From assembly GCA_036172245.1 (NCBI GenBank), contig JAYWIR010000037.1, forward strand, positions 806,001 through 870,000: 64,000 nucleotides of DNA. The letters run 5' to 3'. This stretch comes from Raillietiella orientalis. Lineage: Eukaryota. The position numbers and the translations under genes are program-made. The notes below the pieces were generated by a model. The model was not told the DNA's origin. It was given only the letters and a program-made list of their open reading frames with translations, and ran no database searches. Below, piece by piece: positions 1-64,000 of the stretch (the stretch's first letter is position 1; each line of letters starts with the position of its first letter).

Positions 1-3000
1 TTTAAAGCTCTCTTTCGGAAAAATCAAGATCACCCCATGGGTCTCAGTGGTTCTGTCCCCATATGCGACCCAATCACACCAACCGCTCGGTTTATTTATT
101 CAATCAAGGCGCGGTGTGCTTCCAGCTGTAGTGGAGGCAACGTTCGGGAAGACTCAGTGATTCAATTGGGAGAATGCGGAGAAAGAAGTCATGCGTCGTT
201 ACATTACGATGAAATAAATGAAACGCCTGTTCACGGAACGGAGGAATGTAAAAGAGATGGCTTAGATTTCAATCTCGTGCTGTCTGCACGTTTCCGATGG
301 GAATCAAATAAAATCATTAAAGCAGGCGAGAACATAATTAGAAATTCAAATTTTCGAACCGCGTCACGTCAGCAGAATCGGAATTGGAATTCGTCAGTCA
401 GGAGAAGAAAAAGAGAGAGAGAGAGAGAGAGGAGGAGGAGGAGGAAGAAGAAGCAAATAAGCAAGAAAGCAGTGGGCATTTTTTGGGATTCTTACAAAAA
501 CATGCGTTGTTGTTCCCTCTGTAGGGGAAATCGGTGTATGTTTGGTCGTGCTGAACCGGAAGCGAACATCATGTAATCTTAAGAGGGAAACAACCCACGC
601 CGCAAAAGTCGCAGAATGCACAACAAGGTTGATGCTCAGCTTCTGTTGATGTTTCTGTGATGCCTAGCGGCAGGCTGTGCGCAGCTGTTTGGGGAGCACC
701 TACAACTCCTCAGCCAAGTTGAACAGAGGTCGACCAGCGGGGAGGCGAGTTCAGCTGCCGAAACGACCTTGTTTCGCGATCATGCCTCGGCGGCCCAATC
801 TGAATGCCTCCGGTTTACCGAACAGATTCCCGACTGGTAACTGGTAACGGAATGATTTGAAATAAACTTCTTGCTGCAGAATGCTGATACTCAATGCAGA
901 TCAGGAAGACGCGGAGTGGGACGAGTGTCAAGGAAGCGAACGCTGCCAAGTAAGAAAATTATATTTCCTGAGCCAATAAAGCCAATCCTTTGTTGACAGG
1001 GCAGGAAGGACATTTTCCTCCATCGCTAGCAGATGGAGCTACGTGCCCGCGGACTGGGGTCGACAGCGAGTATACAGGAACTCTGCCGCCGACACACCAT
1101 CATGAAACAGGAAAGGCCGTCGAGCTTCTCCACGAATCGGGCGGCCAATTCCCAAATGGGTCCTAGAGATTTCCCAGAGCAGCCCTGCAGAATCCTTTCA
1201 TCGTGGAGACAGTGGATGGAGACCACCGCCACACTCACACTACCTAAGAAAAGGCGGCTTATTCGAAACCGCAAGCATGAACTACATGCTGAGCAAGCGC
1301 CACTGCGGTGCCAAAACCTTTTTGCTTTGCTGTGCATCTCACGAGGCACCGAGGAAGCGCTTCCGGGCTGGAGCGGCACCTCATTTCTTGGCGGCAGTCA
1401 AGCATCGCATAGGATTGTCGGGGGCTCTCGACGATGGAACAACGATGAGGAAGATGTGAGCAGTTCCGGAGCCGTGCGACTCGTGGTCACGTGACTAATT
1501 TTTTTTTTCTTTCCTCTGTCGGAAATTTGGTGATGACAGTTCGGGAGGAGGACGGGAAGGATCCTCTAGTCGAAACTGTATACTTATTCGAAGGATGGAC
1601 CGCAGACACTGCTGACCTCTTGAAATACCTTGAACAGATAATGTTCTAGACTTGGACTTGTTGATAAGCTGTCATATCAGTCCCCTAATGTAACCTCAGT
1701 GGACTTCCTTGTCACTGAGACACGTGTGGCACTCTCGATTGTGGATCATCAAATCCTCATTATGGATTTATTATGGATGATTGAGGACGTTCTTACACAA
1801 TCTCACGTACGTGGTCAAAGAGTCGATACATTCCCTTGGACGCCATAGCAAGGATGATCTCACTTAGCAGCCATTAAAAACACACACACACACAGTGCTC
1901 TTCTTTCCTGAACCCAGCTGGCAGCGGGCAGGCGGGCCCTGCCACGCCAGAGCATGGGAAGACGCCGACGGTTTCCTGCAGGTGCCGATCGCTCCCGTCT
2001 TTCGTCTTGGTCCGAACGAGGTCCCCGGCCTTGGATGTCTATCGACCACGTGGGGGGAACGGCCCATGTAGCAACCCGCGTGAGCGCCGCGTGGCAGCTC
2101 GAAAAGACAAAGGAAGCGCATCTGCAGATGAGCCTCTCTCAGCCTCGCGACGATCCCTCCTGTCCGCGGAGCGGACAAGAAAAAACAGGTGCTCCATCCC
2201 CCGCCAGGGTTGCAAGGATTCTCGGGTGCCGTGACGTTTCCGCCGACAGCGCCCGTTCCGTGCCTGCGCGCGCGCCCACGCAAGCGCTGGTGATGCTAGT
2301 GACGTCGATTGGCAAGTCGACATCGAGCTAGCGAATCCCCACAGCCGGAAGAACACAATGCTCCTGATAGCACCAGATCATGGCGATCCGTGGGGATGGG
2401 GACGCGGATCCCTTCCTCTCTAGGCAGTGGAACCTCCGGTCACGCTGCGTTCAGCTGCTGGAGCAACTGCTTTGGCAGCGCTTTTCAGCGTTCACCCTGC
2501 GAGGAGGCGCCCAGCCCTGTGATGTCTCCCGCTGCAAATGAAAGGTCTGGGTTCCTGCTCTAGGGACGGCTGAGCGGCGAGAGGAAGCGTGCCTTTTTCC
2601 GAATGGGCCCATGGAGTGCGCGGCTGTCAGCTGCGGCTGGGGGAGATCAAAGGAAATGAACGTTCCAGACGGGCCTGCCGAACTTCGACGGCAGACATCT
2701 TTGTCCGGCGCCGTTTATGCGAACAGGGCACTGTCGCTGTCGGGCTCATCTTAGCGTTTGATCGCTGCGCATCTCCCACGGCAACCATTCCCGACGTCTG
2801 CCCAGCTCAGAGACACACTGCGCTCCAGGCAGGAGGATATCACGCACGAAGAGCTTCACATCCCCATCCTTCGAGGACTCCTTCTGATCTTTCGGTTGTG
2901 TGATCGGTACAGGCGGGCTTCGGACCTTCCCCCTTTTCCAACGGCGTGGCCCTGAAAAGTTTCTCCCTTGCCGGCCCCGTGTTACTCCTTCCGCTCTGCC

Positions 3001-4322
3001 GGAAAGAGGAAATCCAGGCTCAGCAGGGTTCCCTCGTTCAGGAGGGAAGGGAAGAGAGGGAAGGCATCGTGTTCTTGAGCATTAGACCTGCCCTCTGGAA
3101 GAGCAGCTCAAAAGCAACCCAGAGGATGTCGGATGACGATGTCAGCGCGATCTTCGTCATCGATGCCTCCCGGGTCCTCTCGACTACGAAGAAAGAAAAG
3201 AAAAAGAGCAAGAAAAAAATGCGAACTTATCGCTCTCCATCGCTCCATCGAGTTTGAGCCTGGATTCTGCTCCACAGCCCCAGTGCAGAATCCGGTATCA
3301 AACCCCTTCCGGCTGGAGTGTACTCACACTTGCGTCATCAACCGGTTGCCCACTTATGCAAGCAACAGTGATGGGACTCTAGGTCCTCTAAAGTCCACAT
3401 GTTCAGGAAAAGATGCCGTGATACTGGTACGTTGACCGGCAAGGAGACACAGAAAAACTAAAAATACATGATTGAACAATTATTAATAAGTAATTGAGGA
3501 ATTATTACGGGATCACAGTCTGTTCCGCAGCGTCCTGTGCATCCTCTGAAGCATGTCGACGGGTTCCGCCTGTAGGCTCCCAGATGGTGCCGTGCCACCG
3601 CGATTTTCAAGGAGCGAACGGCGAAATGGTTGATGTCCCTGCCGTGCTGGCCTCTTTCACGCCATAATCCCGCGAAGACAGCAAACAGCTCTTCCAGCAA
3701 CGCGGCTGGCGGCAGGGCGTCGCACAGGAGAAAGTTCTTTGCAACATCTCCGAAGTTTTCCGCCAGGGGTCGGAACGCCGTCGTGGCGATGTTCCCAAAC
3801 GGGCCGGAGCTCGCGGTTGCGGGGACGAAAAATCCTCCAAGCACGAGTTTCGCTTGGTGCGCGGAGTGTGAAGCGCTCCCGCACATTTTTGCTCCTGGAC
3901 TGGGCCAGGCTGGCAAGTGGTTTTCAGGACCTGAAGAGCACTTTTATGGTAAAAATCCATGGCATCTTGGGTGCGAACTATCCTCCTTTTCTGGAGAAAG
4001 GGAACCGAAGAGGAAAGGCAGTGCCGGCGGAGATCGCGCGACGCTGCGCTCCTTAAGCCTCGCGCAAGCAGGGAGGCCGACGCAGAGACCACGCACGCGC
4101 AACAGGAATCCTTGATCTTCGCAAGATGGACGCTTCTCACATCTTTCTCCGCCATCTCCGCCAGTTTCTTGGATAAGGATCCACGTATCTTCTAGGATTT
4201 GGTTCTCTCTCTCTCTCGTTTCCGCGCAGCAGGCCCACCAGGATCACATCCTTGCTCCGGACACACCCATCTCTTCTCCCGTACCAGAGAAGAACGAAAG
4301 AGAGTCGCCCTTTCCTCCGCGC

Positions 4323-5155
4323 ATGCCGTGTTCTCGGTTCACAACACAACTCGTCTCCTCTTCCTCATCGATCTCTTCCCTTGGCATCCTGAGGATCCCC
4401 ACGGGCAGGTACTTCAAGTACCTCAGCGTACCGTTGGATGACTTCTGCTCAGCAGAAGAGTGGACTGACCGCCTTCAAAAGGCTAAGATGGCTCTTGTCC
4501 TGTTCCTCGATGGCAAGTCCGTCTTGCTGCATCGGGCCGCCATCGAAAACACCTTACTCAAGCCCCCTACTCAGGCCTGGGAGGACCTGGGAGGTCCAAG
4601 ATCCGCCTCAAAGACTTGACGGCGCGACATCGGAACGACGGCCATCCTGATGCGAGAGAAAATCGGACCGCAGGTGTAGTCCCGGATGTTGGCCCTTTAC
4701 GCCAAACTGTTGACTTTTTCGAGCAGCATCTTTCATCCCTCGGCGGTGTGCCGACGGCGAAAAACTGCTCTCGCTGCTGACGCGTTCCAGTTACGAGATG
4801 CGGGGATTTGGTTTCCCTCTGAGGCGCCTCCCTCCTAGAAGTCCGTCCGTAAATCTCCTGTCGCCACTGCACCCTACCGCCTGGCGGCAGAAGGCGGTTA
4901 TGTTCTGGGCCACGTTTCAAGGAAGGTGCCCAGTGGAACTTCCTCTGCGTCTCTTCTTTAGTCATCCACCGGAAGCGGTGATGGAGGACTCGCGCTACGA
5001 CCCAAGGTGTGGCGGCCAGGGTATCGCGATTCGTCCTTGGTTCACTCCGGCTGGACCCCTTCCTTTGCTCCTATTGTTGTCGTCGGTTGGGAACACATAT
5101 TTCCAACTGGTTTATTATTTTTTTTTATAAGATAAAAGTTTCGGCGTGACCGGGT
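4323..5155 (+). mobile_element. LINE ORF2 fragment (RT thumb to 3' end)
   Basis: RYFKYLSVPLDD...HRAAIENTLL thumb-like motif; ends at GATAAAAG-TTTCGG-CGTGA-CCGGGT terminal hairpin (5131-5155); may be a composite of fragments. Confidence 0.65.
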
Positions 5156-5159
5156 AACA

Positions 5160-5980
5160 AACTTCAGGTAACTGCTCTTTTTGAGCCACCAGCACATGGA
5201 GGCTGAGAGGGTGGCGCGGACGCAACATCCCGTCGCAATCACGGCGCCTGCCGAGAGTCCTCCGGGCGCGAAACATCTCTGCAGCAAGTCCTTGGCAGTG
5301 TCCTTCAGGAGAGGGAGCGCGGGAGACAGCCCCATTCCGCAGTTCCAGGAGGGCGCTGCAGTCCAACAATGGGTGGGGAGCGATTCGATCATCCTGCACC
5401 CTAAACAGTTTGGGAATGCAACTAACTCCCTGGAAACAAGGCGCCAGCTCTGATTGCACCGAAAACCTCAGTGCAAAGACACCCGCACCTCGTGCTTCCA
5501 TTTAATCGGGAACACCGAGGTGTTCGACGTAAAGGGACGGACCCCAAGCTTTTTGGGAGCAATCCTGATTTCATCGAAGGAGTCCCTTCGTCTGCGAATG
5601 ACGTATGGCTGCGTTCTCCGGGTCACGAGTTTTCCAGCCTCCCAAGAGTTTCGTCTTTCCTGCAATGGCGCAGAACTCCCACCTCGCCGGTCGGCAGCTG
5701 TCTTCTCTTGCCCTGAGGGAAGACAGAGCTGCGGCAAGGGGTTTGGAAGCCAAGATGGACCACATCAATGCATCCTGCATCACAAAGTCCAGCGGTCATG
5801 TTAGCAGATGTCAGAGGGGGCGAAGATCTTCAGGGCGCATTCCCTGAAACGCAGCCCAGAACCCAACAGCTTCCTGCCGCCAGGCATTGAAGTTCGTCGG
5901 GAGGCAGGAAATCTACGGTTGGGCTTCCATTAGAGAGGCGAGTTGCCTCAGGGAGAAGCTGAATTCCCACATTCTGGAGT
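5160..5980 (-). mobile_element. LINE ORF2 C-terminal fragment with zf-RVT
   Basis: Across frameshifts reads PLAAALSSLRAREDSCRPARWEF...FPIKWKHEVRVSLH.GFRCN...FPNCLGCRMIESLPHPLLDC; homologous to 17510-17900 and 33020-33560. Confidence 0.8.
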
Positions 5981-6460
5981 AGGTGCCCGGCCTCAACGAA
6001 AGCAGTCCTTCGCTGCCGGCGCATCTCCGCAGGATGATGCGTGCAGCGCACACATGGGGCAAGTCCACAGCTTGGCACAGAGTGCCAGCCTTCGGAACTG
6101 CTCTTGCGGCCCGATTCTCTTCAGCGTCATTTATGCTATTTACGACTGCAATGCAGGAGGTCACCCGCATTGCAGTCCCCCTTTACATGAAGACGGCTGC
6201 CAAGTGGCCTCACTTGTAGAAGAAAGTTAAGGCTGAGATCGGCATCGTCCAGCGCCACTTCCAGAAGGAAGGAACTGCAAAAACCAGTGACCCCAGTCTT
6301 TCCTCTCTTATTTATTCACTTATTGCACTCACTTTCCCGTTCTGGACTTCAGATGCAACCAACCTGCGCGTTGGCTCACTTGTTCCTTGATCTTTTTTGT
6401 TTTCCTTTAGGGGAAGAAGGTCCCAAAACGTCTGTGCATTTTTTTTTTTTTTTTGAACAA
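5980..6460 (+). mobile_element. LINE ORF2 extreme C-terminus and T-rich 3'UTR
   Basis: YMKTAAKWPHL...IGIVQRHF family end motif followed by a pyrimidine/T tract. Confidence 0.65.
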
Positions 6461-6499
6461 ACTCTCCAGGTCATAAATCTCCTATTTGATCACTCAGAG

Positions 6500-7100
6500 C
6501 ACCTTCCGCGGTTGGGTGGACAAAACGCCCCCCGGTGCATTTGTCAGCTTGTCTTCGTACCCATTCTCGCTCCGCTTGCAGAAGCAGGTCATCGCAAAGA
6601 CCCAGAGGCACCAAGTTCGAGCAGCTACAAACCGGCAGCGCGCTCAGCAGGTGTTGCGGAGCGCGTAGCAAGACGCGTAGTGGCGGAGACACGGCTCTCG
6701 AGAGACCGTGGCAGGTGGCTTCTCGCCCCAGCGGCTCCACGAGGGCTCATAAGAAGACCTCGTGCTTTCAACGAGGCATTGGGTCTGTGTAGTGACCCAG
6801 TCTCGAGAGGGTGATTGGCCTCCTCTTCGTGGCCATCGAGAAAGACTTTCACCAAATCACCGACCTCTAGCCATGCTCCATCATCACTGCCACGAATGTG
6901 CCGCCCGTGCACTGTCACCCCGGAGGACTCACTGCAAACCTCAATAAAGAACCGTTCCAGCTGCTGTGGGGATCAGATGGAACAGTCGGAAACGCGCTTC
7001 CTTCTCGTCCAGTGTTCCTGCTCTGCGGATGTGTTTTCGCATGCCCTGTGGGAACGCTCCAGGCAAAGGTTGCGTGTCGATAACTCGATAGGAACCTTCG
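6500..7100 (+). mobile_element. Degenerate LINE reverse transcriptase fragment (domains ~1-4)
   Basis: SSYKPAA (cf. NYRPIS), PRGLIRR (cf. Q.GF), LLFVAIEKDFHQI (cf. LFLDFEKAFD), GNALPSRPVFLLC (cf. QG.PLSP.LF). Confidence 0.6.
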
Positions 7101-8869
7101 AAGAGTCTCCGATTCCTCATTTAGATAACCTCTCATTTCCGTGGTGACGTGTTCCCTGTGACGAGTCTTGTAGTTGCTCCTTTTTGATGGCCAAGAAGCC
7201 GGAACAGGCCGAAGGAATCGGCAACTGCAGGAGCTGTGGAGGAAGAGGATGCTGAGCTCGTCGAGATGCAACCCGTCTAGGAAGCGAGACCTCCTTCGTC
7301 TCCCGGAGCAAGTAGAGAGACGTGGCTGCTCAGGCAGGGTGTAGCAAAAACCACCCGGATGGCACAGACGTCAGGGCTCGTGCGGCGAGTAATTCCGAGC
7401 CCTGCCTGCGCCAAGAGGTAGGGCCAAGCCTCCTCGCGCGAGACCGGGCGTTCGTCTTCGGCCGAGCCCCAGGGACTCGGCATGCGAATAGAAGAGCCTG
7501 AGGCGCTCTCTATCCTTAGACGGGGGGGGGGAAGGATCTCTGAGCTCAATGTGCAAGGATGCGAGGGTGGGGTAGTAGTCGACGAGTCACCAATGCACCT
7601 TTGCCAATGAGGACTTCGATGAGAGCAGCTTGCGGGTTCCAGGCCCTTCTCTGGAACCCAGGACTGTTAGATCGTGGACCACTTCAGGGAAGTCGCGCTC
7701 CGGATGAGCCATCAGGAGGCCAATCCGAGTACTTTGGGAATATGCCACGTGGCAGGAGCTGTGCCTCAATCCCTTTCCTTGTTTTTCGAAGAGACTTTCG
7801 GTGGTTCTGTAGCGGCACACATCACGGTGGAATAGTGGTGGTGAGATCCTTCCTGGCAAGGTGAAGAGGACCTGGTGGACCTGTGATTCCCCGAAAGGGG
7901 GGAAGCGTCCAGACACTGCCAGGCGGCGGAGTACAAAGGCGTACCGCGCTGTGCGGTGCCTTCTCTGCGACGCGGTTAGCCAAACCAAGGATCCGCTTCC
8001 CGACGTCCACGGCTCCGCGCAAAGCATGGGAAGGAGAAGCAGGGGGGGAAAGAGCTTAGGAACACGAACGCTCCCGGCAAAACTCCCTGCGAAGAACAAG
8101 GAACTCTTCGGCGAAGACGTAGTGGAAGAAGCGGCAGCCGCTTAGGCAAAGGCAGCGAAGAAAAAGAAGCCCTAGAGTTAGGAGGGGGGAAGAAGGAGCA
8201 AGGAAATCATCTCCACACTAAGACAGGAGTGCTGACAAGTAAACGCTCACCTTCTCACGCCCAAGAGTCTAGAGAAGACTAGGGAGTTGAGGGTGCGGAG
8301 GCAAAAAGTGCTAAAGATGTAAGCGGCTGCGTTCTCTGCTTCCCAGTCACCGCTTTCGTCAGAGTTTCCAGCCGAACGGGAATTGGGAGACAATGTCCCG
8401 GAGATGAGCAGCTCCAGAAAGGGAGGCACCTGCCTCTCTCGGACTCGGAAGTGCAATCGGAGGTTTTCATGACCGACGGCGTCGCCGAGAAACGTGGATT
8501 AGAGAATGTCGCGGAAGGTACGGGTTCCTGTGAAGGGCATTCCTTTAGCAAGCAAAGCTGCTGCTCCTTGTGAGGTGGAAGCTCGCGTGAGCGAGCAGCA
8601 TCTGGGGACGCAGCCAGTGTAACATCCCGGAAGCGTCGGCCTACCGGAGAGCGTCTGGTGGTGAGCGAGGCGGGAGCTCCTTCGGGAAGTTCCCAGTCAC
8701 AAATAGGGACATCTCATGTGCATCATCTGCAAGTTGCCGTCCGACCGGGCGGATCTCAGTGTGGCTTACCCTGCTCACTCCTCCTTTTCCGAAATCTCGA
8801 GGATGATGGCGCTACTGAACGGTGGGAGCCTTTCGATATCTCCCACCGTCCGATAACGCCATCTTCTGG

Positions 8870-9520
8870 TGGCTAAAACCTAGGTCTTTGGGAAATCCGC
8901 GCGATTTCAGAAAAAAGGAGGCGTGAGCAGGGTAAGCCGCACTAGGGGTCGTAACCCCTCGAGCACTGTCGGAGTGTCGCTTTCCGTGCACGTGGCTGAA
9001 GAGCGGACGCTTCGAAGGCGAAGCATGGCTTCCGTTTGTTGAGAAGATGCCTGGCGAATTGTCCTCAAGTGGTCCGATCCGAGGTCGATCACGTATGACG
9101 AAACTCCTATGCGCGATGTGACCACAACGTGTGCATGGACAAAGTCATCTCGGTGAGTTCGGAGGCCGCTGGCTGACCACCGGCGCGGGCCTTAACGTGG
9201 CGCATCCGATGGCAGGTGCTTCAGCCTTCTCCTGCCATCAAGTGGCGTGCCAGTGGAAAGGCTCTCGCAGAGGCAGAGGCCAACCGCGAGTTGCGCGCGC
9301 CGGTGCACGCGACCCACTGCCCTACCGACGAGCCCAGCACGCAGGACTCTGTCGACCGCGCCTTCTTCGACGACCACTTGGATTTGCGGATGGACTGGGA
9401 AGGTAGAGCGAGATCGGCCCTTTCTGACCACTCCAGGATCGAGGTAGAACTGCTTCCACCGGGGAAGGGCCCCCCGGCGAAAGCGCGGAAGCTGCCGCGG
9501 GATTGACTCCGTCACCCGGA
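8870..9520 (+). mobile_element. LINE APE endonuclease fragment
   Basis: IVLKWSD...DRAFFDDHLDLRMD...ALSDHSRIEVELLP; homologous to the APE at 17900-18630. Confidence 0.75.
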
Positions 9521-10573
9521 CGGGAGCAGAGAAACTCCGTGTCTTTCTTTTTAATCGGTGGCTTTGCACCTACCAAAGTCCTCAAAGAGGGCCTGATCCG
9601 CTTCAAGGAATCGCTCCGGCAGTTTACGCTTGGTGTCTCCCGCACCTCCTGCCCGCCCACAAATTCGGAGGGATGAGAAGTCTTCGAGGGAGGTGCTTCG
9701 GTTGCTCCAGAAGAGGTGAGGAAGACGATGAGCATGACTTCAAGGAGCAGCAGCTGCCTACCGGATTACTTCGAACGCCGGAAGTTCCGGCGGTCGGAGC
9801 CTCCGCCCAATGGGCGTTCCACGGCAAGAATCAGGAACTTCTTCTGGAGCTTCCGAAAGGCTTGGACGCCCGCGAACCCTTACACTGCACCTGCGCTAGC
9901 AATGTGCTGATAAACGTTTCTTCCAGTGGTCACTGGCTGGCTACGTACGCGGCTTGCCAGTGCGGGGGGGGTGCATCGGGGCAAGCACACAGCTCGAGCT
10001 CCATCATGTTCTGCATCTTCTTCCAGTTGGTGCTGCGGGATATCTCAGCGGACTCTGCCAACTTCCAGCCTCTGCGCCGACAGCCGTGGCGGCGTGTGCC
10101 GGTGGCCTCCTCCCTTGGCTGTCCACGTCCACCCAAGCAGTCGCTGTAAAGGAATCCTCCGCTGGAAGTGAGCGTGGCCTTGGTTGCCGAAAACTGGATA
10201 CGGCGTTAACGCCCGATTGAGAGCAAGCTCTAGTGGAAGGGGATGGTGGAGCTCCGAACAGACAGAAAGTCTAAGAGCAGAGACCTCTCCTCCTCCGTGA
10301 TAAAGGATGAGGCGGGATGGTGCCACTTGCAACAAGGAGCGAAGGACAAGGTCTTCTGCGACGCACGCAAGCTGCAGAGGTCATGACTATAACCTGTGAT
10401 CTCTTCCCTTCCTTCCCCTACTTATTTATTTATGTATTGCCCTTCCCCTTAACCTTCCTTATCCTTCTGTGTAGCCGATCAGAGAGCCGGTGCTGCCTCC
10501 CCCATTCATGAACTCGTGAAACTTCGTAGGATTGACTGCTTATTTTTTTGTTCCCTCAGCTTGACCTCCTCAT

Positions 10574-10900
10574 CCCGGATATCCGGGTTATTTATTTAAA
10601 ATAAATGAATAGATAAAACGAGTAGAGTCCGAGACCGACATGTGTCTGCCCGTACCCAAAGGAACTACCCTTGCTAGGGGCAGAGCTAGGGTGAGGAAGG
10701 GGGGGTGAAGAGAGGGACAATAATTAAATAGGGAAATGGATCGACCAATCTCGCGGTACTCTGCATGATTCCCGAGGGCCTTTCCCCCTTGAACGGAGGA
10801 GATACGGGAAGAAAATCGGTCCTTGCTCGTTGGAAAGTTTCCCTTGGATCTCGCATCCCGTGTTGGGTCAGCCAGGGTCCCTTGCAAGCGATCGAGATCG
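10574..10900 (-). mobile_element. LINE 3' end fragment
   Basis: On the minus strand: pyrimidine tract, AATAAA (10591-10596), then palindromic CCCGGATATCCGGG (10574-10587). Confidence 0.55.
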
Positions 10901-12004
10901 CAGACGGTTCCATGGAACGACGGCCGCCTTCTTTTTCCATTTTGGCGGTCGCCGCTGCTCGCGAGCGTCAGAGAGCTGCCAAAGAGGAGGCAGACTGCAA
11001 GTCCGGAGAATTGGACATGCCTGAGCGAGCCCTGCGAGGCAACATCGGGGGAAATGTTGTGCCCCGACCCCTCTCATTTGAGGAGCACGTGAGGAAGAGC
11101 CTCCACATACCGCAATGGTTTGCACTCTTCCCTCCGGCGCCCTTTCCTCTGGGACTTTTCGCGACGGCTGCACGGCAGCAGGCGTCGCCGAGCGAGAAGC
11201 CGGAAACGGAAGAGGTTATCCAAGTGGAGGCTTGAGACGCTTCGGCGCCCACCGCGCCAACACGGTGTGGATTCGCCGTCGTCGTCGTGCGGAGTGACCG
11301 ATGCAATTCCTCGGCGCCTGACGGGGGCGAGCGGTTGGCAAAAGGCAGGTTCTCGAGAAGCGTTCCCATCGTCAGCCGGCCCCATCGGCGCGCGCACCTC
11401 AAAACTCCGAAACGGAGTTCGATCTCTGGGGACGAAGTGGCAACACTGCGTGCGGACGTTATACCGACACCACGCAGAAACCCTAGGAGGAAGATGACGT
11501 CGGAAGTGGTCGCCTGCGAGCAAGAGGGCAGCACGAGGGACGAAAGAGGCTCCACGATGCCTTAGAAGCACCCGCGCTGCCGAACGGCCACTCCACAGGT
11601 GAGGCGGGGAACACTCCGAGGAGACCTCTCCCGATGCGAAGACTCGCTTCCTCCCACCGCCTCAGCGTGGCAGTTGCCAGCGGGCTGCGAGGAGGCGGCG
11701 AGAAGAGGCAAACCGCAGCCGGGCAACGCCGCGTCCCCACGAGCTCATACCCTGGCAAGGGATTCACATCTCCAGACACGGGATTCGTTGAAGCCACTCC
11801 GCCACGCCGGGGCGTTCGTTCGAACGAAAATAAACAAAGATGGGAGCGCAGCTCCCTGCAAAGAGAAACAAACTGGTGGCGAGGATGCAACAGATCGCTG
11901 GACCTGAAGATTCGCCTCAGCAGGTCACAGGTGATGGTGTCCTGATGCGGACGCACTGAAATCAGTCTCCACCACACATCTCCGATGATGAGAACCTTTT
12001 GGTT

Positions 12005-12640
12005 GACTCCCGGTTTGTTTATAATAAAAAAAAAAAACATACAGGTCAGTGACAGAGCGCTTGGTCCTACCACTTATAAATACACGAACCTCCGGGAACC
12101 GGCACGCGCGCCGATGAAGTTAGCCTCGGCAGCAGAGCGCAGGAGGGGAAACAAACAAAAAGGAAAAACAAAACAAAAAACATGTACAAAAAAATTGGAA
12201 GGGTTCGGGAAGGGATTACCGGATGTTGGAGGGTGTTCTCTGCATCCTTGTAAGGATACCGGCAAGTTCCTATTTCATGACTCTCAGATGGGGCCATCTC
12301 CACGCTGTCCTCATGAAGAGGACAGCAAAATAGATGGCGCCCTTGTCGTTCAGGCCTTCTCCGGAGGTGCTCATTGCAACCACGGTCCCACCGCGTGGAC
12401 AGCACAGTGCTGCTAGGGATGCGGCCGGAGCGAGGGCGTCGTGCAGGAAGAGGCGCTTTAAAACGTCTCTGGGACTGAGGAAAAGCATTTCCACAAGAGA
12501 TGGAGGGCGACACGATCCAGGAGCAGGTGAGGGAAGGAATCTCTTCCTCCGCACCTGCTGCAGTTCGGGCTTAACACTCCCCCAGGACGAGGGCGACAGA
12601 TCCTCGACCAGGAAGTCTTCGACCTCAATAAATCGCACTG
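12005..12640 (-). mobile_element. 5'-truncated LINE 3' end (post-zf-RVT C-terminus and structured 3'UTR)
   Basis: LKRLFLHDALAPAASLAALCC...FMRTAWRWPHL..ELAGILTRMQRTP; T tract, CTGCCG stem domain, GTGGTAGG/TCTGTCAC hairpin; close relative of 36623-37120. Confidence 0.8.
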
Positions 12641-12784
12641 CGGTGTCTGCTCTACTAATTAGAACACCCCAGGAACCTTTTGGGAGTTCTTCCGTATTCG
12701 CCGCTTCCCTTCCAGCCGTTTTTTTTTTTTGGGGTGGGTGGGTGGGAGGGAGTTTCCTTTTTTTGTTTTGGTGCGCAAAGTGGC

Positions 12785-13420
12785 TGAAGAACCGTTCGTC
12801 TCCTCAGGGAGGGATCACAAAGCTCTTAAAGAATCATCCGTGCCACTCGAGAGTGCGTGCGAAAGTTAGGGGGTGACTCCGTAAGGACCATCCTACTAAT
12901 CCAGGGATGTGCCGGAGGACATAGTCCGTTTCTCTTACGCCTGGTAGGAAATCCCGAAGAAAACCTCTTCTTTATTTTCTCCGAAGGGACTCCCTGGAAA
13001 GGATCCGCTCCTTGTTTACTCTTCTGAGGGAAACCACAAAGGGCACTTTCCCGAAAGAGCAACGTGCTTTTTCACACTCTGGAGAGGTGTCAACCCACCA
13101 GCTTCAAGGAACGCGATGGAGAATCCATTTGCACAACCGGAGAGGCACCGCTGAGGAAACCGGCTTGTTATTTCCTGGAAGGATACCGGAGGGCAAACTT
13201 CCAGTCCTGGCCTGTCAATGGGGGCATCCGGGAGTTTCCGGCTTCCACCAGTGCCACCGCATCCGAATAGGCCAACCATCATCATCTTGCGGATGGGGGA
13301 CTCGAAACCCACGGCGCACCCGTTTTTCGGCGTCGATCCTCCATGTGGGTATTCGAACCTGCGACTCCTGATGATGCCATGCGCGACATGACACAGCCAC
13401 ATGACCGCTCCTACGCGAGC
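12785..13420 (-). mobile_element. tRNA-headed SINE-like element with hairpin-module array (copy S1)
   Basis: B-box GGTTCGAATACC (rc of 13348-13359), second B-box-like motif about 50 nt downstream; body aligns by eye with 31815-32430, 36328-36622 and 37121-37290; non-coding. Confidence 0.65.
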
Positions 13421-13639
13421 CTCAGTCAAAAAGCAGGTGCGGGATCGACTCGATCGACCCGCACCTGATGCGATCCCTGCCACCTGATGCGATCCCGGAA
13501 TGCAGCTCTCTCGAAGACGCGGTGCCAGGGCTGAAGCCGCTGAAGTCGAGCAAAGGCAAGGGAGGGAAGACCACGCTTGCGGTGCGGCTAGACAGGATGG
13601 TGAACCTGGCAGGGAAGGGAGGGAGCAGTGCGCAGCGTG

Positions 13640-14100
13640 CGTTCCGGCGAGCATAGACGAGTGGGCTACTCTGTTATTAACTGGATCGACCTGGTCCTCG
13701 GGAACGTGAGTACTTCAATCGACTCCAAAAGTCTCCTTGGGAGAACGGAGCTCTTCGACACTCTCCAGAACCGCTGACCCACCAACACCAACCCCAGAGT
13801 AACGCATCTCATCGCAGGAAACTTAAACATCCACCATCAACATCCACCTTGATGTCAAATGAGAGCAGCTCTGGGAGCCGAGGGATGCTGGCTCATCCCC
13901 TGCACGTTGAGAGGAAGACTGCGTCCGTGCCTTCCGACCATCCTAGAGGGCAGCTGGAGAAGCTCCAATCCACCTGGCTGGCAAACCGAAGGACATTCGG
14001 CGGCGGACTGGCTTTGCCATCCGGAGCATCTCCGCCACTTCCTACGAAGTTTGGCTGCATGGAAGGAAGGTGTTTGAAAGAGTGAAAGCCTGACCGAGCT
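13640..14100 (+). mobile_element. Degenerate LINE APE fragment
   Basis: RVGYSVINWIDLVLGNV... and VTHLIAGNLNIH match the APE copy at 18080-18260 (GRVGQLVLKWSDSIDLVVTNVYAP, HLIAGDF). Confidence 0.65.
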
Positions 14101-14689
14101 GCACTAACGCTGTTTTTTCGTTTCTTCCTACGAAGTTTTGCCACACAAGAGCTCGAGGACTGGGACGCTCTGGAGCGCTTGGTCCGCGGGTCGCGCTATC
14201 CGTCCCCCTTGCACCTGCTTCCGCACAGCTTCGGAGAGGGCGTGGCCAACAGGGCGTTTCTGTGTTTTCCCCAGACGTGCGGATGTACAGCGACTGGAGG
14301 GGCCCAAGGAGAGGGACGAGCACCGGGTCTGCAAGTCCTGGACGAGTTGTTTGCTCGAGGATCAGAGCCAGAAATTCTCGGCCCAGGTTGAGTTACGACT
14401 CCAGGTGGACCACCCGCACCCCTCCCTGCATGCGGAGGCACCTCCGGTGCACCGCTTCATGGCGCTGCTACTGCCGGCACACGCGCCTGCAAGCGGGAAA
14501 GAGGAACGCGCGTCTACACAAGCCTTTCACGCTGGAATTTTTTCCCTCCATTGCAGAGTTAAAGAGAAGAAGGAACCGGGAGAGGGAGGTGTTCTTTCTT
14601 CTGGTGCTCCAATGCGGGACTAGGTCTTTCGAAGGAGCTCGGCCCTTGAGCACTGATGAGGTTCTTACCTGGTTCCTGCAGGACGTTTA

Positions 14690-15360
14690 TTTAGAAAAAA
14701 AAATAGAAGCTACAAGTAAGAGGGGAGGAGTCCCCCTCGAAAACAAAAAATGCCAAGAAAAAAAAAAGTTTCTTTGGATTGACCACCGGCAATCAGGCCG
14801 GCTTCCAAAAAGTTGGGAACGGAGGGGGGGGGACAATAAACAAAGAAGAAAAAAAAAATAGGAAGGTTGGGGCAAAAGTCATTGGTTAAAGGCGTTCCTT
14901 TCCTTCCAGAAGCAGCTCTGAGTGGTGGCGATGTTCCTAGAGAGTTCTGGAAGATGAGGCCACCTTTCTACTGCCTTCATGAGGGCTGCTTCCATGCTGG
15001 TAGCCTCTTCTCGCAGCAAACTCGCTTCTAGCAAGTGGCGGACTGTTTACGATGGCGCGGATGCAACAGACTGTTGCATACAGCACCTCGTAGATCGGAC
15101 GTACATCTGCGCGCTCCGCAAGGTGAGTAATCTGCGAAATGTTTGATAGTGTTTGGCGGCTGCCCGATGGTCTTGGAGCCTAACGGGCCAGTTGCAACCT
15201 CCCTCGGAGGCGGAGCGGAAGCCTCACGACTCTGGGAGATGGAGGGGGACGCTGTCCCTTCCACGAAAGGATCGTATTCCCCCAGCCAGAAGACCTGGAG
15301 TATGGTGATGCGGCGCCCTTGCCTGCGGCTGCTGCCGAAGCGCAGGCCTACCACGTCTCA
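14690..15360 (-). mobile_element. LINE ORF2 C-terminus and T-rich 3'UTR
   Basis: AALMKAVERWPHLPE end motif; ATVCC-type helix similar to the 17300 copy; T-rich tail on the minus strand. Confidence 0.65.
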
Positions 15361-15369
15361 GGCTATCAT

Positions 15370-17000
15370 CCATGCCTGAGATATAAGGTAGGTCCTTCTT
15401 ATGGCCCTGCGGTCACGCGCTCCTTCTCGGAGGAACTGCAACGATTGCAAATCAAACAGAAGAGCTTTGTGCGCTCTCCGTTCTGACCGGGGGAAGGGTC
15501 TTTGAGGTGGCTTGCAAGGACGCGAGCCTGGTCCAGTGACTATTGCGAGCTCCGATAGTGATCGGAGGATGCTAGCTCTTTCCTGTAACAGAGGACCGCT
15601 CCCTGATCGTGCACCTCACCGGCATTACTGTAAGGACGACCAGGGAGGCGATCCACCGGAAATTGAAGGAGTTCGTGACGGTGCACGCACTGTGGGCGAA
15701 GCCCTGCGTCTTCCCTGCACACCAGAGACCAATAGGTCTAATCAGTGGCCTCGCAGCGGCGCGCATTACCGTCCGCGAAGAAGGAACGCTACCCCACAGA
15801 TTGGACGTCGACGGGTTCCTTGTCGACTTCTCGTGCGAGGGGAAGCCCCTTGTGTGCGCCCACTGTGGCAAGTCGCAGCATCGGAAGAGGGGGTGCCCCG
15901 ACATCGAGTGCTACCGTTGCGGCGCGAAGGGAACATCCAGTTCGTGTGCCCCTCTTACGGCCACCATCCGGTCAAATATGTGTCGGCCACAAAAAAAAAA
16001 GAAAAAAAAGAGCAAAAATAAAAAAATAAGAAAAACCGAGCGCTTGCAGCCGATTCCGCATCGAAGGCGATTCCGGAAGGTGACCCACAACCATCGCACC
16101 TGCACCTGCGGCAAGCAGCCATGTAGAAGCCGAGGAGGGGGGAGAGGAACCAGGCTGGGTGCAGACCACCTACCAGGAGAAAAAAAAATGGAAAAAAAAA
16201 TGGGAAGAAATCGCCGATCGCTCGCGAAAATAAAAAACTTGGAAGTTCACCGTCCTCAGCGCACCGTCCCACCTCCTACGGAGAGTGACAAGGTCGCACC
16301 ACCCGTGACCGAGAGCACGGTAGACGGGACCTGCAACATGCAGGTCGTCAAGGACTTCGACGGCGCACCACAAGCGGCGCCTAGCAGCAACCCTGCAAGC
16401 CAACTTCCCTCCAACCTCTGGAAAGAGCCCCAGCGTCATGACGCGCGCGGCCGCGAGAGCCGCTCGGGACGCTATACGCTGACCCACCGCGAAAGAATCG
16501 CACTGCCCGACCTCCGAGGTAGAGGCAAACGCGGAACCAGCGCCTCCCGTACAGGGACCACGCCACACGTCCGCGCGCCATGCCGAAGCGGTCCACAAGG
16601 AAGTATCCCTTCAAGGGAAGAACGACGCTGGTTCTGACAGAGAAGATGGAGGAAGGCTCACGGGACTCCTCTGTGGAGACAGTCCTGCCCTTCCCACCGC
16701 AAGGTGAGGAGGGCATAGGGTGTGCCGGGGAAGTCCGAGAAATGCCTTCCCCCAACGAGAATGCGCCCCTGCAAACCAGAAAGGAGCCGCATTGCCAGAT
16801 TCCCAATAGTAATACGCGGAGTTGGTCCTCCCGTAGCTTGCGCGTGGTCGTTTGGAACGTGAACGGCCTGCACGGCGTCGGAAAAGGACGCGACAAAGTC
16901 CACGCCCTATGAAACTTCGACTTGGCGCACCTCCAAGAGATCCACGTGATCTCGGACGATGATGTAGCCGACTTCGCACGGATCGCGAGCGGAAAGCTGC
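15370..17000 (+). mobile_element. Tx1/L1-like element 5' part: ORF1 (RRM-like region and two zinc knuckles) plus start of ORF2 APE
   Basis: ORF 15609-16637: LPHRLDVDGFLVDFSCEGKPLV-CAHCGKSQHRKRGC-PDIE-CYRCGAKG; then LRVVVWNVNGL...AHLQEIH (APE N-terminus); frameshifts and a stop present. Confidence 0.85.
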
Positions 17001-17002
17001 TG

Positions 17003-17900
17003 TTTCCGACCCGGGTGCGCCGAGGCTTTTATTGCTAAACTATCCGGGAACAGGGTTCCCGGACAAAGGACACGGATAAACGAAGGGAGGGCTCCCCAAC
17101 ACGCAAGTCGGTAAATCCGAAAGTCCGGAACGGGAGGAAAGGGACCACAAATACACGTATAAACAATATAAATAAAGATATGGGGGGGTGTAGGGGACAG
17201 GGGTCTTTGGTGTCGGGCGTTCCTTTCTTTTAAAACCTTTTTACCATGTTCTCGTCGGCTATTCAGGTGGCCTGTCGACGAATCGCCTGCTTCTCCAGCT
17301 CTCGGTTGGTCTTGTCAATGGCGCGGGTGCAACAGACCGTTGCGATGACAGCACCCGCCTGCCGTGAAGAAGCAGCGCATCGAGTCTCTTGCGGTGTCCC
17401 CCTGGTCCTGGAGAGCTGAGGCCAGCCTCCGCCACAGTCCTTGGAGGACACTGCAGTCCAAGAGCAGGTGCGGGAGCGTTTCCACTTTCCTGCACCGTTT
17501 ACAGTTCGGGGAGACAACTCCCCCGGAAACACGGTTCGTCCGATGGCTGGAGTGAACACCTCAATGCACCAGCATGATGACGTCCTGCTTCCAAGAAAGG
17601 GGGAACACAGAAGTGTTCAAACAGGAGAGAGGGACCACAAATTCTTCGGGGGGCACACTCAAATGTTCGCTCCACCGAAGGAGTCCCTTCGGGATGATGC
17701 GAGGCGTGGCAGCGTCTGCCAGCTCGCAAGTCCTCCAGCCGCCCATGGGTCGGGTTGCTCCTGCGATAGTGCAGGCGACCTCCCACCTCGCCGGTAGGCA
17801 GCTGTCATCACTTGCCCTGAGGGCTGACAGCGCTTCGGCGAGGGGCGTGACGGCCAGGCGAGTCCACTTCTCCTGGTTGCTCATCACCCTCCTCCACTGT
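17003..17900 (-). mobile_element. 5'-truncated LINE 3' end (zf-RVT, C-terminus, 3'UTR, terminal hairpin)
   Basis: PLAEALSALRASDDSCLPARWEV...FPLSWKQ...ETLPHLLLDC; AATAAA (17028-17033 rc) plus hairpin; near-identical to 32445-33020. Confidence 0.85.
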
Positions 17901-18630
17901 ACAGTAAGGAGAGAGGTTGACGCAACGGAGTTCCAAACGGGAAACATCCTGTTGGCTTGCCCGGGCGGAAAGCTGCATTGGCGGTGTGGCACTCGTAAAT
18001 CGACCCGGAGAGAGGTGGCCTTCCTGATGGAGCCAGCCACCATGCGTACTATGCATAGCGTACGATTCGAAGCAGAAGGTCGGGTCGGCCAGCTTGTGCT
18101 CAAGTGGTCCGACTCGATCGACCTCGTCGTTACCAATGTCTATGCGCCGAGCGGCTCCCACCTGCACAGAGTACGCAAAGACTTTTTCGGCTCCCTGCAG
18201 CTCAGATGGCTGGCTGACTCAGGTGTATGCAAGGCTCACCTGATTGCAGGAGATTTCGACATGCGCCTGCTTTCAGACGGGAACATCGCCGAACTCCACC
18301 ACGTCAAGGAGCTGTGCGCGCGCGCAACTTGTTTGACGGCGACCGGAGGGTGGAAAACAGCATGGACCACGTCTTCTTCGACGAGCACCTGTACGCGCGG
18401 TTGGGTCGCCAGGACAGGATGCTGTCGAAGCTGTCGGATCATCCCCGAATTGAGTTCGAAATGCTGCCACGCCAGAAAGGCTCCCCGTCCTCCGCGTGGA
18501 GTATACCGGGAGACTGTATGCATCTCCCCGAGGCCGTGGAGCACCTCCGTGGCTTCCTACGAGAAACAGCAGTGCAGAGACTCGACTTCCACCCGGGTGC
18601 ACCGGGGCATTTATTCTTTCGGATAAAACA
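17900..18630 (+). mobile_element. LINE APE endonuclease domain (pseudogenised)
   Basis: EGRVGQLVLKW...VVTNVYAPSG...HLIAGDFDM...SKLSDHPRIEF...AWSIP. Confidence 0.85.
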
Positions 18631-18639
18631 TTTGGAGAA

Positions 18640-19560
18640 TCTGTGGCTGAACCAGTGATCCAGCCACGCGCTAGATGTACAAAGTTCGGTTCACCGGTTC
18701 TCAGACCGGTACTGTCCACCTCGGCAGCAGAGGGGAGGGGGGTATAAACAAAAAGAAAAACAAAAGTCGAAAATAAATAAAAGAACTGGGGAGGGCGCGG
18801 GAAGGGATCATAGTCTGCTGGGGGGTCCGTCACATCCTCTAGAGGATGTCGACAAGCTCTTCCTGAATGTTCACTTCTAGGTGAGGTCATCGCGTCACCC
18901 TCCTGACGAATTGGACAGCGAAATGGATGGCACCCCTGTCTCTGGGTCCTCCCGTTGCTTTACTCCAGGCTGCGACGATCCTGCTTAGGCAGTACAAGGC
19001 TGCAAGGGAGGTCGCTGGCCGATGCGCATCTCAAACGAAGAGGGGTTTTATAACGTCCATGGAGTTGCCTCCGGGGGTTCCCAGGGTCGCGGCAAAGCGT
19101 TTCCAGAGGGACCGGAGTTCAAAACAGTTCACTAACAGGTGGGGAGAGGATTCTCTTCCCCCGCACGTAACAAAATTGGGATGCACACACCCCCGCGTCC
19201 AGTGATGACGGCGGGTGTAGCACGGGAGACCCCAGTGCAACAACAGAAGCGCTGACGCCTGCCCCTTCAAAGGGAGAGTGCTTGAATCTTTCAGTACTAG
19301 GGCCACTTTGGGTATTCCATCGGGATGCCAAGCAGCTCGCCCCATCGCTTCAATCCTCGTGGAAGGATGCCCGGGTCGTGGCCTCCGCCAGCTGTCCCAT
19401 GGTCCAACCGCTCATCAACTTCTCTCTGCCTGCGATCCGGCAGGAGACCTGCCACCTCGGCGTCCGGCTGCTGACTAGTGCCCTTCTTAGGAAGGACATC
19501 GACGTGGGGAGAGAGGTCGTCTCCTCCCGCGTGCTCCTGGCGGGACAGCCTACCCATCAG
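18640..19560 (-). mobile_element. LINE 3' fragment with zf-RVT and structured 3'UTR
   Basis: ALLLLHWGLPCYTRRHHWTRGCVHPNFVTCGGRESSPHLLVNC; PHLEV end motif; CTGCCG domain and GTGGCTGGA/TTCAGCCAC hairpin. Confidence 0.8.
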
Positions 19561-19599
19561 ACACTTCCTTCATTGCATCGGTATCCTCCGCTGTCGGGG

Positions 19600-20400
19600 T
19601 ACATGGCACCTGCCTAACGGCGAAATGGGAGGTTTTCTGCGAGATCTCGGCCCGAAGGAAGCCTATGGATGGTTGGACTCCTCGTGAGCTGGCTGACGCG
19701 GCAACAGCAAGAACCATCTCCAAAGGACAGGAACGTTGGGGCGAACTCTTCTCCATTCAGCCCGAAAAGGTGGAAGTGTATCCGGTATTTATGAACAGGA
19801 AGCTGCTTCCCTTCAATAAGCAGCAATAGGCGCTGCTGGTACTGCACTGGGGTCTCCCGTGCAATGCGCGCCGGCATCACTGGACGAGGGAAAGCGCATC
19901 GCGGAACTGTACCAGGTGTGGCGAGAAGGAGACCTTCTCCTAACTATTATTGCAGTGCATCACCCTCCGGGGCTTGTGAGACGTTTCGCTGAGTCCCTTC
20001 CTCACCCTGTGGACGATTCCAGAGATTTTTTGAGACCCCTCTTCGTACGGGACGCCATGACGACCGCAGCCTCAATCGCAACTCTGTGCTGCTTGCGCGG
20101 TGTTGTCGCTGCGTAGTGCGACGCCGAGAGAGGCTGGAGCAACGGGGAGCTGCCCTAAAGGCCATCCACTTCCTGCAGATAGCTTTGAGGTGGCCCCACC
20201 TGGAAAGGGAGAAGGAGAAGCTCGCCGGCATCCTCCAGCGGATGCAGACGCCTCACCTACCACAAAATGTGATCCCTTCCCTTTCCCCCAACCGATCTTT
20301 TTTTTTGTGAGTTTTTATTGTTTGTTGTAGTCTGTTTCTTTTTTTTTTCTTTCTCTAGTTTTGTTTTATGCCTCTTCTTCTTCGTGGACGTGATGGACTT
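19600..20400 (+). mobile_element. LINE 3' fragment with zf-RVT
   Basis: LHWGLPCNARRHHWTR...NCTRCGEKET; LFVRDAMTTAASIATLCCLRG; ALRWPHLEREKEKLAGILQRMQTP; T tract. Confidence 0.85.
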
Positions 20401-21849
20401 TGCTGGTCTCCCCTTAGTTTTAGTGTAATAACTGGGATCAGTGAGCCTTTTGGCTTCATTGATCTTGTTACTTTGAACGGGTCTGGCTTCATCTGCAGCA
20501 TCGTGTTCTAGAAAGCCACAGAGCAGCATTTGCTGCTCTGTGGCTTTGCGAAACCGACCTGAGAATGAGGATAGACAGCGGCTGGAAACTTCGGCTGTCT
20601 TAAAAACCGAGGCTGACCAGCGAAAGCACTCGATCGCATCAGCGAAGAACGCCTTCTGGAGCTCCTGGAACGCCTCAGCCTCCAGACATGCCTGCTAGCC
20701 TGTTTTCGCGCTCTTTCCAACGCATCGCGTTGCTTTTTTTTCAGCGGCCGCCATGTCGGGGCGTTTATCGTTAAAAGTACAAATTCCAACAATACCCATT
20801 CCATAAAGCCCGCAGTGGCACCACTGGCGCATGTTTCAGAGGAGCACTCCTCCGCTGGTAGCAGTCGTTGGAAGAGATCCGCGCAAAGATAGTAGGGGGA
20901 AATGAACAAAAAAATAAATAAATATTAAAGAAGAAAAGTACTAGAGTGTTTGGGGGGGGGGGGTTGTCCCTCAGGCGCTCTCGTGTCACCGCGACCCCTA
21001 GGAACGAGAAGACGGAGAAGATGGTGGCTTCTCGGTTATTTCGGTCTCTGTCGCTGGGGCTTCCAGACTCCACGATTCCGCGGACGCAGCACAAGAACCG
21101 CGATCGCCGCTACAGGAAGCATCCTGCCGCTCGAGAAGGGGCGTCTGAATAATTCCCTCGGATGGTCTTCTGGGAACCTCAGGGACGTGGCCAAACATCC
21201 CCACGAACACCGGATTGCAACACGATTCAAAAGCAGATGTGGCGGGGTTTCCTTTCCTTCGCACCTGTCATACTATGGGGTCACACTACCTCGGGTCCAG
21301 TGGTGGAGGCTGAGTTGCACTCGATGGCCTAATGCAGGAGTCTTACCGCCGAGTCTTGCCACTTCAGGAGAAACACGGAGCTGTCCAAGAACACCACGGG
21401 GATCTCCACTTCCCCCAACGGAATTTCTGGAGATTCACTCTGAGGAGAAGTCGCTGGAAAGTGTGGCGGGGATGGAAGCCTCAGTCAGCTGACGCTTCAT
21501 CCAGCACCTCAAATTTATCTTTTTTTCCTGCGATATCACAGTTCATTTTTCATCTGGCGGACGGATAACTCTCCTGGTATCCCTAAGGGACGACAACGTC
21601 GTAGCAACGGGATTTGCTGAGCATACAGGGTCTTCCTCGAGCATGCCACTGATTTTCGCCCACGCCTGAACTCTAGGATTTTATTTCCTATTTCCAGACA
21701 CCACAGTTCGTCGGCATGTGTACGGCGTGCCCATGCTCAGAGGCCTCAGAGCTTAACAGTGCTTTCAGCATCTTCTTTAAGTTGGTGCCTAGAGCGTACA
21801 GCAGACGCTGACTAAATTGCCGCCCTCCTGACCTGGCACGCCTAAAGTG

Positions 21850-23400
21850 GAATCCTACGCGATCGGTCTGCTCTTTCTGTTGCCCGTTGCCATCCTGACA
21901 GAGTCACTCGAGGACTTCTTCAAGCTGATTCTCCAGGAAATGAGCATGTGCAAGAACAGGACGAAGTCAGTCCGTGGTCATCCCTGTGGGAAGAGAAGTC
22001 TGGGATGGATTCACCTGGAGATCCCCACGTACAGGTACCTCAAGTACCTTGGAGTACCCATGGACGACTTCTGAGGGGCAAAAGCGTGCCTCGACTGCTT
22101 TGAAAAGGCTGAGGGGACTTTTCGCCCGTTCCTTGGTGGTGAGTTTCTCTTTCCAGAGTGCGCCACCTTCTGTAATACTTTTCCTGTCTCTCTTATTCGG
22201 CTCCTGGTTTTGGTTTGCCCACTCCCCTATTCGGCAAAGCTTTGGGTGTAATGCCTGATGAGGAAAGCTTCGTGGGAACCTGTATGGTCCAGGACCCTCT
22301 TTAAGGATCTGCTGGCAACGTGTTGAGAGCTGTGCCTTGTCCTCCGGACATTGGAAAAAATAGGACTGCGAGCTCAGTTTAGAATACGAACCCTTATGGC
22401 TAGATTGTGGACCGAAACTGGTGTGTTGCCAGGGCATCTCGTCCATGCAGTGGACGACGAAACAGAGATATCCACGCTGTCGCATGGCCGCAACGAGATG
22501 AGCCACTCCAGCTATCTGTCGAGGAGAATGGCCTCGTAGCTCAAGAAGCAGCCATGGAGGCAGCATCAGCTCCTGCCACGCTGCAATCTTTGGCGCTTGA
22601 CGCGAGCAGGCAGTACGCACCTGGGAAAGGCTCACAGAAGTGCACCCGGAGCATCTTCGTCCCCTGTGTAGCCCCGTGGAAGCAGCTACTGAGAATATCA
22701 TGCGAGAGTGGTCCAAGTGGTCCCAAACATCCCTGACTCCCCTTTCCGCAGCGCTGTCTGCCCTTCGGGTGCAGGCAGGGTAGGTGGTCTCCCGCACCAT
22801 CGCAGGAGTGGAGAAGCTCCTGCAAGGACAGTCAACAGCTGGTCGGTGCCCGGAGAAGGGACTGCTCTTTGGGGTCGAACTCATGATAAGTGTGTTCCCA
22901 GCAAAACCCAAGATGGGCACACGCTTCGGTACTTTCCCTCGTGAGGTGGGAAGAACTGGCGCTCCTCGGCTTTGCAGTGCAGCGAACGCCGACTCCTTGT
23001 ATCCGGAGGGAGGATCGTTCAAACAGTTCCAGGTCGATCTATTCGTTCCCACACCTGCTGGACTGCGGTGTCCCTCGTGATAGATTCGGTAGACAGCACT
23101 TGGGCATCCGGAGGATACCACACGGAATTGCCGCAACGCTTCTTTGTGCGAGGTGAACCATCGACTGCCGCCGGCATTGCAGCGCCATCTTCGCTGCGTG
23201 CGAGGCATGGCCCCTGCCCGAACCACCCTGGAGGCCGAACTCAACGGTAAAGGCTGTGATGAGGCGATTTCTCCTGAATTCGGAAGTCGCTCGGGAAATG
23301 GGCAGCATCCCGTGCAGGCTGTGAAGGACTGCACGAACAGCCAGACCAAAGACCCCCCGTCGTCTTTCTCCATTTTTTTTCTCGATTTACTTTTTCTCCA
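21850..23400 (+). mobile_element. LINE ORF2 thumb to C-terminal fragment (the 527-aa minus ORF is its antisense shadow)
   Basis: RYLKYLGVPMDD at ~22030; WSKWSQTSLTPLSAALSALR at ~22720, matching other copies. Confidence 0.7.
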
Positions 23401-24189
23401 TCCTGCTCTTGCCCATGGAACCATACGATCTGCAAGTTGGCGACCCCTCCCAAATGAAGTTCCCTTCGCATGTAGCAGGAGCCCAGTTCCCACCACGCAT
23501 CTTGATTTTCCCAAAACGAACGTCCCAACGTGAGCAGGAAAAAAATGCAACTGTCTGCGTCAAGCAACCTTCTTGTTCCTCACGCGTTGGCATGGTTTCT
23601 GAAACGTACCGCCCTGCTGTCTCAGCACTGCACGTGGGCTCATTTGATAGATTTGCAGAGCCTACAAAGTTCGGACTGTCCGACATAACACAGAGCGACG
23701 ATTTCGCCATAGATGTGTGGTTCCTGCGGGATGTCCGCCCTTCCTAGAGTTCAGACCACTCCACTGAATACTTTGGAAGCGAAGTGGCGCTTGATTCCCT
23801 CCTCCCTCGTTCTTCCTTTTCCAGATTGTGTGAACAATGTCGAACTTGGACGGTTCCGCCACCACGGCGTGTTTGGACACGCCGACGATGATGGACACTC
23901 CCCATAAATGGATCACCGTGGACTCATCCCTGAGGTAAGAAGAACTTTGCTCCCCTTCGCGCTTATCAGCCCACCGCCTACTTACTGGTAATTAGGCGGT
24001 GTGCCGAACTCTGCGTCTGAGCAACGTGACTACACGCCCTTGGCACTGCCGAGTGAAGCTAGTGGCCTGGAGGTCACACGAGCGCCCTACGGCACATTGG
24101 TTTTCCCCAGCCCGACTCGCGCTGAGACAGACTCATGAATTCAAACCAAACAAGCGAACAATTTTCTTTTGTCGAGGCAGCGGTAAAGG

Positions 24190-25300
24190 GGTTTCACGGC
24201 CACCGAAAACGGTTCCATTGTTCCTGAGGGACGCATGTTTGCCAGGCATATGGTTGCAGGGACCTCAAGCGCTGTAGTTTGAGGTGTTTTGACGGGCCTT
24301 GCATGAAGGGAATTGTCCACTTCTCGAATTTTCCGATGAGCCTGTTCAAGAAAGAAATTGGAATCTCAGCGTGGGGACTCCACCACACAGATTCTGGTTT
24401 CTTTGTTGAACAGATCCATCGGGTCTTCGCTGTCACTGACGCTCCCCTCCACAGCTTGATCCCTCAGGTGAGAATGCTGCGGATGAATGAGGTTGCTAGG
24501 ATGCCACCCTCAACGTAAGTTTGCACGAGCGGACGATTCCTCCTCTCCATCTTGTACTGAGCAAGGACTGCACTGCCTGATCACCTTTCCATCCCTGACT
24601 TCGCAAGATCATCTTCGGGGCTCCCGCACGCCGGGGTTCCGGTCCAGCATCGGATTCAGATCGCCACGACAACTTCGGACGGCTGTTTGGATCTCCATAG
24701 GACGGCCCCGATGACTCTTTGGCTTAGAGCAGGTTCATGGCCTCCTCTACGGTGGCACGTATCTGTGCGCGGGTCTTCTAGTGCTCAGAGCCCGTGAGCT
24801 CCCGGTGCTACCAGAGTTCGGCGGGTTCGGCTTACGAGTCTCCCCTCTGCATCAAGCGTTCGTTCCGAGCTCAAGATCCCTGGAACCAGATTGCTTTGAT
24901 CGATGTTACCGCCGTTTCCCTGAGCAGTCGGCACGACACCTTCTTGCCGGCGGAGAGTTGCTCATAGTCTCTGACGATGAGTCTTTTCCTCCGGAGCGAC
25001 TTTTCGGTGGTCCATGGACGAGAGCTTAAGAAACGACACCTTGAAACTCTTTGGCAGACTCCACGCAGGCCGAATTTGTCGCAACTATTCCCTAACTCAC
25101 TCCACACCGGTCCCGGATTCCAAATCCATGTGTGGTTGATTGTTGGCCAAAGAGGCCGCAGCCGCCTCCAGCGCCAAGCTGCTCCAGAGAAATCCTGCGG
25201 GATGAAGCCGTAACGTGAAGGGGAGAATGTGACCGAACTCTCGGGGGTTTCTCGATGAGTTCCCATGCTACCCAACATGAGGGTATGGAACGACACTCTC
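24190..25300 (-). mobile_element. Degenerate LINE RT fragment
   Basis: SPSRYGFIPQDF...W (cf. SPGPDG.P.EF), VRDG.VIRQCSPCS (cf. GVRQG.PLS), thumb-like segment downstream. Confidence 0.5.
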
Positions 25301-25769
25301 TTGACCGTCCTTGTCTTTGGAGAGCGTCTGCTTCATAGAGATGGTTTTGGATTGGATAGGTGTTTGAGGATCTGAAAGGGTTACGTGCTGTGAATCCAGG
25401 ACTCAACAGTAATAGAAATGGAAATGATGGTTGTATTATGGTCTTAGGATCGTGAGGATTCTGTGCGAATAGGAGAGATATTGTCCCCATGAGATTATTG
25501 AGATTGGAGATGATAGTGTTGGGAAGGTAAGATGTTAGGATGCCGGTTTCTTTTTCGACGGAGCCAGGCGGAAGGGAGAATGAATTTTGACGGTGTCTAA
25601 GATACGTGAAGGGGCTATAGGATTACATTTGACTGTGCTAGTCAGGCGAGATGATGGTGGACATTATTCTCGGTCTGTAAGTGCTCTTCTACGTTGAGGT
25701 TAATGGTATGTTTTTGTTATTCATGACGATTGGGGTATGAGGTGAGGGATGATGTGTTTTCGTGAACGA

Positions 25770-26220
25770 TGAGGTGGTTGAACGAGGAACAGTGTTTGGG
25801 ATGGGGGAAGATGGTCGTAGCATTGCAGAGGCAAAGTGGATGGTTTGGAGTTTTGCGCGAAACAATTCTCCTCATCTGTAGAGAGACCACCGGGGTGGCA
25901 GCAGCCGCCTACGTGAGGACAATTGCAAGGTGGCCTCACCTAGAGGGAGAAGTGGAGACGAAGATCTCCGGCATCCAGCGCCGGTTATGAAATGAAGGAA
26001 CGACCTAAACCATCATGAACGACCTCATCATCCACCCTTGTCCCCAGAATCCCTTAGTTTTCATTTTTTTTTAATTTTTTTCCTCATTTCCCACCCCATT
26101 TCGCTTTGGGTCTTCCACGGGTTTTTATTTATTTATCCTGATGTATACGGAGCAACACCAAAGACCCTTTTGTCCATCCTTTTCGTAATTCTTCATGTGT
26201 TTGTTTTTTTTGTTGACCCT
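25770..26220 (+). mobile_element. LINE ORF2 C-terminus and T-rich 3'UTR
   Basis: YVRTIARWPHLEGEVETKISGIQRRL followed by T tracts. Confidence 0.7.
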
Positions 26221-29200
26221 TTCCCCAGGAAGAGTATCACCTGTCCGCTGGCATCTCTTATGCCCTCCAGAAATATTTTGAAGGCAATCTGGAAGGCCTC
26301 CTGCCTTTCCAACTCCTCCCTCAGCTGCCACGCCACCTTTGCGCCGACGTCAGGATTCACGGGAATGAGTGACAGGCTTCAAGTTCGAAGAGCAAGCTGC
26401 CTGGAAGACCACACGGACTCCGGCAACGCATCCCCGGTGGGTTGCACCCAATTCCAGCTGTCCCGGCAAGGAATCCAGAGCTGCGGACGCTGGACCGCAG
26501 ATTCCCTGCCGTCTGCAGAAATCAGAGGGGCTGCTGTGCGCAGAGAGGAAGCCTCCAACTACAGACTGGGTTTGCCTTGCTCCCGCCCTTGGTCCCTGCC
26601 CAGATAGAAGGTGCTCATGAACCCACCTGCCACGATGAAGCGAAAATGACAAACGGGAGTTGTGGCGCTTCGACCCCTCGGCAACCACAGTCATTCACTA
26701 AGCCACCGAGCTCCGCTCCCGAAGAGGGGATGCCGACTATCCTCTCAACCATCGTTTTCCTGCAGGCATCCCGGAAGGGATCACCGGGATGGGAACGCCT
26801 GGTGGACTTTCTCTACGGACCTGGACCCGAGGCTCGCCCAGCCCCCGAGAAAAGCTCGTGGACGCGCGCGCGAGCTCCATCGTCTCTAGAAGAACCGGCG
26901 CATTGCGGGCAGAAGAAGAGAGGCGAACGACCTCTTCCTGCATCCTCCTTTTCCCTCGCCGCGCGCACTCTTCTCGCCGGAACGCGGAGAACAGAGCGAC
27001 AACAGAGCGTTGAGAATGGTTTTCAGGCGTTTCCACGAAGTCTCTTTCACACCAAGGGGCTGCTGCGCAGCCGGGGAAAGATTCCAGGGCGGGAGAAGCT
27101 GGATCAGAGGGGGAGGGGGAGGCAGCGGGAGCGGATCTCCCGTTCCGATTGCCCCCTTTTCCTCCTTTCTCCCCTCCTCCTTCTCCCATTCTCCCCCTGC
27201 AGCTCCCAGGAGCACTCCCAGCCAATTCCTCATCTTCAGCTTGCCTCCTCCAGCACGCGATTCGGACCGTCGGTTGCCATGGAGACCCGGACCGAACCTG
27301 AAGCGCATACTTTTCCGGCGGCAAGGGTTTCTTCCCCGGGCTTCCCATCCACCTTGCAAGGCGCTGCGTCGGCACTTGGCAACGGCTGCTGGAGTTTCAA
27401 GGGAATGGCGGCCTTGTTGCTTTGAAATCGCCTTCCGGAGATCACCGCGAACCAAATCCCTCGGGCGCCTCCTGGAAGGCGGTCTTTTCCTCCGCCCTTC
27501 GCTCGGGAGGGTGAATCTAATAGCAGATTGCCGGAGACGCCGGGAGGCGGGATTTCTCCCCCCTCCCCCGCCCTCACGAAGAGAAGAAGACGAGAAGGGA
27601 GGACAATATCCCTGGAAACCGCACAAAGGCGCAGGCAAGAGAACAAGAAAGCGTTCCAGAAGCTTTCGCTCACCCTCATTGCCTCTCCATGGCGACGCGG
27701 GAGGCATTCTATTCTCCCAGGAGAGTTTGACACAACAATGGGAATCCACAGAGAGAACTGCTCCAGAGAGGCTCTGGAGTGAAGGAAGCTGCGCGAGAAA
27801 CAGCAGGAAGATGACGGGATAGAGGCCGCGAGGAGGAGGAAGCGAATCTCTCCCAGCAGGAGCTCCGGGAATACTCCGCCATCCCGGAGTCCTGATGGCG
27901 ACCACTTCCGCGAGGCTGCGCATGTGTCCTGCACAAGCGCGGGGGAGCAGCCTGCAAGCAGGCGAGGAAGGCGGTCGGGTCGCTCCCTCGTAGACCATCA
28001 GCGGTTGCTCGGGCGACTTTGGTGATACAGGCGGGGGTTCCTCCCGTGACCAGCAAGGGGGTTCCCCGGACGTACTCCCAACTTGGGTCGCCACCACCAC
28101 CACTGCCCTCTTCCGGTCCTCAGAAGTCTCCCTTTGATGTACAAGGTCCATGCTCCTGTCGTCCCGATAGTGCTCGCTCCCCGGAGGCAGAACACCGTGG
28201 CCTCGAAGGGATGCGCCTCCTCCCGCCCTGGGTCAGAGATAGGAGGGGAGTGTCTTGCCCTCTTTTCATCCCCTGATTCCTCCTCCCTGAACAGCCATCG
28301 CTGACACCTCCATCTCACACGGGACTGAGGGAGTCCCCGAGCGTCTAGGACTCAGAGGAGTTGGAGAGGGTGCGCATCCATGGAGCAGAAGAGGGGTGAG
28401 GTTCCTCTGGTTGCGAGGGAGCGACTTCAAAAGCGAACGATCTATAGCAAGGAGGCATAAGGATCGCAGAGTTCTCCCCGTTTCCTGTCAGAGACAAGGA
28501 AGAGGGCTGCGGATTCACGTGGTCTGCCTCAGGACACGGGTAGAGAGAGGGAAAGAGCGGGACTCGAGCATCCTCCCCGTGTCCTGTGGCTCATGACCAG
28601 CTGATCCCGAGTGAATGGAAGGAAAGCTTCCCGCAGCTCTTGCTGAGGTAGCTGGGTGTAAAAGCTGAGGAAAAGGAAGCGGCGATGCTCCCAGAGGGCG
28701 GGCGAAAGAATGGAGGTCGAGAAAAGGGAAACAGGAACAGGTCTTTTGGGAGCACCGAGCGTTTCGGTTTAGAGGAATCGCCCCTCGTCCGCAACCCGAC
28801 CCCCCTTTGCCCCCTCCTTACCCTAATGACGAGGACAAACACTCAAGGAGGAGGAATGAAGGTTGATGTCTCCACCCCAAAATCTGTCTAGCGTTCGCTC
28901 GCGGGTCGAGAGACCCGGATTCTCAAGCCGCCGTCCCGAAAGGGGATCTGCAAGGGCCCCTTCGATCTTTTCCATCCCTTCTTTTCCGATCTCAACGTAG
29001 GGGGCCTCGTGGCTTGGTGAAAGAATGAAGCATCACAGGTTCTTGCATTCGAAGGACCACGTGCTGCGCAATCTGCCAAATGGGGTCCATCCGCCCGCGC
29101 CTTGCGCAGATTCCACCTATAGAGGTCGCCAATGGTGACTAGGAGAACCTCCGGCACTCCTCTCCTTGCTGGAAAAAGCTCCTCTTCCGGATCCCACTTG

Positions 29201-30299
29201 CCTGCGGGGACGGGATCTTTGGTGTGAGGGACTAAGACCAATCCCGAGGCTCTGAGGGCGCCTCGGCACGTTGCCCTCTGGCGAGATGTGCTGAGCATAA
29301 AGCGCACAGCAGATGTCTCTCTCCTCCGTCACGTGTTCGGCTCTGGAACGCGGGCTCGGCCTGTCAGAAGAAGGGCGTGCCGCCGCTTTCCGGAGGTGGG
29401 CTCTCCGAAGACGACCGCTCGATCCGCTGACCTTGGTTCTCCCAGACCTAAGAGAACCATAAGACCATCCATATCCCCCCCCCCCGCTATTTTCGTCCGG
29501 GAAAATACGAAAGGATCGTCCCCAAGGACGCAGAGTTCCTTGGTCGCTAGGAAACTCCGGATTGGATGCGGCTACGAGATGCCTTTTTCTTTCGTAGTCA
29601 AGCGCCCTCCACAGGCCTTCTAATGGAGCGTGCACTTTCCACTTCAGGACCGTTTTTCGAGAATAGGGGAAATAGGTAGGGCCGGCAGCTCCAGAATCCC
29701 CTCTGGCACAGTGCCTGCGGGGTTCCCATCCCAGTGACTACCGGGACGGACGCCGCTTGACTTCCGCTTAACGAAGAGACCGTGAGCACAGACGGCCGCC
29801 TCCGCGGGAGTCGGCTGTCTGTGCTTCACTCTGCTCTTCTCTCGGGAATTCTGGTCCTGACAGCGTTGCCACGGCGTTCCTCCGGTTTTGACGGGCGTTC
29901 TCTTCGCAGAGATCAATAAACAAATCATGGGACGGAGAGAGAGCGGCGTGCTCCGAAGGTCAAAGAGTAGAGGACGGGGAGAGCAGTGGTTCTCGGGAAT
30001 TTGCGACTCGCTTTGATCCATCGCGTCTCGTTGGTCCCTTGTTAGAAGAGGAAGGGAGAAGGGGTGGTTGGGCGAACTGAGGACAGTGGTCCAGGGAACG
30101 CAGATCCCCTGTTTAAGCCCAGGGACACGGACGTTTTTTTATCCTCTCTTTATTGCCCGATTCGACGTAATCCCATCCCCATGATTTATGGGGGGTTCAC
30201 ACGAACGCGAGTGCAGCCGGAAGCGATTTCCGATTCCCTCCTTTCCCTCGGCCACAGAAGAATAGCGCAAGATGACGGCGCACCGAGGTCCCTTCGACT

Positions 30300-31680
30300 G
30301 TCCGCGGAAGGGTGATGGAAGAGGTCCCCTTCCGGAGTAGGGTCCTTTCTCGGAGTGTCCCTTAGGCATTCCGAATCGGCACCCACCTCCGCGATTAATC
30401 TCTTCGCAACGAGAAAAAGGGGATGTGCCGTTCCGGAAACGTTTTCAAGGAGAAGCAGGAGATGCCGGGGACGATCTGGCAGGAGGAGCTGTCCTGGGCT
30501 AGCCCTCCAGCGGGCCAAAAAATTCGCCCTGCCCCTCGAGGAGGAATGCCGATCGCCCGTACCATCGAAACGAGGCCGAACGCTGATCGCGAGGTCGAGC
30601 ACGACCGCCGACCTGACATCGCCAAAAGTGAGGCGGGGAGGAAAGCGTGAAGGGGGATAGCCGCTGTTCCCCAAACCTCCACGCCACTTCGAAGGGGAGC
30701 TCGAGACATATAGACGGAGCTTCCGGAGGAAGATTTTCGAGACTTTTGGTCCTCTGGCCATCCGGAGGGTCAGTCAGCGAGAGCGACGCACTGCCACCCT
30801 TCCGTCTTCCGACGACCTTCTCCTCTGAACGCGGAGATGAGGGCGGTGCTTGGCGGGTCTCACTGCCAGGATTCGAATCCTCAGCATTCCGTTCGGCACG
30901 AGGGTGTTGGCCAAGCTCAGATCCAAAGGCTCGACTTGGCCTCGTGCTGGACACTCGGCCAATTAGGTGGGTTACGCATATCTTGGCCAATGGACCGACT
31001 GCACTAGAGGCTGGCAGACGCCAACTACCGGATTGGAAAATTCAAAGGTGTCGGGAGGTGTCCCCTGCAATCTTCCCGTTTCTTGTCCCCGGAGTGGATT
31101 CTCGTCCCCGTCCGCACCTGCGCTATGAAAAGGCAGGAGATCAGGACGTCTTCTGCTCCAGAGAGTGATTGTTAAAGAAAGGGGACCCAATGAGAAGATG
31201 TAGCATGTCTGGAAGCGCCACAGTCTGGTCTTTCTTTCGATGAAGGATGTTCAGGAGACCTTTCGAGCCCTGATGTTTTTCTGTCTCTCGCATTCTGGGA
31301 TCCTCGGGACGAAAAGGCGGCGAAAGAGCAGGAACCCCGCGGACGCATCTCGACAGAATGAGGCTCCTCATGGCTGCCTCTGGCTTCCAATATGGCCAAC
31401 ATCCTTTCGATGAAGAGCGGCTCAGCGTCGGCTCCCAAGAACTGATGCCGATAGAGGCGGACATGAACGGAAGTGATGTCACAACCTCATAAGGACAGAA
31501 TAAGGAGATGGACAGGACGTGAAAATGAGAATCCTGGCCTCCTTATCCTGTCTAATCCGTCCGTTTACCCGACAAACAGAGATGCTTCCCGTGAGCCCTT
31601 GGAATTTCCGGCCCTTCCAGAAAGCCGCCGTTCGTAGGATTCCAGGATCCCAAGGGACCGGCAACGACAGCGCGAGCTGA
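30300..31680 (-). mobile_element. Degenerate LINE RT/thumb fragment
   Basis: KGRKFQG (cf. GR.I.D), RCVRGVPALSPPF..EDP (cf. GVRQG.PLSP.LF), RKGGSASLSL (cf. GGLG..L), in the expected order. Confidence 0.55.
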
Positions 31681-31781
31681 CGTCCGAGTTCCTGGGAGCC
31701 AGAAGGAAGGAGACTGTGGTGCTTCCTGTATTTCTCCCCTTTTCTTCGACGCGCTTCCTTGAATGCTGCAGAAGTACTACG

Positions 31782-31823
31782 CGACGCGGGTTAAAGGTAC
31801 TAAAGTACCTTTAACCCGCGTCG
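31782..31823. repeat. Perfect 20-bp inverted repeat with 2-nt spacer
   Basis: CGACGCGGGTTAAAGGTACT-AA-AGTACCTTTAACCCGCGTCG. Confidence 0.95.
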
Positions 31824-32430
31824 GAGGGCATGTGGTTACGGTCTTTGTGTGAGGCACCTGGCGTTGCGAGTTCGAATACTCTGCAAGAATCGACGCAAAG
31901 AGTCCGTGCACATCATGGGTTTGAGTCCCACCCACGAGATAACTCTGCTCGGCCTACTTCCGGGAGCGCCTCCCAGTAGTGGTTCAAACTGTATGCCCCC
32001 GACGAGGTCCCAAACAATGGAAGTCGACCTCCGGGTTCCTTCCAAAAATCAAGTAGTGGGAGTTCCCCTCCGGTTGTGCATAGAAGCGGACCCCCTTCGA
32101 GGGGACCCTCCGTAGAGTAGGTGTGTCGCCATATCTCTAGAGTTCCAGAGAAGCGTGCCGTTTTCTTCGGGGAGAGCGCTATTCTGAATTTCGGAAGCTT
32201 CCCTTCGGGGTTCTCTTCAGAGGAGTAAACAAGAGCGGTTCCCTTGTGGGCTCCCTTCGAGAAAGAAAACATGGAGCGGACTCCTTCGGGGGTTCCTCCG
32301 GAGAGAGTAAGAAGGAGGATTCTCTTCCGGATTCCCTTCGGAGACAACCAGGGTTGGGAGGTTCCCTTCGAGATGCCTTCTCAGGAGTGAGAGGCGGTCC
32401 CCTCCCGGTATCTTGAAGAATTCACGCGTA
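31815..32430 (+). mobile_element. tRNA-headed SINE-like element with hairpin-module array (copy S2)
   Basis: B-box-like AGTTCGAATACT at 31869-31880; repeated GGA(T/C)TCCC-TTCG-GGGTTCCCTTC-type modules at ~32085-32380; ends TGAAGAATTCAC like S4. Confidence 0.65.
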
Positions 32431-32444
32431 CCCTAGGGTGGGGT

Positions 32445-33020
32445 GGGAACTGCAAAAGGTGCGGAGAAGCAGAAACACTCCCGCACCTGCTCTTGGACTG
32501 CAGTGTCCTCCAAGGACTGTGGCGAAGGCTGGCCTTAGCCTTCCTGCACCATGGGGACACCGCAAGAGACTTGATGCGCTGCTTCTTCACGGCAGGCGGG
32601 TGCTGTCATCGCAACGGTCTGTTGCACCCGCGCCATTGACAAGACCAACCGAGAGCTGGAGAAGCAGGCGATTCGTCGACAGGCCACCTGAATAGCCGAC
32701 GAGAACATGACGTCGGCTGCCGGTTGGTCTCATCTTCCAGAGGACATAAGGAACGAGATCTGCGGCATCCAACGCCGGTTTTAAAAGAAAGGAACGTCCG
32801 ACACCAAAGACCCCTGTCCCTTACCCCCCCCCCACACACACATATTTTTATTTATATTGTTTATACGTGTATTTGTGGTCCCTTTCCTCCCGTTCCGGAC
32901 TTTCGGATTTACCGACTTGCGTGTTGGGGAGCCCTCCCTTCGTTTTCCGTGTCCTTTGTCCGGGAACTCTGTTCCCGGATAGTTTAGAAATAAAAGCCTC
33001 GGCGCACCCGGGTGGGAAAC
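32445..33020 (+). mobile_element. 5'-truncated LINE 3' end (zf-RVT to terminal hairpin)
   Basis: NCKRCGEAETLPHLLLDCSVLQGLWRR...WSHLPEDIRNEICGIQRR; hairpin 32959-32979; AATAAA 32989-32994; CTCGG/CCGGG hairpin 32998-33012. Confidence 0.85.
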
Positions 33021-33720
33021 CGCATTCGTTGAAAGTCCTCTCGGTACGAAGAACCGTCGCAGCAGGTAGTGGGCAGTGTCCTCCTGGTGCAGGAGTGCTG
33101 CTGCCAACCTCTGCCACAGTTCCTGGAGGGCCCCGCAGTGTAAAAGCAGGTGTGGGATCGACTCCGCCGATCCGCACCTGGAGCAATTCGGGAATGCAAC
33201 CCCTGCGGAAACGAGGCTCGTTGCATTGGAATCCGCAGTGCAGAAAGAGCAGCGCAGCCTGTTTCCAGGAAAGCGCAAACGCAGGAAGTTTTTCGTACAT
33301 TGGGCAGGGATCACAATATTTCTCGTGGGCAACGCTCAGAAATCGACTCCACCGAAGGAGTCGAGTCGCCAGGGTACGCGGAGTGGCAGCATCCACCAAC
33401 TTCCAGCCACCAAGGAGCTTCGTTTTTCTCGCGATGGTGCAGGAAAACTCCCACCTCCCCGGTCGGCAGCGGTCGTCGCTTGCCCTGGCGGCAGACAGAG
33501 CTGCGGCAAGTGGCGTGGAGGTGGCCAGGGTCGACCACTTTTCCGTATTCTGCATCACCACTTCCGAAGGTTGTGGTAGCGAATACCTCAGGAGACAAAG
33601 ATCCTTCGGGTGTAGTCACTGGCATGCAGTCCAGGAGTCAACAGCTTCCTGCCTCCAGGCATTAAAGTTCGTTGAGCGGTAGGAGACTCACAGCTGGGTT
33701 TCCAGTTAGAAGGCGAGTTC
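33020..33720 (-). mobile_element. LINE zf-RVT fragment
   Basis: PLAAALSAARASDDRCRPGRWEF...SWKQAALLFLHCGFQCN...FPNCSRCGSAESIPHLLLHCGALQELW. Confidence 0.85.
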
Positions 33721-35012
33721 AATGGAAACGCCCTTGACGAAGTCGATGAGGGCGTCGCATCTGCTGCTGCTGTTGCTGCCGGGCTGAGCGGCTCACACAC
33801 GAGGATTTGGGATGCGCGCCATCCTTCCAGTCCATTTCGAAAACTGACGGGAATTCCTGCATTCTTTCTCACTTGTCATCTGGAGGATAGGAGGTCAAGG
33901 CGTGCGGCGGAACGCATGAATTCGTGGTGAGCAAATGGCAGTCCTCTGTGGAAGGTCGGTACAACTGAACTCAGCACACGTCCTTTCCCTGACCAGGGTA
34001 TGTATGGACTGATGAGAGTCGCTGCCATGCCTCGCTCCGTTAGACAGGGGGTCTGGAGCTGCCATCCCTAGACGATGCCTACAGTGCGATCCTACCATTG
34101 GACATTAAAAGCTGACAATCAGTCCACGCCCAGTGAGTGTCACCTCGGACGTATACCGATCCTTCGAGAGAGCTTTGCCAAAACCTAGGGATGCTTGAGA
34201 GTAGGAAGAGTTCGAAGAAGAGAGTCTCTCCTCTGTCTTCTTCCGGGATTCCAGTTTCGGTAAAAGTCTTGGGGGCTGGTTCTGTGGGATCCTGCTATGC
34301 TGAGAACGATGAGGTTTTGCATCGCAGGGCTTTCGGTGACGATGGAATGAAGAGTGCTCATACTCTTGTTCAGCATTCGGCTCACAAGGGACGAGATTCA
34401 CCACTAGGCACACAGACTCAGCTTTGCCTCTCGAGACTCTCTTCCGGAACACGCGTTTCTGGCTGTCGCCATCAGTTTCCCACTCTGCCACTCTGGGACA
34501 AAGAGATACCAATGATAAACAAGTTGGAGATGCACTACCCGGAAAAACACTCAAAAAGACGTTGAAGCGAAGAATTCACCAACACCGACGATGCAAATCC
34601 TTTTAAGTTCTTCCATTTTCTCTGCTTTCCTTCCAGTTTTTTTTTTTTTTTTTTTACTTTCAAGAAATGCTGAAGAACTTCTTAAGGGGAGCTCACTAAG
34701 CTCTTTAACAAAGCTGTACACGCCACCTGAGAGTGAGTGTTGACTCTTCAAGTTAGGGTTTAACCCCGGAGGAACCGCCTTATGAATCCGAGGAGGATCC
34801 GGAAGAAGGAGTTCGTTCCTTTTATTCTTGAGAGGGAGCCCTCCCTTGTTGTCTCCGAAGTGAATCCTTTTGCTCAGCATACGTCCTTTCCCCGACCAGG
34901 GTATGCATTAAGGTCCTTTCTGGCCTACTCTTCCTCGTTCTCTTCGGAGGGAACCGTTCCTTAGGGATCCCCAGAAGGGTGACTCCTCGTTTCTTCTCCA
35001 AAGGGAACTTCA

Positions 35013-35537
35013 GAGACCCCGAGTGCCTCTGAAGGACTTATGCGCTCCGCTTCGGGATGGCGGTCTCGGCCTCCTGACGCTGGAACGCTTGGAAATCCAG
35101 CTGCGAATGGCGCACCATGGCCATCGCAGCGAAGTTGTGGAGCACTCCTTGGTGCGTTCCGGCCCACCTCCTAGCCAGCCGTGTCTCCAGGACACAAGGA
35201 CTCGCGTCTTATCTTCTGTGCCCCGTTTGGAAGATCAGAAGATGCGACCTTCTCCTTGGACGCATGGCCACCCTGGCGAAGGGCAACGGCTGAATGATAT
35301 GCCGCCAACTCCTCCGCCTGGCTGGAGGAGACTGCTGACACGCTTGTTTGTTTTTTTTCTTTGTTTTTATTTTTCTTTTTGTTTTCTCCCCCATCCCCCT
35401 CCACTGCCGAGGAGCGTCACGCCGGGCTGCGTTCCGGCGTCCCGGCAGGTCCGGTGTAGTGTGGCCGTTAGTTGGGCCTTATACCACGTTCTTGTAGAGT
35501 TTTTAAAATAAACGCCCCGGGAGCACCCGGGTGAAAA
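35013..35537 (+). mobile_element. Internally deleted LINE fragment with complete 3'UTR
   Basis: DLCAPLRDGGLGLLTL post-thumb motif; T tract; structured UTR; AATAAA 35507-35512; CCCGGG-AGCA-CCCGGG 35516-35531. Confidence 0.8.
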
Positions 35538-35539
35538 CC

Positions 35540-36325
35540 CCGAGCGTCCTACCTTGAGGACTTTTGAAATGGGGCGAGCTGCTCGGCATCCAGACGGATG
35601 ACCTGAAGTGGCCCCCAGTGCTGGATGGATTCAGGATTCTTCTCCTGAAGTGGCAAGAGTCGGCGCTTCTGTTGTTGCATTGGGGTCTACCCTGCAACGC
35701 GTGCCGCTTCCACTGGACGCGGGGAAGAGTAAATCCTGAGTGTTCCAGGTGTGGGGAGCGGGAGTCCCTCCCCCACCTCCTAGTTGACTGCCCTGCCCTT
35801 CGGATTCTTTAGGATCGTCTTGGAACGGCCCTCGGGATACCGGTTGGCGGCAACCCCAGAGGCGTTTACAGACTTCTCTTCGTGCGGGACGCCCTGCAGC
35901 CAGCTGCAGCCCTGGCAGCACTTTGCTGCATCCGTGGGATTGTGGCGGCCTGGAGTGAAGCCGAAGATGAAGATGCCAACGAGAGGGACGTCATTCCGTA
36001 TGCTGCTCGCTTCCTGCAGAGAGCTACCGGATGGCTCCAGCTGGGTGGAATGAAGGACCACGAGGGCATTCCGCAAAGGATTGACCCTTCTCCCAGTGGC
36101 CAGTGATCCTTCCCGGCCCACCAAAGTCTTTTTTTTTGTCTTATTGTTTTATTTTTCTTTTTGTTTTTTCCTCATCCCCTTCCACTGCCGAGGAGAGTTA
36201 CGCTGGTCCGCGTCCCGGCGTCCCGGCAGGTCCGACGAAATGTTGGCCGTTATTGGGGCCTTGTACCACGTTTTGTAATGACCTTAAGTTGAGTTTGAAA
36301 TAAACGTCCCGGTGTATCCGGGTGG
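35540..36325 (+). mobile_element. 5'-truncated LINE 3' end (zf-RVT to terminal hairpin)
   Basis: KWQESALLLLHWGLPCNACRFHWTRGRVNPECSRCGERESLPHLLVDCPAL...AALCCIRG; AATAAA 36299-36304; CCCGG/CCGGG 36308-36322. Confidence 0.9.
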
Positions 36326-36622
36326 CATCTCCGAAGGGAACCTGCAAGGGAAGCATTCCTCTGAAGAGTACCCCGTAATGACACTTCCAAATTTTCTCTG
36401 AAAGGCCGCTCCTGAAGAAAGCAGCACACTTCTTCACACTCCGGAGAGGTGTCACCCCATTAGCTCCCTGTTACGAGATGGAGGGTTCTCCTCCGAGAAG
36501 TGAGAAGGACGGCTCCATCTTCATAACCGGAGAAGCACGGCTCGTTGATTCCTGGAAGCACTCCGGAGGATCAACTTCCAATCTCGGCCAGTGAGTGGGG
36601 AAATCCGGCTTCCATCAATGCC

Positions 36623-37120
36623 TGAGAACGCTTTGCTGTGACCCTCGGAACCCGCGGCGGCAACGCCAAAGAGGTTCTGAAGCGCCTCTTCCTGCCCGAC
36701 GCCTTCATGCCGGCCGCATCCCTGGCAGAACTGTGCTGCCTACGTGGGATGGTGGCCACATAGAGCCACTCTAGAAGAGGCCAGAACGATAGGGACACCT
36801 TCTATTTTGCTGTGCTCTTCATGAGAACAGCGTCAAGATGGCCCATCGGGAAACCATAAAACAGGAACTTGCCGGCATCCATACAAGGATGCAGAGGACG
36901 CCCTCCACCAAACAGTAATCCCTTCCCGAATGCTCCCTCCCCCATTTTTAGACCGAATTTTTTTTTTTTTGTTTGTATTTCCTTCCCCTTTGCTGCCGAA
37001 GCGAACTCTGCTGGCCTGCGTGACAAATCCCGGCAGGTTTCTTTTCGTATCGATAAGTAACGTGGCAGGATCAAACGTCCTGCCACAGACATGTAGGTTA
37101 GAAATAAACGCCCCGGCGTG
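36623..37120 (+). mobile_element. 5'-truncated LINE insertion with candidate 12-bp target-site duplication
   Basis: LKRLFLPDAFMPAASLAELCCLRG...ELAGIHTRMQRTP; flanked by TCCATCAATGCC (36611-36622) and TCAATCAGTGCC (37121-37132). Confidence 0.8.
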
Positions 37121-39699
37121 TCAATCAGTGCCGCTCCCGAAGCCTGTAGACCAACCAGCGTCATCCTGCGGACGGGAAACTCGAAACCCACAGCTCTCTT
37201 GTTTCTTCTGTTTATCCCACGTGGGGATTCGAACCTGCAGCGCTTGGTACCACGCGCGGAGACCATAGCCACACGGCCGCTAGCACGGGAATGGAACCCT
37301 ACTGGTGCAGTCCTTTTTTTTCTCCTTTTTTCTCTCGAGAGGGAGAAAAAGAGATAATAAATGTACAAATAAAAGGAAGATGGGACTTTGGTATTAAACT
37401 CTCCTTATGGTTCAGCTTTGAAGCAGAAAGCCGGCGATCTGCGACTTGACAACGCTGCGGCAAGGAGTGTGACGGCAATCCGGGGCCACTTCGTCGAGTC
37501 CTGCAAGACATCCCGAGCGATTGGCGCGGTAAGGTTTTTTCGGGAGCACCTCCAGGGAGGCAGCCCAGATTGCTGCCGCTTTCTGTTGCCAGGTATTCCA
37601 GTTCATGGTGCGGCAAGAAATCAGAGGGTGGATTTTCGAGAAGTGAGGTCAGTTATCTCAACGGGAAGCTGAGTCCCGGCATCCCGTGGCGGCCCCATGG
37701 CAGTTGCGAGAGCAGTCCTTTGCTGTCGGCGCAACGCCAAAGGATGAGACGCGCAGCTGCACACCACAGTGAGGTCCACAATTCGGCACACAGGGCTAGT
37801 TCTCGGGACTGCATCTCTTGCAGCGTCAGGATACAACCGAAAGCGGCGCAACCAGTAGTGGTAAGGACATCGCAAAGTGATGGTCCATTCGTACCACATT
37901 AGAATGACGTTGCCATGGTTCTTATCATGAAAAACCATGCGAAGGTCGATTAGGATCGTTCCTCAAGTCCGTTTGCTGTGTTTCTTTCTTTTACGGTAAG
38001 ATGAAGGCTCCTGCCAAAGCCAGCCATCGGATGAATGGAGGCGAACCATCTGCAGCCTCCTCCGGAAAGACGCTGTCTCCTTCCAGATCTGCCACCTTCC
38101 TCAAGAACTCCAAGAACAGGACAAGAGGAAGGGCTGCCCCGGCGACGGCACCATGTAGACGCAAGAGGGGCAGTCCAGCAGTCGTTTGGCTTCTCACGAG
38201 CAGCGCTCTCGAGATGGGATGGGCTGACGCTCGAAGACCCTCCTCCATGGTCATCCTTTGTGTCTGCTGCCATGTGAGATTCCTCCTGGTGCGTGCCTGC
38301 GAACTGGAAATTCCGGTGTGAATAGGCGATGGTTCGGGGCAGAATAGACACTAAGGCGACCCCGCTGCAAATCCTACCCTTCCGTCCTTTCCCGGTAGAT
38401 CCGCCGGCAGCGTGGGTTCTCGCCGCTGTGCTTCATCCAGTGCCGTGATGTCACGAGGAGTTTCTGGCTCATGAACAACACGAAAGTCGTCCCTTAAAAT
38501 AAATTCCTGCAGGGACGAGAGCTCGTATTGCTAATCCTACTCTTCCTCATCATCCCATAGTCCGAAGCGGTGTGTCTGGACCGCTTCAGACACCATCGGT
38601 CTCCCTCGATGTAGGGGATGCGAGCAGTTCGCCCAAAGTGACGAACTGCGCCATGAGATGCTCGGTCGCATGGGCGCAGGAACGCTTTTCAGCCCGTCCC
38701 ATCGTCTCAAAACCTGGGGCTCAAAAAACGCCTGGATTGCGGGGAAGTTCGCAAGCATCGACCGGATTCCCGTCGACGCACGAAACTTCAGCAACCCTTC
38801 GAATGCCTCGGAGCCGTATGGGAAGCCTCGGGGGAAAACGAAAGACGCACGCAAGGGGCGTACAGCCCAAGCTGGTTGCCGGGCGATGCCACCTAGATCT
38901 CGGGCAGCCTCCTGATCATCGATCATGAATGGAGCGGGGAGGAAAGAGCGAAGGCAAACTCGTGCGCAGCACAGAACGAGCTCTGCGAGGCACGTAAAGG
39001 GTTCAGGAACTTTGCTCCAGCAGCCCATTTGCTTGCGACCCTTCTGAGTCCAGGGAACTCGCGGGTCCGAACGGAGACCCACATCCGGAGCAGGTTTTCT
39101 TCAGGAAGGGGGAAACGCCCCCTCTCGGGAATCCACTGCTTGGGTCTGAAAGAGTGGCGTTCTTCTCCAGAACTCATCCAGCATCTGGATAGAAGCACCG
39201 CAACTTCACCATAGTTCAGACGGGAAAGGCATTAGAGGGAAGCCTCAGCGTCCACGGAAATCTCAACTAAGGGGGCGACTGGAATGGGAAGGACGCGCCT
39301 TAAATCTTTCGCGGCATCCTGCAAGGGGTGACTAGGGAACCCAGTCCCGGTGATGGACTGGTCCGGAGCTGGTGGGGAGCGTGCGAGCAGAAAGAAACAC
39401 TCTAGTGGGCACAGTGGGTCGACACTGGGGCCGACCTGCAGGAGGGGAGATCGACCGGATTCCTCTTCTGCTTTCTTTCCGCAAACTTACCGCGGTTCGG
39501 ACGGGCTTTCCCCTAGCGACAGGCAGTGTTTACTCCTCCCTCGCAGACCTTGCAGAGCCCGTCCGGAGGGATCCCTTCCAGAGCCCGAGTCCGGTGCCAT
39601 GAGAAAGGCCGCCGTGGTGAAACATCAGTTCACCCTGGCGGCAAATCCGACCACATATTGAAAAAAGGATGCGGCGAAATCCCGTAGCAGAGTGTCGTC

Positions 39700-40470
39700 T
39701 TGTAAGCCCTGAGGACTCAGGCTGGAACGTGCCCTTGGATGGGAATAGGATCACATCTTGTGTTCCATGAAGAGGTCGAATTCCTCACTCGGCGAAGGAA
39801 GTGGAAGGAAGCGAGGAGGGACGCGCTCCAGAGTCCCAATGGCTCTTGCACTCCCTGCAAGAGATGCGTCACGCTTTCCACCACAATACATCTCTTATGA
39901 GGGAGTTTTCGGAAGGGTCTCAACCTTCGACGGCAGACGAAGGGAACTACCCGGAAGAACGAGCGTTCTTTCCTGGAACACGTTCCTCCGCGGTCTCCAT
40001 CTCTTCTTGCGCGTAGTTTCCGTTATCCTGAGACTTGGCCTGGAAACTGCGGGGGATGCTCAGCGAGTGACCCGAACCATAACCAGTCCTACGCTGGAAA
40101 GCAGTCACCCCAGGACCACGTACAGAGCAGCGTCTAGATTCTCGAGATGCAGTCGGCTTTGGCAGTGTGCTTGTGGAGGCTGCGGAGGTGACGGGAAGGC
40201 ATCCGCGTGCTGCAAGGACAGCAGTCGAAAGTCCGTCGCGGAACGAAGGTGGGCTGCAAAGGATTTCCGTGATGACTGTTGGCCACTGCGCGCAGCTGAT
40301 GTTCGGAAAGAACGAGCGGCGAGTGATGGCACTTCTCAGGGGGGTCGCCTGGGATCTCGGTGGAACCGGAGAGTTTCCTTGGTCCGGGCACAAGAGATGT
40401 GACGATTTGCTCGACGGTTTGCTTGACTTTGCGTCCCAGATGGACAGGTGAGAGATCCCGGAAGAATTTC
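39700..40470 (+). mobile_element. Degenerate LINE RT thumb-region fragment
   Basis: SFRY.. and SPSRNEGGLQRISV (cf. LP..EGGLG) motifs. Confidence 0.4.
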
Positions 40471-43174
40471 AAGAGCACAGACGCTACGAAACAACAGACA
40501 AGGCTCTCATGTCATCATCCCACACAAACATTCACCCCTAAAGGTCCAGTCAGGTTCTTCCGACAACAGAATGTCAGCTGAAGAGTCCTCCAAATCCCAA
40601 GCGATTCGATTCGGACTCTGAGAGTCAGGCAGGATGGCCTTTCGTCTGTGGCCACCTGCTAGCGGCGGATCCTGAATGCGTCGAATGGGAATGAGTGGGG
40701 TGCTCGCTCCCAGTCCCTCGCAATCACGTGTTACCTTCCTCGGGAGCGCACTGGAGGAAGGAAGGTGGCATAGGAATGCGAAGGTGAAGAGGATGCCTTT
40801 GCCTTCTCACGAGGACCACTCCGGAATTGTCCAGAGCCTCTTCCACGGGCGCTTCACCTCGCCTTTCGCTCTCTCCACTGCTCCGCTCAATACTTGAGAT
40901 TTTTGCAAGTGGAAATCGTTCCATAGATATCTAAAGGATTGGTCTTCGGTCTTTCTGAATCCACTTCGGAATACAGTGGCAGATCAAGCGAATATCTCGA
41001 TACAGCCCTGGACGTCAGTCTCCCTTCTCAACAGCCTTATCGGTTCCACCTGACTGCTGTTTTCGGTTAGGTAGATTAGATTAGCTTCGTTTTTACCACC
41101 CATCGGAGTTTGGTCCTGCTCATAAATATGCTCTGGATGAAGAGAGCGGTGGTAGTCCTCACCGTATAGTTGTACTTTGGTTTATTCTCCTAGCCTTCCA
41201 GAAATTTTCCTAGGACCACTAAGCTTTCTCACCCTGGTGGTTCGGTCACTTGCTTTACGACTTTCCAGCCGTGAGCAAAGGTTCTGCAAAAGAAGATGCG
41301 GGGCGATTTTCAGAGGCTTCACAAAACAGGCATGGCTCTGCGTTTGGCTTGTCGGGAAGACGTCGCATCCCCTGATTCGCACAGGATCCCTGCATGACAA
41401 GACACCAGGAGGTCATCTTGGTTCTCTGGTGGAAGCGGGGGTTCCTCAGTGGGTGACATCAGTGGCAAATAGATCAAAGACCGGCATCCCGTCGTGACCC
41501 GTGTTGGTTTCGAGGCATATCTGCCATTCACGACGTGGTCCATGTAACCTTCCAGAGCTCCCGGTTTTCGCTTTGGTCCGTTCCGATGTTCGATCCTGAG
41601 AGCCGCTGTCCCGAAGCAGCTGGAGCGCTGCTGCTGGGTTTCGCACCTGGACAGCATCCCTCCACCAGGTCACCTCTTGGAGAGGAGCGTTCGCAGTCTT
41701 TGACGATGACTCCGTCTCCTTTGGAGCTGCTCCTTCGTTGCCCATGGGATGCGGATGAAGAGTCGCGGAAGCTCCTCTTTCCAGGTTTGTTCTCTCTTTT
41801 GGGGAACCAGGTTCAGTGCTGCTCTGGGCGAGGCACTGTTTCCACAGTCGGCTTCCAATTTTTCCTGCTCCATCATGCTACCTTTCCCTGTCGATGACTC
41901 TAAAGTAGGTTCCGGGAAGGAACCTGCTTGGCCATGCATCCCAGCCGGTCGGTTGCGCAGCTTACCAGAGCTGTAGCTCTCGTAGACCCGGTGACTAGCG
42001 AGGGTCCTTGCGTTCCAGAGCCGCCCTCCACTCGTGAACGGCATAGGAATTTGAGCTCTACAGTTGGCGGCGTTTTCATTTGCAACCATCCCTGGACCAG
42101 TCGTTTTTCCCGGCGTGCGTCGGAAGACCGCACCGAGAGGGAACTCAGGGCGCGAAGTCTCTGCTGACCTTATACGTGAGGCTGAAGTGCAGTCTGCCAA
42201 GTAGTTGTCCGAAGTAGGTCTTTGATTTTGCTGATGGCCTTCTCCCGTTGATCCGACAACTAGGAGTCTACCACGTTCCTGAGCGGACGCTTTCGACTTT
42301 AGCGCTCGAGGGAGGTCTTCGACCCTATTCTTGGTCGGACGCTGTTCTTCAGGACAAGCGGGGTCTCTCTAAGACGCGTCCTGGCAGGACACTTCCCTTG
42401 TGACCAGCCAGCGCCAATGACGGCGGTCCGGCGGCGCGATGAAGATAGGGAAGTGAGGGAGACCCGAAAGGGAAGGAGGCTGACTTCCTGCATCCTGCGG
42501 AGTTGCGCTTTCCAGGAGAAGCTCCTCTCGAGTGGGAATGGACCGGAGTCGAACCCCCGAGTTCTCCGGGTCGGACACTGGAAATAGGACGGATCCGACT
42601 TCTCACGCCAGGAAGGAAGGTTACCCAACCTGCTGACCGCGCGTTTTCACCCCCTGCGGTGGATCCCCACTGAGCCGTTGGTGCTGCTTCCTCCGAGAGC
42701 ATCCCCCAGTCGGAGACTGTGGAGGGTTCCCCATTCCTCCTCCTGCTCTTCCTTATCCTCATCATGCTCATCCTTCCTTTCTCCTCTTCGACGCGGACAA
42801 ACTGCGGGATCTCGGCTTCGGTTGCCGGTGGCAACTTCCGAAGAGGAGCTTTCCCATCCCGCCCAGGAGGGAGCGCCCTTATCGGCTGGCAATGGATCGA
42901 AGACTCCAGCACCCCTCCCCTTCCGAAATTCTGGGACTACCCGCGGGACATCCTGCTCTGGAGCTCCCCATCCGGTGGCCAAGATTAGACAGTCGCTGGA
43001 GGGATGGACTGTTGAGATGCTGCGAAAGGACGCGTCGCGTCGTTTCCACGCCTCTTCTCCGCGGCTTGCCATTCCTCTCGGTCCGGAGACGACCAGCTGG
43101 TGAATCGGAGGATGGCAAAAGACCAGGAAATCCCTTTCTCTTAAGAGGCGGAAGAGGAGAAAGTAACCCCTAGG

Positions 43175-43920
43175 GTGCAAATCTTCGCTGACTGTGCCCT
43201 ATTCCTTCCCATTCAGGCTGCCAAAGGTCAAATGGGACCGTCCCGAATCGCCGTCATCCAGAGGAACCAAGACGCCCTAGTAAGACTGGTGGGCGCAGTG
43301 GGTCAGCCTCTCGCCAGTTTCGACGATCCTGGACCATCGATCGGAGACAGCCCCAAGGGGATGATCTCCCAGTCAGCACCACTGCAAAGTCATGCCTGTC
43401 GACCTTTTCCGGAGGACGAAAGGGAAGAAATCGGGTCCCTCGGAGCTCCCCGGACGAGGTCCGAGATCCAGAGGCGCCGGACCAACGCCCCTTCCCTTCT
43501 TTGCCGTCATCTTGATACTTGCGCTCTACTCGGGCACTTCCTCGAAGCGGGGGACGTCACTACCGCCCATCGTGGTGGAGCGGGAGAAGACCCTCAGGAG
43601 GAACGGGCCCGACACGGGACAGGGCGCAACCTTCCGCACGTGCTGCTGGGAATACCCTGGCAGGGATAGAAGCGTGTCCGTCGCACGGGAGGGCACCTCG
43701 GTTCGCCTATGCTGATCCTCAGGGCCTTTCCACGCGGAGGCAACGGCGAGGGGAAGGAGGGTGCAGCCGCCGCCGCAGCCGTCCCGGAGAGCCGCTCGCA
43801 GAGGCTCTCTCGCCCCCGCGTGCGAAGGGCACTGGAACGGCGCCGCCTGAGCCTTGGGAACTTCGAAGGAGACTCGGGGCCGGTGGGAGCAGACGAGGTC
43901 GGAACAGGCAGAGATCGGTC
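43175..43920 (+). mobile_element. Degenerate LINE ORF1 fragment (zinc-knuckle region)
   Basis: GTSLPPIVV...WEYPGRDRS...GHLG..LC resembles the Tx1 ORF1 pattern LP...Y.GQ..C..C...GH....C. Confidence 0.5.
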
Positions 43921-44537
43921 CATCGCCACTCCCTGCTGACTTCTTCATGTATTGGTCCTCCCTCCCTCGTTTTGTGGGGCTCAGTGGGGTTCCACCTCTT
44001 TCAGCTCTTTCCCAGTTTGTAAATGTTTTATTTATTCGTGCCAAATAAATGATCTGAGATTAGAACTTCCGCAGCTGTTCGAAGCCCACAGGTTCGCCTC
44101 TCTGTTGAAATCGTTCCTGCTCTCAGGTAGCACCCACTGGGCGGAGTGTGTGCGGCCGTAGCCAGCGATTTCATACGTGATTTTCGTATCGACAGCGAGG
44201 CAGCCAAGACCAAAAGAAGTGGAATGGATCCCTCTTGGGGAGGAAAAACGACAGGAAGCTCTAGGAGTGAATTCGTAATACCGTCCACTCTCGGAAGATG
44301 GGAACGGCATTTTTTCCTATCCCTTTCGGTTAGGAGAACAGAAAGCGGGAAGGAGTTCTAGGAAGCTATGACTTGGAGAGCTGACTCACAGCATTTGTGG
44401 GCAGCTGGCAGAGACCAATTTCAGAGGAAAAGAAATGACCAGATGATCCCGTTCAGTGGGCACTCGAAGGAGGAGGATATGCAAAGAAAGGGAAGGAAGG
44501 AAAAAAGAAGGAAAAGAAGGAAGAAAGAATGGCTTGG

Positions 44538-44870
44538 TTTTTTCACCCGGGTAAGCTGGGGCTTTTATTCTTAAAAATTTTTTACAAATAGAAAAAATTT
44601 TCATAATAAAGTCTTGTCTTGAAATATTCAGGAAGAATACTTCTGTTAATTTTTCACAGGATTGAGGCACCTGTCCCTATCGACCCGCAGGCCGGTAAGA
44701 TCCTCTCCACTGGCGAAGGGGGCGGGAAAAACAGGAAAAACAAAAAAAATAGAAAACACCTGGGGGGACAATGCTTTTTGGGAGGGGAACGAAAGGAAGG
44801 GATCACGGTACGCATCCGGGTTTGGCCAGGCCTCTGCATCCGGGTTTGGCCGGCAGAAGTTTTCTTAGTC
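44538..44870 (-). mobile_element. LINE 3'UTR and terminal hairpin
   Basis: Minus strand: T tract, then AATAAAAGCCCCAG-CTTAC-CCGGGTGAAAAAACC. Confidence 0.6.
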
Positions 44871-44899
44871 GGCGCCAACGGGAAGCCTTCTCCAAAGAG

Positions 44900-45405
44900 A
44901 TGGCTGCCCTCACGGGCACCTCTCCAGTTGTTTAAAGGAGCGGACTCCCCCTGTTGCGGGGTGAACCCTCCTAGTCGTCGCCTCTTCACAGAGTGCAAGG
45001 AAGCAAGCGAGAGCGATTCCTTGCGGGAAGCTGCAGCGCCCCTTCTGAGTTTCGGAAGCGTCCCTTCGGGGTTCTCTTCAGAGTGAACAGGAGCGATTCC
45101 CTTGCGGGTTCCCTCCGAAGAAATTCCTACAAGAGGATCCTTTCCGGGTTCCCTTCGGAGAAGTTGAAATGGAGAGGACCACCCCTCTCCCAGGGGGTGT
45201 CCCTCCGGAGAGAATGAGGAAGGAGATTCCCTTCGGGGTTCCCCTTCTTAGACAACCAGGGTTGGAAGTGCGATCCCCCCCCGTCCGGGGGGGATCCCTC
45301 CCCAAGCGTGAGAGGAACGGACTCCGAGCCCTTCCTGGATTCATAGGGCGGATCCCCATCCCGGAGTGCACCCTATCCTGAAGAATTACACTGAGGAATT
45401 ACACG
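44900..45405 (+). mobile_element. 5'-truncated SINE-like copy S4 (hairpin-module array)
   Basis: Collinear with 32050-32430; about 7 hairpin modules; ends in two 13-nt units TGA(A/G)GAATTACAC. Confidence 0.65.
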
Positions 45406-48400
45406 CCCCCCTGCGGGTTGCCGCGGACGGAGAGGCGTGGAAACAAAACAGTGTGTTTAATGTTTAAAAAGAGCCACTTGAGCCGCGAGGCACGCAACCG
45501 GCTCTTGAGGTTACTTAGCGAACCAAAAAAAAAAAAAAAAGAATGGCTTGGTGAGGGGGGGAAGGGAGGGAATTGAATGCGAGATGATCTTCAGACTTTG
45601 GTTCCAAGACTCTCGTGACTTCTGGCGAAGTGCGGGACTCCCACTTGGGTTCACGGACGGGACCCTATGTTCAGGGATCAAGAACCTGAGATGATGACAA
45701 ACTCAGATGCCCTTCCAAGAAGAGAAGAGAAGATTGCATTTCTACAGAGGTTTTCAGTTCAACAAGCTCTTCTCGAACACCTGCGCACAGGCGCCTTGCG
45801 CAACTGACCAGCGACTCCCTTCCGTCCCTCCCTTAACCATCTCTTTCGTATCTTCACGAGCATACAGGAAAAATGGATGCATTCTCCCAAGAGACGTGAG
45901 TCGCCGGGAAGAATCCCTTGCTGCAGCTTCGCTGCCCTTTAGGCCGCTATCGAAACACCGCTCGTGCGTCTGCTCTGAAGTCAGCCTCTCCCGCAGCCAC
46001 ACAAGTATGAAATCGCTGACTACGGCCGCAAACATTCCGCCCAGTGAGTGCCACTTGAGAGCAAGAACGATTTCTCTGGAGGTGGCCGAGAGTGGCGACT
46101 CCCCAGAGACGGCATGACTCCTCGGAGACTGTCACACGTAGATCTTTAACAAAACGCTGTGAGACTCTGAAGGAGATATGACGATGTCCCTTCGAGGGCT
46201 GTCGGGACTGCTTGGGATCATCCTTCAAAATGCTTTCTCAGAAAAAAAGTGGTCTTGGAGTTGGACGGCAACAAGCGTCCACAATGACCGTGGTCTTTCC
46301 AGGAAAAATGGGAATGCCTGCGGAAGATTTTACGACCCTCTCACCGGAAACAAGGAAGGAAGGAAAAAGAAAATGTTTGTCCACACAAAAAGGAAAAGAG
46401 TCTCGCTTTAAAGCCTCTAGCAGTTCTTCCTCTCATTAGCGCACGCGATGTCTATTCACCGGGTGGTCTTCCCCTGGTAAGAGAATGCACCCTGTGCAAC
46501 CCAAAGTCCATTCTTTCCTCGTCTCGGAGTGCAAAGGCACAAGTCATAGGGTCATACTTTTAGCAAGAAAGTGCTCGGCCCTTTTTTTAATGCCTCCCAG
46601 CATCCTATGCAGCGCCTGAGAGCCGATTAGGCTCTCCAGCCGCTTGAAAGAGGAATTCGCATCTACGAGTCACCAAGCGCTATCGTGATAACGGTAGTTC
46701 GGATTACGGATGCCACTGCCAGATCTCGTTCAGTCCAGGGAGCAAAGAATGACAGGGAAACGTCCTTCGGGAGAGCAAAGAATGCATAAGACTGCATGGG
46801 ACACCAGGAGCACAAATGCTCGAGGAAAATTGGCACCTCTTTTCCTGCCACCGAAGGGACTACGACATTTCGTTTCTAGTCCAGACGCGGAACTTGCCTT
46901 AGTCCCTTGGGAATTCCAGTAGCTGTCTCGGCTTCTCCCGCTGATGCCGCTGTTCTAGGCCAGACGACCTCACGCCTCTGCCTTCTGCCCAAAAACCCTG
47001 CTACCGGCTGCTCCGGCTCATTTGGGAGCACGGGTGTCCTTTGCAATGAAGAGGAATGGTGAGCAGCTACGATCCGGTCAGATTTAGATGCCCAAAGGTG
47101 GAGGCTGCATCCAGTAAAGCTAAACAAGCCTCTGGTGTCTCTTGTGGGGAATTCTGCGAGCAGGCAGCTACAAGAGAAAGGCATTTGTTGTTGTTTTTGT
47201 CCGTTCGAGTGGAGAAAGGGAGTCACCACCCTCATTTTGTTCCCTCCTTCCCGATCGAGCGACGTGGCATCAGTCCATCTCTCTCTCACTTTTTTTTTTT
47301 GTAAATCGAAGATGCACACCTCGTCTCAGGTTGTGGCAGCAGCGTGACTCCTCAGGGACTGTCGACTGCCACGTCGGGAACGACCTCGAGTGCAGGCTCA
47401 TTCAGGAGCCATGAAATTACAAGGTGAACCGACTCGGTACTTCCGTAAGGTACCTTCTTCAAAGATGCTCGCTAACAAATGCGATGGCGCTGTGAGTCCA
47501 AGGGAAGAGGAACGACCAGGAGATGTACGTGATGAAAAGAGCAGGAAGATTTCCGATGCTTCGCAGATTGTTCACCGCCGGAAGGGTACCGATTTCAGCA
47601 TGGACATGCACCTAAGGAAACCAGTGACCTCCTGCACTACATTCGGGTTGATCCGTGGCGAAAACAGGGTAAAACTGGAACGCATTCGCTGAGCCGAGAC
47701 GCTTGGTTGGAAAGATAGATCAGATAAAGAAACGGTGCAACACCGAGGCACAAAAGCTTCAATTCTTGATCAGAAATTCAGGAGGATGTGCATGGGATAG
47801 CTAAAATACGCCGCGTATTCGAATGGCTATAACGAGCATCCAAGAAACAGCAGGAGATTTTCGAGTGGGCAATGATATGAGACTTCACAGTTTCATCTCT
47901 CTCAAGTGTAATTGGATTAAACGCGCGATCTTAGAGACGAAGGTAAATCAGGGTGGTTTTAATCAAGAAAAGGAAGTGTTGATTAAGCAATTTGCCAAGA
48001 GGCTTAGCAGCAGCTGACAATCCCTTTTTTAAGGGAAACATAATGCAGCAGCGAGAGAAAAGGAGCAGAGATTGAGAGGCGCATGCCACATTCATCAAAG
48101 ACAACTTTCAAAAACAAGAGAAACAATGCTTCAAGTGACATATCGTTCAAGAATTCTTATCGACGAGTCAACAAAGGACTCCAGATGGCAAAACAGATTT
48201 TAGCCCAGCAGCATTCCGACGTGTAGTTTTCTAAAACAACTAGAGTCTGATGATATTTCAAAACCGGCCGTTTTGATGACCCTAGTATCTACTGATGCTG
48301 ACATCTCCAACAGCTTCATCAACTAGGCATTGTTCTATTTAGAGAGCTACAAAGACTCTGATTAGAGGGCTATATCTGGAAAGTTCGATTCTTTTCAGAA

Positions 48401-51269
48401 GAAAAATTCTTACAGCTCTCCAAATAACCAGGTTCTCCAGGGGCCAACAAATTTTCTTCTTGCGCTTCCTTTTTCCCCAAACTCAGTCTGTTCCGATTAG
48501 ATTCCCCGGTTTTCCTTGCAACAGTGTCAAAACCAATTTTCGGGACTATAAATCCGAAAATTGGTTCGAGCTAATTAGGAAGTTTTTCACCAAGAGCAAA
48601 CATACCTGAGCATCTTTCGTACATGTAAGAGGAACTTAAAGCCTTCCATGGCAATGTGTGCGTGTATTTCATATTTGTGTGCGTTTCTAAGGCGCCATTC
48701 GAGGTTTGCACAGCCTCTTTGTGCATAGGAGCATCAGCTACGAGGAGCTTTGTCGCTCTTAATCTCAGACGAGATGCTGCATGATCCTCTTTTCGAGTTC
48801 GAGCTGAGTTTCAAATTCTTTGTTTTCCTACCTTAACCTTAATCTATGTGCTCATGAATTTTAAGTGTGGTAACATGTATGCAGGCAATGTTTTCCGATT
48901 TGCATTCCAGAAATCAACTGGAAATCAGCACTTTATGAGTGTTCCGTAGAGGATTCTGTGCAGGTCGCGAAATTACCAAGGAGACCCTATTCCTTCACTC
49001 TGGCTATGATCCCATGGAAAAGAATTGGATCCTTATTGGAAAAAAAAAAAACACCTTTTAAAGTTCACGATATCTTTCGTATTGTAGAAGACCATGAGTG
49101 TGGGAAGTATCAGCCAGCATACAGCTAGGACCGCTTTTGCAATTTCGAATTAAAAGATAGGAAATATGATAATAATAGGAGAAGAAAAAATCAACACGAT
49201 TCCTCGACTTCCCCCCACCACCACCCAAAAAAAACCTCGCATGTAGAATATAGCAATAAAAGTCATTTCTGTGTTCGCAGATCATCACTCATTCCTTAAT
49301 TCTCGTGTTCTTGAGTGCATCCGTGAACAGTTTTTGGGTGCCTAATGCGTATCCAGTTTGAAAGCTAAAAATTTGCCAACTCCAGGTGAATTCACGAGAA
49401 GGAAAATCTCTTATAAAAGCACACCCTATTTTTGTATACTTTCTCTGTATGCACGCATTTAGCTTTGGGGATTCGATGCATTCGGGGGAGCAGCTGAAAC
49501 ACCTGAATACAGCCGGGTGCAAAATTTGTCCGTCTTGCTTCGCATAATTTTCGTGTCTACCTGATATTGGTCCTGAGCTACCAATTCAAGGAAGATGCTG
49601 AAGTAACAAATTCATCTTCATGCATGCTGCAAAGTTTTCACAACCGTTTTGGAAACTTCTTAGGAACCTTCACGCCGGCCTCAAATCTCTTGCATATTTC
49701 CGTCGTCCCGTTCTAAGATCGCCACTGTTGGAATAGACCAGATGGAAACTTCATAACAAAAATCAGTATCTATATGGCTTATGCGGTGTATTCCCAATAG
49801 CCGAATCCCTGTGCTTATACTTGGTTCGAACACTTTCTTCCCAACACCGTATGCTCTAATTATTTCGAAATTGCTGAATAAAACGATCTTGTAATTATTT
49901 ACCACTGCTGGATGATTATTAGCAACTTGATTTCAAATGATAGATGGGAAAAGATTTCGCAAATGGCAACACACCGCCGTGCATTTCTTTTCGTCCTTTT
50001 CGAGGGCCGTAATTGCTGTGCTTTCACCAGGACTTTGCGCCAGAAAGCCATGAATTAGTCCAACACGCCAATTCACCTCAAGTTGGAGATGGAACGATTT
50101 CCGCACGGACGTCTTCATTCACTGGCAGTTTTCTGTTTGGTCTCGAATCCAACCTTTGGAACCTCTTAGCCATTTTACTGAGCAACCTTTCTTAAAGCCT
50201 CGCATCTTATTTTACAGTGAAAATTCAATTGGGAGTACCTATTAATGACCATGAATTCCGCGAGTAGAGTCCTTGAGTAATAGTTCGCTCTGTCCCCGAG
50301 TACTTACTGTTCATGATAATACGAAACCGATGAAACATTCTGGACACCGGTGGATTTGCTTCACTAACCACGAGATTTACGAGAACAAACTTTGAAAAGC
50401 TTCACAGAATGGTCCAAAACAAGACTTCTGCATCTTCCAGCTTTGGCATGACCCTGTTGAGCTTCACTGTTCCGAATAGTAAAAGATGGCATTCTTTTAA
50501 GAAGGAAACCACTATCGAGTAGAGTGGTGACGTTAAATGGCGTTGGGAGATGATAGATCTTCCTACAATATCAATGATACTACCTATAGGAATGCAACAC
50601 ATGCCTATCCACTTAAAACAACGCCCCTTGAGATGACACCTCGATCTCTGACATAACAATCCCAAATTTGGGCAAATTCGACTTCATCTGCAATTGCCTA
50701 TGATTACGCAAAGGATTACGTCGAAAACGAAAAAATAAAATACAAGTAATTAGAGTATACATTTGGAAAGAAAACGTTCGAACCAAGTGGAAGCACAAAT
50801 ATGTAAAAAAGGTCACTTTCTTCTTTTCCACTTAAATATCTGGAAAAAAATATAGCTGATCTAAAGTATAAAGCAAATCTGCCATTTTGCAACAGTATTT
50901 TCCCTTAATTCCTGATGATTAGTTTGTTTTGTTTCTTCTTCCTACAATGTAAATTACTTATTTTCCTCAAGTTGGATCTCGTTAACATGCTTTCCATCTG
51001 CAATCGGTAATTCGACTTATTTTGAACGAAAGTACTGCAGCATCATGAAATTTATCGGAAAAAATGAACGCAATCGGAAATTTGCAAATCAAAATGAAGA
51101 ACAAGCAAAACATCTAATCCTACTGTAATATGTAGTACCCAACTCGCTGCCCATATTTTTCGGACAGTTGTTGTCCAGTTGCAAACGGAAACTTGTCTTT
51201 TGATCTTTGTATTTATTTTGCACAAAATTTGTCAGTGCGCACGCTAAAAGCGTAGAAACCGCTTAATAT

Positions 51270-51575
51270 ATGCTGGGAAAGTATTCACAGATGCCAGTCA
51301 AGTGTATTTCTCCTAATTAATTGATCATGATGCTGCATTAATAAGATGTATGCCTACTACTGGATTAATAAATGCTGGGAAAGTATTCACAGATGCCAGT
51401 CAAGTGTATTTCTCCTAATTAATTGATCATGATGCTGCATTAATAAGATGTATGCCTACTACTGGATTAATAAATGCTGGGAAAGTATTCACAGATGCCA
51501 GTCAAGTGTATTTCTCCTAATTAATTGATCATGATGCTGCATTAATAAGATGTATGCCTACTACTGGATTAATAA
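51270..51575. repeat. Exact tandem repeat, 3 x 102 bp
   Basis: Unit ATGCTGGGAAAGTATTCACAG...CTGGATTAATAA starts at 51270, 51372 and 51474; copies look identical. Confidence 0.95.
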
Positions 51576-52133
51576 GTTTATGTAACTCACAGCAACTCCA
51601 AATCAACGACCCAATGCTTTTAAATATGGAAACACAACTCTTAAAGTTTTCAAATAGTTTGCATAAAAGATATATCACGCGACAGATACTTATAAATAGC
51701 TAAAGAACACATATACTGGACATGCACTATCTTACAATAACTTTGTAACAAAAGTGTTTACGAGATCAAAACAAAAAAATGCTTGACAACAAAGTGCTAT
51801 ATAACATGTTCTCAAGATAGCCTCCTAACTTGCTAATTCCAAGTGGAAACGATAATCTTAAATTTAAAACCAAATCTCATACAATCGCTGATTGAATCTG
51901 AATTACAAAAACTTTTTGTGATACAAAACTTCGACTAGTAGCAATAAACCGTAAAGCTGCATTAGCAATTACTTTTATACTAATTCACTTTTATTTGTGC
52001 ATCTTACATTATACAGAAACAAAATTTCAAATAAAATTCCCTATTCTGTATGCAATGAAAGGGCTACTGAAAGTGACAATATACATTTGGTTAAATGAGA
52101 AGCTACTTGACGGCAAAGCAGAATTGCAAATGC

Positions 52134-53132
52134 TTAGGGTGAAAAATGATGTCGTGGAAGTAAAGTAATAGTATTTTTTCCCAGTGATGACAATTTCTCT
52201 ATATACTGTGGCAATGGAATTTTCATTTTACCTTGCCTGATAAGCTGCTGTATATCTTTAATTACATTAGAACTGCAAACTGTCAAGCATGAATTCAATG
52301 AAAAATGCTCTTTAGAATCACCCTGATGCAAACTTTTCACCTGAAATTGAAGCACACATACTAATTTCAATTCCTTTCTAAAAGAAATGATAAAGGGAAA
52401 TTCACCATAAAAGTGACATGAGTAAGAATAGGTGGTTCCTCTTCTCCAAATGCATGTTGAATATATTCTTCCCCATTTTGATCTAAACAAGATATAAATT
52501 AGAAACCATAATTCAGAACAAAAAGTCTTTGAGAACACCTATAAATCTCAAGAGAAAAAAAAATACTACATCATAAAAAAGAGAATTCAGAATACTCACA
52601 TGATTGATCACTCACTGCAAGGCTGCATACAGTTTCCCAATGCTTTCTTTCAGAATCCGTATTTACTCCCAAAGTTTTTTTATTGATAAGAATTTTATGT
52701 AATGATTCGAGATCCACATCATTTAAAGGAAGCAGCTTTCCAGTATTATAACCAAATGCATGAACTATTGCCTAGAAGCCAGCAAATAGTATTCTATTTT
52801 CTATACAAGAATTTACCTCCAGAAGAGCTTCTTTTAGATTTGCAACTGTAGAAAAAAAATGATCAAACCCAACAAACCAAATCACATAAACATAAGAGTT
52901 CCTTTGACGGATCTTTAGAATGATTTTGTTGTTTTCCTGACAACAATGGACTTTCTTTAAATGATACTAAGAGACAATATCAAATTTATGTCACATACCA
53001 CTGGACTTTTCTTTTTTAACACATCTTCAATTTCAGTCAACACATTTGTACTTTGTGACACATTCTTGGGTCGACCAATAGAACACATCATATAGGAATA
53101 CCATTCATGTGTGTGAGCAACACCTTTAGCGT
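52134..53132 (-). CDS. CENPN: Centromere protein N (CENP-N/Chl4/Mis15)-like; spliced, 5' exons unresolved
   Basis: GT-AG exons 53132-52999, 52936-52817, 52771-52600, 52482-52406 and 52340-52134 join in frame: HTHEWYSYMM...ENNKIILKI..YVYVIWFVG...LLEAIVHAFG...LESLHKILI...HAFGEEEPPIL...SSNVIKDIQQLIRQG...PLPQYIEKLSSLGKNTI*. This parallels, as I recall it, vertebrate CENP-N (HQHQKVW; LDSLKAIV; TFGDYPQPQL; SSPHLLEALKSL..G..PL...N). Confidence 0.7.
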
Positions 53133-53573
53133 CTACAGATAACAATTGTTAATCATAAATTATTTTCTAACCATTGATGATCTTTCAGCTTTAAAGGAAA
53201 GGAACGGGAATGACCAGCACACAAAATATAGTTTGTAGATAAATTGCTCTGGGTTTTGATATTTAACAAAATGACTTCCATGTGAAAACGCTTTACCAAG
53301 CAGTGATTAAAACAAACTGGTCCTTCTGCTGTTCATCCACATGCCAAAGTAGCTTATATTACAATGTATATTCCTTACAACAGATAATTGGAATTTCTTA
53401 GAAATAATGAGTATAAATGACACAACTAAGTTAAGAATCCCAAATAACAACACAAATGCCATGTACAATAAACAAAAATGCAATTCAATTAGCTTGGGGT
53501 CACATGAAATGCAAACTTACATTAACCAATCAAATCACCATAAAAACTAAGATCAAGAAACTGTAATACTCAC

Positions 53574-53783
53574 TTTTTCTGGGGAAATATTTATCATATT
53601 TACTATAAATGGGATCATCCTTGAATGTATGACTGGCAAAAGAAAATTCATTATCACAAACGACCTGCATCTTTATGCATCAAGTTTTGTTCCGGACATG
53701 CTCACTTCGCTGATCTGCCTATTGACACGAAAAATTCTTCGTTAATTTCGACTAGAACATTAGGATCATAACGACTATTTTTC
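53574..53783 (-). CDS. Candidate upstream exons of the CENP-N-like gene (53783-53706, 53632-53574)
   Basis: Good GTGAG donors and CAG acceptors; phases compatible with the exon starting at 53132; peptide not recognised. Confidence 0.4.
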
Positions 53784-56700
53784 CTGACACAAATACCAAA
53801 GTATATATGGCTCAAGAAATTAGAGCATAGTGCGGCAGATGAAAACACTTGCAACGTATTTGGAATTACCAAGCTGGAGCTTTTAAACAATGTGCAAGTA
53901 GACAAAAAAGGATGCACAATGAAAACCGAGAAATGCCTTTCATTATAAAATGGAAATAACATGTTATGGCAATGTATTAACCTTCCGCGAACTATTTAAC
54001 ATACACAACCGTACAATGACAAGTACGAATTTCCAACGTACAAATACCTTTGAACTGCATACTTCACCACCTGTTTCCAGAAAACTAATGGCCATTCAAA
54101 TTTGGCGCAAATACACTCGAAAACCTGTTGCGCTTTTTAAATTGTTTATCTCGAGATTCAAGAAATTTACTTATTTGCATTCAAGCTCCAAATGTGTACG
54201 CATTAAGAAAAAATGACCAAATAACTTTTCTCCAAATTCATCAGCATATGGACGTGTACTGTCTTCTTGGTAAATACCTCCTCCACCTCATAAGAAGGCT
54301 ATCTTTTCAGGAAGACTTCCAAAGCAGCACGCAAAAGTGCATTGCCAAATCGCAAATGCTGGTGGCATGCAACAGTGGTAAGTTAACTTACTTTCTCATG
54401 TTCTTGATGCTTTGGAAATACAGAAATAATTTCTAGTGAGTTTTGAGAAAGTCTTTTTGACATCTGCTCTTTGGCGCACACAATTAAACGTTCTTAATCT
54501 TGGAAAACTTTCCCATTGCTTAAATTATCTGTTTCACAGAATTGACTTCCGAACTTGAAGTGAGCTTTTTGTACTTCGTCGTGATACTGCTTGTGAGTAC
54601 ATTTACTCTCCAATTATCACATGAACGAACACATACGATAAAGCATACCTCCAGTTCACTGTTTCTCGGAATAGTTGTTTTCACAACCACAATTTCCAAT
54701 AACCCATTTTTCCTTATTCAATTTACACAGCCTTTAGATACTGCATACTAAAAATCTGACTTTTTTGCGTATAAATAAATTGCATATGGCCATCAGCACA
54801 CAAACTGCATTTGAGTACCGCTAAAGTCTACAGCCTCTTCAACATTTTCCCAGATGCACACAACTCGGAGAGAATTGTCGAGAGTGCACGGTGATTTGTT
54901 TTCAAAGAGTTTTTTGACACACCCAAATCGTGACACCCAAGGTAAAATTCGAAACTCATATGCAGGTTTGGATAGGACTATCGATATTTCTATGTACCAT
55001 AATCAAAATCATACTACTTTGCATCTACAACCCAAATTCTCTAATACATCATTATGAAAGCTTATTGAATATGCGTTTACACGTGAATATTTCGATCACC
55101 AATGCGCAACATTTAAGCTCTCAAATCCATCAATTACTGCAGCTAAAAAACTATCAAAAAGGGAAAAAGAGTAGAAGATCAGTAGCGAAGTCCAAAAATC
55201 CATAAAGTGAAAGCAATTGGACATTCTTAAATAAAGAAACATTTACTGGTATGAAAATATTACATATTGCGGGTGAAAAACAAAAAAAGAGACATGTGCA
55301 GTATGTAAATAGTCTAACACATCTGTAGAGAGAGAAGTAATTCTCTGCAAACACAATTGCAAGAAAACCAAAACAGAATACACAAGACAGAGACCAAAAA
55401 CATCTTAAGTTTGGCACACCTTTAATAAGAACGTTGAACTTAGAAGAATTACTACTTTATACATAATGGCAGAGACATCAATTTTTGATCGGTGAATTGA
55501 TCAAATCGCCACCAAAACAGGGCCCTACGAATGGTGAACTATGGTGGATTAATTTTTATGAGGTCTACAATAAAGTTTACGTCTGAACATTAATATATCA
55601 ACAACAATTTACATACACTGAAACAAACCCGAGTAGTTTGAATAAAGTAAGGGTTCATGAAGCTTATTTTCTTCAGCTAAACTTGATTTGAAATTTTGAC
55701 AACCTTCAAGTTGAAAGTTAAGAACTTTAACTGACAACGAACTCCACATATACTTAATTATAGCACCTGTTTCGAAATATTGTGATCTTTTTTAAAAATT
55801 CCATTATTATCCTCATCCGCACAATGATTGCGATTCATGAAACGTTCTTGAAACCGATGGAAAAGCTAAAGACTGCGAAAAACGAGACACAACGACATAT
55901 ATTCGGGTGCAAGTTTCGAGTTATTTCATTGATACTACGCAGAGATGACCAAGACTCAAAGTGAAAGGTGCAACTGCTTGTACAAAAGTGAATCTGATCA
56001 CACAATGATGACTCAGCGATTCCGTGAGCTAATGGAACACTGTTAAGTTTCGTTTGAAAGTAGAGCAAATGCTGCAAATCCGTTGTATGCCAACTTGATT
56101 AACAAAGATTAAGAAAACGGAAATTCGCAAGATGCAATTGCAGCAGAAACAATCGCCCAGGCACTCCCAGTGCTGTTGTAATTACATCACCTCCCTTTGT
56201 ACCTAAGTAACAATTATGATACCTGCTGCAGAAACTCTAAGAATAAATGGAGAACTAGCAGCCATGTAGGTACAAAGTAGTACTGCAAAATAAAAAGTTG
56301 TGAAACTTATTAGGCCTAAACCCAAGCATGGAAACACCCCGAGAATACAAATCTTTAGAGTGAATATCAATTTCCGCGAGACCAAACACTTCCTCATGTT
56401 TGCCACTTGATATTTCATTGCATGTCTACATATACTTTCTATTACAATTCACTATATGACATATACATCCCTGATATTCATATCTCGCTATGTTGCAAAA
56501 GTATCATTAAGTGTATATAAACTATAATATCGATTCTCTGAAATTTTTTTGCAATCTTGCAAGTAACTAAGATCAACACAATAGGTATCGGTTTTTATTA
56601 ATACTGACTTTATTAATGAGAAGGCAAAACATGCAACAACATTTACTATAATTACGTTAAAACTTTAACAAAGCATTTTAAACAAAAGGAATTCAGAATA

Positions 56701-57612
56701 GAATGCTTTTGTATATATTTAACCTCGAATTCTAGGGCATTGCAGCACAGACTTTACTCGAATTGTTTCAAATTTTTCCTTTGACTTGGTCGAAATTTTT
56801 TGAATTTACTTTTTTCACTGCATGTTTTTCTTTATTTGCTGGTGTATAATGAATACTCGCAAGCATTCTAAAAAGTGTACAGCTTCCTCGAAATCACAAC
56901 GGCATTCGATGATCAGGTTAATGATTTTCAAACTGTCAGTATTTGAAAGAACTTGAAATTATGGAACAGTAATGGATTACATGACATCTTATGCAATTAT
57001 TTGTTTATTAAGGACTGAATCACTTGGCTTCCATGATTTCAGTACTGCGTATATTAAGGTTAAAGCACTTGGAACTTGCTTTCGAGTGAACAATGATTCT
57101 TTTAGGCCGTGATTCTCTCTGAAAATGTTAACTTTAAAAACCTAATGTTAACCTAAAACCCTTGAAATTTATACGACTAAGTTAATAAATACTAGGAAAC
57201 GGGATTTCTACACCCATCAACCGCATTCAAAATGAGCTAGCAAGCAAACCCAACAAAAAAAATAAAATGCAGAAAGGTGAGTACGCTTAAGGATCTTTTA
57301 ATGATCACAAACGTAGGTCACCAAATACTAAATTTGAATTTGAAAGAATTCAAAAACCAAAAAAAATCCATAAGATTACAATAGACACAAGGGCAAACGA
57401 AGAGTAAAAACATTAAACTAAAAAATAAGAACAAATTCTTGTTATCTCTATTCACACATTTTTGAATACGGATTTAAATAAAATTCATGAATCAAATCAC
57501 AGTGCTGTAGATTCTGAAATATGAATCCTGGGACAATCTTTAGAAATTATTTACTATTTGACAAGTTGGAATCCATTAATATGTTTATTGACTTTCAGGT
57601 TCAAAGTTAACA

Positions 57613-57648
57613 ATAACCATAGGTACATGGATAACCATAGGTACATGG
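57613..57648. repeat. 18-bp tandem duplication
   Basis: ATAACCATAGGTACATGG x2. Confidence 0.9.
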
Positions 57649-59668
57649 ACACTTTACACACAATTTATGTAACCCCACTGAATTAAGGAACGCAAATACT
57701 CAAGTTGTTTAAAAGACATCTTGCTGAAAGACTAAAGAGTCCTTGGTATAACTTTCTCAATGCATTACATTCAAAATGAATCAATACTTCATTTAGCCCA
57801 AATACAAATACAAACACAAATATTCAATAATTAATAATCGCAAATTATGATGATTTGACAAAACTGTTTAGAAAAACAAACTAGTGCACAAACTCCACAC
57901 GTGAGCAGCTGTACTGTGCTGAAGATGACTTCCGTAGTGAAACCAAGTCGAGAGTCGCTAACCTATGAAAACATTCATTTGAGGATATTCAAAACATACC
58001 AAATTAAGAGAAAAATCATTTGCCAGTATTCCACTGTCTTGGAGCTCGTAACTGATACGTGTAAAAGTTGGAAAGTTTTACGGATACATATAAAAATGGA
58101 ATTCAAATAAACTTATGCAAAGCAATTAAGAAAGAATACTGAAAATCAAAATTATTCCCTGAAGTTTTATCTGACTTTTATCCTCTGTACTCACAGTATT
58201 GTAAATGCTGAATCTTTTGAAATGTTTAATCGCCTATTTGCACACTCTTTGTATTAATTTTCTTTTCAATAGGATCAGACGTTACGGTCGTAGACGACCG
58301 TATAAAAATTAACAGTGTGTAAAGGAATTATGGCGGTGTTTAAGCGAATTACTCCTATCACGACTTTGCAAATAGCAATCAATTTATCACTGAGGCCAAT
58401 ATTCTTTAAAAGATCTTTAATTGTGAATTTTTCGAATTTCAAATCTCTTGCGCATCAAAAGTTCCCCTTATGAAATCCCCATATCAACCCGTGTCACTGG
58501 GGAGAGGGGAACCCTGCAAGTAAAAGTAAAAACCTTCGACGGATATTTAAGTCGTTTGGGATTCGATGACGGTAATAATAATTGGAAGTTCTCAAGTAAA
58601 TCCTATAATGGAAGATGTAATAGATTTAAAGGAGATACATATTGGCATTAATTTCCAACATAATGATCGATGCATTCGATTTTGCAGTGAAAGGTTTTCA
58701 TGTTTCCCTAATTCTTTACGTGGCTATATAGTGAGATGGGTTCCTTTTCCCCCCAGAAATCTTACGCAATATTTTTACTGACAGAGAAGCAAACGGCATA
58801 ATAAAAAATACATCTAGTTTTCATGTTTGACTGAAAAACCATAAATTTGGTATACGTAACTTCAAGTGCTTGAAATGAAATTTTCAAGCCTTGGGAGTAA
58901 CTAGATCTTTTAGATTGTAACCTTGTTGATGATGGCGTGCAGGTGCCAAAAAATTGTGCAACTCACAATCAACAAGCACTATTTCCATATAATATGCATC
59001 ATAATAATCTCTTATAGAAATTTATGTCACATATGTATTACTTATTGAATGTTCATTCAGTGCATCAATTAAATGGTAACTAAAGTACACATTCTCATTA
59101 GACACCCACGTTGGCATCTCTTCATCTAATTGATTCATTTTTGGTAAAATTTGTCATATTCATTAAGTAATGCATACTAAATCCTGATCGAAAAATTCTG
59201 TTGATTACCATGGCTACTATTCAAACTGCATAAAAGAAACTCTTTGTATCCTTTCTCACAGTATGAATTTTTGTTGCTCATTAAACAAAGAAAACGTATG
59301 TATGAAAGGAATCTGCAAGTAAAATTTGAAATTTCATATCATATTAGCAAACATGTATGTGGACAACATATAGATTAGAACTGATTTAGTTTCACATGGT
59401 ACTGATGTCTTTCCAGCTTTATACTTGTTTCACTTATAGTACCTCACAGATAATCATTCATTTTTGGATCATTTGAATAATTTTCGTAAAACTTTATATA
59501 AACACTTTAATGTAAAATTTGCAATTCTGAGACACATATGAACAAAAATATACTCTGGTATGTCTTCTGGCTGTGATAGTTTGTACTCAAAAGGCGCATC
59601 CTCATTATTGTTAGGATGGCATTTCCAATGGCATTGGTAACTCTCCATCTATACAACACAATACAATT

Positions 59669-61887
59669 CTACGAGAATGTTTGTATCGACTGTGCTTCTT
59701 CACCTTCCTTCTTTTTCCTGAGTTTTTTCCTTCGTCTGTCTATGCTAGCAACTTCAGCCTTTATCTCAAGATATGCACAACGAAGTTCTGCCAACCTTTT
59801 CTGTATGGCTGCAATACGTTCTGAAGAATCAAGATCAGCACCTAAATTGCCAATTTGTAAGCTCAGTGTAAAATACTTTCCTCAATTCGTTAGCATACCG
59901 AAATCTGTAGCAAAATTATACTTTGAACGAAATCTTCCCCAATTTGATAAATGGACACCTTCCACTTTGCCAGTATTGCTCCTATGCACTTCTTCTTCTT
60001 CATAGCTTCCAGAAATTCGGTGTTCTCGAGTAGTGGCTCGCGACTTCGGTTTTGTTTCACTTATTTTTCTCCAGGTTTTCCTTCTTTTTCGTTTTGATGA
60101 CTGTGGCATATCATTATCGATTCGAGTTCTTTTTGTGCAGGATTGAACACCAGTTTCATTTTCTAATACGGAAATGGTATGTTACACATTTTTGAGAACA
60201 TTTATTTGTTTTACCTTCAGGCTTTCCTTCACCCAAGCTTTCATGTTCAGATGATGACTGAGATGATTTAGGACTGCTATTATCTCTTTCTAAGTTAAAC
60301 AACTTCATATCAGCATCCCTGAAGTATATCACTCATGCAACAAATTATGAGGCCCAAGACTTACGGATCAGGAGATTCAACAGCTGAAATTGTAGAGTGG
60401 GGAGTGTCATTGGAGCTTGTCTCAGTTACTGCCATTTCCACATTCTGTGCCTGGGATATCTGTTCCATGTCACACTTTCCTTTCTGTTCTGCTTCTGACA
60501 CTGAAGAAAATGGTGTCTCCAATCTGAGCACAGTTGCTTCAGAAAGACTTTTCAGATTCATTGTAGGGGAATACACAGGACTATTTGGAATAATTTCTTC
60601 ACATAAGAAAGATTTCACAGAGTCTTCCTTGATTGTAAGCTGAGATTTTCCAGCTGTCATGGAGTTTGGTTCCCCCCCTGCACAGGTAGAATTTGTATTT
60701 TGGGATTCTGCAACATTCCAACAATCAAAACTACTCATCTTCGATGGTGAGGAATTTTCTTTTTTGTCATCAAGTTCTAATTGAGCTGAATCAGGAGATC
60801 TGGTACCATGTGACACTTCTGGAACTCCATTACCAATCAAAGAATCCTCTTTATTACTACTTTCAACTTCTGAGTCCTCTTCTTCTATGAATTCTTTACT
60901 TTTTGTTTTTCCTTTACGCTGCTTTCTTTTCTCTCGTCGATGCATCGGTTTCACTTCATTCATATCCACAGAATCTGAACTATCACTAAGGGGTACAAGG
61001 GGTAAGGGTTCCTCATTCATTTTTTGTAGTTCCTCACATGTCTGGGCAAGGACCAATTGGATTTCGTCAGAAAGGGATTTTGCATGATCGGAATTAAAAT
61101 GTTCACAAGAATGACTGGAGCCATCTTCAGACTGCAAGGATGTCAGTAAAACACTAATGCCACTAGTCTCCACCAGATGCCTGTTTTGAGCCTCAGTATG
61201 TATAGGGGATTTATCTAAAGTGTTCTCCATCTTTATGTCCATATGAAGATCTGGATTTTGATCAGTATCTTCTTCTACCTTTTGTATTGGTTGTAAAACA
61301 GATTTTACATCATCTTTATCTTCCTGAAACTCATAAACATCCACACCTGTCTTGATCTCTTGCAACTGAGCTAAAGAGCGCAACTGGTTCTTCGCTTTAT
61401 CGAGTCCTTTCATTTCAGATCGAATCTGAATCATATCAATATCTTTACCCTTTGCATTGGCCACAATGCTTGTGTTACTATTTTCAGCCTCTACACTGCG
61501 ATCAGCATTCCCTTTATCAGAAGCAAAATTCCTTTTTGCATTTCTGCGAGTTCGAGCAGACTGTACATCTGGATGTGAATGCAAACTCGGATTTGTAAAT
61601 GAAGTTTTAACATTCACACTTGAGTCCTCTACATTATGTTGTAAATCAAGTGAATGATTGTCTGCTATAATATTCCTTTCAACGTTTTCAGCATCAGTTT
61701 CGCAATTTAAGGAGCTCAAGTTGGGATCTCGACTAAAGCGGCTTACTGACTGCCTGCATGATCTTTTCCGATCTGTTGGAAATGCTACTTCATTGGAATA
61801 GGTAGAAGCTCCATTATTTTCTCGCTCTCTCTTCCCATTATTGCTAGACCGCCTCAACCTTGATGATCTTGTCATACTTTGCCTGCT
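59669..61887 (-). CDS. ARID4B: AT-rich interactive domain protein 4 (ARID4A/B, hat-trick)-like; 3' exons only, 5' part upstream or beyond the window
   Basis: Exons 61887-60365, 60318-60215, 60162-59899 and 59841-59669 join in frame through 46, 52 and 57 nt GT-AG introns. C-terminus KYNF..D..ERIAAIQKRLAELRCAYLEIKAEVASIDRRRKKLRKK matches the ARID4 C-terminal coiled coil; LCEEIIPNSP motif also present. A/B paralogue cannot be assigned. Confidence 0.85.
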
Positions 61888-64000
61888 CTATATAAAAAGA
61901 AAGTTAACATTTTACATTTAGAAGAATTACTAAGACTTGCTGATAAGGCAGGGGAGGAAGGGGTGAAAAAAATTTATTCACGCAAATAGCCTTTTTTTTC
62001 ACTGAATTGTAATCACAAACATAGAAACTGCAGTTATGTCAAGAATGTGCTGCGATAAATAAGATTTTGCATACTCAAATCAGTAAACACAAATTTTTGA
62101 TTTACACCTGCAGCTAATTTAGAAAAATGCATAAATCCCTTAACATGATACTACAAGATTATATCCGTTCTCCTTGAAGAAAAGCACTTTCTTTTACTTT
62201 TTTCTGCATTGGCATATTTGACTGTGCCTATGTGAATGTGCATCTACACCTTAGGCATTTAATATGTTCTGTTTTCACATTCTTCAGGAATTATATCATG
62301 TTTAATATACTGCATACATCTGTAATTGGAGTAATCCTTTGATCATTGCTGTCAGTCAATTTTCATCATATCTCCAAAATAGCGTTTTCTTAATCATGAT
62401 ATGTAAATCAAATAATCACCTTTTACTGTTTAAAAAAAAAAAAAAAAAAAAGGAGGAAAAAAAAAAAAGAAAAAAAAACAGAACCGAAGGCAAAAAACTT
62501 GAATTCAACTGGTACGTAGTCACAAATTTGAGATAAAGAAGTGGACACTTTTTTTAGTAACAGCAGCAGGATTAGGAGAAATAAAGGTGGTTTTATTTAA
62601 TGGCATTGTTTCCATAGGCCTTAAACCTTCACTCATTCAGTGAAAATCACTTTTCAGTTACTGCTCATTTGGATTTGAAGCAAGAATGGTCATGCTGGAT
62701 TCTAGCTGTGAAATATAACTTTATGTTGGGATAATATCCATAGAGTCTTTTATAACTCTAGCACTTTACGAATTTTGTTTCATCAGAACCGTTGCATCAG
62801 ACTTCAACATGACTTTGAATGGCAAGTATTTGATCTGAATTATTCGCTTGTTTGTTTATAAAAACTGACACAGATACGATGAAGCGATGTTGAGATGCTT
62901 TCATTTCCCATATATAACTGTAAGTAAAATGCTCCTCTATGTAACTGCTATGACTTTTAAAATCAGTCTGATAGCTGAAGAAAACAGTGAAATTTTTATA
63001 CTTTTCTCTTCTGGTGTGTTTTTTAAAATTGACAAAAGGAAGTTTTCTTTTCCCTCAATGAATATTATTCTGGTTAACATGTGTCTGACCTTCAGTCATT
63101 TTGTAGTGACTTACCCACAACTGCCTTCAAATTACTATCTGTATATCGAAAAATTTACAGTGAGTAATACTCTGTCCTGTTTGTCTGTCATGACTTTTGT
63201 GTTACATCATCTCCATAAATCCTAAGCATTAATCCTTGTCCGAAATTTCAAGGTCAAATAATTGCATTTATTCTCCTTATCATGGATCTGGTGGTGGAAG
63301 AGTATGTTCATTCGGTTAACTTGGTTAACCATCTATGGCTAAAATGTAGCTGTCACATTTTGAAACTTGGTTGCAAAGCAATATAGAATAAAAGAGAAAC
63401 ACGGAGGGAAAAACACACATGCAAAAATCACGTAATTTACTCTTTCTATCAGTACTTGTCTTGATAAAAATCCAAACACCAAAAATTGAAATTCAACTGC
63501 ATAGATATATATTCCTGTTCATTGTTTGAATTCAAATTGAAATCGACGTGCATCGCTTTCATGAAATTCTTGAAATTTACATAAATGTCATTACTATAAT
63601 CAAGTATTTAGATGGCTGCTCATTCTGATTGCCCTTCAATCTGGGGCTATTCCTTTCTGCCCTTTTTCTATTCCTGGAAGTGGGATTAAACTTCAAATCT
63701 CGTTAAAAGATGGAATTTTCTGTGGATTTAATTACACAATTGAATTATAACATTTTAATTCTATTTAGATTTCTGACCAAATGCCCATTTTTGTTTCAGC
63801 AGTTCTTATTTTCGTTCAAGAATACATTTTAAAATGTAAAGCTTTCATTTTTTTGAAACAAGTTTTCCTTGCTTCCATGTCCTCATTGCAATAATTGTTG
63901 CTTTCTATTTTTTTTCTTCAATTCTAGAATTTCCATCATAAACCTTAGATTTTCAAGACTTTTTTTTTATCTTTTGTAGTTACTGACTTCATGAAGATTA

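Follow-up and report, generated by a model that had tools for sequence, protein, structure and literature searches.

The hairpin-bearing repeats in a 64-kb stretch of Raillietiella orientalis DNA (the whole of which is hereafter called the window) probably belong to a long tRNA-related SINE family that is parasitic on the L1/Tx1-type LINEs of its host, inserts by two routes and exchanges sequence with these LINEs. Source copies would be transcribed by Pol III from an internal A/B-box head, and their body may have grown as a unit of ~40 nt was duplicated in tandem, gained and lost; since this unit joins a block of purines to one of pyrimidines, the hairpins follow from its build. By the first route, RNA ending in a hairpin, a T run and poly(A) would be inserted by target-primed reverse transcription at A-rich sites, leaving short target-site duplications. 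By the second, RNA or cDNA ending just after one short motif would be joined without duplication, sometimes with fold-backs, most likely at existing breaks and without an endonuclease. Template switching between SINE and LINE RNA would then account for chimeras, including a LINE lineage that carries the hairpin array in its 3' UTR. We regard the family as a well-sampled example of SINE modular evolution, with an unusually long body, two insertion signatures and a probable SINE-to-LINE capture that spread, and its two end classes offer a natural experiment on the frequency at which non-LTR machinery inserts independently of its endonuclease.

A dispersed tRNA-headed family

As a check of copy number, an exact 25-nt module pattern was searched in the 210-Mb assembly and gave 401 matches compared to 0 for a control, which puts the family, dispersed over many contigs, at 401 or more copies. 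When positions 32050–32430 of the window were used as the query (best 40 of 2383 candidates scored), 30 loci were returned, 22 of which matched both ends of the copy at 31813, with one sharp start at ~31813. A head search of the loci retrieved distinguished 104 elements: 35 of subfamily B, 24 of subfamily A, three small groups (3, 3 and 2 elements) and 37 singletons, the last of which, mostly old copies, are summarised in consensus C. Subfamily lengths were ~740 bp (A), ~880 bp (C) and ~1080 bp with tail (B). Module number differed among the subfamilies, modules having been both gained and lost, as expected for a tandem-derived body. Overall, the hundreds of dispersed copies, the sharp 5' start, the 64% identity of the head to a tRNA of the host and the target-site duplications seen at one of the end types agreed with the first-pass annotation of this DNA, which had proposed a tRNA-headed SINE-like family. 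No relatives were found in the indexed genomes or in metagenome contigs, and an Rfam search gave no family match for the element.

The head was aligned with 59 tRNA genes of the host, drawn from 60 retrieved out of 62 matches (of 8885 candidates, 63 were scored). Consensus C was identical to tRNA-Arg(CCT) in 48 of 75 columns, above 300/300 shuffles, and the subfamily B head agreed with this match; the subfamily A head had a marginal tRNA score and was best with Gly. As judged from these alignments, the tRNA isotype of the head is uncertain and unstable between subfamilies. A second tRNA-like unit, downstream of the first, matched in 41 of 64 columns (10/300 shuffles as good), and in A and B this unit was not above shuffles. 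ARAGORN and Rfam detected no tRNA in the element. One of the 59 host tRNA genes (L227–L286) was given a CTA anticodon by ARAGORN.

SINEBase defines a SINE as an interspersed, non-tandem repeat of <1 kb and a tRNA relationship as ≥60% identity to a tRNA over ≥60 nt (PMC3531059, in its available part). Subfamilies A and C lie within this length and B slightly over it; consensus C reaches the tRNA identity and A is marginal. As for non-autonomy, the element is non-coding, its tailed copies have poly(A) and duplications, and it forms chimeras with L1/Tx1-type LINEs, with no common 3' sequence. Like the tRNA-derived SINEs described in the same source, the family has a head, a body and a tail, at least 100 dispersed copies and internal duplications; the CHRS SINE listed there repeats a 20-nt motif more than 10 times. 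The 175 families catalogued in the available text measure 75–662 nt, in contrast to 740–1080 bp here, a comparison of length and description, and, unlike in the catalogued tRNA-derived SINEs, the body is an array of a 40-nt palindromic unit and the tail, where there is one, consists of a hairpin and poly(A). The Vhc subdomain of mollusc and arthropod SINEs (PMC4758252) likewise forms a ~40-nt hairpin with an internal loop in the SINE body, but in the accessible part of that report it is single-copy and conserved across phyla, whereas about ten repeats occur here. A literature search, with most subscription papers outside its reach, found no SINE with an array of UUCG hairpins.

The copy at 31813 and its relatives in the window

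All four copies named in the first-pass annotation are present in the window and are related by alignment to the subfamily consensus sequences, although the length given for the element was too short relative to that of a full subfamily A element. The features, in window positions, are as follows.

31782–31823, no strand: 5' junction inverted repeat of snap-back type, perfect over 19 bp, taking in the first bases of the element
31813–31890, plus: tRNA-like head; an A-box-like motif, and a B-box near 31868–31878 with one mismatch
31891–31940, plus: further tRNA-like unit, weaker than the first and containing a B-box-like motif, from the tRNA alignment
32019–32382, plus: array of about ten bulged-hairpin modules, from sequence and folding
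32383–32446, plus: post-array body, cut ~95 nt short of the usual subfamily A end
32447–33019, plus: 5'-truncated 3' end of an L1/Tx1-type LINE, ending in AATAAA, a hairpin and AAA
12758–13421, minus: old copy of subfamily C that has both head and array, 75–79% identical to consensus C
34587–37290, minus: old copy in four pieces, 71–77% identical to consensus C
44906–45541, plus: headless subfamily B fragment, 95% identical to consensus B, ending at an internal A run

The SINE copy at ~31813–32447 (plus strand) is 91% identical to the subfamily A consensus and 3'-cut, stopping at ~32447 instead of running to the full ~740 bp. No target-site duplication was seen at its 5' junction; 5' inversions comparable to the one found there occur at locus L012 (15 nt) and locus L002. 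At ~32447 the SINE is joined to the LINE segment, which has a zinc-knuckle-like translation, on the same strand and through 4 nt common to both (GAAC). The copy is a decayed chimera: no SINE remainder was found 3' of the LINE segment, which leaves a SINE–LINE chimera or an insertion with loss. The B-box head ascribed to the element by the first-pass annotation exists in this copy, its one mismatch being to the quoted motif, but the copy at 44906 has no head.

The old copy at 34587–37290 is interrupted by three opposite-strand inserts ending in AATAAA and a CCC-hairpin, as LINE-type 3' ends do, and itself terminates at the tail-less cut point described below. The first of these inserts has an imperfect ~12 bp duplication, and opposite-strand LINE ends likewise lie at SINE copies at loci L002, L004 and L091. 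The fragment at 44906–45541 is bordered by an imperfect ~12 bp duplication and represents a third end type, at an internal A run.

Two end types and two probable insertion routes

Tailed ends, found in subfamily B and in some old copies, have a long hairpin followed by a T run and poly(A), and tail-less ends are cut 0–5 nt past the motif AGGATTTCCATCG. Among 57 ends found through this motif (a count that covers motif-bearing copies only, with tail-to-tail pairs counted from both sides), 18 keep the hairpin and 39 are tail-less, all 39 stopping within that interval. The two types differed in their flanks. In a set of 46 complete elements, target-site duplications were present at 8/13 tailed compared to 1/33 tail-less copies (p=4e-5; mismatched-pair controls, 10/150 and 0/150), and an A-rich 5' flank at 10/13 compared to 5/33. 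The duplications at tailed copies measured 8–17 bp. Subfamily A was almost entirely tail-less (20/20 copies with the motif), a search for target-site duplications on its copies found none, and no consensus of SINE target sites was seen. Genome-wide, there were 164 exact matches to the motif and 76 to the motif plus tail (49 of them with the same G), which is consistent with a large tail-less share, and tail-less copies make up about half or more of the family. The 401 exact module matches relative to 164 for the shorter 3' motif indicate that many copies lack this motif or carry an altered form of it.

Tail-less junctions include fold-backs and tail-to-tail pairs. Pairs of SINEs tail to tail, often of differing subfamilies and joined at or near the cut point, were observed at L008, L012, L014 and L120/L121; at the near-identical loci L029 and L030 (G000:C43), a copy of another subfamily, inverted and with an internal deletion, comes after a SINE copy. 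Two other causes of the tail-less ends were considered and rejected. Later insertions were not seen at the junctions, 0/39 of which had a LINE 3' end and 1/39 a displaced tail within 1 kb, in a search with low sensitivity to old LINEs. A ribozyme at the cut site, considered on the model of HDV topology, was set aside, since folding of the tail gave a plain hairpin.

We infer that the tail-less route is endonuclease-free. Tailless retropseudogenes (PMC5322556) similarly have 3' ends at defined positions and no A tail, theirs lying near loops and with short target complementarity, but in the available part of that study they are flanked by target-site duplications, whereas 32 of 33 tail-less copies here are without them; the copies described here therefore differ. 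Endonuclease-independent L1 insertion (PMC1920257) is likewise a route without an endonuclease signature; in the accessible text it is an alternative for L1 itself, whereas the second SINE route is frequent and tied to one RNA position.

Tail-less copies could instead have been made by a second autonomous element, R2-like or of another duplication-free clade, that recognises the small stem-loop (5-bp stem, 7-nt loop) into which the motif folds by itself. Such an element would explain why subfamily A is nearly all tail-less, and elements that we take to be R2-like, from their motifs, occur in the genome. Stringent LINEs, moreover, usually recognise stem-loops, according to the available part of one source (PMC3747384). 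We nevertheless think this unlikely, as no autonomous element ending in the motif was found among 30 of the 164 motif matches or among 50 RT loci, and as the ends are ragged over 0–5 nt, matching the lost tail more often than chance suggests.

Host LINEs and probable capture of the array

The reading that we prefer, of a SINE dependent on L1/Tx1-type LINEs, was followed up on the LINE side (3358 first-look RT candidates, best 150 scored). The genome contains many LINEs, many of them with long open frames in tandem arrays. Those examined encode an endonuclease and an RT in ORF2 and a zinc-knuckle ORF1, have 3' ends made of AATAAA, a hairpin and a short A run, and have, among solved structures, human L1 ORF2p as their nearest match; their placement in the L1 superfamily is supported by the encoded domains and by this structural comparison. 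The label Tx1 is our assumption from features such as the zinc-knuckle ORF1. Among 50 RT loci, no partner LINE sharing the SINE 3' end was found; the terminal hairpin of the SINE is like LINE 3' ends in its shape and has a similar loop, but shows no sequence homology to them beyond this. The first-pass annotation had raised the alternative that the repeat is the 5' UTR of a LINE, and this was excluded for the LINEs examined, the sole match among the 50 RT loci being an opposite-strand copy beyond the LINE 3' end. One match of the array within a 3' UTR was recorded among these loci, at L052.

Head-to-tail arrays of L1/Tx1-type LINEs, ~5.6 kb apart, were seen at L072–L084 and L089 (G000:C150, C139, C71, C114, C53, C33 and C26); many of these LINEs have an open ORF2 of ~1200 aa, and they end in AATAAA, a CCCC/GGGG hairpin and a short A run, not in long poly(A). 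At L087 (G000:C81:68001-78000), R2-like elements with a restriction-like endonuclease motif were observed, with a related element at C30 (L085–L086). The sequence beside the elements at L087 is presumably 28S rRNA.

In a near full-length LINE at G000:C27, the array lies between the ORF2 stop, which it follows directly, and the AATAAA and hairpin of the LINE itself. In total, ~415 bp of array formed a LINE 3' UTR at 8/30 junction-search loci (C27, C42, C19, C104, C7 and three repeats in C189); in the C189 repeats only the last ORF2 codons precede the array. The array segment has shared ends, at ~B positions 349 and 763, and is closest to subfamily B (83–91% of matched columns), and the closest sister LINEs have a short UTR with the same flanks and without the array. 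On grounds of parsimony, a single transfer from the SINE to the LINE, with later spread of the recombinant, is the most likely history. At L157–L160 (G000:C189), the array-bearing LINE end was also seen after a different reading frame, in three repeats, one 1486-aa frame running from ORF1 into ORF2.

Crocodilian SINEU and Tx1-Mar (PMC4494074) provide a parallel, in that Tx1-clade LINEs move SINEs, a module is common to LINE and SINE, and elements are nested in other repeats; what is shared there, in the part of the study available, is an snRNA-derived 5' head, and the target is specific, whereas here the shared part is an internal array within the LINE 3' UTR and no consensus of SINE targets was seen. 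Module exchange by template switching, as proposed here, is also described for LINE-derived SINE bodies (PMC5786205) and for L1 chimeras with other RNAs (bioRxiv 10.1101/2025.02.02.635956). Unlike in the accessible portions of these two reports, the transfer was most likely from SINE to LINE, the middle of the 3' UTR was replaced, and the recombinant spread.

Folding and conservation of the hairpin array

Each module is built of an outer GGAG/CTCC-type stem, a C bulge and an inner stem of a C run and a G run. The first-pass annotation had counted 6–8 modules at ~40–45 nt; the repeat array is real, but it has about ten modules spaced 30–43 nt apart, only the last six at ~41 nt. Both hairpins that it had quoted were located in the sequence at their positions, and three of the cUUCGg loops it had pointed to are true C(UUCG)G loops of the 31813 copy (modules at 32165, 32203 and 32284), whereas a fourth CTTCGG, at 32336, is part of a stem or linker. 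Compared to dinucleotide shuffles, the consensus arrays of A (z=-2.1) and B (z=-3.6) folded better, and the array of the 31813 copy (32085–32392) was not above shuffles (z=+0.14).

Across copies, substitution rates in stems and loops were 6.2% and 7.6% in subfamily A and 4.9% and 4.9% in subfamily B, five modules being poorly delimited in this comparison. In the best conserved two-module block, covariation was 0.111 compared to 0.113 for shuffles (56 sequences, that is, 57 minus one with a long insertion; old copies were the well-aligned 23 of 38). Because stems were as variable as loops and covariation equalled that of shuffles, we conclude that inserted copies, the 31813 copy included, decay neutrally. 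The hairpins show no clear sign of selective retention. Conservation of module pairing, on which the functional proposal of the first-pass annotation (a scaffold, decoy or small-RNA precursor) had been staked, was thus not observed, and with stems decaying like loops, covariation not above the control and the 31813 copy a decayed chimera, that proposal is not supported.

A role of the array in the source elements themselves is a separate matter, and has some, if small, probability: the array would be under selection as a multivalent surface that binds proteins (LINE ORF1p/ORF2p, for example, or an RNA-binding protein of the host) and raises retrotransposition, and the LINE that captured it would have gained the same benefit. 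The better-than-shuffled folding of the consensus arrays is consistent with this, as are one 25-nt module that is identical in the A, B and C consensus sequences and the spread of the array-bearing LINE to at least six separate places. Two-sided Watson–Crick swaps between consensus sequences numbered three for B vs A and two for C vs B, but most lie upstream of or within the first module, and among C vs A double changes 0 pairs were kept and 3 broken. Lineage-shared changes tended to retain pairing more often than singletons (21/46 vs 125/395), a trend that was non-significant (p=0.07) and weaker without homopolymer runs (17/39 vs 113/352, p=0.16). The lack of covariation in the best conserved block, an equally good fold of the subfamily B array on the antisense strand, and an array no better conserved than the head in old copies argue against such selection. 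The three swaps between B and A and the lineage-shared trend leave room for weak selection on the source RNA, which the hairpins may help a little. The hairpin array alone is no evidence of host function. An excess of G-U over A-C in subfamily B (165/3243 vs 79/2974) was considered as a sign of sense-strand selection and rejected, as it was gone once homopolymer runs were removed.

An antisense match between the motif and ORF2

About 110 nt ahead of its stop, LINE ORF2 has codons for P-M-E-I-L to which the 13-nt motif is antisense, with 13 contiguous pairs (one G-U in the main LINE family, an exact complement in several others). This match, found after the fact, would allow the SINE RNA to dock on LINE mRNA by antisense pairing, which would tether it to new ORF2p and fix the tail-less end point. 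The predicted duplex, at -27.7 kcal/mol, was equalled by 0/100 shuffles, such a match arose in 12/2000 codon-order shuffles (~0.6% chance), and the cuts fall 0–5 nt beyond the last paired base. However, the duplex ranked 8 of 132 windows along the LINE, whose other strand gave -26.7; the codons are common ones, 1051/2000 synonymous resamples keeping the match; and the stem-loop of the motif could alone set the end point. We therefore judge docking to be improbable. If true, it would reveal a new way for SINEs to get round the preference of the LINE protein for its own RNA, and a literature search, with most subscription papers outside its reach, found no SINE–LINE RNA pairing. A joint reading, in which the SINE hijacks the LINE via pairing of the 13-nt motif with ORF2, tail-less insertion proceeds from the duplex edge, and the array is a selected multivalent surface and hence was captured as a LINE 3' UTR, appears to us quite doubtful as well.

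A dedicated host non-coding RNA gene family acting as scaffold, decoy or small-RNA precursor, to which the regular modules with stable tetraloops and the Pol III-type head might point, is very improbable given hundreds of dispersed, decaying copies with retroposition signatures, a 31813 copy that folds like shuffles, stems that decay neutrally and no match in Rfam.

Other features of the window

The first 48 kb of the window consist of GC-rich nested repeats and the remainder is AT-rich. A Pfam search of 15 ORFs from the window gave no family above the cut-off; the frames in question include a low-complexity open frame of 508 aa in the AT-rich part (60361–61887, minus strand), which is probably a large host exon. 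At 51263–51575, also in the AT-rich region, three near-identical 102-bp copies lie in tandem.
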